Assembly: GCA_002762785.1 (NCBI GenBank)
Contig: PCXY01000005.1
Location: 392,849-456,848 of the forward strand
Length of the DNA stretch: 64,000 bases
Reading direction: 5' to 3'
DNA from: Candidatus Woesearchaeota archaeon CG10_big_fil_rev_8_21_14_0_10_45_16
GTDB lineage: Archaea > Nanobdellota > Nanobdellia > Woesearchaeales > GW2011-AR9
The notes beneath the pieces are model-generated. The model worked only from the letters and a program-made list of their open reading frames with translations. It did not search any database and had not been told where the DNA came from. The translations under genes were made by a program, and so were the position numbers. Positions within the stretch are counted from its first letter, which is position 1. Every line of letters begins with the position of its first letter. Shown here one piece after another: positions 1 to 64,000 of this stretch.

Positions 1-1
1 G

Positions 2-2431
2 TTCCACAACAAGCCTTTCAAGAAGTCGGCCCGTATCGTCGGAGAAGTTCTCGGCAAGTATCATCCTCATGGTGACACTGCAGTCTATGATTCTTTAGTT
101 AGGATGGCTCAGGATTTCAGCCTTCGCTATCCTCTTATCAAAGGGCAGGGAAACTTTGGTTCTATCGACGGTGATTCCGCGGCAGCTATGAGATACACGG
201 AAGCAAAATTCAGCAAGATCGCTGAAGAGATGCTCAAAGACATCGAAAAAGAGACGGTTGATTTTCAGGACAACTTCGACGGTTCGTTGAAAGAGCCGAA
301 GGTCCTTCCTTCCAAGATCCCTAATTTGCTGGTCAACGGTTCTTCTGGGATAGCTGTCGGCATGGCTACCAACATCCCGCCGCACAACCTAGTGGAGGTC
401 TGTGACGGGGCCATCTCTCTCATCGATAATCCAGATATAACTGTCCCTGAGCTGATGCAGATCATCCCTGCTCCTGATTTCCCGACGGCCGGTCAGGTGA
501 CCTCCGGCAACAGCCTTCTCCATGCTTATACCAAAGGCCGTGGCAAAGTCATCATCAAAGCCGTCACCAACATGGAAGGTGACAGCATCATCGTCACCGA
601 GATACCATACCAAGTCAATAAAGAAGATCTTATCAAACAGATCGCTGACCTGGTCAGGGACAAGACCATTCCGGGTATCCGTAACATCAATGATGAATCA
701 GACCGAGAAGGTATCCGTATCGTCATCGACCTCAAACGCGATACCGACTCTAACGTTGTCCTGAACCAACTGTTCAAGCACAGCCGTCTAAAGGTCACGT
801 TCGGTCTCAATCTTCTGGCGCTGGTAGATAACCAGCCGAAGCTTCTTGGCCTTAAAGAACTGCTTCAGTATCATATCGATCACCGCGGTGTTGTCATCAG
901 ACGCCGTACCCAGTATGAACTTGACCAGGCTCAGAAGAGAGTCCATGTTCTGGAAGGGTTATTGATCGCTATCGACAATATTGATGCCGTGATCGCCGGA
1001 ATCAAGCAAAGCCGCACCGTCGATGATGCCCGGCAGTTCCTGATGGGAACATATTCTCTTAGTGAGATCCAGGCTAAAGCGATCCTGGAATTGCGTCTTC
1101 AGAAGCTGGCGGCCCTGGAGCAGGACAAGACCAGGCAGGAACACCAAGAGCTGTTGGAAAAGATCAAGACTTACCAAGAGATCCTCGCTTCCGACCAAAA
1201 AGTCTTTGACCTTATCAAAGAAGAGCTGGAAGAGATGAAAGCCAATTATGGTGATAAGCGCCGTTCTCAGATCATCCAGGGAGAGGATGAAGACATCGAT
1301 CTGGAAGAGCTTATCGAGGAAGAGACAGTCATCGTCACCATCACCAATTCCGGCTATGTCAAGCGCATCCCGTTAGATACTTACAAGACCCAGAACAGGG
1401 GCGGCAAAGGCGTCCGCGCTGCCGGCATGAAAGATGAGGATTTCGTTGAGAAATTATATATCAGTTCCACTCACGATTATCTGCTGTTCTTCACGGATAA
1501 AGGCCAGGTCTACTGGCAGAAAGTGTACTATCTTCCAGAAGGCAGTCGTCAGGCAAAAGGCAAACATATAGCCAACTTGCTGGAGATGGCTGAAGGAGAA
1601 AAGATAACTGCCGTCATCCCGGTCCGTGACTTTAAAGAGGGGTATCTGTTCATGGCTACCCGCAATGGTACCGTGAAGAAGAGCGAACTGCAGGACTTTT
1701 CAAGGCCAAGAAAAGGCGGCATCAGGGCCATCACTCTTGATGATGATGATTCCCTGGTCGGCGTGAAATACACGACTGGCGACAAGGAGATCATCCTGGC
1801 AACTGAGAAAGGCCGTGCTAATCGCTTCAATGAGAAAGCGGTGCGTTCGATGGGCCGGACGGCTCGCGGGGTAAGGGGCATCCGTCTTGATTCCGCTGAT
1901 AAAGTTGTAGGTATGCTGGCCGTAGATGAAGGAACTGAAATATTAACTTTGACCGTGAAGGGGTATGGTAAAAGGACACCTATCGCCGATTATCGCCTTT
2001 GTAACCGTGGCGGCAAAGGTGTAACAAACATCAAGATCACTGAAAAAAATGGGCCGGTCAAGACGGTCATGGTAGTCGACGGTTCAGAAGAGCTGATGCT
2101 GGTATCTCAGCAGGGCATCGCTATCAGGATTAGATGCAGCGGCGTCTCCGTCATCGGCAGGGCTACTCAAGGTGTTCGGGTGATGCGCCTCAATGACGGC
2201 GATAAGCTGGCTGCGGCTGCCAAGATCTTTGTCGAAGAAGGCGATGAATCTCCAGCCGTGCCTTTGGAAGAAGTACCCTCGGCTGAAAGTGAGGATGAGG
2301 AGCTGGATGAGGAGCTGGAAGAAGAGCCTCTGGATGATGAGGAAGATGGTGATGCTGGAGAAGAAGATTCTAGCGTTGACGATGATCTGCCTGATGAAGA
2401 GGATGATGAAGAGCGGGAACCGTCCGAATAA
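2..2431 (+). CDS. gyrA: DNA gyrase subunit A, 5'-partial (enters window in frame at nt 2), with long acidic C-terminal tail
   Basis: In-frame upstream sequence GKYHPHGD...VYD..VRMAQDF and the [18 protein letters not shown] motif are seen; the body carries repeated beta-pinwheel blades. The C-terminus is an E/D-rich tail. Confidence 0.9.
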
Positions 2432-2487
2432 AAATTATTAAGAATTATTAAGATTTTTTTAAGATATTTTTATAAAACCGCTTTCAA

Positions 2488-3567
2488 ATGGCTTCTGTTA
2501 TGGAACTGTATGGTATTGTCAATCCAGGGATAGAACAGTTGGCTTCTGCTGAAGTGGAGGAGTTATGCAAAGCTAAAGTGGATGTATCGCCGTCCGTCAT
2601 CTCATTTAAGATCAAAGACCAAGAGTTCTGCCATTACCTTTCTCACGCTCAGGCACCCCGCAGGATCCTGGCGGCTCTTGGCCGTGCTGAGAACATCGAA
2701 ACGTTCTCGTTTACTGATGTTGATTGGAAAAACTTATTTCCAGAGGGCCGATCGTTCAAGATTGAAGTAGAGAACGTCAAAGGCCAGGACAATCGCTTTC
2801 GGATCGCCAAACAGGTCGGCGGCAAGCTGTTCCCACTGCTCGAAAAGAATCATATAAACGGCAAATTGGAATTGAAGAGACCTGACTTTTTAGTGGTCGT
2901 CTTCTACAACGGCGAAGAATATTTCGTCGGCATCCAACATACAGTGGAAGAACATAACTCTCGTGGTTACCGTATCTTCCCGCATTCGGGATCGTTCAAA
3001 GGCGATTTTGCCTATTTCTTTGTCAGGAAAGCTGGTTTCAATAAAGATGGCAAACTACTAGTGGGTTTCCTTAAGGACGGGGTCATGGCTATTGAAGCTG
3101 CCCTTTTTGCATCAGGGAAACAAGTTACGGACGTGTCTTCATTGTCATACTTGCCGTTCTATCAGGGGCCGAAGGATGGGGCAAGAAAAGACGAGGTAAA
3201 GGAAAGTTTCGTCATCGCCGCTTTCGACCACTCCATCCAGAATGTTACTGCTTCCAGGAAAAACGCCAAGCTAGCCGCTGTGCATGAGGAGATAGATGTC
3301 CAGAAACTGTCGCTGGAAGATCTCGACGTACGCTTCGGCGAAGATTCATTTGATTCTGCTATCTTTCACGTCACCTCTAAAGATGAGGACAGTATCAACG
3401 AGATTTATTACCAAGCTTCTTATGTTCTTAAGTCGGGGGGCCGGCTGCTACTGATAGCTCGTGAACAGGCTGGCTTTTCTATCTCTGACAAGTTCGAGCT
3501 GAAAGAAGAAGGTCTTCTGCAGAAGGGGGACAGTATCCATAAGTACTGGCTGCTCGAAAAACGCTAG
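2488..3567 (+). CDS. THUMP-domain RNA methyltransferase-like protein (Trm14/TrmN-like); SAM-binding motif I appears degenerate
   Basis: N-terminal ferredoxin-like plus THUMP-like region. Central GVMAIEAALFA resembles the post-motif-I helix of Trm14, but the DPMCGSGT loop is replaced by LVGFLKDG. Confidence 0.4.
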   Translation: MASVMELYGIVNPGIEQLASAEVEELCKAKVDVSPSVISFKIKDQEFCHYLSHAQAPRRILAALGRAENIETFSFTDVDWKNLFPEGRSFKIEVENVKGQDNRFRIAKQVGGKLFPLLEKNHINGKLELKRPDFLVVVFYNGEEYFVGIQHTVEEHNSRGYRIFPHSGSFKGDFAYFFVRKAGFNKDGKLLVGFLKDGVMAIEAALFASGKQVTDVSSLSYLPFYQGPKDGARKDEVKESFVIAAFDHSIQNVTASRKNAKLAAVHEEIDVQKLSLEDLDVRFGEDSFDSAIFHVTSKDEDSINEIYYQASYVLKSGGRLLLIAREQAGFSISDKFELKEEGLLQKGDSIHKYWLLEKR

Positions 3568-3624
3568 AGGCCAGACCGCACGTACGCTAGACCGCACGTA
3601 CGCCAGACCAAATCTTTTATATAC

Positions 3625-4398
3625 TTGTTTTTTCTCTTTATAGATATGGTCTCGCCAGTAGAGTTTCGCGCCAGGATCGCTGACTTTTATCGTTTCTCTA
3701 AAGAGGAGCTTATCGGTCTGTTGGCGGCGGTCCTCTTTGCTGGTTTTATCTTCTCGTTCCGCGACTGGGGTGATCAGCAGTTTGATCTGGTCATCGGTCT
3801 GATCCATCTGTTTACGATGTTTTCCATCGCCTTCTTAAGTTTCTGGGTGCATCTTTCCTGTCAGAAACTATACGGGTTAAGCCAAGGTTATCTGGTGGAG
3901 TTCCGCTTATGGTGGACAGGCTTGTTCATCTCGCTGATCTTCGCTTTCTTTAGCTTTGGTTACATCCCTTTAGTGCTTATCGGCGGCGTCTTCGCTTCAT
4001 TCATGGTGCGTCAGCGCTTGGGGGAGTTCAGATATGGTTTCAGCTATCCTGAGAACGGCATCATCGCCATGTGGGGGCCTTTAGGCAACTTGATATTGGC
4101 TATCTTCTTCGCTATCGGTGCTTATGCCTTGCCGCAGAATTATTTTTTCCATAAAGGGTTGATCTTCAATTTGATCATGGCCGGCTGTAGTTTGATCCCG
4201 CTGCCGCAGCTTGACGGCCTATCAGTCTATTTTGGTTCTCGTTTTTGGTACCTGGTGATGATCATTGCCGTCGGATTGTCAGTTATATTGCTATGGCTCC
4301 TGCCTCAGGTTGGACTGGGAAAATTCGGGTTGATAACGGCTGTAGTCATCGCCGTCATCGTCAGTATCGTAACTTTACTGGTGAGTTCTGAAAAATGA
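3625..4398 (+). CDS. Polytopic membrane protein, site-2 protease (M50)-like but lacking HExxH
   Basis: Multiple TM helices and a C-terminal LIPLPQLDG motif like the S2P LDGG motif. The position expected for HExxH reads HLSCQ. Confidence 0.35.
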   Translation: MFFLFIDMVSPVEFRARIADFYRFSKEELIGLLAAVLFAGFIFSFRDWGDQQFDLVIGLIHLFTMFSIAFLSFWVHLSCQKLYGLSQGYLVEFRLWWTGLFISLIFAFFSFGYIPLVLIGGVFASFMVRQRLGEFRYGFSYPENGIIAMWGPLGNLILAIFFAIGAYALPQNYFFHKGLIFNLIMAGCSLIPLPQLDGLSVYFGSRFWYLVMIIAVGLSVILLWLLPQVGLGKFGLITAVVIAVIVSIVTLLVSSEK

Positions 4399-4742
4399 CA
4401 GCTATCAAATGGGAAGATCAATGGCCGGAAGTGTTTACGTTCTTCCTGTTAGTGCTCGGTTTCCTCATCTCGGTCTTCGTCAGGAGCGCTGCATTCAGTT
4501 ACATCACTATCTTTTTTGCCGGCGCCGTAGCGGCCAGGGGATTTTACATGCGGCGTTATAAAGAACCGATCCTGCCCTTCATCCTGTTGATCATCGGTTT
4601 CCTCATCGGCTACCTGGCTGGCTCTATCTGGGCCAATCGCTTCCTGGCTTTGCTGTTGTTCCTGATCGGTTTTGGACTGTCATATTATCTACATCTGAAA
4701 AAAATCATCACAATCTTTAAAAGTAAGTCTTTCATTAAGTAG
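4395..4742 (+). CDS. Small integral membrane protein
   Basis: Three or four hydrophobic helices. ATGA start/stop overlap with the upstream membrane protein suggests an operon. Confidence 0.4.
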   Translation: MTAIKWEDQWPEVFTFFLLVLGFLISVFVRSAAFSYITIFFAGAVAARGFYMRRYKEPILPFILLIIGFLIGYLAGSIWANRFLALLLFLIGFGLSYYLHLKKIITIFKSKSFIK

Positions 4743-4745
4743 GTA

Positions 4746-5048
4746 ATGGAAAAAACTTTCTCCGCCAAAAGCGTTGTGGTAAGCCGCAAGCCGGGCAAGG
4801 ACCGTGACGGCCCCTGGAGCGCATTCATCGGCTTATTTGATGAAAACAATCCCCATCTTAAAGGTAAGGCTCCTTTTGAAGTGTTGGACATCCCTGGCGT
4901 GGAGAAGGTGCGTATCCATGAGCTTCGTAATATCTCTTATTACCTTTTAGGGAACGATATTGTCATCAACAACCTTAAGAAGGTAACTATCGCCAAAGAG
5001 AAAGATATCGTGACCCTTACTGGAAAACAAGATCTGCCTAGCGACTGA
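4746..5048 (+). CDS. Hypothetical protein
   Basis: Clean ORF following the previous gene; no motif recognised. Confidence 0.35.
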   Translation: MEKTFSAKSVVVSRKPGKDRDGPWSAFIGLFDENNPHLKGKAPFEVLDIPGVEKVRIHELRNISYYLLGNDIVINNLKKVTIAKEKDIVTLTGKQDLPSD

Positions 5049-5751
5049 AACCGTTTCCGGTGATTACAGTCCCTAGCGAATCGCCGGCTCTGGTAATGCT
5101 CAATACTTTTATAAGAGAACCGCAATGGCTTCCTGGCGATTCTGTGTAGATCCCTCGAATCTTCATGAATGAGGGTCCCGGTTTTTCTCCTCGCTGTCTG
5201 CTTCGCGCTTTTTCGATCAATCTAATAATATTGGGATCCATCTCCTTATCTCTTAATTTATATGTCCACCAGAATTCGACATCCCTAGTATAAGATCCGA
5301 TAGTCCCTATCAGGTTCCTGTCGTCAGGATCTATCCTATCGGGATTGACCATTCCCTCAACTTCTATAGGTGTGTTGTAAAGAATAGTTTTCTTCCAAAG
5401 ATCTTGTAAAGTTACGTTTCTGACGATAATTGTATCTCCGATATTTCTAAATTGTTGAACTCTCAGAAAATATCTCTCTCCAATATCTGCATGAGGCCGC
5501 CAGAGCCCTTCTGCTTCTACGAGACGGTGGGGGTTTGGATTTTCTGCTGTGGATGTTGGAGAGCGAACATATTCAGTATCGATGAAAACGCCATTTTCTT
5601 CCAATCTCCCAAGAAACTTCAATCCCCTATTATGCCTACATTGAGAACGAGGCACATAGATACCAGAAACTCTAACATAAGGCCTTCCAGCTATCTCTCT
5701 ATTGACAAGCTGGCTTAATCCCACTTGCTGTGGTTCTGGTTTTCTATACAT
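5038..5751 (-). CDS. Conserved hypothetical protein (237 aa)
   Basis: Long ORF with non-repetitive composition, divergent from hef; no family recognised by eye. Confidence 0.45.
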   Translation of the reverse strand: MYRKPEPQQVGLSQLVNREIAGRPYVRVSGIYVPRSQCRHNRGLKFLGRLEENGVFIDTEYVRSPTSTAENPNPHRLVEAEGLWRPHADIGERYFLRVQQFRNIGDTIIVRNVTLQDLWKKTILYNTPIEVEGMVNPDRIDPDDRNLIGTIGSYTRDVEFWWTYKLRDKEMDPNIIRLIEKARSRQRGEKPGPSFMKIRGIYTESPGSHCGSLIKVLSITRAGDSLGTVITGNGFSR

Positions 5752-5861
5752 GATAACACCAAATGACTTTTTCTTTATAAATATTTTCTCAGTAATTACT
5801 CTAGAGTGGTGTTCTGTTCAGCAAGCTAAAATCTTTTAAATCCAGCGAATCTTGAAAGAAG

Positions 5862-8060
5862 ATGATCCGCGATTTCTCACCTCGCTTATATCAGCAGACT
5901 ATCTTAGGCACGGCCGCCAGCAAAAACACTATGGTGGTGCTGCCGACGGGGATGGGAAAGACCGCTTTAGCCTTTCTGATGGCAGCCCAAAGGCTTAGCC
6001 AGTATCCTGATTCTAAAATTTTGATGCTGGCCCCGACCAAACCGTTGTGTGAACAGCACGTGGTCACGTTGCAGAAACATCTTACTATCCCCGAAGAGAA
6101 GATCGTCTTGTTCACCGGCAGCGTCAAGCCGGAAAAGCGTGCAGAGTTATGGAAAGAAGCTGCTGTCATCGTCAGCACACCGCAAGGGCTGGAGAATGAT
6201 GCCATCAATAAAAGAGTAAAATTAGAAGAGGTCAGCTGCCTGATCTTTGATGAAGCGCATCATGCGACGGGAGAGTATGCCTACGTCTGGCTGGCGTCAT
6301 ATTATGAAAAGGTCTGCCGTTTTCCTCGCATCCTGGCTCTTACCGCGTCTCCCGGCAGCGACATGGAGAAGATAAAAGAAGTCTGCCAGAACCTGCACAT
6401 CGAACGGGTGGAAGTCCGCACCGACAAAGATCATGATGTGGCACCGTATGTTCAGAAACTGGATGTGCAATGGGAAGAAGTTGATTTTCCGGAAGAATTC
6501 AAAAAGGTGCAGAAGTCATTGCAGGAATGCCGCAAGAGCAAGCTGCTGGAAGCGCAGACTCTGGGTCACTGCCGCAGCGCTGACTGTACTAAAGGCGAGC
6601 TGCTGCAATTACAGGGAGCGTTGCAGAGAGAGATATCCCAGGGAGAAAGAGATTTTGCCGTTTTACGTTCTATCTCGTTGATTGCGGAAGCGTTGAAAGT
6701 GGAGCATGGTCTTGAGCTGCTGGAATCACAAGGTATCCAGCAGACTTTTGATTACCTTAAGAAGATCCAGGCGGAATCGCTGACGAGCAAGGTCAAGGCC
6801 GTCAAGAACCTGGTGATGGATCCAAAGTTTAAAGAGGCGCTTTTCTTGGCGGAAGAGATCGTCAATAAAGATATCCATCATCCGAAGCTGGCCAGGATGC
6901 AGGGGATACTCCTCGAAGTGCTGCGTGAAATGCCAGATGCTAAGATCATCATCTTCACCCAGTTCCGAGATTCTGCCCAGGCTATTGTCGGAAAGTTGGA
7001 CGAACTGCGCATCAGCAACCATGTATTTTTTGGCCAAGCTAAGAAGAACGGCGTCGGCTTCTCTCAGAAACAACAGAAAGAGATCTTGGAAAAGTTCAGC
7101 AACGGCGGATTTAGTGTATTGGTAGCTACCTCGGTCGCGGAAGAAGGTTTGGACATCCCTAAAGTTGACAAGGTCATGTTCTACGAGCCAGTGCCGTCTG
7201 CCATCCGGGCTATCCAGCGTCGAGGCAGGACTGGAAGGCTGGAGAAAGGTCAGGTGACAGTGCTATTGACAAAAGGTACCAGAGATGAAGCGTATCGATG
7301 GGCTTCTCACCACAAGGAAAAACGGATGTATCGCAACCTGGAAAAACTGAAGAAAGAATTTTCTTTCCTTCATGAAAAACCCAAGACGACCTTGCAGCAA
7401 TTTATCCCTCGGGATACAGTGGTGGCTGTTCTGGCGGATCATCGCGAGAAGAATAATCGTATCGTCAAAGAGCTGATCGACCTAGGGGTTTCTGTCAAGA
7501 CCGGACAGCTGGAAAGCGCCGATTACGTCCTTTCCGGAAAAGTCGGTGTGGAGTTGAAGAAAGTTCCTGATTTTGTAGCTTCGATAATAGACGGGAGGTT
7601 GTTAGAACAGGTACGTGTTCTAAAAAGAAGTTTTGAGAAAGCGGTCCTGGTCATCGAGGGAGAAGAAGATATCTATGCTCTGCGTAAGGTCCATGCTAAT
7701 GCCATCAGGGGGATGCTGGCCTCCATCGTGCTGGATTTCGGCGTTCCTATCCTTTATACCAAAAGCCCTCTTGATACTGCTTCGTTACTAGCCGTGATGG
7801 CCAAACGCGAACAGAATAAAGATTCCGATTTTACTTATCATCCAGCCAAACCACGGTCTGCCAGAGAACAGCAGGAATTTATCGTGTCGGCCTTTCCGAC
7901 GATCGGCCCGTTAACTTCTCGGAGGTTGCTGGAGCATTTCGGTTCTGTCAAGAATTTAGTGAACGCGTCTCAGGAAGATCTGGTCGCTCTAGAGGGCATT
8001 GGCGAGAAGACAGCTTCTTTACTGGTAGAGATGTTCGAGAAGAAATACGAAAAGAAGTGA
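5862..8060 (+). CDS. hef: Hef helicase-nuclease (SF2 helicase + ERCC4/XPF nuclease + HhH2)
   Basis: Helicase motifs are present: VLPTGMGKT (motif I), DEAH, and a C-terminal helicase domain. The ERCC4 region aligns to Pyrococcus Hef (ADYVL...VELKKVPDFVASIIDGRL...NAIRG) and a terminal HhH pair follows. Confidence 0.85.
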   Translation: MIRDFSPRLYQQTILGTAASKNTMVVLPTGMGKTALAFLMAAQRLSQYPDSKILMLAPTKPLCEQHVVTLQKHLTIPEEKIVLFTGSVKPEKRAELWKEAAVIVSTPQGLENDAINKRVKLEEVSCLIFDEAHHATGEYAYVWLASYYEKVCRFPRILALTASPGSDMEKIKEVCQNLHIERVEVRTDKDHDVAPYVQKLDVQWEEVDFPEEFKKVQKSLQECRKSKLLEAQTLGHCRSADCTKGELLQLQGALQREISQGERDFAVLRSISLIAEALKVEHGLELLESQGIQQTFDYLKKIQAESLTSKVKAVKNLVMDPKFKEALFLAEEIVNKDIHHPKLARMQGILLEVLREMPDAKIIIFTQFRDSAQAIVGKLDELRISNHVFFGQAKKNGVGFSQKQQKEILEKFSNGGFSVLVATSVAEEGLDIPKVDKVMFYEPVPSAIRAIQRRGRTGRLEKGQVTVLLTKGTRDEAYRWASHHKEKRMYRNLEKLKKEFSFLHEKPKTTLQQFIPRDTVVAVLADHREKNNRIVKELIDLGVSVKTGQLESADYVLSGKVGVELKKVPDFVASIIDGRLLEQVRVLKRSFEKAVLVIEGEEDIYALRKVHANAIRGMLASIVLDFGVPILYTKSPLDTASLLAVMAKREQNKDSDFTYHPAKPRSAREQQEFIVSAFPTIGPLTSRRLLEHFGSVKNLVNASQEDLVALEGIGEKTASLLVEMFEKKYEKK

Positions 8061-8071
8061 AAGAAGTAACT

Positions 8072-8842
8072 TCACTTCATCCTGCCGGTCTGCCAGTCTT
8101 TCAAGATAGACCTGCTGGCTGCTTCCAGATCAGGCTCGCCGCCTTTCTGCAGTCGTTTCAGCCTGAAAGCGACCGCTTCCAATATCTCTTCAGCATCTTC
8201 ACCTTCTACACCATAATATTTTTTAACTTTCTCCGGCATCTCCTCGATCAGGTTGAGAGCGACGCTTTCAGGATCTTTTACTTTACTATAGCCGATGGCG
8301 CCGATGCGTCCGTGCTTTATCTCATCTTTCTCCATATGAGGATAGACGCCGGGAGTATCCAAGACCATGATCTTATTGTCTACTTTGATCTTCTGCATCC
8401 CTTTGGTGAAACCGCTTTCAGAAGAAGTCCTTGCTGCTCCCCTTCCGGCTAAGGCATTTATCAGCGATGATTTTCCGACGTTGGGGTAGCCGACAACACC
8501 GACCACGACAGATTCTCCCTTCGATAGTTCAAGAATCTTCTTCTTAAGGATGGTCGTTCCCAACTTTTCCTTGCCGGAGATGAAGACAGCCGGCTTTAAG
8601 GACTGCAGCCTTTTCTTCAGCTTGCTGACATCGACCAGGTCGCATTTGGTGACACCGTAGAGTAAGATTTTGCCTTTCGCCCTGATTTTCTTCTCGATCT
8701 CTTCGTTCCTCGTCTCTTCGATCATCCGCGCATCGATCACTTCGATGATGATTTCGGCCATGTCCATGACCTTGTTGACGTGTCGCCAGAAAGAAGGCAT
8801 TATCGGCTGGTGTATACACAAATTTATAAACATTCCTTCCAA
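8072..8842 (-). CDS. Circularly permuted GTPase (YlqF/RbgA/Nog2-like ribosome-biogenesis GTPase)
   Basis: Motif order is G4 (TKCD) before G1 (GYPNVGKSS) and DTPG (G3), typical of the cpGTPase family. Confidence 0.7.
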   Translation of the reverse strand: MEGMFINLCIHQPIMPSFWRHVNKVMDMAEIIIEVIDARMIEETRNEEIEKKIRAKGKILLYGVTKCDLVDVSKLKKRLQSLKPAVFISGKEKLGTTILKKKILELSKGESVVVGVVGYPNVGKSSLINALAGRGAARTSSESGFTKGMQKIKVDNKIMVLDTPGVYPHMEKDEIKHGRIGAIGYSKVKDPESVALNLIEEMPEKVKKYYGVEGEDAEEILEAVAFRLKRLQKGGEPDLEAASRSILKDWQTGRMK

Positions 8843-8852
8843 AGATGAGGAT

Positions 8853-9149
8853 ATGGCTTTTTCGAAGACGTTTCCGCGGAAAGTGATGGAGAACGCGCCT
8901 CCGGTCTGGGAAGAGATACGTCTCTCCGATGAAGAGGAACAGCAGGTGGAAGAAGAGTGCCGGCGGGCTAACTTTCAGCTGTTGGATGAATGTCTGGAGG
9001 AAGCCAAGTCGCTGGGTATCAAGCACCGTATCAACACCGATGAGAATCAAGTCTCGCTGGCAATCGCTTTATTTGAGAAAAGAGCATCACACGTGGTCTT
9101 CTGGAAAGAGAGCAAGACTAAAGAGAAATTTGATAAACAGTATAAGTGA
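8853..9149 (+). CDS. Hypothetical small acidic protein (start moved to first Met outside the convergent GTPase gene)
   Basis: The track ORF 8670..9149 overlaps the GTPase 3' end. The internal Met at 8853 gives a non-overlapping 98-aa product. Confidence 0.25.
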   Translation: MAFSKTFPRKVMENAPPVWEEIRLSDEEEQQVEEECRRANFQLLDECLEEAKSLGIKHRINTDENQVSLAIALFEKRASHVVFWKESKTKEKFDKQYK

Positions 9150-9596
9150 TCATCGCTTCTTGCTCTTAGAATATTTCCTGAGGAATTTGTCGAAAGCTTC
9201 TACCTCTTTACGGGTGTTGAAGAACAATACATGTTTCTCACCATCTTTAGTGATGACATAACCGCCTAAGAAGAAATGATCCACTTTGTGCTGGATGATA
9301 CTCTTTAATGGGACTTTATGCTTTTTCCGCTTATTGCGGCTCTTCTTATGAATCTCTAAGTGTGAAGATGTGAGATGATACTTCTCTTCTGCCTGTCTGA
9401 TCATCATCACTAAGTATGATATCAAAGCATAGAGGCCGACGAAGAAAGCTGTAAAGATGATGGTCTGCAACACTTGTTCATTCAGCTCAAAATAAGAAAA
9501 GATGAAGACCAAAACTGCCGTGAGGGCCAGAAAAGTGATCTCGATACGCATCAGGAAATTACGCGGGAAAGTCCATTGCAATGTCGTCTTTGCCAT
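9150..9596 (-). CDS. Membrane protein with C-terminal PH-like (YdbT/bPH_2-like) region
   Basis: Two N-terminal TM helices followed by a soluble domain. Confidence 0.4.
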   Translation of the reverse strand: MAKTTLQWTFPRNFLMRIEITFLALTAVLVFIFSYFELNEQVLQTIIFTAFFVGLYALISYLVMMIRQAEEKYHLTSSHLEIHKKSRNKRKKHKVPLKSIIQHKVDHFFLGGYVITKDGEKHVLFFNTRKEVEAFDKFLRKYSKSKKR

Positions 9597-9597
9597 C

Positions 9598-9798
9598 TTA
9601 TTCTACCACCGGAGCCTTGCTCATGCTTATCAATGAAGCGATGAACATCAAAGCGAAGACCAGCATCAGAGCTATCCCGTAATTGATGTTTTCCGGATAG
9701 ACTAAGTATGCGCTGACAAAGAACCCTATCATAGCAAAAACCATGAAACTGCCTTTCAATGGAGCAGGTTTAGCCCAAAATCGTCTCTTTGTTGCCAT
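9598..9798 (-). CDS. Small two-TM membrane protein
   Basis: 66 aa, two hydrophobic helices, tightly packed with the downstream gene. Confidence 0.35.
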   Translation of the reverse strand: MATKRRFWAKPAPLKGSFMVFAMIGFFVSAYLVYPENINYGIALMLVFALMFIASLISMSKAPVVE

Positions 9799-10155
9799 GA
9801 CTATCTATCGCCTCTTTTGTCTTGGAGAAAGTGGTTGACGTTTTTAAAGGTTTTCCTAGCCTTAGTAACCAAGATGTGGTGGGTAGAGCTCGGCTTGCAC
9901 TTCTTGAGGAGGGATGCTGCTGTCTTTTCTTCGTATATTTCCTGCTAATCTTTCCATATATCCTAATAACTGTAATAAAGGATGTTCATAAGAAGGAGCA
10001 CTCACTATTGCTTTTTCATCATTATTTCTTATCAACCGTTTAGGGATCGGTAGTGGCTGAATCCTTTCTACTCCTTTCAACGGCTTGCCGCCCTGGACTA
10101 TATGATCGATACTCATCTTGACCAGAATTCCGATCTCCATATTATAAAACTATCT

Positions 10156-11277
10156 TCAAAAACCATTATCTTTGACAAATTTCAGGACAATCTTCTCAGC
10201 CTCTTTCCGTTTCCGTTGGTGTTCTTCCAGAAAGGCGCTCACTTTCTCGATGCAATACTTTTTCAACTCCCCCGAGAGCAGCTGGCCAGACCTGTAGTCA
10301 TCACTGAGCTTCTGTAATTTTTTATCATCTGGTTCTAGTCCGTACCGCAGCATCTGGAAAGCCACATCCACGTCGGGGTTGCCGCCTTTCTTACGGTGTT
10401 CTTCAACCGTCGCCTGTCCTCCTGAGAAAGCATACTTGTTGATCTTGGCCGCCGCTTCTTTAGGCGTGTCGCTTAAAGCGATATAGGACAGTGGATCTGA
10501 CGACGACATCTTGCCGTTCTTTAATCCTGGGCAGAACATATGATAAGTAGAACTTAACTGGTTAAAGTTGAACAGCTTGATCCTTTGCGACATGTCTCGA
10601 GCTAATCTTATATGAGGGTCTTGGTCGACACCCACGGGAATGACTATCGGCAGGGCTTTTCCCTCAAACTCTTTCAACTGAGGGTGCAGCATGTCTGCCG
10701 CCTGTAATAAAGAAGAAGCCATCTTTCCGGGCGAAATTTCTCCGTAGACCGCTTTGAATTCATTGAATGTGGCATGTCTGGCCAGCAAACTGGCTAAGGA
10801 ATAATAGGCGTTTGATCTCATGCCATCTTTAGATCGTTTTGACTGGAAATAGAAGTCGCACTTTTTCAGGTCAAGGCCGAGGGCGACGTAGTTTGTCAGG
10901 TATTCTTCGATGGCGGTCTTCCGCAGTTCATCCATGTCTGGGTTTCTGGAATTATACGCTTCAATATCCGCTACTGTCACGTACACTTTCGCTCCCAGCT
11001 TCTGGTAGAAGATCATCTGTTCGGCCACCATCTTATGACCAAAGTGAAACTTGCCGGAAGGCATCAGGCCAGTCATCATCACGAACGGCTTCTTTTTTTC
11101 TACTGCTTCCAAGATCTTTTCGAAGTCACGGTGGGCATAGATTATCTTTCTTCTGAATAAAACAGACTCTTGAAACTGCTTAGGAAGATCAGCCATCGCT
11201 TTCAGGCCGAACTCCTTGATCAGTTTGCCGTAATCGATAGTTCCCTGCACTTCCCATGGCGTGACTTTCTGTTTCAT
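10156..11277 (-). CDS. trpS: Tryptophan--tRNA ligase (archaeal/eukaryotic type)
   Basis: Class I HIGH-like PSGKFHFGH, plus VDQDPHIR and KMSSSDP, which match eukaryotic/archaeal TrpRS IDQDPYFR and KMSASDP. Confidence 0.85.
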   Translation of the reverse strand: MKQKVTPWEVQGTIDYGKLIKEFGLKAMADLPKQFQESVLFRRKIIYAHRDFEKILEAVEKKKPFVMMTGLMPSGKFHFGHKMVAEQMIFYQKLGAKVYVTVADIEAYNSRNPDMDELRKTAIEEYLTNYVALGLDLKKCDFYFQSKRSKDGMRSNAYYSLASLLARHATFNEFKAVYGEISPGKMASSLLQAADMLHPQLKEFEGKALPIVIPVGVDQDPHIRLARDMSQRIKLFNFNQLSSTYHMFCPGLKNGKMSSSDPLSYIALSDTPKEAAAKINKYAFSGGQATVEEHRKKGGNPDVDVAFQMLRYGLEPDDKKLQKLSDDYRSGQLLSGELKKYCIEKVSAFLEEHQRKRKEAEKIVLKFVKDNGF

Positions 11278-11344
11278 CTTGTCAAGAAGGTTTATCTGGT
11301 GATTTAAATACTTTGTTAGTTTAATCTAAAAATAAAAGAAAAAA

Positions 11345-11542
11345 TTAATTCTTGCTTACCCACCAGATCAGATATAATCCGGAGAGACCGACCAGAATGT
11401 AGACAAGGTTCTGTAGCCAGGTAATCGAGCCGAGGACCAGGTTGACCAGATCCAGGCCAAATGCTCCGACGAGACCCCAATTTACTGCGCCTACGATGAC
11501 CAGGACCAGCGCAATCCAATCCAACACACTTTTTTCTGCCAT
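11345..11542 (-). CDS. DUF378 family small membrane protein
   Basis: Two TM helices with a VGAVNWGLVG signature typical of DUF378. Confidence 0.6.
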   Translation of the reverse strand: MAEKSVLDWIALVLVIVGAVNWGLVGAFGLDLVNLVLGSITWLQNLVYILVGLSGLYLIWWVSKN

Positions 11543-11587
11543 TTTATCACTATCACCTCTTTTTGGGAGAGAAAGGCTCCAGATTAT

Positions 11588-12346
11588 TTATATCTTTTTA
11601 ACCATCTCTTTATACATCTTTATCATGACTGCCTTCAGGTTCTCGATGTCTTCGGCATTATAATGCAGCAGGAGGTCAAGATACTCTTTATCATGTGAAG
11701 CATGGAAAGCTTTCCATAAGTCAACCGGGTTGCCGTAAAGATGCGGCGGTCTTTTGAGATCAAGAATCTTTTCCACTTCTTTCAATCCTCCTTTAAAGCC
11801 GAGGTTGACACACAAGGGCTTGAGATCGATGTGAGGCAGGTCAATCTTTATCTTAAGCTCTTTCTTCAGTTTCGGCAAGTCAAACGATGAGCCGTTGAAG
11901 GTGACCATTATCCTGTATCTTTGAAGTTCTTTCTCAAGAAGACCTTTTTCCAGGTTCACCCCTTTCACAAACTGTCTGGTGTCGTAATAATCAGAGATGC
12001 CGACAACGACCACTTTTCCGTGTGAATCAACTTCAATATCAAGGTAACAGCATTCTTCTTTGAAATGGTCGTACAGCCGCCACATCTCTTTTTGAGGCAG
12101 CTTTCCGATAAAATAAGAAGAGTTATCATCTCTTAATGCTTTCTGAGCTTCTCGTATCTGCCGATCATAATAGCTCTTTGTAGAAAGGCTGATCCCTTTT
12201 ACTTCTTTTGCCCTTAGGAAATCGTTCCAGTCTTTGATACCTTGCTGCCAGATAGTCTGCTCTTTACGTGAACGCACTTTTTCCAGAAAGACGAAAGATC
12301 GTCTGATCATCAGGAATGGGAAATAACTTTCTTGGAGCGTTTCCAA
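11588..12346 (-). CDS. RNase H-like fold 3'-5' exonuclease (YprB/PolB-exo-like); alternative start at 12310 overlapping upstream stop
   Basis: DEDD-type motifs: LDIEVD (exo I), TFNGSSFD (exo II), HYNAEDI (exo III). Confidence 0.6.
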   Translation of the reverse strand: METLQESYFPFLMIRRSFVFLEKVRSRKEQTIWQQGIKDWNDFLRAKEVKGISLSTKSYYDRQIREAQKALRDDNSSYFIGKLPQKEMWRLYDHFKEECCYLDIEVDSHGKVVVVGISDYYDTRQFVKGVNLEKGLLEKELQRYRIMVTFNGSSFDLPKLKKELKIKIDLPHIDLKPLCVNLGFKGGLKEVEKILDLKRPPHLYGNPVDLWKAFHASHDKEYLDLLLHYNAEDIENLKAVMIKMYKEMVKKI

Positions 12347-13194
12347 CTGCTTATCTTTGTTCCTACATCTTCCTCTACTGATCTTACTCTAAGAAACATG
12401 CAGAAAAAAGCATAGGTAAAGAGCAGATACGCGGCGATCCAGATCAAGTCTAGCTGGACGAACGGCATCAGCTCTTGTTCATACTGCAGTTGGAAATAGG
12501 AATATAATATGTCTGCAACCAGAGTAAAAAAAAAGCCGGCAACAAAAGTGTACCAACAACGAGAGAGGGCATGCTCGCTGAGATCAGGACTGCTATGGGC
12601 GACGAATATCAGCGACAAGGCACAGATGACTAAGATAAAATCACCGATGTTATAAAGCATGGTGATGACGTTCTCGATCATAGGCACCGAAGCATCATAA
12701 GCCAGGTAGATGCCGAAGTACGCGAAAAGAGCGACCGCCAGGAGAAGGCCGAAGGCATAACTGCCTCTTTTAAAGCTGTTCCAGTAACCTTCTCCTTGAC
12801 GCAACAATACGAAGGCTCCCATGAATAAGAAAGGATACCCTAACAGGTAGAAGACATCTGCCACCGACGGGAAAGGATCAATGTGGCTGAAAGTGTCAAG
12901 AGCGAAGACAAATTCAGAAAATTCTCCCAGGAACCAGAGACCGAGACCAATAGTAAAATAGAGATAGACAACGCCTTTAAAACCGCCAGGATAATACTTC
13001 TTGGTGATCAGGATGCCGGCCAGGAGCGTCGACAACGGCGCTATGAGGTAGACTACTTGAGCAAAGATATTTCGCGGACTGACGTAGAACGTCACCAGTG
13101 CCAGCAGGAAGAAAAGGCCGACGGCCCACTTTCCATAGGTCTTAGCTTTTTTTACATCCCATCCCATTTTTCTTCTGTAAACTATGCTCAACAC
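12310..13194 (-). CDS. Polytopic integral membrane protein
   Basis: About eight hydrophobic helices; no motif recognised. Confidence 0.5.
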   Translation of the reverse strand: MLSIVYRRKMGWDVKKAKTYGKWAVGLFFLLALVTFYVSPRNIFAQVVYLIAPLSTLLAGILITKKYYPGGFKGVVYLYFTIGLGLWFLGEFSEFVFALDTFSHIDPFPSVADVFYLLGYPFLFMGAFVLLRQGEGYWNSFKRGSYAFGLLLAVALFAYFGIYLAYDASVPMIENVITMLYNIGDFILVICALSLIFVAHSSPDLSEHALSRCWYTFVAGFFFTLVADILYSYFQLQYEQELMPFVQLDLIWIAAYLLFTYAFFCMFLRVRSVEEDVGTKISSWKRSKKVISHS

Positions 13195-13270
13195 TTATTA
13201 ATCTTTCCTGAGAGCAGAAAATCTTATAACTTTTTATAATCTTACTACAATATAACTTATTTAGGGCTGC

Positions 13271-14356
13271 CTAGAGGTCAATCAACACCCGCTTGTTCTT
13301 AAGATCAACTGTCTTTATCTTCTTCTCCTTTTTCAGAGCCGTCTCGATCTCCTGCCAGCCGGCCGTCTTCTTCATCTCGTCTACGATATCACGAAGTTTC
13401 TGCAGCTTGGCATAACTTTCATAGATGGTGTCTCCCCTCTTTCCATTAAGTGTAATTTTTTCTTGTAATTCTTCAATGGCCTTCTCCTGTCCCTCGACCA
13501 TCTTTTCTAATGTTCTTATCTTTTGGTCATAGGGTGATACTTTCTGGAAAGGATTGAGAGTGTCTAGAGCCTGGCTGTAGAGTTCTGTCTTCTTCTTTTC
13601 TTCCTGGCTTTGCAATGGGAACGGCGTGACTTCTTCCTCATAGATATATCCCTGCGGCGTTTCGATGTGTTTCAAGAATTCTTTGATGGTCTTGTTGATC
13701 TTCTTTATCGTCCCTTGGTCTATCTCTCGTGGGGAAATGCTCTTGTCTATGCCAAGCAGCCGGCAGATCTCTTCTGCATAAAGGCCGCCGAGACCTATTT
13801 CGGTAGCTAAAGTCACGACGACGCTTTTCTTATCGCTCTTAGAGAAAAGATCTTGCAGCTGTTTCTCACTCATCTTTTTCCAGTCGAAGGCCGCTTCAGG
13901 GAAAACGTATCTCTCTTTTGGCTTGACGATGCGGTCTTTCCAGCGCTGCCATTCTAGAGTGCCGATGATGATACCTTCTTTATCCAGCAGAACGACATTA
14001 CCTTTGGAGAAAAGTTCAATCACCAAAGAAAACTTCTCTTCTTTCTCCAGCTCAAATATCAATATGCGTTCCGAATCCTTTTGTTGGATGGACCGGATGA
14101 TGGCATTGTTGATGTGTTTACGCAGGAGCATACAGAAGCCAGTGGGTCTTAACGGCGTATCTTTCTGCTCGGTCAAGCAGACGTACTTTCCTGGAATGAT
14201 CTTCAGCAGAACTTTCCCTTTTCCCGGAGCGTGCAGCTGTAATAACAGCTCTTTTTTATCTTGGTGGTAGATCTGGGAGACCTTGCCTCGCACCAGAAGC
14301 TGCAGCTCATTGACGATAGCAGCTAGTTCGAGCGAGGAGATAGATTTTTTAGGCAT
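13271..14356 (-). CDS. NFACT-N domain protein (Rqc2/Tae2/FbpA-like N-terminal region only)
   Basis: The N-terminal 300 aa resemble the NFACT-N plus HhH region (LELAAIVNEL...GKVSQIY). No NFACT-R/C portion is present in this ORF. Confidence 0.45.
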   Translation of the reverse strand: MPKKSISSLELAAIVNELQLLVRGKVSQIYHQDKKELLLQLHAPGKGKVLLKIIPGKYVCLTEQKDTPLRPTGFCMLLRKHINNAIIRSIQQKDSERILIFELEKEEKFSLVIELFSKGNVVLLDKEGIIIGTLEWQRWKDRIVKPKERYVFPEAAFDWKKMSEKQLQDLFSKSDKKSVVVTLATEIGLGGLYAEEICRLLGIDKSISPREIDQGTIKKINKTIKEFLKHIETPQGYIYEEEVTPFPLQSQEEKKKTELYSQALDTLNPFQKVSPYDQKIRTLEKMVEGQEKAIEELQEKITLNGKRGDTIYESYAKLQKLRDIVDEMKKTAGWQEIETALKKEKKIKTVDLKNKRVLIDL

Positions 14357-14399
14357 GAGGTGGTAACTATTTCCCTGTTTTATATACTTTTAGAAAAAT

Positions 14400-14990
14400 T
14401 TAGGACCAGAACTCAGGACTCTGTTGGAAGAATGACGAACAAGAGACTGTTTGCGCGGCCGTGTGACAGCCATATACCACTATCTTGATAGTGTTTGATG
14501 CCTGAGCCGTCAAATAGAAATTACGGATAGCTTCTTCATCGTTCATGACTTCTATCGGCGTCAATGAAAATTCTGCTGGGTTGAAATAATCCTTAGATAC
14601 AATAATCTCAAAAGGCTGGCGTACTGTTTGGAATGATCCTGGACTGTTGGCTAAAGCTCCCTCGAAAGAACTGCCAGTGATGATAATTTGGTCGTGCAAG
14701 CCCCCTGGACCGTCAATGAACTTAAGCTGCTGGATGGCATTTTTTGACAACTGTACTACTACTAAACTGGCCGGGTTGAAAGCAGGCGCCTGCTGCTGGG
14801 CAGCATACTGTCGCGGATTTGGTACGTTCAACCTTTTGACAGCTTCCCCCGCTACGCTTTCATCGTTCCTGCCGATAAGAAACAGCCCGGCGATGATCAG
14901 GATCAGTACAACTACACCGCCAACGATGGAAAGAATCTTGTTCTGGGATACGGCCTCTTTTTTAACCATAAGCTTAAGGAAACAGTTCAC
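14400..14990 (-). CDS. Membrane-anchored secreted hypothetical protein
   Basis: N-terminal signal-anchor helix (IVGGVVVLILIIAGLFLIG). Confidence 0.4.
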   Translation of the reverse strand: MNCFLKLMVKKEAVSQNKILSIVGGVVVLILIIAGLFLIGRNDESVAGEAVKRLNVPNPRQYAAQQQAPAFNPASLVVVQLSKNAIQQLKFIDGPGGLHDQIIITGSSFEGALANSPGSFQTVRQPFEIIVSKDYFNPAEFSLTPIEVMNDEEAIRNFYLTAQASNTIKIVVYGCHTAAQTVSCSSFFQQSPEFWS

Positions 14991-15000
14991 GTTTAAATAA

Positions 15001-15630
15001 TTACCGTTCCCTAACTACGCCAAGAATCTCCGGTGCTCGGTTGTTATCTCTAACCGTAATCGTCACTCTTTCAGTTGTTACTGAACCAAATTCGTCCACA
15101 CATCTTACGGTAGTCTGATATCTTCCGGCGTCACTGAAACCAGTGTCTCTCCTTTCAGCTCCCAGCCAGCCGTCATAAGATAGTTCAACGTAATCTCCCT
15201 CAGGATCGTTGCAGCGAGCGTTCAGTTCGACCGGATTCCCTTCCATCACAATGATATTTTTCCGTACGCTGATAGCTGGAGCTTTATTCAAAGCCGGATC
15301 ACGGCAGGTGAAGCATTCGTAGTAGTAATTTTGGTCGACTACGAAATTGACGAATCGCGGCAGTTTTCCGTTTACTTTGTATCCTTCACCGGCGCCTGCT
15401 TTCATCCCGCAGGAGTTGTCTAGACATTCATAGAGAAGGACCTGCGCATCTTTTGGGCAGACGATGCCGTTCTCGATGATGGTGGCATTGGCCGTGTATG
15501 TTTTTTGGGCTTTAAGATGGGTGCTGCACATCCATTCTATGGGGCGTTTTTCAGTATAGACCAGTGTAGGCAGGGCTGAGACCGAAGATATAAAAATGAG
15601 AAATACAAGTAACGCAGCTATTTTTTTCAT
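15001..15630 (-). CDS. Secreted Cys-rich hypothetical protein with C-terminal Ig/PKD-like module
   Basis: Signal peptide MKKIAALLVFLIFISSVSA; multiple Cys. Confidence 0.45.
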   Translation of the reverse strand: MKKIAALLVFLIFISSVSALPTLVYTEKRPIEWMCSTHLKAQKTYTANATIIENGIVCPKDAQVLLYECLDNSCGMKAGAGEGYKVNGKLPRFVNFVVDQNYYYECFTCRDPALNKAPAISVRKNIIVMEGNPVELNARCNDPEGDYVELSYDGWLGAERRDTGFSDAGRYQTTVRCVDEFGSVTTERVTITVRDNNRAPEILGVVRER

Positions 15631-15734
15631 ACTGTTTCCGAATAGACCACCCTATATTAAGATTATTATGCTGGGGGCTAATATGAAATCCTCGAGGACA
15701 TCATGAACACCGATATTGGAAAATAAGAAAAAAA

Positions 15735-15870
15735 AGCGCCCAGGGGGAGTTTCGTGCGCAGAGCACAGCTCGAACCCCCGTATGCACGCTATCAGCTTTT
15801 TCATCGCTCATGAGAGCTCTTCATAGCGGACGACTGCAGGCGTGTGCCTTAGCCGCTTGGCGATGGGCGC
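15735..15870 (-). tRNA. tRNA-Cys(GCA) with two introns (about 43 nt at 37/38; about 20 nt inside T-loop)
   Basis: On the minus strand the 5' acceptor GCGCCCA pairs with 3' TGGGCGC. The anticodon arm is CACGC-CUGCAG/intron/A-GCGUG with G37, and the discriminator is U73. T-arm is GGGGG-UUCGA[insert]CU-CCCCC. An oligo-T terminator follows immediately and a TATA box (ACTATATAAAG) lies about 27 nt upstream. Confidence 0.65.
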
Positions 15871-15893
15871 TTGGCAATCTCCCTAGATGGATT

Positions 15894-15904
15894 CTTTATA
15901 TAGT
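15894..15904 (-). promoter_or_regulatory. TATA box for tRNA-Cys
   Basis: AACTATATAAAG on the minus strand about 25-30 nt upstream of the tRNA 5' end. Confidence 0.4.
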
Positions 15905-15922
15905 TTTCTAGTCATATGATCC

Positions 15923-16549
15923 CTACTCGATCCTGAAAGAATCAAACCAATCTTTTTTGGAGAGCTTTCGAGGGATCTGGTTGAGCTCTTCTTTGGTGCC
16001 TTCAACAAAATAACTAAAAGTGAGAACTTCATCTCTCCTGTTAAATTCAAGACTGTTAAGCTTAGGTTTCCTTGTCCCTAAAGCGGAATCCAATTCTTCC
16101 TTTTCGATGATACGGTTGGTCTTGATAGTTATCTTCTTCTGATAAGAGCCAAGGCCTCTTTTCTCCAGGTAGATATCAAGGATCATCACCACCCACAATG
16201 AGCCGTAAAGGATGAACCCTTCCAGAAACTCGCCCACACCGATCAAAAGTCCGAAAATAGCAAACAGCCAGATGGTTGCGGCGGAGGTAAAACCTGAAAT
16301 CTTGTCAGTGGTCTTTATCAGGGCTCCAGCTCCCAGGAAACCGATGCCGGTGACGATAGAGCCTAATAGGGGCAATGGTTCGCCGGGGTTTAGGTTAAGC
16401 GCGGTTATGGCTAAGGCACAGGCTCCTAGAGAGACAAAAGTGAAAGTGCCGAAGCCGATAGGCTTATGCTGCCATTGCCGGGTCAGGCCGAAAACCAAAG
16501 CTAGGGTGAAAACAAGCAGGGACTTTTCCAGGATGATAATGTCGATCAT
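15923..16549 (-). CDS. MgtC/SapB family membrane protein
   Basis: N-terminal MgtC-like TM block (GIGFLGAGALIK, AATIWLFAIFGLLIGVGE) plus a soluble C-terminal domain. Confidence 0.55.
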   Translation of the reverse strand: MIDIIILEKSLLVFTLALVFGLTRQWQHKPIGFGTFTFVSLGACALAITALNLNPGEPLPLLGSIVTGIGFLGAGALIKTTDKISGFTSAATIWLFAIFGLLIGVGEFLEGFILYGSLWVVMILDIYLEKRGLGSYQKKITIKTNRIIEKEELDSALGTRKPKLNSLEFNRRDEVLTFSYFVEGTKEELNQIPRKLSKKDWFDSFRIE

Positions 16550-16608
16550 GATGCTTTTCCGACGCTAGAACTTCTATTTAAGCTTATGGTTTTAGCTATA
16601 GGTTTTAG

Positions 16609-17037
16609 CTATAACTTATGTCCGTACCTTTCCAGAAAACCAGGGAACTGTGAATGCAGCGGATCTGGTAAAGAATCTAAGCGGAACCAGCCGATCTCAT
16701 CAAACTTGTGGAGTTCGCCGATCTTAACTTTATTTTTATCTACCAGAACCTTGAAGAACATGGCCAGCCAATGAGTCTTAGTATTGTTATTTTCTCTGAA
16801 GATGTCTCCATAACCTAAAAATTCATATTCAAAGACATCCGTACAATATTCTTCTTTAATCTCTTTCCGCAAAGTTTCTTCGATAGTATAACCAAATTCC
16901 AGCCCGCCGCCGCCGACATCCCATCGCCCATGTTCATCCCGGCAGTTCTTCGACCTTTTGGCGAACAGAAAATTACCTTGACCATCGTGGCACAAGAAGA
17001 CGATACTTACCCCTGGGAAATCGATGCCTTTTTTCAT
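16609..17037 (-). CDS. NUDIX hydrolase
   Basis: Nudix box GGGLEFGYTIEETLRKEIKEEY. Confidence 0.75.
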   Translation of the reverse strand: MKKGIDFPGVSIVFLCHDGQGNFLFAKRSKNCRDEHGRWDVGGGGLEFGYTIEETLRKEIKEEYCTDVFEYEFLGYGDIFRENNNTKTHWLAMFFKVLVDKNKVKIGELHKFDEIGWFRLDSLPDPLHSQFPGFLERYGHKL

Positions 17038-17423
17038 TCTCTTATTTCCTCTACTAAATCTGAGATGTCATGAACTTGGCCTATCCAGGGGGTTACAGGA
17101 GAGACTTCTTTTTCAGGAAGTCTTCTTGTTCTTCTGAGTATATTTGCATATATTCTTCCAGGACGGGCTACGTTTTCCCAATGATCCATTATTTCTTGAT
17201 AGACATCTGGAGTGACGACATGGACATGTTCTACTAAGCCGAATGTTCTTCTTTCAAAACCCCAGCCGTTGCGGACATAAGTCCACTGACCTATGATTAT
17301 TGTGTCTCCTATCTCGATAGCATTGATCCTTGGGTCGTAACGAAGTTTCATCTGTTTTGGGACGCCCTCAACCCTGATATCAGAAACACGCAACTCTGCA
17401 GCTGTATATTTTAAATCTGCCAT
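17034..17423 (-). CDS. Hypothetical protein, possibly PUA/ASCH-like; start corrected to Met immediately after the tRNA-Arg terminator
   Basis: The track ORF's first 11 codons (MKVPSGPFFYK) translate the tRNA-Arg acceptor stem and oligo-T terminator. The ATG at 17423 follows the T-tract directly. Confidence 0.45.
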   Translation of the reverse strand: MADLKYTAAELRVSDIRVEGVPKQMKLRYDPRINAIEIGDTIIIGQWTYVRNGWGFERRTFGLVEHVHVVTPDVYQEIMDHWENVARPGRIYANILRRTRRLPEKEVSPVTPWIGQVHDISDLVEEIRE

Positions 17424-17435
17424 CTTGTAAAAAAA

Positions 17436-17601
17436 CGGGCCCGAGGGGACTTTCAAGGATACACGCTATCTTATGAGTTGGCGGCGAAGCCGCTCCGTCT
17501 CTCAGATGACGTGACATCTGTTTGAACCCCCGATCTACAGCTCTCGTCAAAGACTGGCTTTGTAGAAGGCTGTCGCCTTATCCAGGCTAGGCTACGGGCC
17601 C
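17436..17601 (-). tRNA. tRNA-Arg(UCU) with two introns (20 nt at 37/38; about 70 nt inside T-loop)
   Basis: Minus strand: acceptor GGGCCCG/CGGGCCC, perfect 4-bp D-stem GCCU/AGGC with AGCCUGGAUA loop, and anticodon arm ACAGC-CUUCUA/intron/A-GCUGU. T-arm is GGGGG-UUCAA[70-nt insert containing palindrome CAGAUGACGUGACAUCUG]GU-CCCCU. Discriminator G is followed by T7, and a TATA-like AAATATTTAAAAG lies about 25-37 nt upstream. Confidence 0.65.
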
Positions 17602-17625
17602 GTATCTCCTCCGAACGACAGATGA

Positions 17626-17638
17626 CTTTTAAATATTT
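17626..17638 (-). promoter_or_regulatory. TATA box for tRNA-Arg
   Basis: AAATATTTAAAAG on the minus strand upstream of the tRNA 5' end. Confidence 0.4.
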
Positions 17639-17667
17639 CGTTATATAAAATGTATAAAAAAAAGTTT

Positions 17668-18261
17668 TTACCTGATCGTAACCTTCTCGATCACCACATC
17701 TTCCACAGGCTTGTCCTGTCTATCTGTCTCTACCCTGGCAATCTTTTCGATGACATCTAGGCCTTCTACAACTTCTCCGAAGACCGGATGCTTGCTCTGC
17801 AAAGGCTGCTTGTTGAAGTCAAGGAACGAGTTGTCTCCCAGGTTGATGAAGAATTGGCTACCTCCGGAATTAGCTTGACCGGTATTGGCCATGGCGATAG
17901 TCCCTTTCTTGTTGGATAATCCTTCCACAAACTCGTCCTGGATGGTATAGCCAGGTCCGCCGGTACCCCACATGGCTTTCTTACTGTCGTCTTTAGTAAG
18001 AGGATCGCCACCTTGGATCATGAAGCCTGATGGCGGAGCTTTTGCAGGCCCGATGACGCGATGAAATTTGCTGCCGTCGTAGAAGCCTTTCTCAGCTAGG
18101 TCGATGAAATTTTTTGTAGTTATAGGCATCTTATCTTCAAAGAGCGTAATCTTGATGACGCCCATATTTGTCTCTATTGTTGCTGTCCTGTTCATTGTTC
18201 CTCCTCCGCATGATGTGATGAAAATGCTTAGTATTAACAGTATCGCTAGGTATCTTTTCAT
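17668..18261 (-). CDS. Secreted/lipoprotein peptidyl-prolyl cis-trans isomerase (cyclophilin type)
   Basis: Cyclophilin signatures (HRVIGPA..FMIQGGD; GTIAMANTG). The N-terminus has a lipobox-like ITSCGGG. Confidence 0.85.
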   Translation of the reverse strand: MKRYLAILLILSIFITSCGGGTMNRTATIETNMGVIKITLFEDKMPITTKNFIDLAEKGFYDGSKFHRVIGPAKAPPSGFMIQGGDPLTKDDSKKAMWGTGGPGYTIQDEFVEGLSNKKGTIAMANTGQANSGGSQFFINLGDNSFLDFNKQPLQSKHPVFGEVVEGLDVIEKIARVETDRQDKPVEDVVIEKVTIR

Positions 18262-18467
18262 TTTAATCTCCTCTTGACTTCTTGCGGGTCGCAGTAAAGG
18301 TCAAGATGTCCGCAGTCAAGACACATCGTCGCCTCTACGGTGGCTGAGCTGGATAATTTTCTTTGATTATTTGACTTGTAGTTGACCGGATGCAGGTTGA
18401 ACGGGATAGGCAATAAGCCTTGGTCTAGTTTTGTACTGCCGCAGCGTAAGCACTTGCTTGGTCTCAT
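18258..18467 (-). CDS. Small zinc-ribbon protein
   Basis: CxxC ... CxxC spacing (CLRCGS ... CLDCGH); the stop overlaps the start of the cyclophilin gene. Confidence 0.5.
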   Translation of the reverse strand: MRPSKCLRCGSTKLDQGLLPIPFNLHPVNYKSNNQRKLSSSATVEATMCLDCGHLDLYCDPQEVKRRLK

Positions 18468-18577
18468 GCTGCTGATGGGAGAAAACTCCTTTTTATATTT
18501 GCCGATTACATTAAACTACTAAATAGTGGTAAAATTATCAAAAAGTTTATAAGTCTGGGTCTATTTTTAGCTTTAAA

Positions 18578-19213
18578 ATGAAATATCTCTCACGATTAGC
18601 GTTGGCAACGGCTCTTTCCGGCACAGGCTGCCTAGAGACTGGCACACCGATATCTAAACGAAGAACGGCTGCTCCCGTCGCTGTTCCTACAGCTGCAAGA
18701 CCGGATGCTGCGTCTACTCCTAAATGTGAATATCCAACTAATACCACTATTGGTGGCAATCCTGCAACTTTGTACGGGTCCGCTGAAGATTTAGCAAGCC
18801 AGAGGTGCTGGCCCGGCAGAGCCGTTATCCAGAGCCCTGAAAGTATCGAGGCCAAAATCTTCAGTTACTATCCTAACGGCAACATCAGAAAAGTCGACAC
18901 AGATAAGGAAAATGACGGGTCTATCGATACTTCTGAGATGTATGATCCTGATGGAAGGACAGTCAATGGATTTGTCGAGATTGGTTATCATCCAGGTTCA
19001 GATATTAGAAAAGAAGAACGGGCTTTTACTGTGGATAAAAGCGGAAAAAAGATGATCGCAACCAGTCAATACGATAGCCAAGGCCGTTTAATCTCTCAAG
19101 CTAACTTGAGCTATGATAAAGGGGTCCGAAAAGTCACTTTAGAAAAATACGGATACGATGTCGATGGAGAGAGACGTCTCTTAGAAACTCTCATCAACGG
19201 TGTAAAACAATAG
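18578..19213 (+). CDS. Putative lipoprotein, hypothetical
   Basis: Signal peptide with lipobox-like LSGTGCLE. Confidence 0.5.
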   Translation: MKYLSRLALATALSGTGCLETGTPISKRRTAAPVAVPTAARPDAASTPKCEYPTNTTIGGNPATLYGSAEDLASQRCWPGRAVIQSPESIEAKIFSYYPNGNIRKVDTDKENDGSIDTSEMYDPDGRTVNGFVEIGYHPGSDIRKEERAFTVDKSGKKMIATSQYDSQGRLISQANLSYDKGVRKVTLEKYGYDVDGERRLLETLINGVKQ

Positions 19214-19227
19214 GGGGAACAAAAAAA

Positions 19228-19530
19228 ATGTTCACAGATAAAAATATGGAAAACGTACAACGATCATTCCAGCTTGCGAAAAGCGATATCTATGCTCTCT
19301 ACGAGCATGTTAAAGTATTGCGGGCTGAAGTGGATTACCTGAAACAGCTTAATATGAAAAGCTCACAGCCGGCTGCTGTCGAGAAACAGTTTGTCGCGTC
19401 AGAGACCGGCAAGAAAGTCCATCAGGCTAACTGCCTGCATGCGCAGAAGATCAAGAAACGTGTGATCTTCAAGACCAAGACTTTGGCGTTGAACAAAGGC
19501 TACAAGTTGTGCAGCTGTTTAGCGTATTGA
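19228..19530 (+). CDS. Hypothetical coiled-coil protein with C-terminal Ada-like Zn-binding module
   Basis: C-terminal HQANCLHAQKIKKRVIFKTKTLALNKGYKLCSC matches the Ada N-terminal metal-binding pattern (C..KIK..N..F......A...GY+.C.C). Confidence 0.4.
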   Translation: MFTDKNMENVQRSFQLAKSDIYALYEHVKVLRAEVDYLKQLNMKSSQPAAVEKQFVASETGKKVHQANCLHAQKIKKRVIFKTKTLALNKGYKLCSCLAY

Positions 19531-19622
19531 TTTTTTTAATCTTTTTTTTCACCATTCTTTTTCTGAACTATCTTGATAATCCTAAAGATAAGAGAAAAAA
19601 ACTAAAAGAGAAATAACCCCTT

Positions 19623-20735
19623 CTACGGCAGCCAGGTCTTATGGTCTTTCAGTTTGTCGGGCAGGTATTTGTCGATGACGAAGTTTAATCCATGCTTAGC
19701 CAAAGCCTGCTGCTCCGCCCTGGCCTTCATCTTGATCTGCTGGTCAGCTGCTTTCTGCCATTCTTTGTAATGCTGTACGAAAGGATCATTTTTCAAGGCA
19801 TCCTTCGCCCGTTTGATATCGACATCTTTCAACGGATGTGTCGGCAGCTTGTAATCGATGATATCTTGTGGAGTGATACCGATATATTTTGCCTGCGGAA
19901 CACAGAAGTATTCATTGATGTGAGCAGCGTTTCCTGAACCTACTTTAAGGGTCCTATAAATATTGAAGTAACCATAAAAGTCTCCGTCACAAAATACATA
20001 CACTGGCAATTTATGGTCGTCAGCCAGTTTCCTGATAAATCTTCTACATGCTCTGGTCGGAACCCCACCCATGGAGATCAAGATGCAGTTGGCTTTCTTC
20101 CAGTAGCCGTGCTTGTTCAACCGTTCAAACATACCCGATGTTTCAATGGCTAACACGAACTTAGCCTTTGTCTTAAACTTCAGATGCTCTACTGATGAAG
20201 GAACTGAATAAGCACCTGAACCGAATTTAGTACAATCAATCTCTAAATCTTTTCCGGTATCTTGATCTTTATCGATCACAATCAACTCACCGGCCACGGC
20301 GCCGCCTTTCTCTTCCGGGATGAAGCCGATCTGTTCCCGGTTGACGGCCATCATCGCTTCGATATCGTCCATGACTGCATCTGATTCTGGTTGTTCTTTG
20401 AAACGGGCTTCGCCCCAGTTCTTAGAAACATAATATGCTTCCCTCTTAGTAGCGATGTCATCCGTTTCAACCAGATTTTTGGAAAGGTGCATCATCCGTA
20501 AAGTCTGGGCGAAAGTCTTGATGGTGGAAGCAGTAAGGGTCCTGGTCTTAGTCTTATCTAGCAGTTCAAAATAACCATCTTTGTCATTATATGTTACGTT
20601 GCTCAATGATCGTATCGGCATCTCCAGCTGCGGCTGTTTCTGCAGCAGGATGGTATTGTAGATCTTCTTCGCTACATCTTTGATCTTAAGTACAACTGGA
20701 TTGTTATCGTCTTTTTTTGCCATGGTCTTAGTCAT
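19623..20735 (-). CDS. top6A: DNA topoisomerase VI subunit A (Spo11-like)
   Basis: Toprim region [15 protein letters not shown] plus a 5Y-CAP/winged-helix N-terminus. The gene overlaps top6B by 8 nt. Confidence 0.9.
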
Positions 20736-22425
20736 CTAAGGTTGTCTGCTTGTCTTTCTCTGACTTCTTATCTTCTTCATCTTCATCGCCGCTGTCGTAA
20801 TCTTCGTCATCCCGGCCTATCTTAGCTAGTTCCGGATCGTAATCTGGATTATCGACGCTGATCTCTTCTAACTCTCCCCGAGTATGTTCCAATATCTCGC
20901 AGAGGTTGTCTTCCACTTTTTTCTTGTCGATATCGCTCAATTGGATTATCTCCTGCAGTGCTTCAGCCACGTGAGGGATATATTTTTCGATGTAGCTGCG
21001 TTTCTTAGATTCTTCTTTGATCCTGCGTTTCTTGTTGACAAATGATGCCAATTTTCGGCCGCATTCCTGCAAAGCCAGTCTGATCTCTTTGGTGATTTCA
21101 TTATAATTGGCCAGCGCTTCTTTTGATTCTGATGTAAATGGCACCCAGACGGAAGTCATGTGGACGACGATGATGCAAGGGCCGACAGGTAAAGAACTTT
21201 TGCTTTGCTGTAATCCATAAGAACGCCAGCTAGTTCCTTGGATGGAGCTGGTGATAGCACAAGCCCCTTGCTGATATAGTAACGGAACACGGTTAGCGAA
21301 GCGCATGATCCTGACAGTCTTGTCCCCTTCTTGTTCTCCGCCGTATGCTAATGATGCTTCGATGATAAACGGATTTCCACGGTAGACTGATGGCGGTCTG
21401 GTGGTCGCGCAGTAAAATTCTGCGTTGACTTCTTTTCTCAGACCTTTTTCTAATAATTCTGCGCCGATCGGCGAGATACAATCTGTCGGCGGGGCGATGA
21501 TCTTGGTCTTTTGGATGCCGTTGTAAAGGTTCTCGACCATCTCTCGGGTCATCTTCTTCGGCTTGGTATTAGGCAGTAAAGCTGAATTGGCGCAGATCTC
21601 TTTGGCCGTCCCTGGTCCGACCCGGACGAATTCGGTAGTCAAAAATTGCTGCAGGGTAACTGCGGCTGTCGATTCCAGCATCTTCATCAATCTTCCCAGT
21701 TCCACACCGTATGGATGCGGCTGGATCTCTTTCGGTTCTGGCGGCAATTCTTCTGCAGCTCTGGGGAAGATGATCTGGTTTGCTTCAGGATTAGTATAGA
21801 TGATGGTACAGTGCGGGTTGACGATGGCCGTCTCTTTCAGGTATTCATCGACAGACTGTCTTCCTTTATTGTAGCTGCCGTCCATGTCGATCTCGATCCT
21901 TGTCCCGTGTTCTTTGACTGCCCACTCTTCTTCAGTCTCTTCCATGATCTGCGGTTCGTTGGTCGTCGTGTTGATCTTAAGTTTTATCTTGGTAGCCGGC
22001 TTGTCCTTTGCCGTTTTAGAAGTGATGATGGCTGCTTTTCCAGTTGTCAGCTGTCCATACAATACTGCTGCGGAGATACCGATCCCTTGCTGACCTCTGG
22101 TGGCGGAAAGCTTGTGGAATTTGGAACCGTACAACAGTTTTGCGAAAATTTTTGGGATCTGCGCTTTGATGATCCCTGGTCCGTTATCTTCAACGACCAT
22201 CCTGAAGCGGGTCTCGCTCAACTGGATCAGCTCAACGTTAATCTCCGGCAGGATCCTGGCTTCTTCACAGGCGTCTAGAGCGTTGTCGACAGCCTCTTTT
22301 ACTGCGGTCATCAGCGCTCTTCGAGGGTTGTCAAAACCAAGGAGATGTCTGTTCTTCTCAAAGAATTCTGCGATAGAAATCTCACGATGTTTCTTGGCTA
22401 ATTCCTCGGCGCTCTTTTTTTCCAT
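20728..22425 (-). CDS. top6B: DNA topoisomerase VI subunit B (GHKL ATPase)
   Basis: Bergerat fold motifs (EAVDNALDA; GxxGxG in GPGIIKAQ) and a transducer domain. Confidence 0.9.
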
Positions 22426-22464
22426 GATTCAAAGAAGGAAATGATGCATTTATAAAAATTGTGG

Positions 22465-22695
22465 TTAACGGTTAAGCCGGGTTAAACTATATACTGCTAA
22501 TGAAAGGATTATCAAAGAGAGCAAAGCCAACACTCCCGTCCCTGTCGATCCACCGCCGATAACCGCGCCAGTGATACCATTAGAATTATCAACAGTGTTC
22601 CCGACCAGAGCCGATAAAGAGAAGACGACGACGCTGATGACTACAAGAAACATCATCCCAGCCCTTTTAAGATCATTTACACTTTCACGTTCCAC
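22465..22695 (-). CDS. Small Gly-rich membrane protein
   Basis: Two hydrophobic helices; 76 aa. Confidence 0.3.
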   Translation of the reverse strand: MERESVNDLKRAGMMFLVVISVVVFSLSALVGNTVDNSNGITGAVIGGGSTGTGVLALLSLIILSLAVYSLTRLNR

Positions 22696-22730
22696 AGGAC
22701 CAGTAAACGGTCGGAGATATAAAAACGTTG

Positions 22731-23261
22731 CTATCCGAAGATCATCTCTTTTTTCTTCTTCTCTAAGAAATGGTAGACAGTCTTGTGCATGGAACCTGAC
22801 AGCAGCATCGCCACCGCTTCTCTGGCTACCGCCACTTGTTGTGTTTCGCCGATGATACCGATGGTCTTGCCATAGACAGATATGTTCGTGTCAGTCAGCC
22901 GTTCGATCTCCTGCCGGGACTTGCCGCCTTTACCGATGACCCGGCCTTTCAGCCGTTGGATGGTGTTCTGGCTCTTGCCGGCCACGTCTTTCATGTCGAT
23001 CAATTCAAACGCATAATCAGTCTTAAGAAGGAATAAAGCTATCTTTGGGTTGAAACCGCGGGCGATGGCCTTGACGATCTCCCGGGTCGTGTAAAGGATG
23101 ATGCCGTCATCACCAGTTATCGTAACGTCGCCTTCTTTAGAGATGTCCAGCGAACAGCCGGTAGCATCTTCGATCTCTGTTTTGGTGATACCGTCTGTAC
23201 CGATAAGTACGGCTACCCGTTCTTCGGGAATCTTGAGTTCGTAGGAGAAGGTTTCTTCCAT
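22731..23261 (-). CDS. KH-domain RNA-binding protein (Dim2/Pno1 homolog)
   Basis: Two KH motifs (VLIGTDGITK ; VIGKGGKSRQEIE). The Rio1-Dim2 gene pair is typical of archaea. Confidence 0.75.
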   Translation of the reverse strand: MEETFSYELKIPEERVAVLIGTDGITKTEIEDATGCSLDISKEGDVTITGDDGIILYTTREIVKAIARGFNPKIALFLLKTDYAFELIDMKDVAGKSQNTIQRLKGRVIGKGGKSRQEIERLTDTNISVYGKTIGIIGETQQVAVAREAVAMLLSGSMHKTVYHFLEKKKKEMIFG

Positions 23262-23263
23262 TC

Positions 23264-23974
23264 TTACTTCGAGCCGGTAATCCTTTTAAATACTTTCTCT
23301 TTATCTTTATGTATTCCTTGTTTCTCAAAGAAGCGTAGGACGTTGGTGATATCTCGTTCCAGCAACTCTTGTGAATTGGGGCTTTTTATCAGAGTTCCTT
23401 GTGAAAAGTCGATGATCACTGGCTTTTCATCAAGATTAAGGATGTTGAAAGAAGACAGATCTCCATGGATAAGACCACCTTTGTACATCTTTCTCATCTC
23501 TTTCAGCAGATCTTCCAGGAAAGCCGCTGGATCTTTTGGAGGGGCGTCTTTCAGAGGCGGCGCAGCTTCTTCTCCACCGATGAATTCTTCAACGATGATG
23601 TGGTTGCGCCAGGCCAATGCTTTAGGCACTCGCACTTTGCCTCTATCTGCTCGTAATAAGTTCTTATATTCCCTCTGGGTCCAGGAAAGGATGATCTGCC
23701 GCCGCTGGCTTTTGAGAAATTCATAGCGGGGGTCTTTCTTGATGTAGCCGAACATCCTTTTGAAGTCGCAGTTCTGCATACGGTAGATCTTGACGATGAC
23801 TCTCTCTTCTCCTTTTACGGCGACAAATACGTTGCTTTCTTTTCCTACTTTGAGCGGAGATACCAGTTCGTCGAAGACGCCTTTGCTCTGCAGGGTGAAA
23901 ATGGTGCGGTTGGTGAACTCGTCGAAGACGCCTTGCAGGGTCTTGAACCGTTCTTGATAGGTCAAAGTGGTCAT
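23264..23974 (-). CDS. rio1: RIO-type serine/threonine protein kinase (Rio1)
   Basis: GKESNVF glycine loop, catalytic LIHGDLSSFNIL, and metal-binding IIDFSQ. Confidence 0.85.
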   Translation of the reverse strand: MTTLTYQERFKTLQGVFDEFTNRTIFTLQSKGVFDELVSPLKVGKESNVFVAVKGEERVIVKIYRMQNCDFKRMFGYIKKDPRYEFLKSQRRQIILSWTQREYKNLLRADRGKVRVPKALAWRNHIIVEEFIGGEEAAPPLKDAPPKDPAAFLEDLLKEMRKMYKGGLIHGDLSSFNILNLDEKPVIIDFSQGTLIKSPNSQELLERDITNVLRFFEKQGIHKDKEKVFKRITGSK

Positions 23975-24105
23975 GGTCTCTTATTTTATGTATGAGCTTT
24001 TAATACTTCTGCCTAGATTAGAAACTACTGCCCAGTAACAAAACCACCGAAAGGTTTAAATATAAGCACTACAATTGAGTAGTAAACACCTCAAAACCAC
24101 CTCTT

Positions 24106-24140
24106 TTCCTCAGTAAGCCTCCGGGTTTACTGGGGTTTTT
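24106..24140 (+). other. 9-bp hairpin followed by T5 tract in long intergenic region
   Basis: CAGTAAGCC-tcc-GGGTTTACTG followed by GGGTTTTT. Confidence 0.25.
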
Positions 24141-24637
24141 ATAATCCTAAAATTTCACTTTTTTTTGTAAATTAAAAGTAAGATTGAGCTTTTTCTTGTG
24201 GTTTTGAGATTTCATAAAAACTGCCTCATTTTGGGTATCTGCCTAAAGCGCGGCACTTTATATTCTGAATAAAAGACCGAATAATTTATAAATGGAGCTC
24301 TCCCCCAGAAAAAAAGCCCGTCACGAGAGTACCTGTGGGAGCCCACGGCAAGTCCAAGCCATGAACATGGGGGTTAGTGGTACGGGCATCATACCTATTA
24401 CGATTTAGCAACAAAGTGGGGAAGTTTCCCACTCAAAAAAAACAGAAGGAAGAGCAGTTTAACTCTATCACATCATGATCATACCTCACGAATTCACCCG
24501 TACGAAACATCGTGAATAAGTCATTGACATCATGTCATAGTTTTTAGCATCTGCTCTTTCTACAGGAGGATAAAAATGGTATCAAAAAAACAAAGCTTTT
24601 TTTGGAACCTCCAGAAATCGCCAAGAGGTGATTTCTG

Positions 24638-25963
24638 ATGGCTAAAATAAGCCCAGTAGCATCAAAATATATTGTTCATTCGACCATCACCATCGACGGG
24701 ATCGTCGACCGTCCTGACGTTATCGGGGCCATCTTCGGCCAGACTGAAGGATTGCTCGGCAACGATCTGGAACTGCGCGAACTGCAGCGTTCCGGCCGTA
24801 TCGGCAGGATTGAAGTGAACATGAGCACCAGTTCAGGCAAGACGCAGGGAGAGATCATCATCCCCAGTTCTTTAGACAAGACCGAGACGGCTATCGTGGC
24901 CGCAGCTTTGGAGATAATCCAGCGTATCGGCCCTTGTAATGCTAAGATTCATGTTGATAAGATCGAAGATGTCCGTACTAGCAAGCGACAGTTCGTCGTC
25001 CAGAGAGCGAAAGAGCTTTTGAGGATCCTTACTGAAAATACGCTGCCGGATTCACAGGAGATCTCTGATGAAGTATCTCAGTCGGTCAGGATGCAGGAAG
25101 TAGTCGAGTATGGTCCGGAAAAACTTACTGCTGGTCCAGCTATCGAGGAAGGTGACGAGATCGTTATCGTCGAAGGTAGAGCGGACGTACTGAATCTTCT
25201 GAAGCACGGCTTCAAGAACGCCATCGCTATGAACGGCACTTCTTGTCCAGCTACCATCAAAGAGCTGACTAAGCATAAGACTGCTACCGTCTTTGTTGAT
25301 GGTGATAGAGGCGGAAATCTTATCATCCGCGAGCTTATCAGCACCACTGAGATTGATTTTGTCTGTAAGGCTCCCGACGGAAAAGAGGTTGAAGAGCTTA
25401 CCAAGAAAGAGATCCATAAAGCTCTTCGCGGTAAGATCACAGCTGAACAGGCCAAGTTGGACATGGGTATCGATGATGACGGTTCTTTAAAGAACGATGA
25501 CATCTCCCTAAGCCAGCGTCCTCGTCTTGGCAATAACAACCGTCCAGCGCGTCCGCAGCAACTGCAGCGCCGCCCGGAAAATAGTCGTTCTTTCCAGCAG
25601 CCACGCGGCAGCCCTAGTCCACGCGAGCGGGAGAGTGCTCCGGCCGCTAGCAGACCGCCGCGAGATCGTCTTTCTGTCGATGAGAAGAAAAAACTCAAGC
25701 AGACGATGGAAGATCTCCTGGGAACAAGGGGAGCCTGCATCTTTGACGAGAAACTGAATGTCCTGGGAAAAGTGCCGATGAGCGAGCTGGAGACGACCAT
25801 CAAGAGCCTGAAAGGCGGCATCTATGCTATCGCCGTAGATGGAACTGTCGATGAGGATCTGGTCAATACGGCAGAGAAGTACGGTATCTCCCATGTCGCG
25901 GCCAGTGACAGCAAAGTCAAAGACAGCCGCCGGGTGAACATCGTCACTGATGGCCAGCTGTAA
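24638..25963 (+). CDS. dnaG: DNA primase DnaG (archaeal type, Toprim) with Arg/Pro/Ser-rich disordered insert
   Basis: N-terminal VDRPDVIGAIFGQTEGLLG; Toprim EGRADVLNL ... VDGDRGG; low-complexity stretch NNNRPARPQQLQRRPENSRSFQQPRGSPSPRERES. Confidence 0.85.
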   Translation: MAKISPVASKYIVHSTITIDGIVDRPDVIGAIFGQTEGLLGNDLELRELQRSGRIGRIEVNMSTSSGKTQGEIIIPSSLDKTETAIVAAALEIIQRIGPCNAKIHVDKIEDVRTSKRQFVVQRAKELLRILTENTLPDSQEISDEVSQSVRMQEVVEYGPEKLTAGPAIEEGDEIVIVEGRADVLNLLKHGFKNAIAMNGTSCPATIKELTKHKTATVFVDGDRGGNLIIRELISTTEIDFVCKAPDGKEVEELTKKEIHKALRGKITAEQAKLDMGIDDDGSLKNDDISLSQRPRLGNNNRPARPQQLQRRPENSRSFQQPRGSPSPRERESAPAASRPPRDRLSVDEKKKLKQTMEDLLGTRGACIFDEKLNVLGKVPMSELETTIKSLKGGIYAIAVDGTVDEDLVNTAEKYGISHVAASDSKVKDSRRVNIVTDGQL

Positions 25964-26048
25964 TCTTTTATTTTTTCTTTCAACTTTTTCTTAGCTTCAG
26001 AACATTTTTTTCGATAGATTTATTATATCCTTTTCTTTCGATCTCTGC

Positions 26049-27392
26049 ATGGTGTTTGATGTTATCATCGGCAGAAGCAAAAAAGAGGTAGAAAAGTTCG
26101 GCAGGAAGGGTACGGTCTTCATCGCCAGGCAGTATGTCCAGATGGGCCAGACCACTTCGCTTTCTAACGATGTCTATCTTGATGTAGCCGGAGCGCACGT
26201 CGTGTTTATAGTCGGAAAGAGGGGATCAGGTAAGTCCTACACGATGGGTTCTATCGCCGAAGGCTTGGCCGACCTGCCGACTGAAGTAAGACAGAACCTT
26301 TCCATCGTATTGCTGGATACCATGGGCATCTACTGGACCATGAAGTATCCTAATTATGAAGATGCCGACCTGTTGAAACAATGGGGCATCGAACCGAAAG
26401 GACTGGATGTCAAGATCTATACGCCGACGGGTTTTTTCTATAAGTATCGGGATGAAGGGATCCCTACTGATTTTCCGTTCTCATTACGGCCGTTGGACGT
26501 CGACCCTTATGACTGGTGTCATGCTTTTAATCTTGATCCCAATTCGGCTGCCGGCGTCCTGATAACCAGGGTCGTCCAGGATTTTAACAAGAAGAAACAG
26601 AGCTACAGTCTGGACCAGCTGATAGCTGCCGTCAGGAACGACAAAGAAAGCGAGCACGTCACCGTCAGCGTCGTCGTCAACCAGTTCGAGAAAGCCAAAG
26701 GCTGGGAGATCTTTTCAGAAGAAGGCACGCTGCTGAAAGACATCATCGCTCCCGGTCAGGTAACGGTCTTGGATGTTTCTCCTTATGCGACGATGTCGTC
26801 CGGCTGGGAGATCAAGGCTTTGGTAGTTGGCATCATCTCCCGGACTTTGTTCCAGCAAAGGATGCTGGCCAGAAAGACGGAAGAGTTCAAGACCGTCGAT
26901 GCCGCTATGCATTATTTTTCAAAAGAAGTGGAAGAGAAGATGAGCGATCCGTTGGTGTGGCTTGCCCTGGACGAGGCGCACGAACTGCTGCCGCATGACG
27001 GCAAGACCGCCGCCTCTGACGCTTTGATAACTATCCTTCGCGAAGGCCGCCAGCCGGGAATCTCGTTGATCCTGGCGACGCAGCAGCCGGCTAAGATCCA
27101 TACGGATGTGATGACTCAAGCTGACACGGTGTTAGCCCATCGGTTGACGGCCCGGATGGATGTGGAGGCTCTCGGTCAGCTGACCCAGAGTTACATGAAA
27201 CACGGCCTCGTAGATGAGATCGACCATCTGCCCAGGGTTAAAGGTTCTGCAGTCATCTTTGACGATGCCAACGAACGGATCTTTCCGGTGCAGATGAAAC
27301 CAAGGTTCACCTGGCACGGCGGCGGCAGTCCGACTGCGCTGAAAGAAAGGAAGAATGATTACGAAAGGCAGTTGAAGTCGCTCCAAACATAG
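26049..27392 (+). CDS. HerA/FtsK-superfamily P-loop ATPase (HerA-like, DUF87-type)
   Basis: N-terminal HAS-barrel-like segment, Walker A VGKRGSGKS, Walker B LALDEAHELL, and REGRQPGISLILATQQP (the HerA/FtsK R-finger/sensor region). Confidence 0.7.
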   Translation: MVFDVIIGRSKKEVEKFGRKGTVFIARQYVQMGQTTSLSNDVYLDVAGAHVVFIVGKRGSGKSYTMGSIAEGLADLPTEVRQNLSIVLLDTMGIYWTMKYPNYEDADLLKQWGIEPKGLDVKIYTPTGFFYKYRDEGIPTDFPFSLRPLDVDPYDWCHAFNLDPNSAAGVLITRVVQDFNKKKQSYSLDQLIAAVRNDKESEHVTVSVVVNQFEKAKGWEIFSEEGTLLKDIIAPGQVTVLDVSPYATMSSGWEIKALVVGIISRTLFQQRMLARKTEEFKTVDAAMHYFSKEVEEKMSDPLVWLALDEAHELLPHDGKTAASDALITILREGRQPGISLILATQQPAKIHTDVMTQADTVLAHRLTARMDVEALGQLTQSYMKHGLVDEIDHLPRVKGSAVIFDDANERIFPVQMKPRFTWHGGGSPTALKERKNDYERQLKSLQT

Positions 27393-27410
27393 AAAACGTT
27401 TAAATAACAC

Positions 27411-28094
27411 TTGGTTCTTCTGCGATCCATGGCGCAGATCAAGACTGTCTTGGCAAAGTACGTATTCTTGGACATCATCAGCTATTCTTACAAGCGGACA
27501 GTGGAAGCGCAGACCGACATCATCGCGGTGATGAACGATATCGTCCGCAAGACCCTGAAAAACCTTAAGATACCTGACACCAAACGTATCCTACTGCCGA
27601 CTGGTGATGGTATCTGCATCGCTTTACTGAATATCAACGAGCCGTATGACATCCATCTTGAAGTGGCCCTGTCTATCCTGAAAGGCATCTACGAGCACAA
27701 TAATTCTGAAGAGGACCCGATGCGGCAGTTCAACGTGCGTATCGGAGTGAACGAGAATACTGACAACCAAGTTATCGATGTCAACGGCAACAATAACATC
27801 GCCGGCGCTGGTATCAATGAAGCGCAGCGGATCATGGACCAGGGCGAAAAAGCGATGATCTTTGTTGGTCGTACGGTACATAGTCATCTAGCCCAGCGAG
27901 AAAAATACCAGGGTAAATTTAGAAAATACGACGCAGTCATCAAACATAACCTTAAGCTAGAAGTCTATCAGTTGATAGATTCTGAATTACTTTATCTTAA
28001 TTCGGACCAACCGAAAGCGTTAGAAGATTTTATGGACAAAATCAAGTCACATAAAGAAAAGTTTCAGAAAAGATTATTATTTAAAAATAATTGA
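27411..28094 (+). CDS. Stand-alone class III nucleotidyl cyclase-like protein (adenylyl/guanylyl-cyclase catalytic fold)
   Basis: VFLDIISYSY (metal Asp 1), LPTGDGICIA (metal Asp 2), VRIGVNEN...DVNG, and GAGINEAQRIMD (Asn/Arg transition-state pair). It starts 18 bp after the ATPase stop. Confidence 0.6.
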   Translation: MVLLRSMAQIKTVLAKYVFLDIISYSYKRTVEAQTDIIAVMNDIVRKTLKNLKIPDTKRILLPTGDGICIALLNINEPYDIHLEVALSILKGIYEHNNSEEDPMRQFNVRIGVNENTDNQVIDVNGNNNIAGAGINEAQRIMDQGEKAMIFVGRTVHSHLAQREKYQGKFRKYDAVIKHNLKLEVYQLIDSELLYLNSDQPKALEDFMDKIKSHKEKFQKRLLFKNN

Positions 28095-28100
28095 AAATAA

Positions 28101-29000
28101 TTACATCTTTTCTAATTTTGCAATCCTTTCTTCTATCGGCGGGTGAGTGCTGAATAGATTCCGCATGAATGATTTCTTTTCTTTTCTAAAAGGCGTAGAG
28201 ATGAACAGATGTGCTGTAGCCCGGTTAGCGTGATCCACCAACGGATCTGGATCGTCTTTGATCTTCTTTAAAGCGTCAGCCAGTCCTTTTGGATACCTTG
28301 TGAGCAAAGCTCCAGAAGAATCTGCCAGAAATTCTCTTTTTCGGGATATAGCTAGCTTGATGCATTCACCGATCAATGGCGAGAGGATGGCCAGAGCCAA
28401 CCCGACGATGATGAAGACGACCGTCAGCTGGTTGCTGTCCCGGTCTCTCCCCCGTCCACCCCAGAGAAAACTGCGAAGCAGGAAATCTGACAATAATACG
28501 GTGAGTCCGACCATAACTGAAGCGAGCATCATAACCCTGATATCATAATTTTTGATATGCGATAGTTCGTGTGCTAAAACACCCTCCAGTTCCAGACGGT
28601 TCATCTTCTCTAATAAGCCGGTAGTGACGGTGACGGAAGAATGTTCCGGACTCCTGCCGGTAGCGAAAGCGTTCAGGGCGCTGTCGTCGATGACATATAC
28701 TTTTGGTGGTTTGGGAAGTCCAGCAGCGATAGCCAGTCCTTCTACGGTGTTGATGAGATGGGTGTATTGCGGTTTCGTCGCTTCCTTAGCTCTGGTCATG
28801 GTCAGGATGGCGCCGCTTCCTCCGTAATAGCTGAACAGGAAATAGATTATGCCGATAAAGACAGCCAGACCGATACCGAAATAGCTGCTGCCGTAAAAGA
28901 AGCCGATCAGGAAGCCGAGAAAGATAACTAAGACAAAAAAGAAAAAGATCAATACTGCCGAACGCCTCTTGTTGGCAGCGATTTCCTCATAGATTCCCAT
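28101..29000 (-). CDS. htpX: Zinc metalloprotease HtpX (M48)
   Basis: HELSHIKNYD zinc motif, N-terminal TM helices, EFLADSSGA. Confidence 0.85.
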   Translation of the reverse strand: MGIYEEIAANKRRSAVLIFFFFVLVIFLGFLIGFFYGSSYFGIGLAVFIGIIYFLFSYYGGSGAILTMTRAKEATKPQYTHLINTVEGLAIAAGLPKPPKVYVIDDSALNAFATGRSPEHSSVTVTTGLLEKMNRLELEGVLAHELSHIKNYDIRVMMLASVMVGLTVLLSDFLLRSFLWGGRGRDRDSNQLTVVFIIVGLALAILSPLIGECIKLAISRKREFLADSSGALLTRYPKGLADALKKIKDDPDPLVDHANRATAHLFISTPFRKEKKSFMRNLFSTHPPIEERIAKLEKM

Positions 29001-29005
29001 GGCTC

Positions 29006-29554
29006 TCAGAACTTGACCTTGACAGCTTTCCGTTCAGCCTCTTCCGTCTTGAAGAAATCTTTCTGGACGAAATGGAACAGCTTGGCGAAAAAGTTCTTTG
29101 GGAAGACTTGGATCGCTTCGTTGTACTGCATCACGGAATCGTTGTAAAATTGTCTCGCATAGGCAATCTTACTTTCAGTGCCGGACAACTCTTCTTGGAG
29201 CATCTTGAAGTTTTCGCTGGCTTTCAACTGCGGATAATTTTCAGCGACGGCAAAGATTGATTTCAACGCTTCGGTGATCTGGTTGGAGGCTTTAGCCCTT
29301 TTTTCCAGGGAGCCGCTCATCAAAGAAGTTCTGGCTTTAGTGACTTCTTCCAGGACACCCTTTTCGTGTTTCATGTACCCTTTGACCGTGTCCACGAGAT
29401 TTGGGATAAGATCATATCTTCTCTTGAGCTGGACGTCGATCTGCGCCCAGGCGTTGTTGACACGAACCCGTAACCTGATCAGGCTGTTGTAGACGTAGAT
29501 GACGAAGATCACCACGACAGCAGCGATAATTCCGATAACTAGTGTTGATACCAT
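29006..29554 (-). CDS. lemA: LemA family protein
   Basis: N-terminal TM plus conserved LemA core ([21 protein letters not shown]). Confidence 0.8.
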
Positions 29555-29686
29555 ATGTGCCTCCTTGTTTTGTTCATAAATTGATTCTGCTGTTTAAAAA
29601 ACTTATGTATTTGAGGATATAGGTTAGGTCAACAGCAAACTATATAAACCATCTTTCTTTACTTCTCCTAAAAAGAGGTTGCGATC

Positions 29687-30565
29687 ATGGTTTTGGAACA
29701 CATATTCCCTGAAGACTGGCTGGAGAGCAAAGGCCGCTATGCGTTTCTCTTGGGTGTGTTGTATTCCATCATCGGTATCGTCATCGCTTGGAGATTGTTT
29801 CCCGGCGATCCAGCTCTCGTCGCTGTCGCGTTCACTTCTTTATTGCTCCTGCCTGAATTGTATAAGATTTTCGCCGTTGAGGAGCGTCTCGAAAAAGCAG
29901 AGCAGAAAGTTTCCATGAAAAGCCTCTGGAAAGATGACATCAGCGTCGTCAAGGTCTATGTCTTCTTGTTTCTGGGCATCCTTTTGACGTATTCCGTCGG
30001 CACCATCTTGTTGCCTGATTTCCAGACCAACACTCTGTTCCGTGAGCAGCTGGAGATCCGCTTTGGCCAAGGCTTTTCTGGCAATGCGATCTTAGGAGTT
30101 TTCGACGGCAACTTGTTCATCGATCTTCTCAGCAACAATTTCTTAGTCATGTTGGCTTGTTTTATCTTAGCCTTGCTGACAGGTGATGGAGCGATCTTCC
30201 TGATCACCTGGAACGCGTCTGTCTGGGGCACGATCTTTGGTCTTACTGCTAAGAGCGCGGCTATCTTTTCCGGCGGCAATCCGTTCCTGGTCTTCCTGAT
30301 GGTGATGCTTATCGTCTTTCCGCATATGATCACGGAAGCTTTGGCATATTTCCTGGCGGCTATATCCGGATCGGTCATCTCTAAAGATGTCTTGCTAGAA
30401 AAATTTGCGTCTGACAGGTTCTTCGAAGTGTTCGGCTTCAACCTTTACCTGCTGCTTTTCGCTTTAGTCTTTCTCCTTTTGGGAGCTGCTATCGAAGCCT
30501 GGGTTCTCGGCAATGTGCAGACATATCAAGAGATCATCAGGATGAGTATGCAGGCTATCCGTTAG
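29687..30565 (+). CDS. SpoIIM/DUF95-like membrane protein
   Basis: Six TM helices with ITWNASVWG / FPHMITEALAYF signatures. Confidence 0.45.
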   Translation: MVLEHIFPEDWLESKGRYAFLLGVLYSIIGIVIAWRLFPGDPALVAVAFTSLLLLPELYKIFAVEERLEKAEQKVSMKSLWKDDISVVKVYVFLFLGILLTYSVGTILLPDFQTNTLFREQLEIRFGQGFSGNAILGVFDGNLFIDLLSNNFLVMLACFILALLTGDGAIFLITWNASVWGTIFGLTAKSAAIFSGGNPFLVFLMVMLIVFPHMITEALAYFLAAISGSVISKDVLLEKFASDRFFEVFGFNLYLLLFALVFLLLGAAIEAWVLGNVQTYQEIIRMSMQAIR

Positions 30566-31392
30566 TTTTTCTGATTGTGCGGCTTGCAGGTCTTATAGAA
30601 ATCACATTCTCCCGTCGACCATCTGCATAAAGGGGTGATGGTGCGGGGGTAGTCGAAGATGTTTTCAGTGATCGAGGTGTGAGCATGCACCAGTTCTATC
30701 TCTCGCTGTGCTAATTTTAACAGTTCTTCATCAACACTGATCATCTTCAGCTTCTGGCGAAGGAAAAAGATCCCTACTTTTGAAGGAAGTACGCCATGTT
30801 TCTCAAAATAAAGCAAGGAGTAGATAGCTAATTGCAGCCTGATGCTGTCTTTAAAATCAAATTTGGCATTAGTCTTATAATCCACGATGTGAACTTCGTC
30901 TTCCAAGTGATGGATCGCATCGATGAATCCCTGGACTGAATAATTATCTGACTGGTAACGCATCTCCCGTATTGGTGTCAGGGCTTTGAACGCTTCCTGT
31001 AATGATTTTCCTTTCTCCATCTCGTTCTGCACATCATTAAGGAAGTGGCCGGTCCAGTTCATCAGCATCAGCATCGTCTCCTCAAAATAGAACCGTTCCT
31101 GATCTTTGTTGAGTTTCAATACTTGAAGCCGCGGCTTGTATTTCATCCACTGCATCAAGAGCATCTTCTGCATCTCTTTCTTGAAATGCATCTCAAAACC
31201 ATCTTCATTTACCGTTGATATGTCCAGATCGTAGAAATCTTCCAGACAGGAATGGGCGATGTTGCCTCTTACTTGATGGATATTCGGTAACGTCGGCAGT
31301 TTCTCGACGTATTGATAGTAATACTTACGTTTGCACTGCTTGAAGGTATTCAATGATGATGGGGATTCGACACGTTTAGCCATAGAAACCAA
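30562..31392 (-). CDS. Cas4-like / RecB-family PD-(D/E)XK exonuclease with 4-Cys cluster
   Basis: N-terminal SPSSLNTFKQCKRKYYYQYV, catalytic IVDYKTN, and C-terminal CRWSTGECDFYKTC. Confidence 0.65.
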   Translation of the reverse strand: MVSMAKRVESPSSLNTFKQCKRKYYYQYVEKLPTLPNIHQVRGNIAHSCLEDFYDLDISTVNEDGFEMHFKKEMQKMLLMQWMKYKPRLQVLKLNKDQERFYFEETMLMLMNWTGHFLNDVQNEMEKGKSLQEAFKALTPIREMRYQSDNYSVQGFIDAIHHLEDEVHIVDYKTNAKFDFKDSIRLQLAIYSLLYFEKHGVLPSKVGIFFLRQKLKMISVDEELLKLAQREIELVHAHTSITENIFDYPRTITPLCRWSTGECDFYKTCKPHNQKN

Positions 31393-31456
31393 CTCTTTTT
31401 TTAGGATGGGACAACCATTGCTTTATATGTTTTTCTTGTCTGGATGATCTCCTACT

Positions 31457-32527
31457 TTGATAAATTATATATATCTACATCGTAATAAGGACCAAATGAA
31501 AGAAAGTGATTCCAAGAAACCCCTTACTTACTCTTTTATTCTGTGTGGTCTCCTGATTCTGACCGTAATTTTTCTTCAGAATAAAATAGTGATGTTGGAA
31601 TCAGAGTATAATTCTTTGGAATCAGATAACGTTAAAATTACCAATAATTATCAAAATTACCAGAAAAAGACGGAAGAGACCATTAGTACCGCTATTACTC
31701 CTCCCTACATTTACATAAATAATCAGAATGTCTATATCGCTTTTCGCCAATCTAATGGTAATGTAATCAAATGGTTTGTACCATTCACGGCTTTAAACTA
31801 TGACTTGCAACGAGGTTTTTTTAAAAGAGAGTTTATCGATGAGGAACTTTTGCCCCTACATTCTCGCTACTCTTCAACATTGTTAAATACTCTTAATGTC
31901 TGTTTTAATAGTCAGATTACTATGTGTAACAATTATCAAATTTTAATGAGTCTTTGTGGGGGTGGTGATGCTGGGTGTAGCTCTTTAAGAGAGAGTTTTC
32001 AAAAGGAACAAGATGAAATCGCTGTTTTCTTCACTCAGAATTTAGCTGAAATCAAAAAAGAAGGGAAGGAGTATATCTCTTTGGAGAATAATGGTAATGC
32101 AATAACCGTGATGGATTTTCGTCCTTTTGTAGATAAAGTCGCTTTTACCAACATAATCCCTCAGTTATATGCCGAAATTGGAAATGATCAACAATTCATA
32201 CACGAGCTTTGGTATATCCTGTCTCAATTAACAACATATTCTTTAGAAATAAAAGAGACGCCTAAATTTCCATTAGAGACTCTTTTATCAGGTGGTGGAG
32301 ATTGTGAGGATACATCTATTCTGTTAGCTAGTATGCTTAAAGCAGCTAATAAAAATTGGAAAATAAGTCTAGTTTACATGGATAGTAATAATCCTATCAA
32401 TCCTAAAAATATAAATCATGTTCTGGTTCAAGTAGAAACTGCCTCCGAAAGTTTCTTCATAGAGACTACTAGTAAGACGCAAGAGAATCCTTACGATAAG
32501 ATAGTCGGATGGTACTTGGAAGTTTGA
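31457..32527 (+). CDS. Membrane-anchored transglutaminase-like cysteine protease domain protein
   Basis: N-terminal TM anchor, GGGDCEDTSILLASMLKA (catalytic Cys), and NHVLVQV (His). Confidence 0.45.
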   Translation: MINYIYLHRNKDQMKESDSKKPLTYSFILCGLLILTVIFLQNKIVMLESEYNSLESDNVKITNNYQNYQKKTEETISTAITPPYIYINNQNVYIAFRQSNGNVIKWFVPFTALNYDLQRGFFKREFIDEELLPLHSRYSSTLLNTLNVCFNSQITMCNNYQILMSLCGGGDAGCSSLRESFQKEQDEIAVFFTQNLAEIKKEGKEYISLENNGNAITVMDFRPFVDKVAFTNIIPQLYAEIGNDQQFIHELWYILSQLTTYSLEIKETPKFPLETLLSGGGDCEDTSILLASMLKAANKNWKISLVYMDSNNPINPKNINHVLVQVETASESFFIETTSKTQENPYDKIVGWYLEV

Positions 32528-32565
32528 AGATAGTTTTATAAAAGGGCTCGAGTTTAAAGCATCAG

Positions 32566-32892
32566 ATGGCCAAGCCCCAAAAATATTCAGACGAACCGCA
32601 AGTGATCAGAGTGCGTATCCCACAAGGGACAGAACTTTTAGGTGTCGTCCAGCAGCGGTTGGGGGGAAGTCGAATGCGAGTTCTTTGTCTTGATGGAAAA
32701 GAGCGTATCTGCCGTATCCCTGGCAGGCTGAGAAGAGCTCTTTGGGTGCGTGAAAATGATATCGTCATCGTCCAGCCGTGGGAATTAGGCGGCGATGAGA
32801 AAGGTGACGTCATGTATAAGTACCGCAACAAAGCTGAGATCGAATTCTTACGCAAGAAAGGGTACCTCAAAAACATCGAAGAAGAGTTTTAA
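32566..32892 (+). CDS. eif1a: Translation initiation factor aIF-1A
   Basis: S1-like OB fold, RLGGSRMRVLCLDGKERICRIPGRLR. Confidence 0.9.
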   Translation: MAKPQKYSDEPQVIRVRIPQGTELLGVVQQRLGGSRMRVLCLDGKERICRIPGRLRRALWVRENDIVIVQPWELGGDEKGDVMYKYRNKAEIEFLRKKGYLKNIEEEF

Positions 32893-32942
32893 TATATTTG
32901 AGCATAGAAATTCTTATATAGCTGGTTTCTCTCGAATGATCC

Positions 32943-33500
32943 ATGACTTCCACGACGAGATTATTTTTTCACACCATCCTGATGGGTGTTCTTTTAGTCG
33001 CATTGGTGACTATGTTTGCTGCGAGAGGCGGTCTCTTTTTTCAAGGAGAGCTCTTTGTTTTTCTGCTGCTGGCCCTGCTGACAGTTATCGGTATGGTCGG
33101 TTTCAGCCAACCTTGGGGACGTAGCGTCTTCTTCCTAGCATTTTTACTTTATGTCGCTAACCTGGTAGTGGTCTGGCTGTTTGAAGGCCGTATCTTTATC
33201 ACTCTTTCAGTATTGGCATTGATAGGTTTCTTCAGCTCTCTGCCGCAGCCACGACAGGGACGGTCTTCAAAGACGAAGGAGATTCCAGCTGCTGTTGAGG
33301 AAGAGCCGCACAGTATGGTCTATGAGAATCCTAAGAAAGAGTTCTCTCCAGGGAAACTAGTGGCGAGTAAGAGCAGCAACCGCTACCATGCACCAGCCTG
33401 TGATTGGGCTAAACGTATCAAAGAAGAACGGCGGGTCTGGTTCAATGATAAAGAATCGGCCTGGAAACAGGGGTATAGGGCCCACAGTTGCCTTTCTTGA
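32943..33500 (+). CDS. Membrane protein with C-terminal Ada-like Zn-binding domain
   Basis: Four TM helices, then YHAPACDWAKRIKEERRVWFNDKESAWKQGYRAHSC. Confidence 0.45.
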   Translation: MTSTTRLFFHTILMGVLLVALVTMFAARGGLFFQGELFVFLLLALLTVIGMVGFSQPWGRSVFFLAFLLYVANLVVVWLFEGRIFITLSVLALIGFFSSLPQPRQGRSSKTKEIPAAVEEEPHSMVYENPKKEFSPGKLVASKSSNRYHAPACDWAKRIKEERRVWFNDKESAWKQGYRAHSCLS

Positions 33501-33553
33501 ATCTTATTCTTTCTTAGCAAAGTATATAACCCTGCTTCGATATAAATAAGGCT

Positions 33554-33712
33554 ATGGCTCAAACAGATGTATTGGTAAAGATCCATGAGGATCTGGAATC
33601 GCTCAAACGCGACATGGCCGAGATCAAAGACGTAATCAGGCTAGAACCCGAGTTTCGTGAAGAGGTTATCAAACAAGTTCAAGAAGCTCGTGAACGTATG
33701 GCTAAAGGTTAG
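33554..33712 (+). CDS. Putative antitoxin (52 aa, unlisted small ORF) upstream of RelE/ParE toxin
   Basis: ATG 12 nt after a TATAAATAAG box; helical/coiled-coil 52-aa product ending 41 nt before the toxin start. Confidence 0.45.
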   Translation: MAQTDVLVKIHEDLESLKRDMAEIKDVIRLEPEFREEVIKQVQEARERMAKG

Positions 33713-33753
33713 TTTGTCCCCAATGACGATATTCTTAAAGAGTTTGATGTAGA

Positions 33754-34035
33754 ATGAGTTACGAGATCCTTTGGGATGACAAAGTCAGAGATTTTCTACG
33801 AAAGATTCACAAAGATGAGTCTCGAAGGATTATAAAAAAAGTTAATAGCATCGTTGATGATCCAAGGCATTATCTTGAAACCTTGGTCGATATTAGGTCT
33901 TATAAGCTGCGGATTGGTGATTTCCTTGCTTTAATCGATATAGATGATCTCAAAAAGAGTATTTCTGTTGTGCTCATTGGACATAGAAAAGAGATCTATA
34001 AGTATATTCAAAGAAGCGGTTTCAACAAGAAGTGA
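33754..34035 (+). CDS. Type II toxin RelE/ParE family
   Basis: RelE/ParE-like fold signature (ILWDDKVRDFLRKI ... SYKLRIGDFLALIDIDD ... VVLIGHRKEIY). Confidence 0.7.
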   Translation: MSYEILWDDKVRDFLRKIHKDESRRIIKKVNSIVDDPRHYLETLVDIRSYKLRIGDFLALIDIDDLKKSISVVLIGHRKEIYKYIQRSGFNKK

Positions 34036-34049
34036 ATTTTATTTGAATC

Positions 34050-34478
34050 TTATTTTTTCCAATAATACCAGATCAATCCCAGAGCGGAGATGGTTATGGC
34101 CGCATCAGCAATGTTGAATGCCGGCCAGAATGAGAAGTCGATGAAATCGACTACAAACCGTCTTCCCAGACGGTCGACAAGATTGCCGATGATACCGCCT
34201 AATAATAAAGCAAATAATACCTGTGGAAGTTTTTCTTTTGATATCTTCGGATAGTGATAGATGATAACTGCGGCTGCTATCAAAGAGATGATTCCTAGCC
34301 AGACCACCTGATCCTGTAAGATGCCGAAGCCGGCACCGGTATTGGTGATAAGATGGATCGTAAGGAGTTTTAGGTCCCATTGCGGTTTCCATGACAAGAT
34401 CAAGATCTTGGTCAGCTGGTCGATGAGGATGACAAGGGAGGAAATGATAGAAAACAGAAGCAGATTTTTCTTTACCAT
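34050..34478 (-). CDS. lspA: Lipoprotein signal peptidase II (LspA)
   Basis: NTGAGFG, GNLVDRL..FVVDFIDF, and FNIADAAITIS align closely with bacterial LspA. Confidence 0.8.
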   Translation of the reverse strand: MVKKNLLLFSIISSLVILIDQLTKILILSWKPQWDLKLLTIHLITNTGAGFGILQDQVVWLGIISLIAAAVIIYHYPKISKEKLPQVLFALLLGGIIGNLVDRLGRRFVVDFIDFSFWPAFNIADAAITISALGLIWYYWKK

Positions 34479-34972
34479 AATCGTTCCTTCTTCTCAGAGT
34501 GAGAGGTTCTCTCCATCTGGGCCAGGCGCTGGTCGAGAGATGCCAGCATCGCTTTCAACGTATCTAATTTGCTGTTGATAAGTTCCAGATCGGGGCTTTT
34601 ACCGTACGATTGCTGCTGCTGGAACGACTGCGGTGATGGCGGCTGTGAGAAACTGGATGTCTGGCCGAATAATGGCTGCTGCTGTGGAAGCGGGAACTGG
34701 GTCGATAAAGCTGGATCGTCCTGGCCGAGATGAGGCATCTCCAGCCCGGAATTCCTTCCTAGTTCTCTGGAAGCTGCTTTGTCGAAGTCAAATTCGTCCT
34801 CTTTTTTGCCAAAACCTAGCTTGCTGAAAAATCCCATGATAAGAGAAGGAAACTTTTCGGCTTTAAATCTTTTTGCTTTGAGAAGATTTATAAATGACGT
34901 TCTATTCTCAATTTCATGGCAAAAAAGACAGCTAAAGATGATTCTTCTTCTCAGGAGCGTATCGGTTTCCAT
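34472..34972 (-). CDS. Hypothetical protein with Q/P-rich low-complexity region and C-terminal coiled coil (true start probably internal Met MGFFSK)
   Basis: ORF with low-complexity QQQ/PP segment; the N-terminal extension overlaps a divergent small ORF. Confidence 0.35.
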   Translation of the reverse strand: METDTLLRRRIIFSCLFCHEIENRTSFINLLKAKRFKAEKFPSLIMGFFSKLGFGKKEDEFDFDKAASRELGRNSGLEMPHLGQDDPALSTQFPLPQQQPLFGQTSSFSQPPSPQSFQQQQSYGKSPDLELINSKLDTLKAMLASLDQRLAQMERTSHSEKKERLW

Positions 34973-35164
34973 AAAGGTTCCCTGGCAACTCTTAGCAAGG
35001 AACGGGAAGAGATGATGCGGATCCTACAGATCGTAGAGCAGCTGATGCAGATGCACATCAAAGAGCTGAAAGACCTTGGGGTCGACTTGGTAGCTGAAGC
35101 GAAGAGATCAGGTTCTGCGGCCAAACCTCTGAAAGGCAAGAAGCCGATCGAGGATATTCTATAG
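34916..35164 (+). CDS. Small coiled-coil hypothetical protein
   Basis: 82-aa ORF; charged helical sequence. Confidence 0.25.
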   Translation: MAKKTAKDDSSSQERIGFHKGSLATLSKEREEMMRILQIVEQLMQMHIKELKDLGVDLVAEAKRSGSAAKPLKGKKPIEDIL

Positions 35165-35241
35165 AGTTTTTCGGATTATTGATGCAATCAGAACCAGTAT
35201 CATAGATTTGTCAGTAGAAAAAGTAAAATAAAAATAAAAGA

Positions 35242-36159
35242 TTAACGTACTAGCAATGCGATCATGAAGATCACGACAGCTAGCAGGATAACGATACCAG
35301 CGCCGATCCATGCCATCAACCTGATGTCTTCCCATGAAGTGCTCTGCTCAACTTGTGGAGCAGGAGCCGGCATCTGGAAAGAGCTGAAGTCGAAGGTAGC
35401 TGGGTCTGGCAATGTTGCTTTAGGCTGTGCTGGAGCGGTTACGGTCCTGGCAACACTATTGCCGCTGACAACATTACTGGTGTTGTTTCCCAACAGGCGG
35501 TCGATGTCTTCTTTTAGATCACGGATATCGGTCTGAAGATCATCAACATCATCTTTAAGTTCAGTTCTTAGGTTGCTGCGTTCAAGATCGTTGACGTCAT
35601 CTTCGAGATTATCAACCTTTTTCTCAAGAGATTTAAGGTCTTTTTGAAGATCTTTCAGATCATCTTCAGCGTTCTCGATGTCGCGTTCGTCATCGTCTCT
35701 GCGGGCGTCCCGAAGGTCGTCTTCAGCAGTATTGAAGTCGTCTTCGATGTTGCTGAACTCTTCTTTAAGATTGTCAAATTCTTTCTCTTCTTCAGTCCTG
35801 GTGTCTTCTTCTGGCTGAGGATTCTCATCAGCAGGCTGTTCCTGGTCATCAGGATTTTCATCACCTGTTTGAGGAGCTGGATCGTTGACAACCGGAGTCA
35901 CATCGACAGGATCAACGACGTCGGTTGAAGGTTGGTCATCAGGATTCTCTTCTACCGGTTTTGGTTGACCTAAAGAAGTAAAGATATCTTTTAGGTTTGA
36001 TGGCAAGTCTATTGTACGAAGTTCTGTAGAGTTTGCTTCATTGTTTGTTCCGCCGAAACTGGTTCCGCTCGGTAGCTGTAGGACAGCCAAAGCGGATGGA
36101 CCAACAAGGCTTAATAGCAAAATCCCTAAGATAAGTACGCTGGTGGTTTTATTGATCAT
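35242..36159 (-). CDS. Acidic coiled-coil surface protein with signal peptide and C-terminal TM anchor
   Basis: Signal peptide, Pro/Asp-rich stalk, DDL/EDD heptad repeats, C-terminal hydrophobic anchor. Confidence 0.5.
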   Translation of the reverse strand: MINKTTSVLILGILLLSLVGPSALAVLQLPSGTSFGGTNNEANSTELRTIDLPSNLKDIFTSLGQPKPVEENPDDQPSTDVVDPVDVTPVVNDPAPQTGDENPDDQEQPADENPQPEEDTRTEEEKEFDNLKEEFSNIEDDFNTAEDDLRDARRDDDERDIENAEDDLKDLQKDLKSLEKKVDNLEDDVNDLERSNLRTELKDDVDDLQTDIRDLKEDIDRLLGNNTSNVVSGNSVARTVTAPAQPKATLPDPATFDFSSFQMPAPAPQVEQSTSWEDIRLMAWIGAGIVILLAVVIFMIALLVR

Positions 36160-36297
36160 TTTGGGTATACCTTCAAATGTTTTTACTTGTTAGTAAATAC
36201 TTTTATTTATAAATGTTTCGCATTGGGCTTACTTCCCAGTAGTAAAAATATCTAGAAAAACGATAAGTTTATATATACCGTATATGCCTCGGAGGGT

Positions 36298-36732
36298 ATG
36301 GGAAGACCAAAACCAATTCATTATCAATTTGTTGTTGCTGAAATCGAAACACCACCGTTTTCTCTGAGACGAAATGCCGTGGTTCCCTCTGAAAAGATAG
36401 GCATAATCTATAATACTGGTTCTGCGATTCCTCTCTGGGCTCCGATGAGAGAAGAGTATCATGTAGAAGAAGCTAGAGCGCATTGGGTACCTGGCAATAC
36501 AAGCCCTTTTGAGTATGAAGGTAGAGAAGCGCAGTCTTTTGCTGAAATTGATGCTACTCATGTTGCTCAAGTATACGCTCGAACGATAAGTGCTAGCGCA
36601 ACTAATTTTTATGGAAGACCGGTGGAATTGACTCCAAAGAGAATACTAAATGTTCATGGGACTTTCTGCGGTGAAGTAGCTAGGAATCTGCAAGACATTT
36701 TAAGAGAAACTCAACAAGGACCTAGACGATAA
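36298..36732 (+). CDS. Hypothetical protein
   Basis: 144-aa ORF with non-repetitive composition. Confidence 0.35.
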   Translation: MGRPKPIHYQFVVAEIETPPFSLRRNAVVPSEKIGIIYNTGSAIPLWAPMREEYHVEEARAHWVPGNTSPFEYEGREAQSFAEIDATHVAQVYARTISASATNFYGRPVELTPKRILNVHGTFCGEVARNLQDILRETQQGPRR

Positions 36733-37186
36733 CTTCTCCCCGATGTATCTTAGGCAGAAAATTTAATATTTTCTTATCTTTATATTGTGCACAGCCTAGA
36801 ACATTATCTTTGAACATTAAAATTACCAATCGATTTTCTTCACCCAAATCTTTAGGAAGATCAACGCCGGCAAAATAAGCTTTTACTTCTTTCTCTTCTA
36901 AAATCACAGTGTTTTTAACATCCTCGTTCTCCTGCACAAGTAAAGCTGCTCCTTCTTTGCTTAACCGAACGTGATCTGGTTTGACTTCTGCAAAATACAG
37001 CCCCAGACGGTCAAGACGCAGCTTATCAAGATCGATCCTTGAGACATCTTTATTGACGATGAAAACTTTATTCTTGTCGCTTTGCAGGAAAGCATATTCT
37101 TTCTGTAGGAAGCAGCCGAACTCTTTGATGACAATATCCCTGATCTTCTTGACGTCTCTTGTATTGAGGATATTTAGTTTCTGCAT
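36722..37186 (-). CDS. NIP7-like ribosome biogenesis protein (PUA domain)
   Basis: Size and C-terminal PUA-like segment (ILNFLPKIHRGEVIV); immediately downstream of aIF5B. Confidence 0.45.
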   Translation of the reverse strand: MQKLNILNTRDVKKIRDIVIKEFGCFLQKEYAFLQSDKNKVFIVNKDVSRIDLDKLRLDRLGLYFAEVKPDHVRLSKEGAALLVQENEDVKNTVILEEKEVKAYFAGVDLPKDLGEENRLVILMFKDNVLGCAQYKDKKILNFLPKIHRGEVIV

Positions 37187-38973
37187 CAGCCCACGCCCCA
37201 GACCGGATTATCTCTTCGTTTGATCTCAGCCACTTCTTTCAGCACTTCCAATTCCATCTTAGAGAGATGCTTCTTCAGCTCTTTCAGTTTCTTAAAATGT
37301 TCTTCTGGGATGTCAGCATAGAGAAAATCTCCTTCATTGACCTGTCTTCCTACGGTCACTCCTTCCATGGCCATGGCCAATTGTTTGCCTTGCTCACCGA
37401 CGGAGACAGATTCCTGTCCGTCTTTCATGCTTTTGACGCTGCTGATCTTTTTCCCAGAAATGTTCATGATCGGGTCGCCTGACTTGATCTTGCCGATCTC
37501 GATCTCTACGCCGACGATAGCCGGATTGCTCTGCCTGAAGGTGTAGCCTTTCAGCACGGCGAACTTGCAGGGCCTTACCAGAGAAGTGAATTCTTTCAGT
37601 TCGATCTGCTGCTTGAGACTCTCCACATATTTTTCATAATCTTCGATGGTCTTATAGATGACATCGTGGGTGATCAGCTTAAGGTTTTTCGCTTTGATGA
37701 TCTCATCCAGGTCCGCTGGAACTTTGATGTTGAATCCCAGAAGAACTCCGGTAAACTCATCCGCTTCTTTTAATGATTCTAGATGAGAAAGGTCTTTCTT
37801 GCTCACATCGCCCAAAAATGAGGACGATATGGGGATATTTTTCTCTTTCAATAATGTCTGCAAGGCTTCCAGTCCGCCGATGGTGTCGGCTTTGATCATC
37901 ACACCTTGTTCTTCTGACTCGTCGCTGATAACTTCGCCGATCTCCTGCTGGACTTCTTCTTTCAGCGCTTCGATCTCTTCAGGCTTCCCTGAACAGGCGC
38001 GAATCGGCATCCCGGCCACGGCTTTATCTAATCCAGGAGCGGCAATCTTGACTCCGGTAGCTGCGATAACTTCCTTGACGTTCTTGAACTTGCTTTTCTT
38101 TTCCCGCATCTCTGTCAGTTCCGCTGGTTCCAGCAAAGCTCTTACTTTGACAGTAAACGGCTCGTCAAGACTGCCGATGACTAGCGTGTCGCCGACCTTC
38201 AGCCTGCCGTTATAGATGATGGTATCTAAAGTCATCCCCAGCCCTTGTTCTTCTTTGACTTCCAGGATCGTCCCTTTAGCATCCCCTTCTGCTTCTATCT
38301 CTAATTTTTTCTCGAGATATTTTTGAGCTAGCCCTGTCAGCACCATCAGCAGTTCAGGGATACCCTGGCCGCTGTGGGCAGAAATGGGGACGATGGCGAT
38401 CTGTTTGGTGTAGTCCTGCACCCGATCGAACCGTTCGGCCTGGATGCCGTGTTCACCGAACTTGCCGACGATATCATACATCTTTTTCTCAAAATCGCCC
38501 TGGCTTTGGTAATCAAGTTCGTTGATGTTTTGGATAAGGTTCTTCTTTTGGTCGTATTTCCAGCCCCGCTGCAAGTCGATCTTATTGGCAGCGACGACAA
38601 ACGGTACTTTATGCGACCGCAGTATCTCCATCGATTCGATGGTCTGCGGCTTGAAGCCTTCATTGATGTCGATGACGAGGATGGCGATGTCAGCCAGCGA
38701 ACCGCCCCGTTTCCGGAGAGAAGTGAACGCAGCGTGTCCAGGGGTGTCGATAGCTAACAGTCCAGGAACGGTCAATTTTCCTTTCATGGAGTCAAGCAGA
38801 GAGCCGCAGATCTTCTTGATGGTCTCGATAGGGATGATGGAAACACCGATAGCTTGGGTGATGCCGCCGGCTTCTCCGGCCGTGACGACTGTCCTTCTGA
38901 TCTTATCTAATAAAGAAGTCTTGCCGTGATCGACATGTCCTAGAGTTGCGAGAAGAACCTTTCTGGTTGTCAT
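37186..38973 (-). CDS. infB: Translation initiation factor aIF5B (IF-2)
   Basis: GHVDHGKTSLLD, DTPGH, NKID G-motifs plus beta-barrel domains. Confidence 0.9.
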   Translation of the reverse strand: MTTRKVLLATLGHVDHGKTSLLDKIRRTVVTAGEAGGITQAIGVSIIPIETIKKICGSLLDSMKGKLTVPGLLAIDTPGHAAFTSLRKRGGSLADIAILVIDINEGFKPQTIESMEILRSHKVPFVVAANKIDLQRGWKYDQKKNLIQNINELDYQSQGDFEKKMYDIVGKFGEHGIQAERFDRVQDYTKQIAIVPISAHSGQGIPELLMVLTGLAQKYLEKKLEIEAEGDAKGTILEVKEEQGLGMTLDTIIYNGRLKVGDTLVIGSLDEPFTVKVRALLEPAELTEMREKKSKFKNVKEVIAATGVKIAAPGLDKAVAGMPIRACSGKPEEIEALKEEVQQEIGEVISDESEEQGVMIKADTIGGLEALQTLLKEKNIPISSSFLGDVSKKDLSHLESLKEADEFTGVLLGFNIKVPADLDEIIKAKNLKLITHDVIYKTIEDYEKYVESLKQQIELKEFTSLVRPCKFAVLKGYTFRQSNPAIVGVEIEIGKIKSGDPIMNISGKKISSVKSMKDGQESVSVGEQGKQLAMAMEGVTVGRQVNEGDFLYADIPEEHFKKLKELKKHLSKMELEVLKEVAEIKRRDNPVWGVG

Positions 38974-39124
38974 AAACTTACGAGGAGCAGGCTTATTTTT
39001 AAAGTTTCTCTTTCGAGAGGCTCTGTAGAAAATCTCTTCGCGGTGTCACAGCCAACGACTTCTTGACCGGTGAATACGCTAGCGGAATAGTCAGATTTAA
39101 AAACTTGTTTTCTTTCTCTTTCTT

Positions 39125-40168
39125 ATGGCCTTCACCCAGAACCAAAAAAAGTGGATATTTGTAGTTCTTTTTGTTATCCTGCTGGCTCTGGCTACCTTTG
39201 TCATCCGCAGCTATCTGGGGGCTATCGTCATCGGCGCGCTTATCACTTATTTCATCTACCCAGTCTATCTTAAGCTCAAAAGATGGGTTCGTTATCCGTT
39301 GCTGGCCCAGATCATACTTGCTATCGGCAGTATCATCTTGCTGGCTCTCTTATTGACAGTTATCATTGTTCCGTTAGCTTCTCAGACTCAAACCCTCTAC
39401 AAAGCGTCGGAGCCGTTCCTGCTGAAATTGTCGGATGAGAGCAGCGCCTGCGTCCAGCCGGGATCACTGCAGTGCCGGGCTTTTCAGCAGTTGCAGCAGC
39501 TTGTCTCCGGAACTGATTTCAGGCAGAAAAGTAAAGAGATATTACAGAAAGCATCTTCCTTTTTCTTTGAAAGCGTCAGCGGTCTGATCTCCAGCGCCGT
39601 CTCTCTTCTGATCTTCTTTGCCATCCTGGTCTACTCTATCTTCTATTTCCTGGGAAATGGCGAGGAGATAAAGAAAAATATCTTTGAGCTCATACCATTG
39701 CAGGAAAGACATAAGAATCAGATCTTCCAGCGATTGAAAGATACTATCAACGCGGTGATCGGCGGCAACATCAGCACTGCTTTGCTGCAAGGTCTTACCG
39801 GCGGATTGATCTTCTTCATCTTAGGCATCCCTTCACCATTCTTCTGGGGGCTGATGATGGCTATCTTGGCGTTCATCCCTGCCGTCGGTCCGGCGGTCAT
39901 CTGGCTGCCAGCCGTGGTGATCCTGTTCGTGCAAGGAAACATCCTCCAGAGCGTTATCCTTATCGTGTATTGTGTCTTGGTGCTTGGTTCTATCGATGCC
40001 TTCCTGAAGCCGAAACTGATCGGCGACAAGATCAAGATGTCTTCATTCTGGATTCTTCTGGGTGTTATCGGCGGCCTGCAGGTGTTCGGCTTGTTAGGAT
40101 TCTTCCTGGGCCCGCTGATACTGGCGCTGCTGTCATCGTTCATCCAGATGTATAGGGAGTTGTCGTAA
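39125..40168 (+). CDS. AI-2E family transporter (PerM/UPF0118)
   Basis: Eight TM helices and a conserved C-terminal LGPLILALL region. Confidence 0.65.
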   Translation: MAFTQNQKKWIFVVLFVILLALATFVIRSYLGAIVIGALITYFIYPVYLKLKRWVRYPLLAQIILAIGSIILLALLLTVIIVPLASQTQTLYKASEPFLLKLSDESSACVQPGSLQCRAFQQLQQLVSGTDFRQKSKEILQKASSFFFESVSGLISSAVSLLIFFAILVYSIFYFLGNGEEIKKNIFELIPLQERHKNQIFQRLKDTINAVIGGNISTALLQGLTGGLIFFILGIPSPFFWGLMMAILAFIPAVGPAVIWLPAVVILFVQGNILQSVILIVYCVLVLGSIDAFLKPKLIGDKIKMSSFWILLGVIGGLQVFGLLGFFLGPLILALLSSFIQMYRELS

Positions 40169-40212
40169 CTTTTCAAACACTTTTTTAAACACCTTCTCTT
40201 TTTCCATGATTA

Positions 40213-41283
40213 ATGATCACTGAACATTCAGCAGCCATCACAGGAGAGCCGTATCAAGGCGATGTCAATGCCAAGATGGATGTATTTTACAATCCTTTGA
40301 TGGTCTCTAACAGAAACGTCTCTGTGGTCTTACTAAACTCTATCCCTAACAAGAACATGAAGCTGGCCTTGCCTCTAGCTGGTTCCGGGATCAGAGCTTT
40401 CCGGTTCCTGAAAGAATTGAAGAAAGGCAAGATCAAAGAGCTATACGTCAACGATAAGAAGCATAATTTCAATGAGATATTTTCAAAAAATCTGGAATTG
40501 AATAAGATAGACAAGACCAAAGCAAACATCAGTAATGAAGACGCTACCTTGTTCATGCTTCATCAAGAAGGTTTTGATTATATCGACATCGATCCGTTCG
40601 GTTCGCCGAACCCGTTCCTGGCGGCAGCTATCGCCAGGATTTCCAGAAAAGGGATATTGGCCATAACGGCTACGGACACGGCAGCCTTGACGGGAACGTA
40701 TCCTAAAGTTACTAAAAGGAAATACTGGGGGACATCGGTGAAAAATCATCTGATGCATGAGACTGGTTTGCGGATACTGATACGGAAAATCCAGTTGCAA
40801 GGGATCCAGTTCGAGAAAGCTTTGACGCCAGTATTGGCATATCACAAAGATCATTATTTCCGCGTCTATTTCCGCTCTGAGAAGGGCAAGGAGAGATGCG
40901 ACCAGATCATTAAACAGCACAAGTATCTTCTTTTTGACGGGAAAACTCTTGATTTCAAGATCTCTGACTATAACAAAGAAGATGGATATCTTTACATCGG
41001 GCCGTTATGGGCTGGTCTTTTAGCTGATATCTCATTGTTGAAAAAAATGTGCAAGAACAACCCTTTTCCGGAGGAACAGAAATTTTTAGAAATATTAAGG
41101 GATGAACTGCCGGTCGTCGGTTTCCATGACATCCACGCTTTGGCCAAGGCTTACAGGCTGGAGATACCAAAGCTGGAAGGGCTGTTAAAAAGTTTGAAAG
41201 GGACCCGGACGCATTTCCTGCCGACGGGGATAAAGACCACAAAAAAAGCGGCTGAGATAATAAAAATAATAAAAAAATCTTAA
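40213..41283 (+). CDS. trm1: tRNA (guanine26-N2)-dimethyltransferase Trm1
   Basis: FYNPLMVSNRN; ALPLAGSGIRAFRF; DIDPFGSP. Confidence 0.8.
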   Translation: MITEHSAAITGEPYQGDVNAKMDVFYNPLMVSNRNVSVVLLNSIPNKNMKLALPLAGSGIRAFRFLKELKKGKIKELYVNDKKHNFNEIFSKNLELNKIDKTKANISNEDATLFMLHQEGFDYIDIDPFGSPNPFLAAAIARISRKGILAITATDTAALTGTYPKVTKRKYWGTSVKNHLMHETGLRILIRKIQLQGIQFEKALTPVLAYHKDHYFRVYFRSEKGKERCDQIIKQHKYLLFDGKTLDFKISDYNKEDGYLYIGPLWAGLLADISLLKKMCKNNPFPEEQKFLEILRDELPVVGFHDIHALAKAYRLEIPKLEGLLKSLKGTRTHFLPTGIKTTKKAAEIIKIIKKS

Positions 41284-41486
41284 AGGAAATGTTTCCTGAT
41301 TATCGGGCAGGCGAAGAAGCTTAGGTTGGTCAGTACCAGCAGTATGAGTGATGTTACATACAGGTTGCCGGTAACTCCCAACAGCAGCTGTCCATACCAG
41401 AACAGACCGTATAAAGCTAGTTCTGAGACGACGCCCCAGACCCAATCAGCAGCGGTCCAGTCGCAGGTTGCGCAGGTTTCTTTCAT
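41280..41486 (-). CDS. Small two-TM membrane protein
   Basis: 68-aa ORF between trm1 and the PEBP gene. Confidence 0.25.
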   Translation of the reverse strand: MKETCATCDWTAADWVWGVVSELALYGLFWYGQLLLGVTGNLYVTSLILLVLTNLSFFACPIIRKHFL

Positions 41487-42061
41487 TGTGTCACCTCTTT
41501 TCTTTGATATCTTCCAACTAATTGGGCTTGGGCGATGATATGCCCTTCCATAGCTTTCTCGACCTCGGCTTTCGTAGCCCCTTCATCCAGGCTGAGTTCA
41601 GCATCTAAAGCGTACAGCTTGAAAAAATAACGATGTTCTTTCGGTTCGTACTGTGTCGGCGGGCAGGGACCGGTATAAGCGCTGTTTCCGGCCGAATTCT
41701 TTCCAGCGGTTCCCGCAGCCGGTGTGATCTCTTTCGTCCCCGGCGGGATGTTGAACATCAGCCAATGGTCAAACACCTGGATGCCTCTGCTTTGTTTTAC
41801 CTCATCTGGAATATCGGGGTCGTCCATGATCAGGACCAAACTTTTCGCTTCAGTCGGAACATCTTCAACCTGTAAAGCAGGATTAGCATTATCGCCGTCA
41901 CAGGTGTACTGGCTGGGTATCTTGTCATTCTCTGCAAAAGCAGGACTTGTCAACTTCATCATCATAACCTCCTCATCTGCTTTGATCTCCTGCGTCCCGG
42001 AAGAACAACCCAAAATGAGCAAGAGACCGAATATAACAAACACTATCCTCTTTTTGAACAT
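41483..42061 (-). CDS. YbhB/YbcL (PEBP) family lipoprotein
   Basis: Lipobox LILGCSSG; PEBP motifs DPDIPD...FDHWLMFNIP. Confidence 0.75.
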   Translation of the reverse strand: MFKKRIVFVIFGLLLILGCSSGTQEIKADEEVMMMKLTSPAFAENDKIPSQYTCDGDNANPALQVEDVPTEAKSLVLIMDDPDIPDEVKQSRGIQVFDHWLMFNIPPGTKEITPAAGTAGKNSAGNSAYTGPCPPTQYEPKEHRYFFKLYALDAELSLDEGATKAEVEKAMEGHIIAQAQLVGRYQRKEVTQ

Positions 42062-42093
42062 ATCTTAAGAAAAAGAAAGAGAGTTAATAAAAT

Positions 42094-42372
42094 TTATCCT
42101 AAAGCCAAGTCCATCTTCGCCACTTCTGAACTCTGGACATCCTCTATTTCAGCCATCTTGCCGGCAATCCCTTCAAAATCAGTGCTGTCGACATCATACA
42201 TGACCATCACCAGGACGGCTTTCAAGCCGAAGGCGATAGGATCTTCTTTCACCAGCATCTCACCGATGGCGCCTGCTTCCTTGGCGATATCTTTTGCTTT
42301 GGCCTTGATCTGCTCCAGATCGACTTCCGGAGAAACGGGCATCAATTTAAACGTGACTACTGCTCTTGCCAT
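42094..42372 (-). CDS. ef1b: Elongation factor 1-beta (aEF-1beta)
   Basis: 92 aa; AFGLKAVLVMVMYDVDSTDFEGI. Confidence 0.85.
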   Translation of the reverse strand: MARAVVTFKLMPVSPEVDLEQIKAKAKDIAKEAGAIGEMLVKEDPIAFGLKAVLVMVMYDVDSTDFEGIAGKMAEIEDVQSSEVAKMDLALG

Positions 42373-42390
42373 TATATATTACCTCTTATG

Positions 42391-42576
42391 CTAATTTGGT
42401 CCAGAAAACCCGCAGCCCGGACAGGAGTACTTGATAGCGTTCTTTCTTGCATAAGAGCTGCGAACAACCTCATGCTGACCGCACTGTGGACAGTTGAAAC
42501 TGACCGCGCCAGAGTCGTTATCGACCCGTCTTTTCGTCGCACTGCATAATTTTGCTTCCATGCCCTGCCCGAACAA
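42391..42576 (-). CDS. Zn-ribbon protein conserved upstream of aEF-1beta
   Basis: CPQCG ... CPGCG; conserved gene order with ef1b in archaea. Confidence 0.55.
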   Translation of the reverse strand: MFGQGMEAKLCSATKRRVDNDSGAVSFNCPQCGQHEVVRSSYARKNAIKYSCPGCGFSGPN

Positions 42577-42659
42577 TGTCCTTTTTATAAATCTTTGCCT
42601 TCAGCAGGAGCTACCTGAAACCAAGAACTTATAAAAAATCAGTCTATTTCAGGAGCATT

Positions 42660-43502
42660 ATGGGTACTGTTCACATAAAAGATAGAGCTGAACTACAGCG
42701 GAAGATCGATCGTATCAAGAAAGATGGTATTTCTTCACTGCATGTCATCTCGGATTTTGACAAGACTCTTACCACTGCTTTTGTCGATGGGGAGAAAGTG
42801 CAGTCTACCTATGCTCTCATCCGCAACGGCAAGTATCTCTCGCCAGAGTACGTGCAAAGGTCGCATGCTCTTTTTGATAAGTACCATCCGTATGAGGCGG
42901 CTGACGATCTCATGGAAGAAGAGCGTAATGCCATGATGGTCCGTTGGTGGAAAGAGCATTATCAGATGATGGTGGACTGCGGACTCAGTCAAGCGGTCAT
43001 CAAGGACATCATCAGGAGCGGCAAGTTGCGTCTGCGGGCTGGAGCTTCTGCTCTGTTCCATTCTTTAGCTGATAAAAACATCCCTCTCCTTATCTTTTCA
43101 GCTGGCCAGGGTGATATCATCACTGAGTTTTTGAAACAGAATGGTTATGATACGCCCAATGTTCATGTAATCTCTAATTTCTTCACTTTCTCTGCTGACG
43201 GCTTGGCCGACGGATATAAAGAACCGTTTATCCACACTTTCAACAAGAACGAGGTGGTCGTTCGGGAAACCCCTTATTATCAGCAGGTCAAGGACAGACG
43301 TCATGTTATCTTGTTAGGCGACAGTCTCGGCGACCTGGGGATGTCAGAAGGCCTGGAGCATGACGTCATCATCAAGATCGGCTTCCTCAATGAGAACAAA
43401 GAAAAATTTCTGAAGAAGTATCTGAATATGTTCGATGTTGTTATCACCGATGACAGCGGGATGGAGTATGTCGATGATATACTCACACAAGTCTTACGGT
43501 AA
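42660..43502 (+). CDS. HAD-superfamily pyrimidine 5'-nucleotidase (UMPH-1-like)
   Basis: DFDKTLT motif I, cap domain, GDSLGD motif. Confidence 0.65.
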   Translation: MGTVHIKDRAELQRKIDRIKKDGISSLHVISDFDKTLTTAFVDGEKVQSTYALIRNGKYLSPEYVQRSHALFDKYHPYEAADDLMEEERNAMMVRWWKEHYQMMVDCGLSQAVIKDIIRSGKLRLRAGASALFHSLADKNIPLLIFSAGQGDIITEFLKQNGYDTPNVHVISNFFTFSADGLADGYKEPFIHTFNKNEVVVRETPYYQQVKDRRHVILLGDSLGDLGMSEGLEHDVIIKIGFLNENKEKFLKKYLNMFDVVITDDSGMEYVDDILTQVLR

Positions 43503-44559
43503 CAACACCTTTCTCCACTTCAAACTTTACTGGCAGGAATCTTTCTACAACGTGGATGTTGGTGAGAGCATGATCGCTGACTTTACCCGTTTTCATGACC
43601 GATCCCGGCAGTAAAGCCAGATACGGTATCAGCTGGTCAGCCAGGAAATGGTCGACGACCGCACCGGAAGAGATCTCTTCTTTCAATTTATCAGCTGCTT
43701 CCTTGGCTATGTCTTCCGACCGTTTCCCTTTTTCGATAAGCACGTCGCTGCCTAGTATCAGCGGGTTCTCGTAATCAGCTTGTCCATCCCGGCTGAAGAT
43801 AGCCCACAGCAGGACTTCTCCTCCGGTACTGAGACTGTCGGCATATTCCACGTCGATGGTGATGGGCACATCATGATCTTTAAGGTATGGCTTTATGCTG
43901 TCGTTGATCCTGCGGCCAACTTCTTTCTCTTCCAGCTCTTTGGAGAGGTTGATGAACCCTTTGATATGTTCTAAAGTTCCTTGTTGTTTCAGATCATAAA
44001 GACGTAAATCATGTCTTTTTTCGATGAATTCGGCAAAGCTGTGATATCGGGGAACGATCTCTACTTCTACTAGACCATTGCCTTTTGGATAGTACCCTCT
44101 TTTCAGAACTTTCAGCTCTATCTTTTCCACGAACCTTCGCAGCTGCGGGAACAAGATGTTGGAGATGTAATCTACGGAAGCCTGCCATTTACCGCAAGTT
44201 CCTCCGGAAATCTTTAAAGTTATTTTACCTGGCGCGAATAAGCAAGGTGGAATTATCGCTTGTAGTACTAGGGAGATACTACCAGCAGTACCAATCTCAA
44301 TTTCATAGATTCCTCTCTTAACTTTTCCAGGAACAAAACGAAGTTTCTCAGAACCAATATTGACTTCGTTGGTTTTGCCGTTACAGATTTGTTCCAAAGC
44401 TTTGATAGCTGCTAAGTGCTGTGCTTTCAATCCCGGCTGGGGTCTGCCGGCGCGGATGTTGTCGACTTCAAAAGTAAGGCCGGTCAAGGCAGAGAAAGCT
44501 AAAGCGGTGCGTATCAAAGCGCCGCCGCCTTCTCCATGTGAACCGTCAAGGAAGATCAT
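43483..44559 (-). CDS. rtcA: RNA 3'-terminal phosphate cyclase
   Basis: DGSHGEGGGALIRTALAFSALTG and a catalytic His region. Confidence 0.85.
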   Translation of the reverse strand: MIFLDGSHGEGGGALIRTALAFSALTGLTFEVDNIRAGRPQPGLKAQHLAAIKALEQICNGKTNEVNIGSEKLRFVPGKVKRGIYEIEIGTAGSISLVLQAIIPPCLFAPGKITLKISGGTCGKWQASVDYISNILFPQLRRFVEKIELKVLKRGYYPKGNGLVEVEIVPRYHSFAEFIEKRHDLRLYDLKQQGTLEHIKGFINLSKELEEKEVGRRINDSIKPYLKDHDVPITIDVEYADSLSTGGEVLLWAIFSRDGQADYENPLILGSDVLIEKGKRSEDIAKEAADKLKEEISSGAVVDHFLADQLIPYLALLPGSVMKTGKVSDHALTNIHVVERFLPVKFEVEKGVVTVRLV

Positions 44560-44645
44560 GGGTGTTGTTTGAGATCGATTCTTTATAATAATTATCCTTC
44601 CTCATAAAAACATTAATAAAACGAAGCCGTTTTTGAATCAATTGT

Positions 44646-44807
44646 GGGGATGTAGTATAACCTGGCAGAATAGGGGCCTCCAGTAATGGAAGTTTGAGCT
44701 TCGGCGATGATAATAACTTTCCCTGAAGTCAGCCTTAGATCTGGGTTCAAATAGTTGACGACGAGGCAACGACCGAAAGCGTCAGCTTGATTGTCCCAGC
44801 ATCCCCA
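44646..44807 (+). tRNA. tRNA-Trp(CCA) with two introns (about 47 nt at 37/38; about 42 nt inside T-loop)
   Basis: Acceptor GGGGAUG/CAUCCCC, anticodon loop CUCCAG/intron/A, T-arm CUGGG-UUCAA[insert]GU-CCCAG. Discriminator A is followed by a T6 tract. The first intron carries UGAUAA and CUGA box-like elements. Confidence 0.55.
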
Positions 44808-44979
44808 CTTTTTTCTTCTTCTAAAGAGAACTTTGAAAAATAGGAATTTTGCAGATTGAATCTGATTTTCGTGTCAAAATTACGACTATTTCAAAGTCTC
44901 TTCAGAACTTTGCAGGTAAATTATTGAATTATGCAAAGTTCTCTAAAGATATATAAACAGAGAAATAATCTTCGAGAGC

Positions 44980-46140
44980 ATGTCTGAAAAAAGAGGATTG
45001 GCGACGGCTTTAGCCACTACCACGCTGATAGGCACGATCATCGGCGCCGGAATCTTAGGCATCCCTTACACCTTGGCGAAAGCCGGCGTCTTCTATGGTT
45101 TCTTGATCCTGTTAGGCATCGGTTTGGTCTATCTGCTGATAAATCTCTTTACCGGGGAGTTTGTCCTGCGGACGAAAGAGCAGCATCAGCTTCCCGGCTA
45201 TACGGAAAAATATCTTGGAAAAGAAGCGAAAGCAGTCATGTTCTTTGCGATGATCTTCAGCCTCTACGGCGCCCTTATAGCTTATCTTATCGGTGAAGGC
45301 GCGACGTTATATTCTTTGTTCGGTGTAGGGTCGCCGTTATTGTTCACAGTACTCTTTTTTTTGGTCGCCTCGTTCATCGTCTGGCGTGGTGTCAAGACGG
45401 CAGGGAAAGCAGAACTGCTGCTGATACTGTTCCTGGTCTTGGTGGTCTGTATCATCGGCATCTTTTCGTATGACCGGATCCATGTCATTAATTTCATGAA
45501 GTTCAATCCGGCTTATCTGTTCCTGCCATACGGCGTGGCAATCTTCGCTTATTTTGGGATGATGGCCATCCCGGAGATGCAGGAAATATTGCACAAGAAG
45601 AAAAAGCAGATGAAGAGAGCTATCATCCTTGGATCTCTTGTCCCGATCGTCATCTATATCCTTTTCGCTTTCATCGTCGTCGGCGTGGTCGGCGTCGATA
45701 ATTTCAACCTTCTTTCGGCCAACGAACGGATAGCCACTATCGCCCTTGGTTTGTATGCGCATCCAGTCTTAGGCGTGTTAGCCAACATCCTGGCGTTCCT
45801 GTCGATGTCGACATCTTTCTTGACCATATCTTTGGCTTTAGTGGGGATGTATCATTATGATTATGGTCTTTCCCGTCGGGTTTCTTTGTTCCTGACGTTA
45901 AGCATCCCTTTGGTGATAGCAGTTTTGAACCTGGCGACGTTCATCGAGATCCTGGGGATAACTGGTGCCGTCGCCGGCGGCATCGAGACGATCCTGATCA
46001 TCTTCATCTATTGGCGGGCCAAGAAGTTGGGTGATAGAAAGCCAGAATATTCTTTGGGGAATCATTATCTTTTAGGCGCTTTGTTCATCCTGATGTTCAT
46101 CATCGGTGTCATCGGCGAATTATGGCAGACCTTATTTTAA
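44980..46140 (+). CDS. Amino acid permease (APC superfamily)
   Basis: Twelve TM helices; GTIIGAGILGIPY signature. Confidence 0.7.
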   Translation: MSEKRGLATALATTTLIGTIIGAGILGIPYTLAKAGVFYGFLILLGIGLVYLLINLFTGEFVLRTKEQHQLPGYTEKYLGKEAKAVMFFAMIFSLYGALIAYLIGEGATLYSLFGVGSPLLFTVLFFLVASFIVWRGVKTAGKAELLLILFLVLVVCIIGIFSYDRIHVINFMKFNPAYLFLPYGVAIFAYFGMMAIPEMQEILHKKKKQMKRAIILGSLVPIVIYILFAFIVVGVVGVDNFNLLSANERIATIALGLYAHPVLGVLANILAFLSMSTSFLTISLALVGMYHYDYGLSRRVSLFLTLSIPLVIAVLNLATFIEILGITGAVAGGIETILIIFIYWRAKKLGDRKPEYSLGNHYLLGALFILMFIIGVIGELWQTLF

Positions 46141-46182
46141 AGGCGAAATATTTATATAACTGCACCACTATCAAGTGGTATT

Positions 46183-48759
46183 ATGGCTGCTGCGAAGAAA
46201 CCACGACAGATTGATCCCAGAGCAAAGAGTTCTGGTACTAGTCAAGATCCTGATCCTTTAAATCTTCTTCAGAGCGGCGAATTACAGTTTGATGGAATAG
46301 GCTCTCAACCGACACCTGTCCCGCAATTCGTTGCAGGTGAACCGCCGGTTGTAGAATTACGTCTTCCTGAAAGTAGCATCCCTCCTGGACCTGGAACTCC
46401 TCCTCCGTATGAATTACCAGAATCTTCTTCACCTCCACCACGTTCTGATCCTCCGGCAGCCGTACGGCATGATCCTGTGATTGATCTGGAAGATGTTACT
46501 AATACGTTGTGGAGAGATGCTAGGACCGAGAGAGATGATATCAGGGGGCTGGTCCTTAGTGATACACAGTGGCTTTTGATGCCTAGCGACACCGTTCCCA
46601 AACCAGTAGGTAGAGATGAATGTGGCTATGGATTTAGCGACGCCCTGGTCTTTCACCCTGACGGCGCGATCGATGGTGCGTATCTATTAAGAAATATCGG
46701 AAGCACAGCAGAGCCTGAAGTTGTTGTCCTTCCATTAGGAAAGAATAGAGAAAATTATGCTTCTTTGAATTCTGCTACGTATACTCCTGGCGAAAAATTA
46801 GAGATGCATGTTTTCGAACCAAAAACATTTCCTGCTGACATTTTAACGAGAAAAACGACTTATTTGGATATGGCTGATCCGTCTACTGGCGATTGGTATG
46901 ATTTCTTGGAGACAGGAAAAGATGGGAAAGAAGTCAGATCTCTGGTTGATGTTCCAACAAGATCATTGTTGAGTATCGATGGACTTACGATGGATACTGG
47001 GGATGCCCGTGTCTTTTTCCGTTGGGGTGACGAGTTCCGTGAAGTTTATGGAAAAAGGATAGTTGGATACAAAGTGGCGGATCTAGAAGACGATCACACA
47101 CTCACTCCTCTTCCTGAAGAACCGCGTGCTGTTGCTACAGTTGTTGCTCCAGTGAGCATCTTTGAAAGATCGCCGTTTGAGTTTGAACCAGCAGAAGAAG
47201 ACCCTTTCTTAAGTAGTCCTGTGGTCGTGTACTACCGAAAAGATACTGATGGCAAAGTCCATGGGGTAGACCAGGAAAATGTAGTTCGTGATGATCTTTT
47301 TGAATCTAGGTCAGGAATGTTCTACGATCTGATAGACGAGTCGTTCAATGACCCGGATTTTATTGAAGATATCCTTCTTGATGTACGCCGCCGTCTTGCA
47401 GGTGATTCCAGTGAAAAAACAGTAAACGAAATCTTTGAAGAATTTAGGACTAAAATGTCCGAAGCTAGGAAAAAAGAAGTTTTAGCTGGAATGGGTGATC
47501 TCGTCTATGAGAAGGTCTTCCCTAATCTCAAATCTGCATTTGAGTTTGTTCAAGAGGGTTACATCGGTCGTATTGAAAACGGTCAGGAAGTCCTTTATCA
47601 TCTTAAAGATGGAAAATTAGGAAGAGTTGAAGATAGGCCCTTGGAAGAGTATACTAATAATGATCAGCTTCCAGCTTTTAGTGATGCTGAAGGTTTAGTA
47701 CATTTATTGGATACAGTTTCAGATGAGTATTTTACTTCTAATATGGTGCTTATCAAAAAGATGGATGAAAATTTAAAGCCTGAAGATTCACGTGATCTTG
47801 TCAACAGTGGGAGTGTTTTCGTCACTTTTGGTCGAGATAAAAATCCCGATGGATCATATTCAAATATGCTGGTGACTGGTGTAAAACCGTTGAGAAAAAA
47901 AGTTCCTCCTTCAGATCTTTTAGCCGGCGTTACTTTAGGTTCAGAGGGAACCGGTTCCGGATCTTATACTATCGGTGCAACTCCTGTTCCTGAGAGAGGT
48001 CCTGACGGTGGCGGTCCCAAAGAAGAAGTTACGGTTGTTGTCAATCCTCAAAAGATCTATACAAAAAGAAGGAACGCTTTGGTCGGCGCCGGTATCGTCG
48101 CTATCATTGGCTCTATCGGAGCTGCTATCTCTACCTACGATAGAGGCATGCCAACAGTTCCAGTTACTGCTGACGCCTCCATCGATGCGACAGTTGTTAC
48201 TGCAAGGAATTATGATCCCGATGCATCTGTAGATACTAAAAGAACATTGGAACTGTTCCCTGATCGGGTATCGATAGATGCTTATGTCCAAGATGCGATG
48301 GCACCAGAAGATGCCACTCCTGTTGATGCTGGTGTACAATATGGTGGTACGCAAACCTTCTCTGTCTTGGATAATATGTATAATCATCCTAACGTGTTAG
48401 AAGATAATAGCCTTACATTTGAACCGATTGAAACAAAGTTACCAACTTTCTATGAAAATTTGATCGGTTTCATGCAAGAGATGAGAAAGTCACCAGCTGC
48501 CCAGAAAGGACGGTATGATCTGATGGCGAAAGCTTTAAGGACTTTTACTGAAGAGCATTGTGGTGAAACACAATACAAAGCAGGTAATAATACTGCTCCT
48601 AAAACTTTTGCCAGAGGGGTCTTCAATCATCTTGCTCCTGAATCTCCCCAGCAGGATGTTGTCAGGGATCTTTTTGTTGAACTTTTGACAAAAGCTCTTC
48701 CTCATAAATTAAAAAAAGGTCATGCATACATCTCTTGCCATCAACCTTCTGAAGAATAA
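46183..48759 (+). CDS. Large hypothetical protein (858 aa), Pro-rich N-terminus, single TM near residue 640
   Basis: Long ORF with no signal peptide; internal hydrophobic helix ALVGAGIVAIIGSIGAAIST. Confidence 0.5.
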   Translation: MAAAKKPRQIDPRAKSSGTSQDPDPLNLLQSGELQFDGIGSQPTPVPQFVAGEPPVVELRLPESSIPPGPGTPPPYELPESSSPPPRSDPPAAVRHDPVIDLEDVTNTLWRDARTERDDIRGLVLSDTQWLLMPSDTVPKPVGRDECGYGFSDALVFHPDGAIDGAYLLRNIGSTAEPEVVVLPLGKNRENYASLNSATYTPGEKLEMHVFEPKTFPADILTRKTTYLDMADPSTGDWYDFLETGKDGKEVRSLVDVPTRSLLSIDGLTMDTGDARVFFRWGDEFREVYGKRIVGYKVADLEDDHTLTPLPEEPRAVATVVAPVSIFERSPFEFEPAEEDPFLSSPVVVYYRKDTDGKVHGVDQENVVRDDLFESRSGMFYDLIDESFNDPDFIEDILLDVRRRLAGDSSEKTVNEIFEEFRTKMSEARKKEVLAGMGDLVYEKVFPNLKSAFEFVQEGYIGRIENGQEVLYHLKDGKLGRVEDRPLEEYTNNDQLPAFSDAEGLVHLLDTVSDEYFTSNMVLIKKMDENLKPEDSRDLVNSGSVFVTFGRDKNPDGSYSNMLVTGVKPLRKKVPPSDLLAGVTLGSEGTGSGSYTIGATPVPERGPDGGGPKEEVTVVVNPQKIYTKRRNALVGAGIVAIIGSIGAAISTYDRGMPTVPVTADASIDATVVTARNYDPDASVDTKRTLELFPDRVSIDAYVQDAMAPEDATPVDAGVQYGGTQTFSVLDNMYNHPNVLEDNSLTFEPIETKLPTFYENLIGFMQEMRKSPAAQKGRYDLMAKALRTFTEEHCGETQYKAGNNTAPKTFARGVFNHLAPESPQQDVVRDLFVELLTKALPHKLKKGHAYISCHQPSEE

Positions 48760-48853
48760 TTCTATCACTACTCTTAGTTAGCAAAAACTCCCGAAAGATT
48801 TATAAAGTGGTATCTACTCAGCAGTAGTATTACACTTAAGGTGATATAATACT

Positions 48854-50608
48854 ATGGAACTATTACAGAAATTAGGTGAGTATGTTGGACGCGTTTCTAA
48901 TATCGATATTAATAAATACCAAGTAGCAGCAGGTCTCGTCGGCGCTTTGGCCATCTCTCCTGCCTATGCGCAAGCTCCTACCGCTACCACTCCTGATATT
49001 GTCATCATTGAAGAAAATGGATCTGCCAACGAAGATGCTCCAGCTCCAACTACAGAAGGTTTGGTCAAACTTCTAGAAGGCGTAAAAACTGACAAAGATC
49101 CAAAACCAAAGCCAAAAGCCAGAGCTTACGTCGCTCCTAAAGCATCTCCAAGATGTAATGAGTACATGACCACTCCTGAGGCTACAAAAAAATTCAAAGA
49201 TTACGATGATGCCAAAGCTGTCTGTTATCCTTTGGAAGAGAATCAGAAAGCTTCGCTTAATAGACGTCTAAGAACAGACGACGGCAACTTTGCAGTCCAG
49301 GTCACTATCGATGGTCAAAAATACAACGCGATAGATTACCGACCAACAATCTGGCCGGAACAAGCCGTCTGCCCGGGAAACCTTTACTGTACTGTTTATA
49401 CTTCTCAAAGGCCAGTGGACGAAGTTAAAGCAACTACTACTGAGACCTATAACAGTGGCCAGACTACAATAATTAATCCTGTCGTATATCAAGAGCCAAA
49501 TCCTGATTTCAGTATAATTGATATCAATGGCGGAATCATTAGGGCAGGAGATGAATTAGTGTTTGTAGATCAGACAAGTACTGATAGAACCGCTTCTATT
49601 GCCTCCCGCGAATGGATTTTTGAGGATGGGAGTTCTGCCAATACCAAAAATACCTCTCACCGTTTTAATTCACCTGGAGAATATACTGTAAACCTCGTTG
49701 TTGAAGATAATCTAAACGGAAATCAAGCTTCTGCCACAAAGCAGTTCGTTGTTTTTCCAGCTTTGCCTAAATCTGAAAATCCAGATGCTCAAGTAGATGA
49801 TACTTTCGACGTAAGCTTAGATTCCATTATCGGGAGTCATCGTGTACCGTTCGGAAAAGATCTGGTTGGCGGCGTTACTGCCTCTGGTAGATATGTTGCC
49901 GGCAGTTCCTCAGCCACAAATGTTGGCGCTGAACTTAGCGTCGGCGCTTTGTTCGTTCCTGAAGAAAGCAACGTTTCCAGAACTCCTGGTCAAGAAGAGT
50001 TTGTTGCAAGCAGGTTCTCCGAAGGAGATGGCCTTCAGCGAGATCATATAGACTGGCAAAGAGACACCAATGCTTATGTTGTTCCAGAAGTAAATCTTCA
50101 ACTATTACTTGAAAATCCTTTATCACCAAATTGGAAGCTTGGGCACCAAGTAGGTATAAACGCAAGATATCTCTCCCGCGGTGTTGAAACCGGCGAACTT
50201 ATTGAAGAGACTAACATTATCAATGGTACTCCTTCTGCGAGAGAAGGCCCGCAAGAATTAGGTGAAGAACCAGAGAATATCCACACGTCTAGAGTTCAGG
50301 CTTTCCAATGGGGTTTCGATGTTGGAACTGGTATCTTCTTCGATGCCAGGAAAAAAGAACTCAATCTTGAAGCTGGTCTAGAAGCGGTGCTTCATGCTTC
50401 TCCACGTGTTGAAAGATTTGACCTTCCAAGAGAGATTGGTTTCGATATCAATGCTGAAGTTGCTGTCCCTATCCATTTAGGTAGTGATCTTTACCTTGTT
50501 CCGTCTTTCGAAACCGGACCTGAGTTTGCTGAAGATGGCAACAGCTGGTATTGGCAGTTAGGACTCGGTGCTCGCTTCAATATCCCGCAAGGGGAGGACA
50601 ACCAATGA
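48854..50608 (+). CDS. Secreted protein with PKD domain and C-terminal beta-rich domain
   Basis: Hydrophobic signal-like VAAGLVGALAISPAYAQA; PKD motif WIFEDGSSANTKNTSHRFNSPGEYTVNLVVED. Confidence 0.55.
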   Translation: MELLQKLGEYVGRVSNIDINKYQVAAGLVGALAISPAYAQAPTATTPDIVIIEENGSANEDAPAPTTEGLVKLLEGVKTDKDPKPKPKARAYVAPKASPRCNEYMTTPEATKKFKDYDDAKAVCYPLEENQKASLNRRLRTDDGNFAVQVTIDGQKYNAIDYRPTIWPEQAVCPGNLYCTVYTSQRPVDEVKATTTETYNSGQTTIINPVVYQEPNPDFSIIDINGGIIRAGDELVFVDQTSTDRTASIASREWIFEDGSSANTKNTSHRFNSPGEYTVNLVVEDNLNGNQASATKQFVVFPALPKSENPDAQVDDTFDVSLDSIIGSHRVPFGKDLVGGVTASGRYVAGSSSATNVGAELSVGALFVPEESNVSRTPGQEEFVASRFSEGDGLQRDHIDWQRDTNAYVVPEVNLQLLLENPLSPNWKLGHQVGINARYLSRGVETGELIEETNIINGTPSAREGPQELGEEPENIHTSRVQAFQWGFDVGTGIFFDARKKELNLEAGLEAVLHASPRVERFDLPREIGFDINAEVAVPIHLGSDLYLVPSFETGPEFAEDGNSWYWQLGLGARFNIPQGEDNQ

Positions 50609-52911
50609 GAACAGCATATTTCGTACCTCTTATACTATTGATCATCTTAACACCTATGGTGTTAGCTGATACTACTCCAAATGTAAACCTTTTCATTAAT
50701 TGGCAAGGCACTGATGAAGATCCATTGCATGTTGACCATCGAGACGTGGCCACATTTAGGGTTGTGGCCTCAGCCGGAGAAGGCGCTTTGATGGATGTTT
50801 ACGTTGACCTTCGTAATTCTGACGGTGCACTGCGGCAAAGACTTGATGAAGTACAGAATGTTGGCGGCGTCTTTGAGAATATTTACATGGTCGATACTAC
50901 AGATCTTGCTGATGGAAATCATATTATAAGAGTTCTTGTCAGAAATGACAATGATGCGACAGAATTTATAGAAAGCTTCCTAATGCTTCAAGTGTTTAAT
51001 CACGATACTGACGGCGACGGCACTCCTGATGATGAAGATGCCTTCCCCAACGATCCCGATGAAGCAAGAGATGCTGACGGCGACGGTATCGGCAACGGAG
51101 CTGACAACTGCCCGATTACAGCGAATCCAGGCCAGGAAAACCAAGATGGTGACGCGAGAGGCGACGCTTGCGATTCTGACAGAGACGGCGATGGTGTTAG
51201 AAACCAGGATGATATCTGTCCTAACGATCCAAGAAACTTATGTAATGTTGGTCCAGTTGAAATAGTACCTCCTGGTCCAATAATCGTTTGCTTTGATTTG
51301 AACAACAACGGAATCTGTGATTCTGAAGAAGACTTACCTCCTGCTGATTTACCACCTGTAATTGAAGATCCAATCAGAGATAACTTCAATATCAACGAAG
51401 GTCAGACTATTGCTTTTTCAATTAATGGTCGTGATCCTGAAGGAGAAGAAATTAATTATTTAATCCTAGAAAACTGTGAAGGAGAAGGTGCAGCTTGTTT
51501 CACCAGAAACATTTTAAGAGCACTAGCTTCCGCAGCAGGTTATTACGATCTTCCAGAAGGTGCAACCTTTGACGATAATACTGGCAGATTTAGGTTCAAT
51601 CCAGATAATAATTTTGTAACTCATCAAGAAGGTCAGAAAGTTGTTGAGCTAGTCTTTGCAGTACGTGCAGGTAGACAGACTTCTCAAGAAAAACTAGTTA
51701 CTATCACAGTAAATGATAAGAACAAAGTTCCTGTCTTTGATGAAAATCTTCCTGATGAGCTAAACATCCCTGCAGGAAGAGAAGTCTCACTTAATCTTCA
51801 TGCGACTGATGCAGATGAAGAAGATAATCTTGTTTACAACATGCTAAGCCGGCCAGTCTTGCCTGGAGCTTTTAATCCTGCTACACAGGAATTCCAGTTT
51901 ACACCAGCCGGTGACTTTGACCGTTACTTCATGACTTTCAGCGTGACTGATGGTATTACCATCACTAGACATAATCTGGTGATAAATGTCTTAAATATTG
52001 CAGATGCAGATGTAGATGCAGACGCTGATGGCATTCCAAACGATCGAGACAACTGTCCTTTGGTCTTTAACCCTGGTCAGGAAGACATGGATGGTAATGG
52101 TATCGGCGATGTCTGTGATGGAGATACGGATGGCGACAATGTTCCTAATGATGTTGACAACTGTTCTATTGTCTTCAATCCAGATCAAGCAGATGCTGAC
52201 GGCAATGGTATCGGTGACGCTTGTGATGATGTTATCGAAAGCATAGGTATCCCTGAAGATTCCTGTGATGACCTCAACAATAACGGCGTCTGTGACTTTG
52301 AAGAAGGCATAGTTCCGCCTAATCCTGTCGGCAACAGACCTCCAAAGATAATCTCCGTTCCAGAGGAAACTGCTGGTGTCGGTGACGATTATACTTACCA
52401 AGTCAGAGCTGTCGATCCAGACGGTGACTTCCTTACTTACCGGTTAGTCGACGGTCCTGATGGCATGACCATGACCCCTAACGGTCTGGTCGATTGGCGG
52501 GTTGCTGATGAAGGTATCTACCATGTTGCAGTCGTCGTCTCAGACGGCCTTGCTCAGGCCAGACAGGAATACAACTTGCGTGTACGATCTTTTACGGGAG
52601 AACCAGAACTCTCCCACGTCGCAGTACTTTCAGAGTACGTCTCTGCCGGCGATGACGTCTTCGTCCGAGTCATAATCGACAACGAAGGCTACCGCCAGCT
52701 GGATGATTTCCGAGTGACCGCGATGATCCCTGAACTAGGGGTTTTCGCATCCTCAGGTGATTTCGTCCTGGATGAACTGAACCCTGAAAGTTTCGATCTG
52801 GTATTGCCTCTTCCGTACTACGCGGAACCGGGCGTCTACCTGATTCAGGTGACGATCAAAGATGATCACTTCCATGAGACAGCCTTTAGACAGGTTGTTG
52901 TAGTGGGATGA
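50605..52911 (+). CDS. Secreted protein with thrombospondin type-3 (calcium-binding) repeats and Ig-like domains; start corrected to Met with signal peptide
   Basis: MRTAYFVPLILLIILTPMVLA signal peptide; repeated DxDxDGxxDxxDxCP motifs (DTDGDGTPDDEDAFPNDP...). Confidence 0.6.
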   Translation: MRTAYFVPLILLIILTPMVLADTTPNVNLFINWQGTDEDPLHVDHRDVATFRVVASAGEGALMDVYVDLRNSDGALRQRLDEVQNVGGVFENIYMVDTTDLADGNHIIRVLVRNDNDATEFIESFLMLQVFNHDTDGDGTPDDEDAFPNDPDEARDADGDGIGNGADNCPITANPGQENQDGDARGDACDSDRDGDGVRNQDDICPNDPRNLCNVGPVEIVPPGPIIVCFDLNNNGICDSEEDLPPADLPPVIEDPIRDNFNINEGQTIAFSINGRDPEGEEINYLILENCEGEGAACFTRNILRALASAAGYYDLPEGATFDDNTGRFRFNPDNNFVTHQEGQKVVELVFAVRAGRQTSQEKLVTITVNDKNKVPVFDENLPDELNIPAGREVSLNLHATDADEEDNLVYNMLSRPVLPGAFNPATQEFQFTPAGDFDRYFMTFSVTDGITITRHNLVINVLNIADADVDADADGIPNDRDNCPLVFNPGQEDMDGNGIGDVCDGDTDGDNVPNDVDNCSIVFNPDQADADGNGIGDACDDVIESIGIPEDSCDDLNNNGVCDFEEGIVPPNPVGNRPPKIISVPEETAGVGDDYTYQVRAVDPDGDFLTYRLVDGPDGMTMTPNGLVDWRVADEGIYHVAVVVSDGLAQARQEYNLRVRSFTGEPELSHVAVLSEYVSAGDDVFVRVIIDNEGYRQLDDFRVTAMIPELGVFASSGDFVLDELNPESFDLVLPLPYYAEPGVYLIQVTIKDDHFHETAFRQVVVVG

Positions 52912-53056
52912 TTATTTTAGAGTGGTTATGTTGTGTAACTACTTTGAAATACTAAAACCAACGAAAAGTTTATAAATGACCTCTCTTTTAAGAGGGCAAA
53001 TACGGGGTGTTTTCCCTGAAAATTACGATCCAAAAATTTGGAGGAAGAAAAGAAAA

Positions 53057-54361
53057 ATGAGAAAATTAACAGCTTTAATGGCTTTGTTTGTACTGAGCCT
53101 CTTGAGCGTCTCTCTTGTGAGCGCAGCTTTTGCTCCGGGAGAACTTGACATTGTCGAAGTTGAGATCGACGACGTTAGCGTAGACCTCTTGACCCAGGCA
53201 GACATCGAGAATAGTAATGTTGACAGCGAAGCAGGCTTCGTTGTCGAAGAAGGAGCAGAACTGAACATCAGAGTGCTTCTTGAATCAACTACCAACGTGG
53301 AAGATATCCAGGTAGAAGCAGAGATTCGCGGATACGAATATGACGATTATGAAGACATCTCCGACCGCACTCACATCTATGACTTGGATGGAACCAACAC
53401 CGCAGCGAGAAAAAACGCTCGATTGACCCTAAATCTGCCAAACAGACTAGAGGATGATCGATACTTGCTACGCCTGACTGTTGAAGACAAAGACAGCCCA
53501 TCACTAGTACGATATGTTGTTCTTCAGGTTGAACCTCAACGCCACGGCCTAGACATCGCTGATGTTGCGTTCTCCCCAGGAAATACCGTGCAGGCTGGTC
53601 GTTCCCTCCTAGCAAGCGTCTTGCTTGAAAACTACGGAGATAAAGACGAAAAAGACGTCAAAGTCACAGTCGCTATGCCAGAACTAGGCGTCAGCGCAAC
53701 TGAATACGTTGATAAAGTCGAGACCGACAACCACAACGTAGACTACGAAGACGTTCCAGAAATGTTTTTAGCTATCCCAGCAACCACTGCAACTGGTGAC
53801 TATCAAGTTGTCGTTACTGCTCAGTATGACGATTTGAGAGAAACCGTTACCAAAACCTACAATGTTCATGTGACTGAGAACTTAATGTTCCAAGAATCTG
53901 ACAAGCTAGTTTTAGCTGTTGGTCCTGAATCACAGACCATTATGGCTGGTACAACTGCAAGTTACGGCGTAGCCTTGACCAACGCTGGTCGACAATCCAA
54001 AGCATACATCTTGGAAGTTGTCAGCAATGGCGCAGTTCAAGCAACCCTAAGTGAAAACCTAGTAGTTCTTGAACCAGGCAAAAACAAAGTTGTCCGTGTT
54101 GACGTAACCCCTGTTGAAGGCGCAGTCGGCGAACAGATGGTTTCCCTTGTCATCCGATCAGGATCTGACGAACTGGAAACTGTTGCTCTACGAGCTAATG
54201 TTGTTCCAAGCGCTGGAAAAGCAGGCAATGTCAGCCTACGAAACGGCTTTGAGATCGCCGCTATCGTCCTAGTAGTGTTGATCGTGATCATCGGTTTGAT
54301 CATCGGCTTCAGCAGACTACGAAAAGACGACGCTGAGGAAGAAGAGCAAACGTACTACTAA
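53057..54361 (+). CDS. Cell-surface protein with CARDB/Ig-like repeats and C-terminal TM anchor; start at Met with signal peptide
   Basis: MRKLTALMALFVLSLLSVSLVSA signal peptide; C-terminal IAAIVLVVLIVIIGLIIGF plus acidic tail. Confidence 0.55.
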   Translation: MRKLTALMALFVLSLLSVSLVSAAFAPGELDIVEVEIDDVSVDLLTQADIENSNVDSEAGFVVEEGAELNIRVLLESTTNVEDIQVEAEIRGYEYDDYEDISDRTHIYDLDGTNTAARKNARLTLNLPNRLEDDRYLLRLTVEDKDSPSLVRYVVLQVEPQRHGLDIADVAFSPGNTVQAGRSLLASVLLENYGDKDEKDVKVTVAMPELGVSATEYVDKVETDNHNVDYEDVPEMFLAIPATTATGDYQVVVTAQYDDLRETVTKTYNVHVTENLMFQESDKLVLAVGPESQTIMAGTTASYGVALTNAGRQSKAYILEVVSNGAVQATLSENLVVLEPGKNKVVRVDVTPVEGAVGEQMVSLVIRSGSDELETVALRANVVPSAGKAGNVSLRNGFEIAAIVLVVLIVIIGLIIGFSRLRKDDAEEEEQTYY

Positions 54362-54458
54362 GTACGTATAAACTCTTCCTCCAAATTTTTTTCTTTTTTA
54401 CTTTTTTTCAACTTTCTTTTTAACAACATTTTTAAAGCCTTTTCTTCGCTGATCTAAG

Positions 54459-55544
54459 ATGAAAATAGTAGTCATAGGAGCTGGACCGATCGGCTGTTAC
54501 GCCGCTTATCAGCTGGCGAAAGAAGGCCATTCTGTCTCGGTCTATGAGAACCATCCGCAGGTCGGCAGGCCTATCCAGTGCACCGGTATCATCACGTCCG
54601 ATTTTGATCGTCTAGGCTTCCCTCTCGACAGCTTCCTGGTAAACACCATCGATTCGATCGAAGTCTTCTCTCCTGAAGAAAAATTGGCTGTCAAGCAGAA
54701 AGATTATATCGTCTGCCGCCATAAGTTTGACAATTTCTTTGCGGATCTGGCTGTAAAAGCAGGTGCTGAGATCTTTGTGAACCATTCATTTCAAAGGAAA
54801 GAAGGCGACACTCTGGTCATCAAAAACTCTTCCGAGGATAAAGAACTGCGTGTAAAGCCGGATATCGTCATCGGCGCTGATGGTCCTTTGTCACCGACGG
54901 CCAAAGCCTATGGCTTTTATCATCCTGAGAGAGAGAACTACTTTGGGGTGCAGGCGGTAGTGGAAGGCCGTTTTGAACCGCATACCATCAAGACTTACTT
55001 CGGCCGGAAAGTCTGTCCCGGCTTATTTGCCTGGGTCACGCCGGAGTCGCCTACGCTGGCTAGGATCGGTCTGGCAACGACCAAGAACAGCAAGCAGCAC
55101 TTCGACAGCTTCATGAAAGAACATGGCTTTACAGCTAAAGAGATGCAGGCAGGGACGATTCCGATCTACCAACCCAAGCAGAAGCTGCAAAAAGATAACT
55201 GCTATCTGGTCGGCGATGCCTCTACTTATGTGAAAGCGACTACTCTGGGCGGTTTAGTCCCGGGCTTACAGCAGGTTCAGATCTTGGTCGATTGTATCGT
55301 CCATAAGAAAGAGTATGAGGCAGAAGTCAAGCCTTTGCGGAAACAGATGTGGACGCACCTGCAGATCCATAAGATCATGGAGAAGTTCTCTGATAAAGAC
55401 TGGGATCGGCTGATACGATATGTCAACCAGCCTAAGATCAGGTCGTTATTCGAGAGATATACTCGAGATAACCCTATACCGCTATTGACGAAAGCAGTAC
55501 TGAAAGAGCCGCGATTCTTGTTATTTTTGAAGTACTTGTTCTAG
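54459..55544 (+). CDS. Geranylgeranyl reductase family FAD-dependent oxidoreductase
   Basis: IVVIGAGPIGCYAAYQLAKEG dinucleotide-binding motif; size and family typical of archaeal lipid saturases. Confidence 0.75.
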   Translation: MKIVVIGAGPIGCYAAYQLAKEGHSVSVYENHPQVGRPIQCTGIITSDFDRLGFPLDSFLVNTIDSIEVFSPEEKLAVKQKDYIVCRHKFDNFFADLAVKAGAEIFVNHSFQRKEGDTLVIKNSSEDKELRVKPDIVIGADGPLSPTAKAYGFYHPERENYFGVQAVVEGRFEPHTIKTYFGRKVCPGLFAWVTPESPTLARIGLATTKNSKQHFDSFMKEHGFTAKEMQAGTIPIYQPKQKLQKDNCYLVGDASTYVKATTLGGLVPGLQQVQILVDCIVHKKEYEAEVKPLRKQMWTHLQIHKIMEKFSDKDWDRLIRYVNQPKIRSLFERYTRDNPIPLLTKAVLKEPRFLLFLKYLF

Positions 55545-56044
55545 CACCAGATGATATCGTTTAGCACTTCCATCCAGCCGTGCGGATTGCAATGGCAGTA
55601 AGGATGCTGGTAATACCGTTCCGTATAGATGGTCATGCCGGCCTCTTCTACCATCTGCCGGTTCTCTTCCGAGATATAGTTATACGGCGGTCGGAACAGT
55701 TCTGGTCTACTGCCAAAACACTGCTCAAACATCCCTATGGCTTCATTGAGTTCTTCCTGTGAAATATTCCCGCCGAACTCGTGATAGCTATGGGTGATCC
55801 CATGCAGTCCTACGGTCTTGTTGCTGTTCCTGATAGTCTCACACCATTCTGGGAACTCTGTCAAAGGAACATCCCCAAACTTGGGGGTGACGTAGAGGAC
55901 GTCTGCTTTTTCGAGAAGCGACCCATCGCAGCTGTTCGATGGATGGACGTCATCGACGATAAGAGGATTTCTGCTCTGGATGAGGAGGATGAGGTAGGCT
56001 GTCACTATCACGACAGCAATCCATCTTAGGAAACGGCAAGCCAT
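55541..56044 (-). CDS. Secreted DUF2334/polysaccharide-deacetylase-like protein
   Basis: N-terminal TM/signal; LHGITHSYHEF resembles the DUF2334 His motif. Confidence 0.35.
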   Translation of the reverse strand: MACRFLRWIAVVIVTAYLILLIQSRNPLIVDDVHPSNSCDGSLLEKADVLYVTPKFGDVPLTEFPEWCETIRNSNKTVGLHGITHSYHEFGGNISQEELNEAIGMFEQCFGSRPELFRPPYNYISEENRQMVEEAGMTIYTERYYQHPYCHCNPHGWMEVLNDIIWC

Positions 56045-56109
56045 ATTAAGAGAACGGATCTAAAACGGTTTTAAATAACCATCGATAAAAAAAGATAAAA
56101 AATAATTAA

Positions 56110-56475
56110 TTAATCTTTAGCCAGGTTGATCACGGCTCGCACGGCAACAACTACGACAGACGGCACGGCAAAAGCCATGATCGCGCTGAAGATGCTCTGT
56201 AGATATGCTCCTACATACTGCAACTCAGCAAAAACGTCGCCGCTGATCCATGACACGATCATCAAAGCAGTCACGAACAGCACGTAATCCTTCTGCTCCT
56301 TCGCCGTAATGTTGAAAAACCCGACGATAATACCTGCAGCGATCAAGACGCTCAACAGTACCGCAACTGTGCTGGCTGGCAGCTGGGCAGAGACGATCCC
56401 CAAAACAAGAGCGATAACGATGCCTACCGTAAAAGCCCAGGCGATAAGCTTATTTGCTATTTTTTTAACACCCAT
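56110..56475 (-). CDS. Small polytopic membrane protein
   Basis: Four hydrophobic helices. Confidence 0.4.
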   Translation of the reverse strand: MGVKKIANKLIAWAFTVGIVIALVLGIVSAQLPASTVAVLLSVLIAAGIIVGFFNITAKEQKDYVLFVTALMIVSWISGDVFAELQYVGAYLQSIFSAIMAFAVPSVVVVAVRAVINLAKD

Positions 56476-56591
56476 TTTTACAAACCTCTTTTTTTTGAAT
56501 TTACTTTAGGCTTCTTAAAGAAAAGAACTTTTTAAAGGTTTGTTATCTTCCGGGAGTAGCTTCAGGGAGTAGTTTAAGGAAGAAAATAAAC

Positions 56592-57338
56592 TTAAATCAT
56601 GATCTGATACCATTGGTACAAGACCCGATCGGCAGCTTTGGTGATGTCATACCCTTGTCCGGTGATCTTGATGCAGGTGCCGTTCAAGTCGATCCTTGCT
56701 TCTTCTCCCAATACAAATTCCACCACGGGAAGTCCTTGCGTGTTTTCACAGCTGACGATGGTGCGGTTGTCACAGATGCCGTTTTCTTCAGTACAGGAAC
56801 CGATCGGCCTGATACCGATACCTTGAGCCACGTTCATGCTTAACTCACCGACGGCAAGCGTGTAATACTTGTCGAAGACCATCGGATCTGTAGCGATATA
56901 AAGGTCGTCACTCTTGTAGAATTCAGCCTCTAATGAACCTGATACGGGGATATCTTCCAGATCGCGTGGACTAAAGTGAAGAGGGAACTTGACTGCTCTA
57001 TTAGCTCTGGTGACTTCTGTCCACCATAAACCGTCGATGTTGACGAAACTATATCCATTGTAGAGGTAGCCTTGTTCTTCAGGTAGTTTTCCTTCAAGAT
57101 TGGCTTGATGAAGCTCTTCTAAAGTCATCGGCACCGGTGCTGCGTACGCATTGTACAGCTTGAAGGCGGCGAAAGTCAGGACAAACAAGCCGATGATGAC
57201 TACCAAGGTCCAGATCAGCTTCTTGCTGTCCTCTTTGCTGTGGTCTTGAGGCGTCTCTTCGACCAGTCCTGGTTGGATATCGTCCATCTTCTGTTTTAAG
57301 CCGGACCCATTTAAGAAGGTTGTGGTTTTTTGCTCCAT
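56592..57338 (-). CDS. Membrane-anchored extracellular hypothetical protein
   Basis: Single N-terminal TM after a charged leader; Cys-containing ectodomain. Confidence 0.45.
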   Translation of the reverse strand: MEQKTTTFLNGSGLKQKMDDIQPGLVEETPQDHSKEDSKKLIWTLVVIIGLFVLTFAAFKLYNAYAAPVPMTLEELHQANLEGKLPEEQGYLYNGYSFVNIDGLWWTEVTRANRAVKFPLHFSPRDLEDIPVSGSLEAEFYKSDDLYIATDPMVFDKYYTLAVGELSMNVAQGIGIRPIGSCTEENGICDNRTIVSCENTQGLPVVEFVLGEEARIDLNGTCIKITGQGYDITKAADRVLYQWYQIMI

Positions 57339-58443
57339 CTTCGTTTTCTCCGCTACTTTTTTAAAACAGCCCTCTGCTAAGAGCCGTATGGACTTCCTGC
57401 AAAAGATCAGAGATAATAATGCTACTCATGTAGTGAGTAAAGCAGAGTTGGAGCCCTTGTTGATGGAAGCGCAGAAAGTTTTCCGCCAGCATTTCTCTTT
57501 AGAAGCCAATTTTGAGCGTTCCGTCTTCATCAACTGGACCTGCGCCATCGCCGATTGCCAGTACTGCTACCTTTCTACCAAGCCGAAACATGATCCCAGG
57601 CAGGAAGCCAAAGCTGTCCGCAGTCAGGAATCGATCCTGGCGGAAGTGCTATTGTGCCGGCTGATGGGCTGGAAGATCGGTTACATCACTGGCGGTCTGC
57701 GGGTAGAATCAGTTGAATACCTGAAAGACCTTATCAGCAAGATCAACGCTATCAACGGGGAGAAGATCATGATGAACTTCGGCCCTTACGCGCATTCTGA
57801 GATCGACAAGCTGAAACCGGTCGTCTCCGGGATGGGTTCGGCCATCGAATCGTTTGATGAAGAACTGCACAATTTCATCTGTCCGTCCAAGCCCCTCCGT
57901 GTTCTTCTGAAGTTTCTGGAGAACGTCAAGAGAGAAGGCTTGCAGAAGCTGATCACCATCATCTTAGGCATCGGCGAGAAGAAAAGCGACGTCGATATCG
58001 TCATCGAGAAGATAAAAGAATATGATATCGAGAAGATCCAGCTATGTTTCCTCAAGCCGCAGGAGAATACCATATTCGACGAAGTGCCTTCTCCTAACCC
58101 TGATTACATGGCTTGGTGGATCGCCCGTATCCGTGTTGCCTGTCCTGAGGTCATCATCAAAGTCGCCCTAGTCAGGGATCGCATCAGCGATGTCTCATTA
58201 TATCTGGAAGCTGGGGCCAACGGTTTCAGCCGCTTCATGATCTTCAACGATTTTAATTCGGAATATGCTGTTGAACTAGAACAAGGCTGCCGGAAGGCTG
58301 GAAGGAAACTGCAAGGCTGTTTCACGTCACTGCCAGAGCTGGATCTGGAAAAAGAAGTTGCGGGATTGCCGTTCGATAATCTGTTGAAAGAGAAAATATT
58401 ACTGAAACTGAAACAGTACTATGCCAAGTTGGAACGGAAATGA
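57322..58443 (+). CDS. Radical SAM-like protein with non-canonical CX4CX2C motif
   Basis: NWTCAIADCQYC, ITGG (GGE-like) and SIESFDEELH (ribose motif-like), suggesting a BioB/HydE-type TIM barrel. Confidence 0.4.
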   Translation: MVFCSIFVFSATFLKQPSAKSRMDFLQKIRDNNATHVVSKAELEPLLMEAQKVFRQHFSLEANFERSVFINWTCAIADCQYCYLSTKPKHDPRQEAKAVRSQESILAEVLLCRLMGWKIGYITGGLRVESVEYLKDLISKINAINGEKIMMNFGPYAHSEIDKLKPVVSGMGSAIESFDEELHNFICPSKPLRVLLKFLENVKREGLQKLITIILGIGEKKSDVDIVIEKIKEYDIEKIQLCFLKPQENTIFDEVPSPNPDYMAWWIARIRVACPEVIIKVALVRDRISDVSLYLEAGANGFSRFMIFNDFNSEYAVELEQGCRKAGRKLQGCFTSLPELDLEKEVAGLPFDNLLKEKILLKLKQYYAKLERK

Positions 58444-58685
58444 GATCAGCTACTATTGAAGACTTGGAAGCCCGTCTGGAACGGGGGGCCTGGAAGACGC
58501 CAGCCATGTTGATGGATGAACTGACAAAAGCAGATCTTGATCCTTCCCGGCTGAATGTTCATCTCTATCTGGCCCAAGGTTATCGAGAGAGAAGATTAGA
58601 ACGGGAGCAGATGGGGGAAGTAGAAGGTTTTCCTACTTATGCCTATCGCCTTTCGATGAAAGGGGCGCAGCTGAACTTATTCTGA
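58440..58685 (+). CDS. Small hypothetical protein (ATGA-coupled to upstream gene)
   Basis: 81-aa ORF whose start overlaps the stop of the radical SAM-like gene. Confidence 0.35.
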   Translation: MRSATIEDLEARLERGAWKTPAMLMDELTKADLDPSRLNVHLYLAQGYRERRLEREQMGEVEGFPTYAYRLSMKGAQLNLF

Positions 58686-59528
58686 GATCTTCTTCAGCAG
58701 CATCTCTACCGGATCGACGCACTGTTTGCGGAAGGAATCTTCACCCTGAGCAGCTACGTGTTCGGTCAGGATGATGTTGCCTTCTTTCAGTTCTGCTTTG
58801 AGTTCATCAGAATAGACGTCTAACCCGACGCCGCGGAATTTCCCCTGTTGGTATGCTTCGATCAGGCCATTTTCTTCGATGATTTCAGCTCGGGACGTAT
58901 TCACAAAGAAAACTCCCTGTTTCATCTTGCTGAAACTTTCTTTATTGACCAGATTTTGAGTGTATCTGTTGAGCGGAACATGGACGGTGATGATATCAGC
59001 GTTCAGGACCTCATCCATGGTTTTCATCTCCACGTTCAGTTCTTTCAGTACTTCAGGACTCTGTTCGATGACATCAAAAGCTATCACCTTTGCTTCAAGA
59101 CCTAATAACTTTTTAGCTACTATCTTACCGATCATCCCGAAGCCGAGGATGCCGATGGTCTTGCCTTTGATTTCGGCAAACGGTCTTTTAACGTCTTCAC
59201 GTAATAATGAGAGTATCAGATATAATGTATGTTCGGCGACGCTGTTGGCATTGCTGCCGGGGCATTGGATCAGTTCAATGTTACGTTGTTTCAATTCGTT
59301 TAGGTCGATATTATCCGTTCCCACGCTGCAGCTGACGACGAATCTTAATTGGGGAAATTTCTCTATCTCTCCTTTTTTGAACCGGGTAAATGTTCTTAGT
59401 ACGACGGATTCCACTTCGGGGAAAGAGTCTTGCTGGTAGAATTGTTCATTTTCCATCTGCTGCAAGCCTGTCTTCTGCAGCAGTTCTTCTGCATCCGGGT
59501 GCAGCTTGCCGATAAGGAGTGTTTTCAT
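58677..59528 (-). CDS. D-isomer-specific 2-hydroxyacid dehydrogenase family (glycerate/phosphoglycerate dehydrogenase-like)
   Basis: NAD-binding GILGFGMIGKIVAKKL; catalytic R/E/H region. Confidence 0.8.
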   Translation of the reverse strand: MKTLLIGKLHPDAEELLQKTGLQQMENEQFYQQDSFPEVESVVLRTFTRFKKGEIEKFPQLRFVVSCSVGTDNIDLNELKQRNIELIQCPGSNANSVAEHTLYLILSLLREDVKRPFAEIKGKTIGILGFGMIGKIVAKKLLGLEAKVIAFDVIEQSPEVLKELNVEMKTMDEVLNADIITVHVPLNRYTQNLVNKESFSKMKQGVFFVNTSRAEIIEENGLIEAYQQGKFRGVGLDVYSDELKAELKEGNIILTEHVAAQGEDSFRKQCVDPVEMLLKKISE

Positions 59529-59581
59529 GGTCTGGACGGCTGGAGGTTCTTTTATAAAATTAATGGAAACGTATTCAACCC

Positions 59582-60367
59582 CTATTCGGCCTTGGCCAGT
59601 GATCCGGATACTTTCGCTTTTTCCAAGGCTCTGGCAGCGATAAAAGCGGCGACAATGAGGAAGACGATACTCACTATCAATGAATAGAGCAGGCTGTAGT
59701 AGTCGATCGGCTGTCCGGCGATGCTGGCCCGCAGCTGTTCAAAGACATGGGTAGTCGGCAGCAGGATGGCTATCTTGGCCGCCCAGGAAGGCAGCGAGCT
59801 CAGCGGGTAGAACACGCAGCTGAAAGGCTGGATGATCCAGATGGTGCTCCAGGCTAACACCTGTAGCCTTGTCCCGTAGCGGAAGATGAAGGAACTTACC
59901 AGCAGGCCGACAGCCCAGGCAAAGAGGAACAAGATGCTGACGAACATGATGAAATGTAGCAGGTTGAAAGCGAAGACGTTAAACTGGTACAGCAGAAAGC
60001 TGACTACAGCCATCGTCAGGAAAGCTGCTAAGGACCGGATGATGCCCAGGAAAAACAACGAGGCGACAATCTCGCTGAACTGGACCGGGGAAGAGAACAG
60101 GTGGTAGACACTTCTCGACCAGAAACTTTCCAGGATGTAGACGACCATGTCCTGGCTGGACCTCCAGATGAAGATCCACAGTACGATGCCACCGAGGATA
60201 GTGTTAAGGACATTATACTCAGACAATCCCTGGATGTAGAAAGTCATGAATCCCCAGATGAACAGGTCCATGATCGGCCAGTAGAAGACATCAAACAGCC
60301 GGTCCAGACTATCTATCGAAAAATAATAATAGTTCAGGATCAACGCTTTTATTCTATGGAGTTTCAT
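59582..60367 (-). CDS. ABC-2 type transporter permease
   Basis: Six TM helices; stop overlaps the ATPase gene start. Confidence 0.7.
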   Translation of the reverse strand: MKLHRIKALILNYYYFSIDSLDRLFDVFYWPIMDLFIWGFMTFYIQGLSEYNVLNTILGGIVLWIFIWRSSQDMVVYILESFWSRSVYHLFSSPVQFSEIVASLFFLGIIRSLAAFLTMAVVSFLLYQFNVFAFNLLHFIMFVSILFLFAWAVGLLVSSFIFRYGTRLQVLAWSTIWIIQPFSCVFYPLSSLPSWAAKIAILLPTTHVFEQLRASIAGQPIDYYSLLYSLIVSIVFLIVAAFIAARALEKAKVSGSLAKAE

Positions 60368-61320
60368 CTTTTTTCGATACCTGTCTCTTTGGTACTGTTA
60401 AGATTTTGATCTTTCTTTGATCTTTGGATGAAATAATCTTCCAGCGTCGGCTTGCTGAGATGCATATCGTCAAAAGCGACGCCTTTCTTCACGAACTGTT
60501 CCAGGAGAGGGTAGATGATCTTCTCTCGGTTTTGGATGGTGAACTCCAAGATATTTTTCTTTTTCTCGAAGCTGATGTTATTCTCTCTGAGGATCTGCTG
60601 GGCTTTGTTGATCTGGCGGGAGAAATGCAGCCTGACGGTCTGTGTCTCCAGTTCTTTCAGCAGTTCCTCAGCTTTCCCCGGATTGCTGATCTTGCCGTCG
60701 TACATGAAAGCTATGCGGTCGCACATCTCTTCAACTTCCTGCATGTAATGGGAGGTAAAGATGATGGTGCAGCCGGTCTCTTTATTGTATCTTCGCAGAT
60801 AGTCTCTGACGATCTCTGCCACATCAGGATCTAATCCCACGGTGCACTCGTCAAGGAACAGCAGTTCCGGATCGTTGAGCAGCGCTTTCACCAATACTAC
60901 TCTGGTCCGTTCGCCGGAGCTTAAAGAATGGACCTTGGTCTTGAAGCGGTGAGATATCATGAATCTCTCAGATAATTCTTCGATCTTCTTTTTTCTGTTT
61001 TTGATATTGTAGATGCGGGCGTAGACTTCCAGGTTCTGTCTCACGGTCAGGTTGGTGCTTAGGCTGTAGTAGGCTGTGGCCACGTTGAAACGATTCTTGA
61101 TCTCTTCTTCGTTCTTGAAGAAATCCTTGCCAAAGATGGTTATTTTTCCAGAATCCGGTCTTAGCAGGCCGGTGAGGATATTGATGGTCGTGGATTTGCC
61201 GGCGCCGTTCACACCCAGCAGTCCGAAGATCTCGCCTTTCTTGACGCTGAATGAGATATTGTTTACGGCAGTGACTCCGGGAAACGTTTTCTTTAGGTTC
61301 TTGACGACGACGGTATCCAT
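60364..61320 (-). CDS. ABC transporter ATP-binding protein
   Basis: Walker A GVNGAGKSTT, signature LSSGERTRV, Walker B LFLDECTVGLD. Confidence 0.85.
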   Translation of the reverse strand: MDTVVVKNLKKTFPGVTAVNNISFSVKKGEIFGLLGVNGAGKSTTINILTGLLRPDSGKITIFGKDFFKNEEEIKNRFNVATAYYSLSTNLTVRQNLEVYARIYNIKNRKKKIEELSERFMISHRFKTKVHSLSSGERTRVVLVKALLNDPELLFLDECTVGLDPDVAEIVRDYLRRYNKETGCTIIFTSHYMQEVEEMCDRIAFMYDGKISNPGKAEELLKELETQTVRLHFSRQINKAQQILRENNISFEKKKNILEFTIQNREKIIYPLLEQFVKKGVAFDDMHLSKPTLEDYFIQRSKKDQNLNSTKETGIEKR

Positions 61321-61372
61321 GTTACTGCAAAATAAAATTGAGTATATAAAGATTGGGTCATCAAAAAAATGA

Positions 61373-61458
61373 AGCCTCTGGAGGGAATTGAACCCTCGAC
61401 CTGCGCTTCTCTCTGGGATACATACGAGAGCGCCGCTATACCGCTAAGCCACAGAGGC
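61373..61458 (-). tRNA. tRNA-Thr(CGU) with 14-nt canonical intron
   Basis: Acceptor GCCUCUG/CAGAGGC, anticodon arm GCGCU-CUCGUA/intron/A-AGCGC, intact T-arm GAGGG-UUCAAUU-CCCUC, discriminator U. A T7 terminator follows and a TATA-like element lies about 25-35 nt upstream. Confidence 0.7.
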
Positions 61459-61562
61459 ATAAGTTCGCAAGGAATGGCCGTATTTTTTAAAAGTATCTCT
61501 ACCAAAACCGGTAATCACTATTAAGGGATAAATTTAAATAAAAAAGGCTTGTTTACTATGCT

Positions 61563-62141
61563 ATGAATAAAGTAGAAAGGCCGATAACTTTAGAACCGGT
61601 AAAAATACATCTCTTGAGAAGAAGCAGAAAAGCTCCGTTAGAGTTAGGCGATGATCTTGAAGACCTCGCTGAAGCTCTCGATTACTCTTTAGCAGCTTTC
61701 TATCGTAGGGAAGGGGATGTTCTTAGAAGCGATACCAAAACAGAGAGTCGCTATCTTAATCATTGTAATGAAGCGGTAAGAGTTTTTGGATCTGTTCTTC
61801 GGGAACAAGAACTCTTCGCAGATTTTCCTGATGCAAGATATCTAGAACTACGAAGTGATGGCCCATTCAATAAACATTATGGTGATTTCCATAGCGTTGG
61901 TCTGGTTATAACTGATGGATTATATTTGGCTATCGACTTGACGCACAACGATCACAATCATATAAATCCGATGAGAACAGCAATCTTTCAGGCGTCTGAA
62001 GAAAGAGCTCTTTTTGGTCTATTATCCCATTATTATGGGGGAATATGGAGACCAGAAGCAATTTATCATCCAGTATCAGGAAAATTTCCTTGGGCCGATG
62101 GAAAAGATATAGCTACTCTTTGTGATAGCGTCTTACCCTAA
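61563..62141 (+). CDS. Hypothetical protein (192 aa)
   Basis: Clean ORF; no family recognised. Confidence 0.4.
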   Translation: MNKVERPITLEPVKIHLLRRSRKAPLELGDDLEDLAEALDYSLAAFYRREGDVLRSDTKTESRYLNHCNEAVRVFGSVLREQELFADFPDARYLELRSDGPFNKHYGDFHSVGLVITDGLYLAIDLTHNDHNHINPMRTAIFQASEERALFGLLSHYYGGIWRPEAIYHPVSGKFPWADGKDIATLCDSVLP

Positions 62142-62298
62142 GTTTTTTACCATCTCTTCCTTCGTGGTAAACTTCTTCTGGCACTCGAAACAGACCGGAT
62201 ACTGCTTAGAAGAGCCTGCTTTCTTGATGATCGTGCCTTTAAGCTTCTCTAAGAACAGTTCCGGAATCTTGTTGCTGCAGATGCTGCATTTGCTCATA
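62134..62298 (-). CDS. Small Zn-ribbon protein (about 54 aa, unlisted ORF; coordinates approximate +/-2 nt)
   Basis: MSKCSICSNK...PVCFECQKKF: two CxxC pairs. Confidence 0.3.
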
Positions 62299-62350
62299 TC
62301 TTGTAAAGAAAAGGTTTATTTTTTAAATTCTTCCCATTTTAACAGGTAAA

Positions 62351-64000
62351 ATGAGAAAAAGGATCGCGGTCATCGATCGCAACAAGTGTCATCCGGACGA
62401 GTGCGGCAATTATCTCTGCGCTAAATTGTGTCCCGTCAACCGTTCGGGAGCTGATTGCATCTATCCGGGAGATGATCAGGGAAAGAAAGCCAGGATCGAT
62501 GAGTTTCTCTGTACCGGCTGCGGGATCTGTCCCAACAGATGCCCGTTCGGGGCCATCAGTATCATCAACCTGCCGGAGACCCTTAACAAGGATCCGGTCC
62601 ATAGGTATGGTGAGAATATGTTTGAACTCTATTCTCTGCCCAGCCCTCTCTTTGGACAGGTTACAGGCATCTTAGGAAAGAACGGGATCGGCAAATCTAC
62701 GGCTTTGAAGATCATGGCCAATGTTTTGCAGCCGAACCTTGGAAGATGGAAAGAAATTCCTGATTTTAAGGAAGTCATCAATTATTTCAAAGGCACGGAG
62801 ACGCAGAAATTCCTGGAGAAACTGCATAAGAATGAGATTCATCTCTCTTACAAGCCGCAACAAGTTGATCTAATCCCGAAACAGTTTTCAGGAACAGTCC
62901 GTCAATTGTTAGAGAAGATCGACCAGAACAAGAAACTGGCTGAGATTGCCGTAAAACTAGAACTAGAACATTTCTTGGATACAGACATCAGCATGATCTC
63001 CGGGGGAGAATTGCAGCGGGTGGCTATCGCCGCAACCGTCTTGAAAGGCGCCAACCTGTTCCTGTTCGACGAGCCGTCTTCTTACCTGGATATCAAGCAG
63101 CGGGTCAATATCTCACAGTTTATCCGCTCGTTAGCCAACGATGATACGGCCACGTTAGTCATCGAGCACGACTTGATTATCCTTGACTATATGACCGACC
63201 TGTTGAACATCATGTATGGTCATGAGGGAGCGTATGGTATCGTTTCCGGAGTAAAGTCATCACGGGAAGGTATCAACGCCTTCCTGGAAGGGTATCTGAA
63301 AGAAGAAAACGTGCGTTTCCGAAACCATCACATCAAGTTTGAGAAGACCAGAGAGAACAAAGGCGCACTGCCTGTCCCTTTGATATCCTGGCCGCTGCTG
63401 AAGAAAGTCCAGGGAAATTTCACGCTGCGAGCGGAAGCCGGTGAATTGCATAAGAACGAAGTGGTCGGTATCCTCGGCGAGAACGGTATCGGCAAAACTT
63501 CATTTATCAAAGTTCTGGCCGGCCTGATCAAGCCAGATGAAGGTGTGATCGATGCCACGGTAAAAGTTGCCTACAAGCCGCAGTATCTGGAAACAGACTC
63601 TGAGATGACTGTCGGCGAGTTCCTGATCGAAGCCGTTGCTCATTACGGTAAGCAGCTGGTAGAACCGCTGAACCTGGAATCATTGTTCTCGCAGAAATTG
63701 TCAGAACTTTCTGGTGGTCAGCTACAGAGGGTGTCCATCGCTAAATGCCTGTCGCAGCAAGCGGAACTCTTTCTATTAGACGAACCGTCTGCGTATCTTG
63801 ACGTCGAGCAAAGGTTATTGATCTCGAAGGTTATCAACAATGTGGTGCAGGAACGGGATGTGACTATCTTAGTTGTCGATCACGACTTGCTGTTCCTCGA
63901 TTATATCTCTGACAGGCTGATCGTCTTCTCCGGCCAGCCGGCTAAAGAAGGATTGTTGAAAGGACCGTTCAACATGGAAGAAGGCATGAATCTTTTCTTA
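62351..64000 (+). CDS. abce1: ABCE1 (RNase L inhibitor / ribosome recycling ATPase), 3'-partial
   Basis: N-terminal FeS domain (CHPDECGNYLCAKLCP ... CTGCGICPNRCP) followed by twin ABC cassettes (GKNGIGKST; SGGELQR; GENGIGKTS; SGGQLQR). Confidence 0.9.
   Translation, partial: MRKRIAVIDRNKCHPDECGNYLCAKLCPVNRSGADCIYPGDDQGKKARIDEFLCTGCGICPNRCPFGAISIINLPETLNKDPVHRYGENMFELYSLPSPLFGQVTGILGKNGIGKSTALKIMANVLQPNLGRWKEIPDFKEVINYFKGTETQKFLEKLHKNEIHLSYKPQQVDLIPKQFSGTVRQLLEKIDQNKKLAEIAVKLELEHFLDTDISMISGGELQRVAIAATVLKGANLFLFDEPSSYLDIKQRVNISQFIRSLANDDTATLVIEHDLIILDYMTDLLNIMYGHEGAYGIVSGVKSSREGINAFLEGYLKEENVRFRNHHIKFEKTRENKGALPVPLISWPLLKKVQGNFTLRAEAGELHKNEVVGILGENGIGKTSFIKVLAGLIKPDEGVIDATVKVAYKPQYLETDSEMTVGEFLIEAVAHYGKQLVEPLNLESLFSQKLSELSGGQLQRVSIAKCLSQQAELFLLDEPSAYLDVEQRLLISKVINNVVQERDVTILVVDHDLLFLDYISDRLIVFSGQPAKEGLLKGPFNMEEGMNLFL

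Follow-up and report, generated by a model that had tools for sequence, protein, structure and literature searches.

A tRNA-Cys(GCA) gene with two predicted introns, at 37/38 and at 59/60 in the T-loop, in a woesearchaeal contig

Anatomy and detection of the tRNA-Cys(GCA) locus

We analysed a 64-kb stretch of DNA (the window), which has a G+C content of 43-49% and carries the archaeal genes topoisomerase VI (seen in ORF translations), aIF-1A, aIF5B, RIO1 and Trm1. On its minus strand, positions 15870-15735 hold what we consider, with a probability of about 0.9, a genuine tRNA-Cys(GCA) gene with two introns, from an uncultured DPANN archaeon of Woesearchaeota type. An MgtC gene adjoins it, and its protein shows 100% identity to one of a Candidatus Woesearchaeota archaeon (CG10). 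The features assigned to the locus are the following.

15895..15902 (-): TATA box TATATAAA, at -32..-25 relative to tRNA position 1, with a purine-rich, BRE-like AGAAAAC before it
15834..15870 (-): 5' exon, tRNA positions 1-37 (acceptor 5' strand, D arm, anticodon stem 5' strand, C32 U33 G34 C35 A36 G37)
15791..15833 (-): intron 1, 43 nt at 37/38, UCGUCCGCUAUGAAGAGCUCUCAUGAGCGAUGAAAAAGCUGAU, a relaxed bulge-helix-bulge (BHB) according to ARAGORN -i and the BHB table
15823..15828 (-): putative 5' strand of the intron-exon helix P1, intron 1 segment CGCU-A-U, complementary to A(i n-1)-U(i n)/A38-G39-C40-G41 over the 3' splice junction (the slash), with covariation in the family
15801..15819 (-): K-turn-like module of intron 1, comprising G-A (15819-15818), the hairpin GCUC-UCAU-GAGC (15817-15806) and GAUGA (15805-15801)
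15793..15796 (-): b', GCUG, intron strand of the 4-bp central BHB helix, partner of C32-C35
15769..15790 (-): middle exon, tRNA positions 38-59 (A38, anticodon stem 3' strand, variable loop CAUAC, T stem 5' strand, U54 U55 C56 G57 A58 G59)
15749..15768 (-): intron 2, 20 nt at 59/60, CUGUGCUCUGCGCACGAAAC, a strict hBHBh' motif
15735..15748 (-): 3' exon, tRNA positions 60-73 (U60, T stem 3' strand, acceptor 3' strand, discriminator U73)
15728..15734 (-): oligo-T, seven T immediately past U73, an archaeal terminator signal

The precursor is 136 nt long, has three exons and reads GCGCCCA-UC-GCC(A)...(A)GGC-A-CACGC-CUGCAG-[43 nt]-A-GCGUG-CAUAC-GGGGG-UUCGAG-[20 nt]-U-CCCCC-UGGGCGC-U on the minus strand. 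Acceptor stem (GCGCCCA/UGGGCGC), U8, D arm, anticodon stem (CACGC/GCGUG), anticodon loop (CUGCAG/A) and T stem (GGGGG/CCCCC) can all be recognized, and once both inserts are removed the four stems are perfect and Watson-Crick throughout. The features of the tRNA class are present, namely a 7-bp acceptor stem, the D, anticodon and T arms, U33, the anticodon GCA and a purine at position 37. The discriminator base U73, a major CysRS identity element, stands at 15735, and all parsed homologues also end in T; CCA is not encoded in the gene.

The homologues were obtained by scanning metagenomes with the D-arm/anticodon pattern, which gave 119 loci and 112 parsed tRNA-Cys genes. They carry no taxonomy and were selected by this shared pattern, and we treat them as presumed relatives. 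A scan of genome contigs with a T-arm/acceptor pattern returned bacterial chance matches only, while following the neighbouring MgtC gene led to homologues at 57-65% identity with no tRNA-Cys downstream. The window TATA box coincides in position with the A/T peak (-32..-25) of the homologous tRNA-Cys loci (n = 98), and at least four T within 15 nt downstream were found in 62 of these 98. A TATA box and an immediate oligo-T tract, both claimed in a first-pass annotation of this DNA, are thus present and sit at family-typical positions. An identical tRNA-Cys gene occurs in two independent metagenomes, JGI 3300004210 and ENA ERZ27293414; the JGI contig Ga0066639_10000005 (156 kb) and an ENA contig carry the same DNA.

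Standard tools passed over the gene. ARAGORN left the locus uncalled both in default mode and with -i over the whole window, and Rfam gave no match for it at the gathering score, at E<=10 for the region or at E<=1 for the whole window. ARAGORN -i, a check that the first-pass annotation had suggested, needed deletion of the 20-nt T-loop insert before it called a tRNA-Cys(gca), then with an anticodon-loop intron of 43 nt, and it called a 73-nt tRNA-Cys once both inserts were gone. The annotation was therefore right that the cloverleaf is complete only without both inserts, that one of them is a 43-nt insertion at 37/38, and, for ARAGORN (default and -i) and Rfam, that the gene escapes standard tRNA finders. 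No second tRNA-Cys was found within the 64-kb window.

By scanning for T arms with inserts, followed by editing of the sequence and ARAGORN, we identified further hidden tRNA genes, so that the window holds these in addition to tRNA-Cys.

44646-44807 (+): tRNA-Trp(CCA), 47-nt 37/38 intron and 42-nt 59/60 intron
17601-17436 (-): tRNA-Arg(UCU), 20-nt 37/38 intron and 71-nt 59/60 intron
61373-61458: tRNA-Thr(CGU), one short canonical intron, the sole tRNA of the window seen by standard tools

A 59/60 intron is therefore found in three of the four window tRNA genes (Cys, Trp, Arg-UCU), each of which also has a 37/38 intron, and it is this addition of a 59/60 intron to a 37/38 intron that hides the three from both ARAGORN and the Rfam tRNA model. 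Scanning every intergenic gap of the window gave no further tRNA candidates. tRNA-Arg(UCU) genes with 59/60 inserts were also seen at the metagenome loci L019-L021, L049, L080 and L102; L019-L021 share the cyclophilin-tRNA-MgtC synteny, there with tRNA-Arg(UCU) next to MgtC.

A strict BHB in the T-loop and a relaxed one at 37/38

Folding of the exon-intron junctions, which had also been suggested, gave a strict hBHBh' at the T-loop intron and a relaxed motif at 37/38. The T arm on its own folds into an outer helix of 5 bp, a 3-nt bulge, a 4-bp helix, a second 3-nt bulge and an inner helix of 5 bp, and RNAfold of the precursor likewise gives a 3-4-3 bulge-helix-bulge in the T arm. The central helix pairs U54-U55-C56-G57 with C-G-A-A, the 5' bulge is A58-G59-C and the 3' bulge A-C-U60, and the inner helix UGUGC:GCGCA closes a UCU loop. 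Two opposite 3-nt bulges, a 4-bp helix between them and an outer and an inner helix are what define the strict hBHBh' class. This structure is not due to chance, as a 4/4 central helix together with an inner helix of 3 bp or more arose in only 19 of 20000 shuffles that preserved the composition of the 20-nt insert.

In a BHB, the archaeal splicing endonuclease cleaves behind nucleotide 2 of either bulge. The same rule sets canonical introns at 37/38, where the 'A-I' pair of nucleotide 32 lies three nucleotides upstream from the 3' site. Applied to the T arm, the rule gives AG/C and AC/U as cleavage sites, which defines the intron as CUGUGCUCUGCGCACGAAAC at 59/60. Once the intron is cut out at the bulges, the T-loop has 7 nt again and reads UUCGAGU, exactly as in intronless homologues. 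The first-pass annotation had placed a 20-nt T-loop insert at 58/59; length and loop were correct, and the insertion point really lies one base further 3'.

The 37/38 intron forms a BHB of a different grade. Its 3' half is well formed: next to the 5-bp anticodon stem lies a 3-nt bulge, A-U-A38, and positions 32-35 pair with the intron GCUG in a helix that makes three of four pairs (C32:G, G34:C and C35:G, with a U33.U mismatch). It falls short of the strict hBHBh' class, as there is no inner helix and the CGUC of the 5' side faces AAAAA, and it belongs to the relaxed class (HBh'/BHL) by its well-formed 3-nt bulge, its central helix and a 5' site in a loop. The relaxed pattern recurs in 34 of 35 distinct homologous 37/38 introns, and in the family the pair C32:G was found in 26/26 and C35:G in 23/26. 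According to reviews, relaxed motifs at 37/38 can be cleaved in the context of the full tRNA body (PMC6379350).

The non-canonical intron is thus the strict one and the canonical-position intron the relaxed one, the reverse of what had been expected in the first-pass annotation, which held that a T-loop intron needs a BHB-tolerant endonuclease. With this distribution of motifs, no specially tolerant endonuclease is implied.

Intron polymorphism among homologous tRNA-Cys genes

Among the 112 parsed tRNA-Cys genes, 65 are intronless, 29 have only the 37/38 intron, 6 only the T-loop insert and 12 both; as read from these sequences, both introns appear in presence/absence polymorphism among homologous genes. 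The T-loop inserts of the family are 11-51 nt long and mostly unrelated in their inner sequences, although those of the window, L080 and L127 are visibly homologous (CUGUGC...CACGAAA). Fourteen of 15 distinct T-loop inserts fit a 59/60 BHB, with a central helix of 4/4 in 11 and 3/4 in 3. In a block alignment of 13 sequences, the T-arm central helix is 94% paired, with G57:C in eight sequences and a compensatory switch to A57:U in four. The predicted mature T-loops UUCGAGU, UUCAAAU and UUCGAAU all match loops of intronless homologues. One locus, L130, carries an intronless tRNA-Cys with the window's acceptor stem and the same downstream NFACT gene. The BHB fit, the compensatory changes, the mature loops, L130 and the family-typical promoter and terminator together argue for a real, spliced gene.

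Two other readings of the locus have to be set against this evidence. Placement of the T-loop intron at 58/59, as GCUGUGCUCUGCGCACGAAA, would likewise leave a 7-nt loop upon deletion, and ARAGORN accepts the product; the mature T-loop would then be UUCGACU. We regard this as very improbable, since the folded 3-4-3 BHB and the cut rule lead to AG/C and AC/U, intronless homologues have UUCGAGU and none of them UUCGACU, 14 other T-loop inserts resolve to 59/60, and the known ARMAN-2 tRNA-Cys intron sits at 59/60; a mature tRNA reading ...UUCGACUCCCCC would contradict the 58/59 position. Still harder to credit is that the locus represents a tRNA pseudogene in decay, or a tRNA gene broken up by inserts that stay in the RNA for good. 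Its invisibility to standard finders and the imperfect 37/38 BHB would agree with such decay, but four stems have stayed perfect outside the inserts, both inserts hold excision structures with compensatory changes over homologues, and promoter and terminator are intact and typical of the family. Moreover, the identical sequence recurs in independent samples, the same design is seen in two other tRNA genes of the window, and the window offers no other tRNA-Cys. A two-intron tRNA-Cys gene with its T-loop intron at 59/60 therefore remains our reading of the locus.

A K-turn-like module and an intron-exon helix in the 37/38 intron

The 37/38 intron was compared with 27 long tRNA-Cys introns from the metagenome scan. 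From 5' to 3', the family introns consist of a variable 5' extension, four nucleotides plus one termed R1, U-N-N-N-G-A, a G:C-closed hairpin of variable length and sequence, R-A-U-G-A, a spacer of 3-4 nt, four nucleotides pairing with positions 32-35, and an A-N end. The GA before the hairpin and the A-U-G-A after it are invariant or over 90% conserved in the 27 introns, all three hairpin pairs that were counted show two-sided changes, and the closing pair is G:C in 21/26. At the level of a sequence signature only, these elements can be read as a K-turn, in which the hairpin would be the C stem and GAU the 3-nt bulge, and the tandem sheared G.A/A.G pairs would be made by the two GA dinucleotides. 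Its polarity is the D'/C' polarity of archaeal C/D sRNAs. A manual check of the alignment table showed no consistent Watson-Crick NC stem in the tRNA-Cys introns.

Several other readings of the module were considered and rejected. Symmetric GAUGA/GAUGA pairing ('Model S') was discarded in favour of the K-turn register, the only one in which the four invariant G/A residues all pair among themselves. A canonical C/D K-turn closed by a terminal helix does not fit, because the covariation of R1 with the last intron nucleotide leaves a bulge of 1 nt, not 3 nt. A second mimic helix between exon 27-31 and the intron GCGAU shows no covariation with the 31:39 switch, and an H/ACA-like reading (pocket plus ANA) would have a 5' pocket of 4 nt only and its ANA paired or in a bulge. 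Complementarity between the K-turn 5' strand and the T arm was weak, with a mean of 6.9 nt against 6.0 nt in shuffles.

The four nucleotides and R1 upstream of the module complement the last intron nucleotide and A38-N41, forming a putative intron-exon helix, P1, which is 86% paired in the family. The pair opposite position 39 is CG in 19 and GC in 7 introns and is never unpaired, and the R1:i_n pair occurs as AU (7), GC (6), CG (3) and UA (1). Judged from this alignment, the covariation support for P1 appears as good as that for the BHB helix. P1 and the anticodon stem are mutually exclusive; in the window, the P1 conformer and the anticodon-stem/BHB conformer have about equal energies (-44.7 and -43.6 kcal/mol), and the thermodynamic MFE of the whole precursor in RNAfold has no anticodon stem. 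If P1 formed at the same time as the central BHB helix, the result would be a pseudoknot whose crossing loop has 0-1 nt, which we judged sterically unlikely. The loci L078, L080 and L117 have degenerate GA residues and also lack P1, while at L044 a plain Watson-Crick hairpin takes the place of the module. Among the ARAGORN-callable introns of other tRNAs at 145 loci, no K-turn module was seen. The 37/38 intron of the window's tRNA-Trp has the same module, GA-GCUUCGGC-GAUGA, with an NC stem of U.U, A:U, A:U and G.U.

We tentatively suggest, as an idea that we ourselves hold to be doubtful, that the 37/38 intron is no passive spacer but couples a conserved K-turn of the L7Ae type at fixed distance to a covarying helix, with the precursor toggling between a K-turn/antisense state and a splicing-competent BHB state. 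In the former, nucleotides 38-41, together with the 3' splice junction, would be drawn away from the anticodon stem by the helix. Such a toggle could serve as a half box C/D guide for Nm39, minimal and acting in cis, or it could be a switch under protein control that sets when splicing happens relative to the loss of the T-loop intron. We found no published report of such a K-turn/antisense module in tRNA-Cys.

The relation to box C/D RNAs was weighed separately. The first-pass annotation had noted box C/D-like words in intron 1, and this is correct in that AUGAAGA and GAUGA align with conserved boxes of the family (consensus AUGAUGA ... GAUGA), but the layout of a canonical guide is missing. 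AUGAAGA in the window agrees with the C box RUGAUGA at 6/7 positions, and a D-like CUGA occurs; in the family, the 5' box has the consensus AUGAUGA, yet no more than about 60% of members have GA at box positions 3-4, and the D-like box reads NNGA. A canonical guide would have a spacer of about 10-12 nt and an internal D' box. Because the 12 nt after the 5' box are the covarying hairpin and the gap from GAUGA to CUGA in the window is 4-5 nt, the intron is not a canonical methylation guide. CAUGAGC of the window was considered as a D' box and rejected, as the hairpin has an unconserved loop and a covarying stem. No Rfam C/D family matched at E<=10 for the region or at E<=1 window-wide.

The intron might still be a working intron-encoded box C/D half-mer guide, with L7Ae and Nop5-fibrillarin 2'-O-methylating position 39 before splicing and with CGCU-A-U, paired at a fixed distance with A-U/A38-G41, as the antisense element. 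Several observations would agree with this: the K-turn signature is invariant in the 27 related introns and the consensus AUGAUGA fits RUGAUGA; the antisense helix covaries with the exon and over the splice junction, with four Watson-Crick types at R1:i_n; its distance to the GA of the K-turn is constant, the block alignment being gap-free; and K-turn and antisense helix are lost together in L078, L080 and L117. In addition, the fifth nucleotide upstream of the D'-like NNGA faces position 39 in a pair that is 100% Watson-Crick; this fixed spacing is suggestive, position 39 being where the euryarchaeal tRNA-Trp intron directs methylation (PMC7994747). We nevertheless hold the half-mer guide to be distinctly unlikely. 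The duplex would have just 5-6 bp, there is one K-turn and not a juxtaposed pair of C/D and C'/D', a Watson-Crick NC stem is absent, the spacer from GAUGA to the D-like NNGA is 4-5 nt in the window instead of about 12, and Rfam gave no C/D match even at the permissive E<=10. Furthermore, 65 of the 112 homologues do without any intron, and a Pfam scan of 46 window ORFs found no C/D protein (L7Ae, Nop5 or fibrillarin). The tRNA-Trp intron of the window, finally, has the same K-turn module and no complementarity to its own exons, which argues for a structural over a guide role.

Proposed processing and implications

We propose that the tRNA-Cys precursor would be transcribed from the TATA/BRE promoter and would end at the oligo-T tract. 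U54-G57 of the T-loop would pair with the 3' end of intron 2 (CGAA) to form the 4-bp BHB helix, and, following established knowledge, the archaeal splicing endonuclease would cut each bulge after its second nucleotide, an RtcB-type ligase would join the exons and CCA would be added later; in the Pfam scan, the 46 window ORFs gave no match to tRNA_int_endo or RtcB. The strict, structure-autonomous 59/60 intron would probably leave first, because its removal is a precondition for the T-loop and so for the D/T elbow; the relaxed 37/38 intron may follow once the mature tRNA body exists. The conserved K-turn-like hairpin of intron 1, with the helix sequestering nucleotides 38-41, would most likely bind L7Ae and act before splicing.

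This gene design has consequences for how tRNA inventories are read. Surveys of DPANN genomes that report "missing" tRNAs may simply overlook genes with two introns of this kind, and conclusions about host dependence or unusual decoding that rest on such gaps may be affected in the same way. Unrelated 59/60 introns at one site beside intronless orthologues are useful for the debate on intron gain and loss, and a conserved K-turn with an intron-exon helix offers a testable candidate for an intron function beyond removal.

Comparison with known systems

A 59/60 intron in a DPANN tRNA-Cys(GCA) is already known from publication. The pre-tRNA-Cys(GCA) of ARMAN-2 (Candidatus Micrarchaeum acidiphilum) has a 13-nt intron at 59/60 (Fujishima et al. 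2011, PMC3239211; also PMC5829648, PMC12397907), which the epsilon2 endonuclease of ARMAN-2 cleaves in vitro (PMC3239211). The two genes agree in tRNA species, intron position, DPANN affiliation and in being missed by default tRNA finders. However, the ARMAN-2 intron is a relaxed hBH/BHL and the only intron of its gene, whereas that of the window is a strict hBHBh' of 20 nt beside a 43-nt 37/38 intron; the metagenome locus L069 (11 nt, no inner helix) is closer to the ARMAN-2 form. In a survey that included a Woesearchaeota MAG, Kaneta et al. (2018) described, for DPANN, alpha4 endonucleases that have an additional L3 loop; incomplete tRNA sets, they noted, hint at undetected disrupted tRNA genes in DPANN.

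Combinations of several introns in one tRNA also have precedents. The pre-tRNA-Pro(GGG) of ARMAN-2 carries two T-loop introns, at 53/54 and 59/60 (PMC3239211), and multi-intron tRNAs have been described in Thermoproteales (Sugahara 2008, Fujishima 2010, as cited in PMC3239211 and PMC6379350). The window gene is predicted to resemble these, which carry two or three BHB introns, T-loop sites included, and have them excised by the endonuclease. It differs in lineage and in that the pairing of a 37/38 with a 59/60 intron recurs in Cys, Trp and Arg-UCU within 64 kb.

As for the 37/38 intron, the intron of euryarchaeal pre-tRNA-Trp is a box C/D guide for Cm34 and Um39 (Clouet d'Orval 2001, as cited in PMC7994747), and the tRNA-Met of Nanoarchaeum equitans has a C/D-like intron of 66 nt (PMC3491384). 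All are anticodon-loop introns with K-turn or, in tRNA-Cys, K-turn-like elements of the RUGAUGA/GAUGA/CUGA type, and the tRNA-Cys intron shares with the euryarchaeal tRNA-Trp intron a predicted pairing with the 3' exon near position 39 that would compete with the splicing-competent fold. In contrast to both cases, the tRNA-Cys intron is 43 nt long with one K-turn, has a covarying hairpin at the site of guide and D' box, lacks 12-nt spacers and would form an antisense helix of only 5-6 bp.

A conserved module in the tRNA-Cys 37/38 introns

We aligned 27 tRNA-Cys 37/38 introns from loci L029-L144 of the metagenome scan. The alignment revealed a K-turn signature (GA-hairpin-RAUGA) together with a covarying intron-exon helix, in which 5-6 bp are formed with nucleotides 38-41, across the 3′ splice site. 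This helix and the anticodon stem are mutually exclusive. We found no publication describing this module of K-turn signature and intron-exon helix. In the intron of L044, a perfect Watson-Crick hairpin (UCAUCAG...CUGAUGA) takes the place of the K-turn, and those of L078, L080 and L117 have degenerate GA residues and also lack the intron-exon helix.

Positions 49-57 in the T arm of the tRNA itself show complementarity to UGAGCYYY, the 5′ strand of the K-turn module; several of the pairs are G.U. In the window this pairing comprises 8 bp (15812-15819 with the T arm at 15772-15779); among the relatives it is present at many loci and reaches as much as 9 bp. The excess of this complementarity over shuffled sequences is weak (6.9 nt versus 6.0 nt).

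Other intron-containing tRNA genes in the window

The same K-turn module as in tRNA-Cys, GA-hairpin(GCUUCGGC)-GAUGA, was found in the 37/38 intron of a tRNA-Trp gene, with CUGA 12 nt further on:

44646-44807, plus strand: tRNA-Trp(CCA), two introns, called by ARAGORN -i after deletion of the T-loop insert
44684-44730, plus strand: tRNA-Trp intron at 37/38, 47 nt
44752-44793, plus strand: tRNA-Trp intron at 59/60, 42 nt

The gene has a TATA-like box on its 5′ side and T6 on its 3′ side, and its intact sequence gave no call by ARAGORN or Rfam. Neither tool called the following tRNA-Arg gene:

17436-17601, minus strand: tRNA-Arg(UCU), two introns
17562-17543, minus strand: tRNA-Arg intron at 37/38, 20 nt, near-strict bulge-helix-bulge motif
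17520-17450, minus strand: tRNA-Arg intron at 59/60, 71 nt, central helix UUCA:UGAA

A mechanical ORF with a TTG start (17034-17456) runs into the 3′ end of tRNA-Arg(UCU); its true start is probably an ATG near 17423. In the window (15923-18261), tRNA-Arg(UCU) with its 37/38 and 59/60 introns stands between the cyclophilin and MgtC genes; this order, introns included, is kept in scan loci L019-L021, where MgtC identity to the window is ~64%. The position of tRNA-Cys downstream of MgtC is not kept in these relatives. The sole window tRNA that standard tools call is the following:

61373-61458, minus strand: tRNA-Thr(CGU), one short anticodon-loop intron of 14-16 nt

Several RNA-processing genes lie near the tRNA genes of the window:

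2488-3567, plus strand: UPF0020/RMKL-like methyltransferase
10156-11277, minus strand: class I Trp/Tyr-tRNA synthetase
40213-41283, plus strand: Trm1 (m2,2G26 methyltransferase)
43483-44559, minus strand: RtcA (RNA 3′-terminal phosphate cyclase), immediately 5′ of tRNA-Trp

The largest intergenic gap of the window, 663 nt at 23975-24637, was searched for ORFs of at least 90 aa, Rfam matches at E<=1 and a tRNA-like acceptor/terminator pair, and none of these was found in it.

Variant T-arm inserts

Two tRNA-Cys relatives carry variant inserts in the T arm. L131 has its 31-nt insert not at 59/60 but at about 53/54, on the T-loop's 5′ side. The 59/60 intron of L069 is 11 nt long and, lacking an inner helix, resembles the relaxed BHL form of ARMAN-2.

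Follow-up and report, generated by a model that had tools for sequence, protein, structure and literature searches.

Multi-intron tRNA genes were reportedly described in the Thermoproteales by Sugahara et al. in 2007 and 2008 and by Fujishima et al. in 2010. In these hyperthermophilic crenarchaea, BHB introns occur in such genes at non-canonical positions (reviewed in PMC4033280 and PMC4090602). Position 59/60, in the T-loop, belongs to the listed non-canonical sites of archaeal tRNA introns (PMC4090602, PMC4033280), whose lengths range from 11 to 129 nt (PMC4090602). DPANN lineages, including one Woesearchaeota genome, also carry many disrupted tRNA genes, which have been linked to variants of the splicing endonuclease EndA with an L3 loop (Kaneta et al. 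2018, PMC5829648), and incomplete DPANN tRNA sets point to disrupted genes that escaped detection (PMC5829648). Two further archaeal systems are relevant here: the split tRNA genes of Nanoarchaeum equitans, a DPANN archaeon with BHB-like junctions processed by EndA, and the tRNA-Trp(CCA) gene of Haloferax and other Euryarchaeota, which has a long structured BHB intron containing a box C/D guide RNA (PMC4090602).

We analysed a 64,000-nt window, by which we mean the whole stretch of DNA studied, from a Crystal Geyser Woesearchaeota MAG (DPANN). One of its gaps holds, in all likelihood, a real two-intron tRNA-Arg(UCU) gene (Table 1). Like the Thermoproteales genes, it combines a canonical 37/38 intron with a non-canonical one, both at strict or relaxed BHB splice sites, and its intron lengths fall within 11-129 nt (PMC4090602). 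Similar introns in different tRNA species are also common to both cases, being represented here by the T-loop introns of tRNA-Trp in the window and of a tRNA-Arg(UCU) ortholog (L076). The host, however, is a mesophilic groundwater archaeon and not a hyperthermophile, the enzyme expected would be a DPANN-type EndA with the L3 loop (PMC5829648) instead of the (alpha-beta)2 enzyme with the crenarchaeal loop, and, unlike in the Thermoproteales, site 59/60 is strongly recurrent in the tRNA-Arg(UCU) and tRNA-Cys genes of our sample. Closer to the host are the substrates of the epsilon2 EndA of ARMAN-2/Micrarchaeum and the disrupted tRNA genes of DPANN, all from the same superphylum; the DPANN survey gives proportions per genome and not this tRNA-Arg gene (PMC5829648). 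The split genes of N. equitans are separate pieces joined in trans, whereas here three colinear exons form one transcription unit. The euryarchaeal tRNA-Trp(CCA) intron is likewise a long structured BHB intron but lies at 37/38, whereas the tRNA-Arg intron is in the T-loop and has no C box. The literature searched does not mention 59/60 as a hot spot in tRNA-Arg(UCU) or tRNA-Cys of Woesearchaeota; on tRNA introns of this group it yielded only PMC5829648 and unrelated group I intron work. The gene is a further archaeal multi-intron tRNA gene of a known type, and it reveals no new mechanism.

The 166-nt pre-tRNA is encoded by the minus strand (17601..17436), which reads GGGCCCG UA GCCU AGCCUGGAUA AGGC G ACAGC CUUCUA (20 nt) A GCUGU AGAUC GGGGG UUCAAA (71 nt) U CCCCU CGGGCCC G. 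The acceptor stem GGGCCCG/CGGGCCC has seven perfect pairs and is followed by U8 and A9; the D-stem GCCU/AGGC closes a D-loop with G18, G19 and A20, the last typical of tRNA-Arg. The anticodon stem ACAGC/GCUGU carries the loop CUUCUA...A, with the anticodon UCU, A37 and the 20-nt insert 3′ of A37. After the T-stem GGGGG/CCCCU come the discriminator G, a T7 run, ACAAG and the ATG at 17423, as the initial annotation had described for the oligo-T and the downstream start. Removal of the 20-nt and 71-nt introns leaves a 75-nt tRNA with stems of 7, 4, 5 and 5 bp, anticodon and T loops of 7 nt and all 21 pairs intact. It has U8, A14, G18, G19, A20, A21, U33, a purine at 37 and a UUCRAAU T-loop, matches every invariant column of an alignment of 31 orthologs and is identified as tRNA-Arg(tct) by ARAGORN, with a cloverleaf that evaluates to -33.0 kcal/mol. 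The initial annotation had proposed a two-intron tRNA-Arg(UCU), and all the cloverleaf elements that it listed are present.

Table 1. Coordinates of the tRNA-Arg(UCU) gene parts, of its neighbour and of other features of the window
Feature	Coordinates	Strand	Description and basis
TATA-like A/T-rich box AUAUUUAAAA	17627..17636	minus	-35 to -26 from mature 5′ end; candidate archaeal promoter; sequence read
Exon 1, tRNA nt 1-37	17563..17601	minus	Acceptor 5′ strand, D-arm, anticodon stem 5′ strand, CUUCUA
Intron 1, 20 nt, CAAAGCCAGUCUUUGACGAG	17543..17562	minus	Canonical 37/38; ortholog loop CUUCUAA, ARAGORN -i, BHB register
Exon 2, tRNA nt 38-59	17521..17542	minus	A38, anticodon stem 3′ strand, variable loop AGAUC, GGGGG, UUCAAA
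Intron 2, 71 nt	17450..17520	minus	Non-canonical 59/60 (T-loop); BHB register; coordinates confirmed by BLAST
Exon 3, tRNA nt 60-73	17436..17449	minus	U60, CCCCU, acceptor 3′ strand CGGGCCC, discriminator G; CCA not encoded
Oligo-T run (T7)	17429..17435	minus	Candidate archaeal terminator, directly 3′ of discriminator; sequence read
Downstream ORF, 129 aa (ORF129)	17034..17423	minus	PIN73610 / COV20_05290; start ATG 17423
tRNA-Cys(GCA), two introns	15735..15870	minus	Missed by ARAGORN default and Rfam; locus tags 05275/05280 consecutive
tRNA-Cys intron at 37/38, 43 nt	15833..15791	minus	
tRNA-Cys intron at 59/60, 20 nt	15768..15749	minus	Perfect hBHBh′
tRNA-Trp(CCA), two introns	44646..44807	plus	Scanner and ARAGORN; apparently unannotated
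tRNA-Trp intron at 59/60, 42 nt	44752..44793	plus	H 3/4, 8-bp h′
tRNA-Thr(CGU), 14-nt canonical intron	61373..61458	minus	Sole tRNA found by default tools
RtcA (RNA 3′-terminal phosphate cyclase)	43483..44559	minus	Adjoins tRNA-Trp, divergent
Trm1 (tRNA G26 dimethyltransferase)	40213..41283	plus	3 kb from tRNA-Trp

The flanks of the gene resemble those of the other tRNA genes of the window. An A/T-rich box ends 23-26 nt upstream of the mature 5′ end in all four of them, and a run of 6-7 T directly follows the gene in three, the T7 of tRNA-Thr being located three nt downstream. The box upstream of tRNA-Arg probably serves as its promoter.

To place the exon junctions we relied on orthologs. Scanning GTDB species representatives with a D-arm plus anticodon pattern yielded 75 tRNA-Arg(UCU) loci, about 45 of which are intronless 75-mers (31 distinct sequences). 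All 31 share the anticodon loop sequence CUUCUAA and the T-loop sequence UUCRAAU, with A59 and U60 invariant. The spliced tRNA-Arg is identical at 73 of 75 positions to the intronless L034, which scores 70.7 bits with Rfam RF00005, and differs from it only by G57A and the discriminator. A profile HMM of the 31 orthologs gave 81.8 bits to the target spliced at 37/38 and 59/60 and 54.2 bits to the unspliced sequence. Both junctions are unambiguous because a one-nucleotide shift of either alters an invariant base. The 37/38 position of the 20-nt intron, already proposed in the initial annotation, was recovered both from the ortholog loop and by ARAGORN -i; a 38/39 variant scored lower (76.9 bits). 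For the T-loop, the insert was there as announced, but its placement at 58/59 with a length of 70 nt was wrong: it is 71 nt long and lies at 59/60, the mature T-loop being UUCAAAU and not UUCAAGU. An intron of 70-71 nt at 58/59 does give a splice variant that ARAGORN also accepts as tRNA-Arg(tct). We nevertheless consider it extremely unlikely, given the invariance of both flanking bases in the orthologs, its lower profile score (77.2 versus 81.8 bits) and a helix and bulge geometry that cuts at AA|C and AG|U, that is, at 59/60, in the target as in 17 other introns. The observation that tRNA-Cys and tRNA-Trp share the insertion point of tRNA-Arg stands, with the site corrected in the same way.

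The two junctions coincide with splicing motifs. In a BHB motif, a 3-nt bulge lies on either side of a 4-bp helix, and each bulge is cut 3′ of its second nucleotide. We checked this geometry against the canonical 37/38 case and PMC4090602. Intron 2 has a strict motif in which U54, U55, C56 and A57 pair with UGAA (17455..17452) at four of four positions, the bulges are A58 A59|C and A G|U60, and the outer helix on the exon side is the 5-bp T-stem. On the intron side, h′ begins with two contiguous pairs (A:U and G:C); beyond a 1-nt bulge, pairing resumes and extends as a long irregular rod, closed at its apex by the hairpin GCGGC-UUC-GCCGC. This hairpin is a triloop and not a C(UUCG)G tetraloop, as the UUCG type reported initially would be, and a supposed 18-nt perfect palindrome, for which plus-strand letters had been quoted, turned out to be a 6-bp inverted repeat (CAGAUG/CAUCUG) with a 6-nt spacer, which the best fold replaces by long-range cross-intron pairing. 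Intron 1 has a relaxed motif: the central helix CUUC:GACG is paired at three of four positions, with one U.C mismatch, the bulges are U36 A37|C and A G|A38, h is the 5-bp anticodon stem and h′ has 4 bp (AAAG:CUUU). A 4-bp central helix, two 3-nt bulges and outer helices of at least 2 bp are therefore recognizable in both introns, in relaxed form in intron 1. Bare BHB enumeration did not exceed shuffled sequences (3 versus 3.5 strict motifs, 26 versus 26.9 relaxed ones), so that the motif counts only through its coincidence with junctions fixed by orthologs. The BHB search proposed with the initial annotation found such a coincidence at both junctions, with a per-site chance, from the shuffle rates, of about 3e-4 for the strict motif of intron 2 and 3e-3 for the one-mismatch motif of intron 1.

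We extended the junction alignment to 18 introns, comprising 14 of tRNA-Arg (13 orthologs and the target), those of tRNA-Cys and tRNA-Trp in the window, one of tRNA-Ser and one of tRNA-Ala. Over this set the BHB model was paired at 92.4% of positions, compared with at most 67% when the 3′ partners were slid, and the H helix at 97%. The pair between position 57 and intron position i-6 was GC in 9 introns, AU in 7 and GU in 2, which represents compensatory change between exon and intron. The first h′ pair was formed in 15 of the 18 introns and the second in only 8, so the 5′ side of the motif is often relaxed, in keeping with the broad-specificity EndA variants described in DPANN (PMC5829648). 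The sequence data thus show the gene anatomy, the junctions set against intronless orthologs and the BHB geometry with its covariation. Folding predictions point the other way: the unconstrained MFE of -68.5 kcal/mol corresponds to slipped registers without any BHB, and the BHB-constrained fold, at -54.1 kcal/mol, is 14 kcal/mol worse, a preference that counts against the BHB-intron explanation. Folded alone, intron 2 has an energy of -23.9 kcal/mol (z -2.74). Its 71 nt contain no C box (RUGAUGA) of a box C/D guide RNA, no UGAUGA and a single CUGA inside a helix; hence nothing points to a guide RNA.

The gene is hidden from standard tools, as the initial annotation had stated. In the whole raw window, ARAGORN with default settings and Rfam at its gathering threshold each returned a single tRNA (61458..61373), and the E-value mode of Rfam added no further tRNA matches over the same sequence. 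On the raw 351-nt region the Rfam tRNA model reached 15.2 bits against a gathering score of 29, with the 5′ part aligned around a 22-nt insertion. The lineage covariance model R1, built from the orthologs, gave 46.5 bits (E 1.4e-11) on 17601..17523, only the 5′ three-quarters of the gene; its alignment stops at the T-loop with a mis-paired acceptor stem, Infernal being unable to bridge the 71-nt insert. Once the 59/60 intron alone was removed, ARAGORN -i called tRNA-Arg(tct) and found the 20-nt anticodon intron by itself, as i(40,20). Our scanner requires a 7-bp acceptor stem, a 5-bp T-stem and UUCRA, tolerates a gap of any length within the T-loop and hands the sequence, with this gap taken out at 59/60, to ARAGORN for validation with anticodon introns allowed. 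It recovered four tRNA genes in the real window, Trp(CCA), Cys(GCA), Arg(UCU) and Thr(CGU), and no tRNA in either the reversed window or ten shuffles. In the GenBank record, COV20_05275, 05280, 05290 and 05300 and the proteins PIN73607 to PIN73612 run consecutively across the tRNA-Arg and tRNA-Cys positions, and tRNA-Trp is flanked by locus tags 05465 and 05470. From these consecutive tags we therefore infer that all three two-intron genes (Arg, Cys and Trp) are missing from the record. The BHB models of tRNAscan-SE 2.0 were trained on Crenarchaeota/Euryarchaeota and Thaumarchaeota (PMC8450103).

The tRNA-Cys and tRNA-Trp genes each combine a 37/38 intron, of 47 nt in tRNA-Trp, with a 59/60 intron, so that three of the four tRNA genes of the window are interrupted at 59/60. 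The motif of the tRNA-Cys T-loop intron has H UUCG:CGAA and a 5-bp h′. The T-loop intron of tRNA-Trp is identical in 35 of 45 columns to that of the tRNA-Arg(UCU) gene of L076 (about 7025-7174), with a score of 21 for a shuffle maximum of 9 (z 7.7). This likeness suggests, at the sequence level, that introns move between tRNA species. By eye, the same tRNA-Trp intron also resembles one in the tRNA-Ala(CGC) gene of L041 (about 4278-4385). Without intron mode, ARAGORN labels tRNA-Thr(CGU) wrongly, as tRNA-??? with a 4-base anticodon 'tgta'. The genes for RtcA and Trm1, which act in RNA-end or tRNA maturation, are close to these intron-rich tRNA genes.

T-loop inserts of 13-68 nt were present in 13 other tRNA-Arg(UCU) loci, always in the form UUCRAA|N...RA(A/G)AG|U, and ten of these 13 belong to the 43 loci labelled Woesearchaeota, Nanoarchaeota or Pacearchaeota. 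Together with their frequency in the window, this bears out the lineage habit of T-loop introns that had been suggested initially. The comparison with related loci, also proposed then, had a divided outcome: the insertion site is recurrent, and the sequence of the 71-nt intron has no relatives in the fetched loci or the metagenomes scanned. A blastn-short search against 76 loci and the window returned only the intron itself, and the 43 matches of a metagenome scan with its apical 19-mer were all chance ones with unrelated flanks. The tRNA-Arg locus is also present on a 4.1-kb ENA contig (L001). The window aIF5B is 100% identical to a protein of 'Candidatus Woesearchaeota archaeon CG10_big_fil_rev_8_21_14...'; its next-best matches do not exceed 78% identity, which leaves no close relative to compare. 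Across tRNA-Arg(UCU) genes, the introns at 59/60 fall into at least five unrelated families. Two conserved ones, of 40 nt and 65-68 nt (z 7-12 versus shuffles), occur in L009/L024/L058 and L053/L061/L073, respectively, and the target intron lies outside both. Four orthologs (L010, L030, L075 and L076) have an insert of 24-30 nt at a third site, around 42/43 in the 3′ strand of the anticodon stem (AGCUG[AG...GCUUAA]UAGAUC); L076 has this insert plus a 59/60 intron. Tentatively, and with somewhat less than even confidence, we propose that mobile BHB introns have a hot spot at 59/60 in Woesearchaeota, with related introns across tRNA species and genomes.

These data also bear on whether the gene is alive. 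It might be a dead gene in which the 71-nt T-loop insertion cannot be spliced, decoding being left to another tRNA-Arg(UCU) copy elsewhere in the genome; a BHB conformer that is not the MFE, an insert without relatives in the fetched loci or the metagenome scan and the silence of standard tools and GenBank annotation would agree with this. However, the intact pairs and conserved positions, exons almost identical to those of an intact ortholog, a strict BHB exactly at the junction, a promoter-like box and a terminator that have both been kept, introns with covarying BHB pairing at the same site in 10 of 43 DPANN-labelled orthologs and the like construction of tRNA-Cys and tRNA-Trp in the same window make a dead gene very unlikely.

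Immediately downstream, the initial annotation had noted a spurious N-terminal extension of the neighbouring ORF. The ORF at 17034..17456 does start within the tRNA gene, at a TTG inside intron 2, and reads MKVPSGPFFYK ahead of ATG 17423, these 11 codons overlapping the end of intron 2, the 3′ exon and the T7 terminator. It exists only in a mechanical ORF list: in NCBI, JGI and ENA alike the gene is called from the ATG, with 129 aa, so the extension is only an artefact of a listing rule that takes the first start after a stop. A search for homologs of ORF129 among 5.8 billion clusters returned nothing except itself, and homologs thus cannot test its N-terminus. One could still suppose that the locus, instead of encoding a tRNA, belongs to this protein gene as its 5′ part, translated from TTG 17456 (140 aa) or serving as an mRNA leader, as the frame is open from the TTG through the ATG and no obvious separate promoter precedes the ATG, which lies 13 nt after the tRNA. 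We regard this as hardly conceivable, since the three public calls agree on the ATG form, the additional codons cover a T7 run and a GC-rich acceptor strand, no homologs back them and the tRNA evidence accounts fully for the sequence. The ORF129 ATG comes directly behind the T7, without a TATA-like box at -26, and the stop codon overlaps the start of a Nudix gene (ATGA); this operon may be expressed via read-through and processing of the tRNA transcript.

Synteny of six neighbouring proteins with the 75 loci was limited to a Nudix homolog (L056) and a cyclophilin (L035). In many Woesearchaeota loci, tRNA-Arg(UCU) and tRNA-Cys(GCA) are closely paired on one strand, as a tandem with 2-25 nt between them (L020, L031, L036, L040, L053, L057, L058, L060, L061, L066, L068, L069, L072 and L073). 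In the window, ORF129, Nudix and MgtC separate the two tRNA genes (15735..17601), and L056 has the order Arg, Nudix (63% identical), Cys, with 59/60 introns in both tRNAs. Three loci titled 'uncultured Methanosarcinales' (L031, L035 and L036) resemble Woesearchaeota: all have 59/60 introns, L031 and L036 have the tandem, and the cyclophilin of L035 is 56% identical to that of the window; these MAGs may be mislabelled taxonomically.

We consider it very probable that 17601..17436 is a functional Woesearchaeota tRNA-Arg(UCU) gene with two protein-spliced BHB introns. By analogy with established archaeal tRNA splicing, its transcription, cleavage and ligation would proceed as follows. A transcript initiated at its own TATA-type promoter and ended at the T7 run would give a pre-tRNA of about 166 nt. 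In it, the 3′ end of intron 1 would pair with nt 32-35 of the anticodon loop, and UGAA, close to where intron 2 ends on its 3′ side, with nt 54-57 of the T-loop (UUCA). Each pairing would create a 4-bp helix and two 3-nt bulges on opposite strands, resting on a 5-bp tRNA stem. EndA would cut between bulge nucleotides 2 and 3, at 37|38 and 59|60, and the RtcB ligase would join the three exons into the 75-nt tRNA with loops CUUCUAA and UUCAAAU. RNase P and RNase Z would trim the ends, after which CCA would be added, as it is not encoded. A Pfam scan of 28 window ORFs detected neither EndA nor RtcB, the window being a 64-kb part of a contig of ~560 kb.

Recognition of this gene restores a decoder of AGA codons, putatively essential, to a genome in which it seemingly had no annotation, and removes a false ORF start; the same method recovers tRNA-Cys and tRNA-Trp. 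The tRNA sets of DPANN MAGs are under-called with BHB models derived from Crenarchaeota, Euryarchaeota and Thaumarchaeota (PMC8450103), and the 59/60 introns, with their covarying exon-intron pairing, provide a training set for a DPANN-specific intron model as well as substrates for studying the specificity of DPANN EndA. If the invisibility of three out of four tRNA genes in this window were general, much of the 'incomplete tRNA set' of DPANN would be an annotation artefact. Likewise, if the mobile-intron hot spot is true, intron transposition like that of the Thermoproteales would have arisen independently in Woesearchaeota, alongside a different type of EndA.
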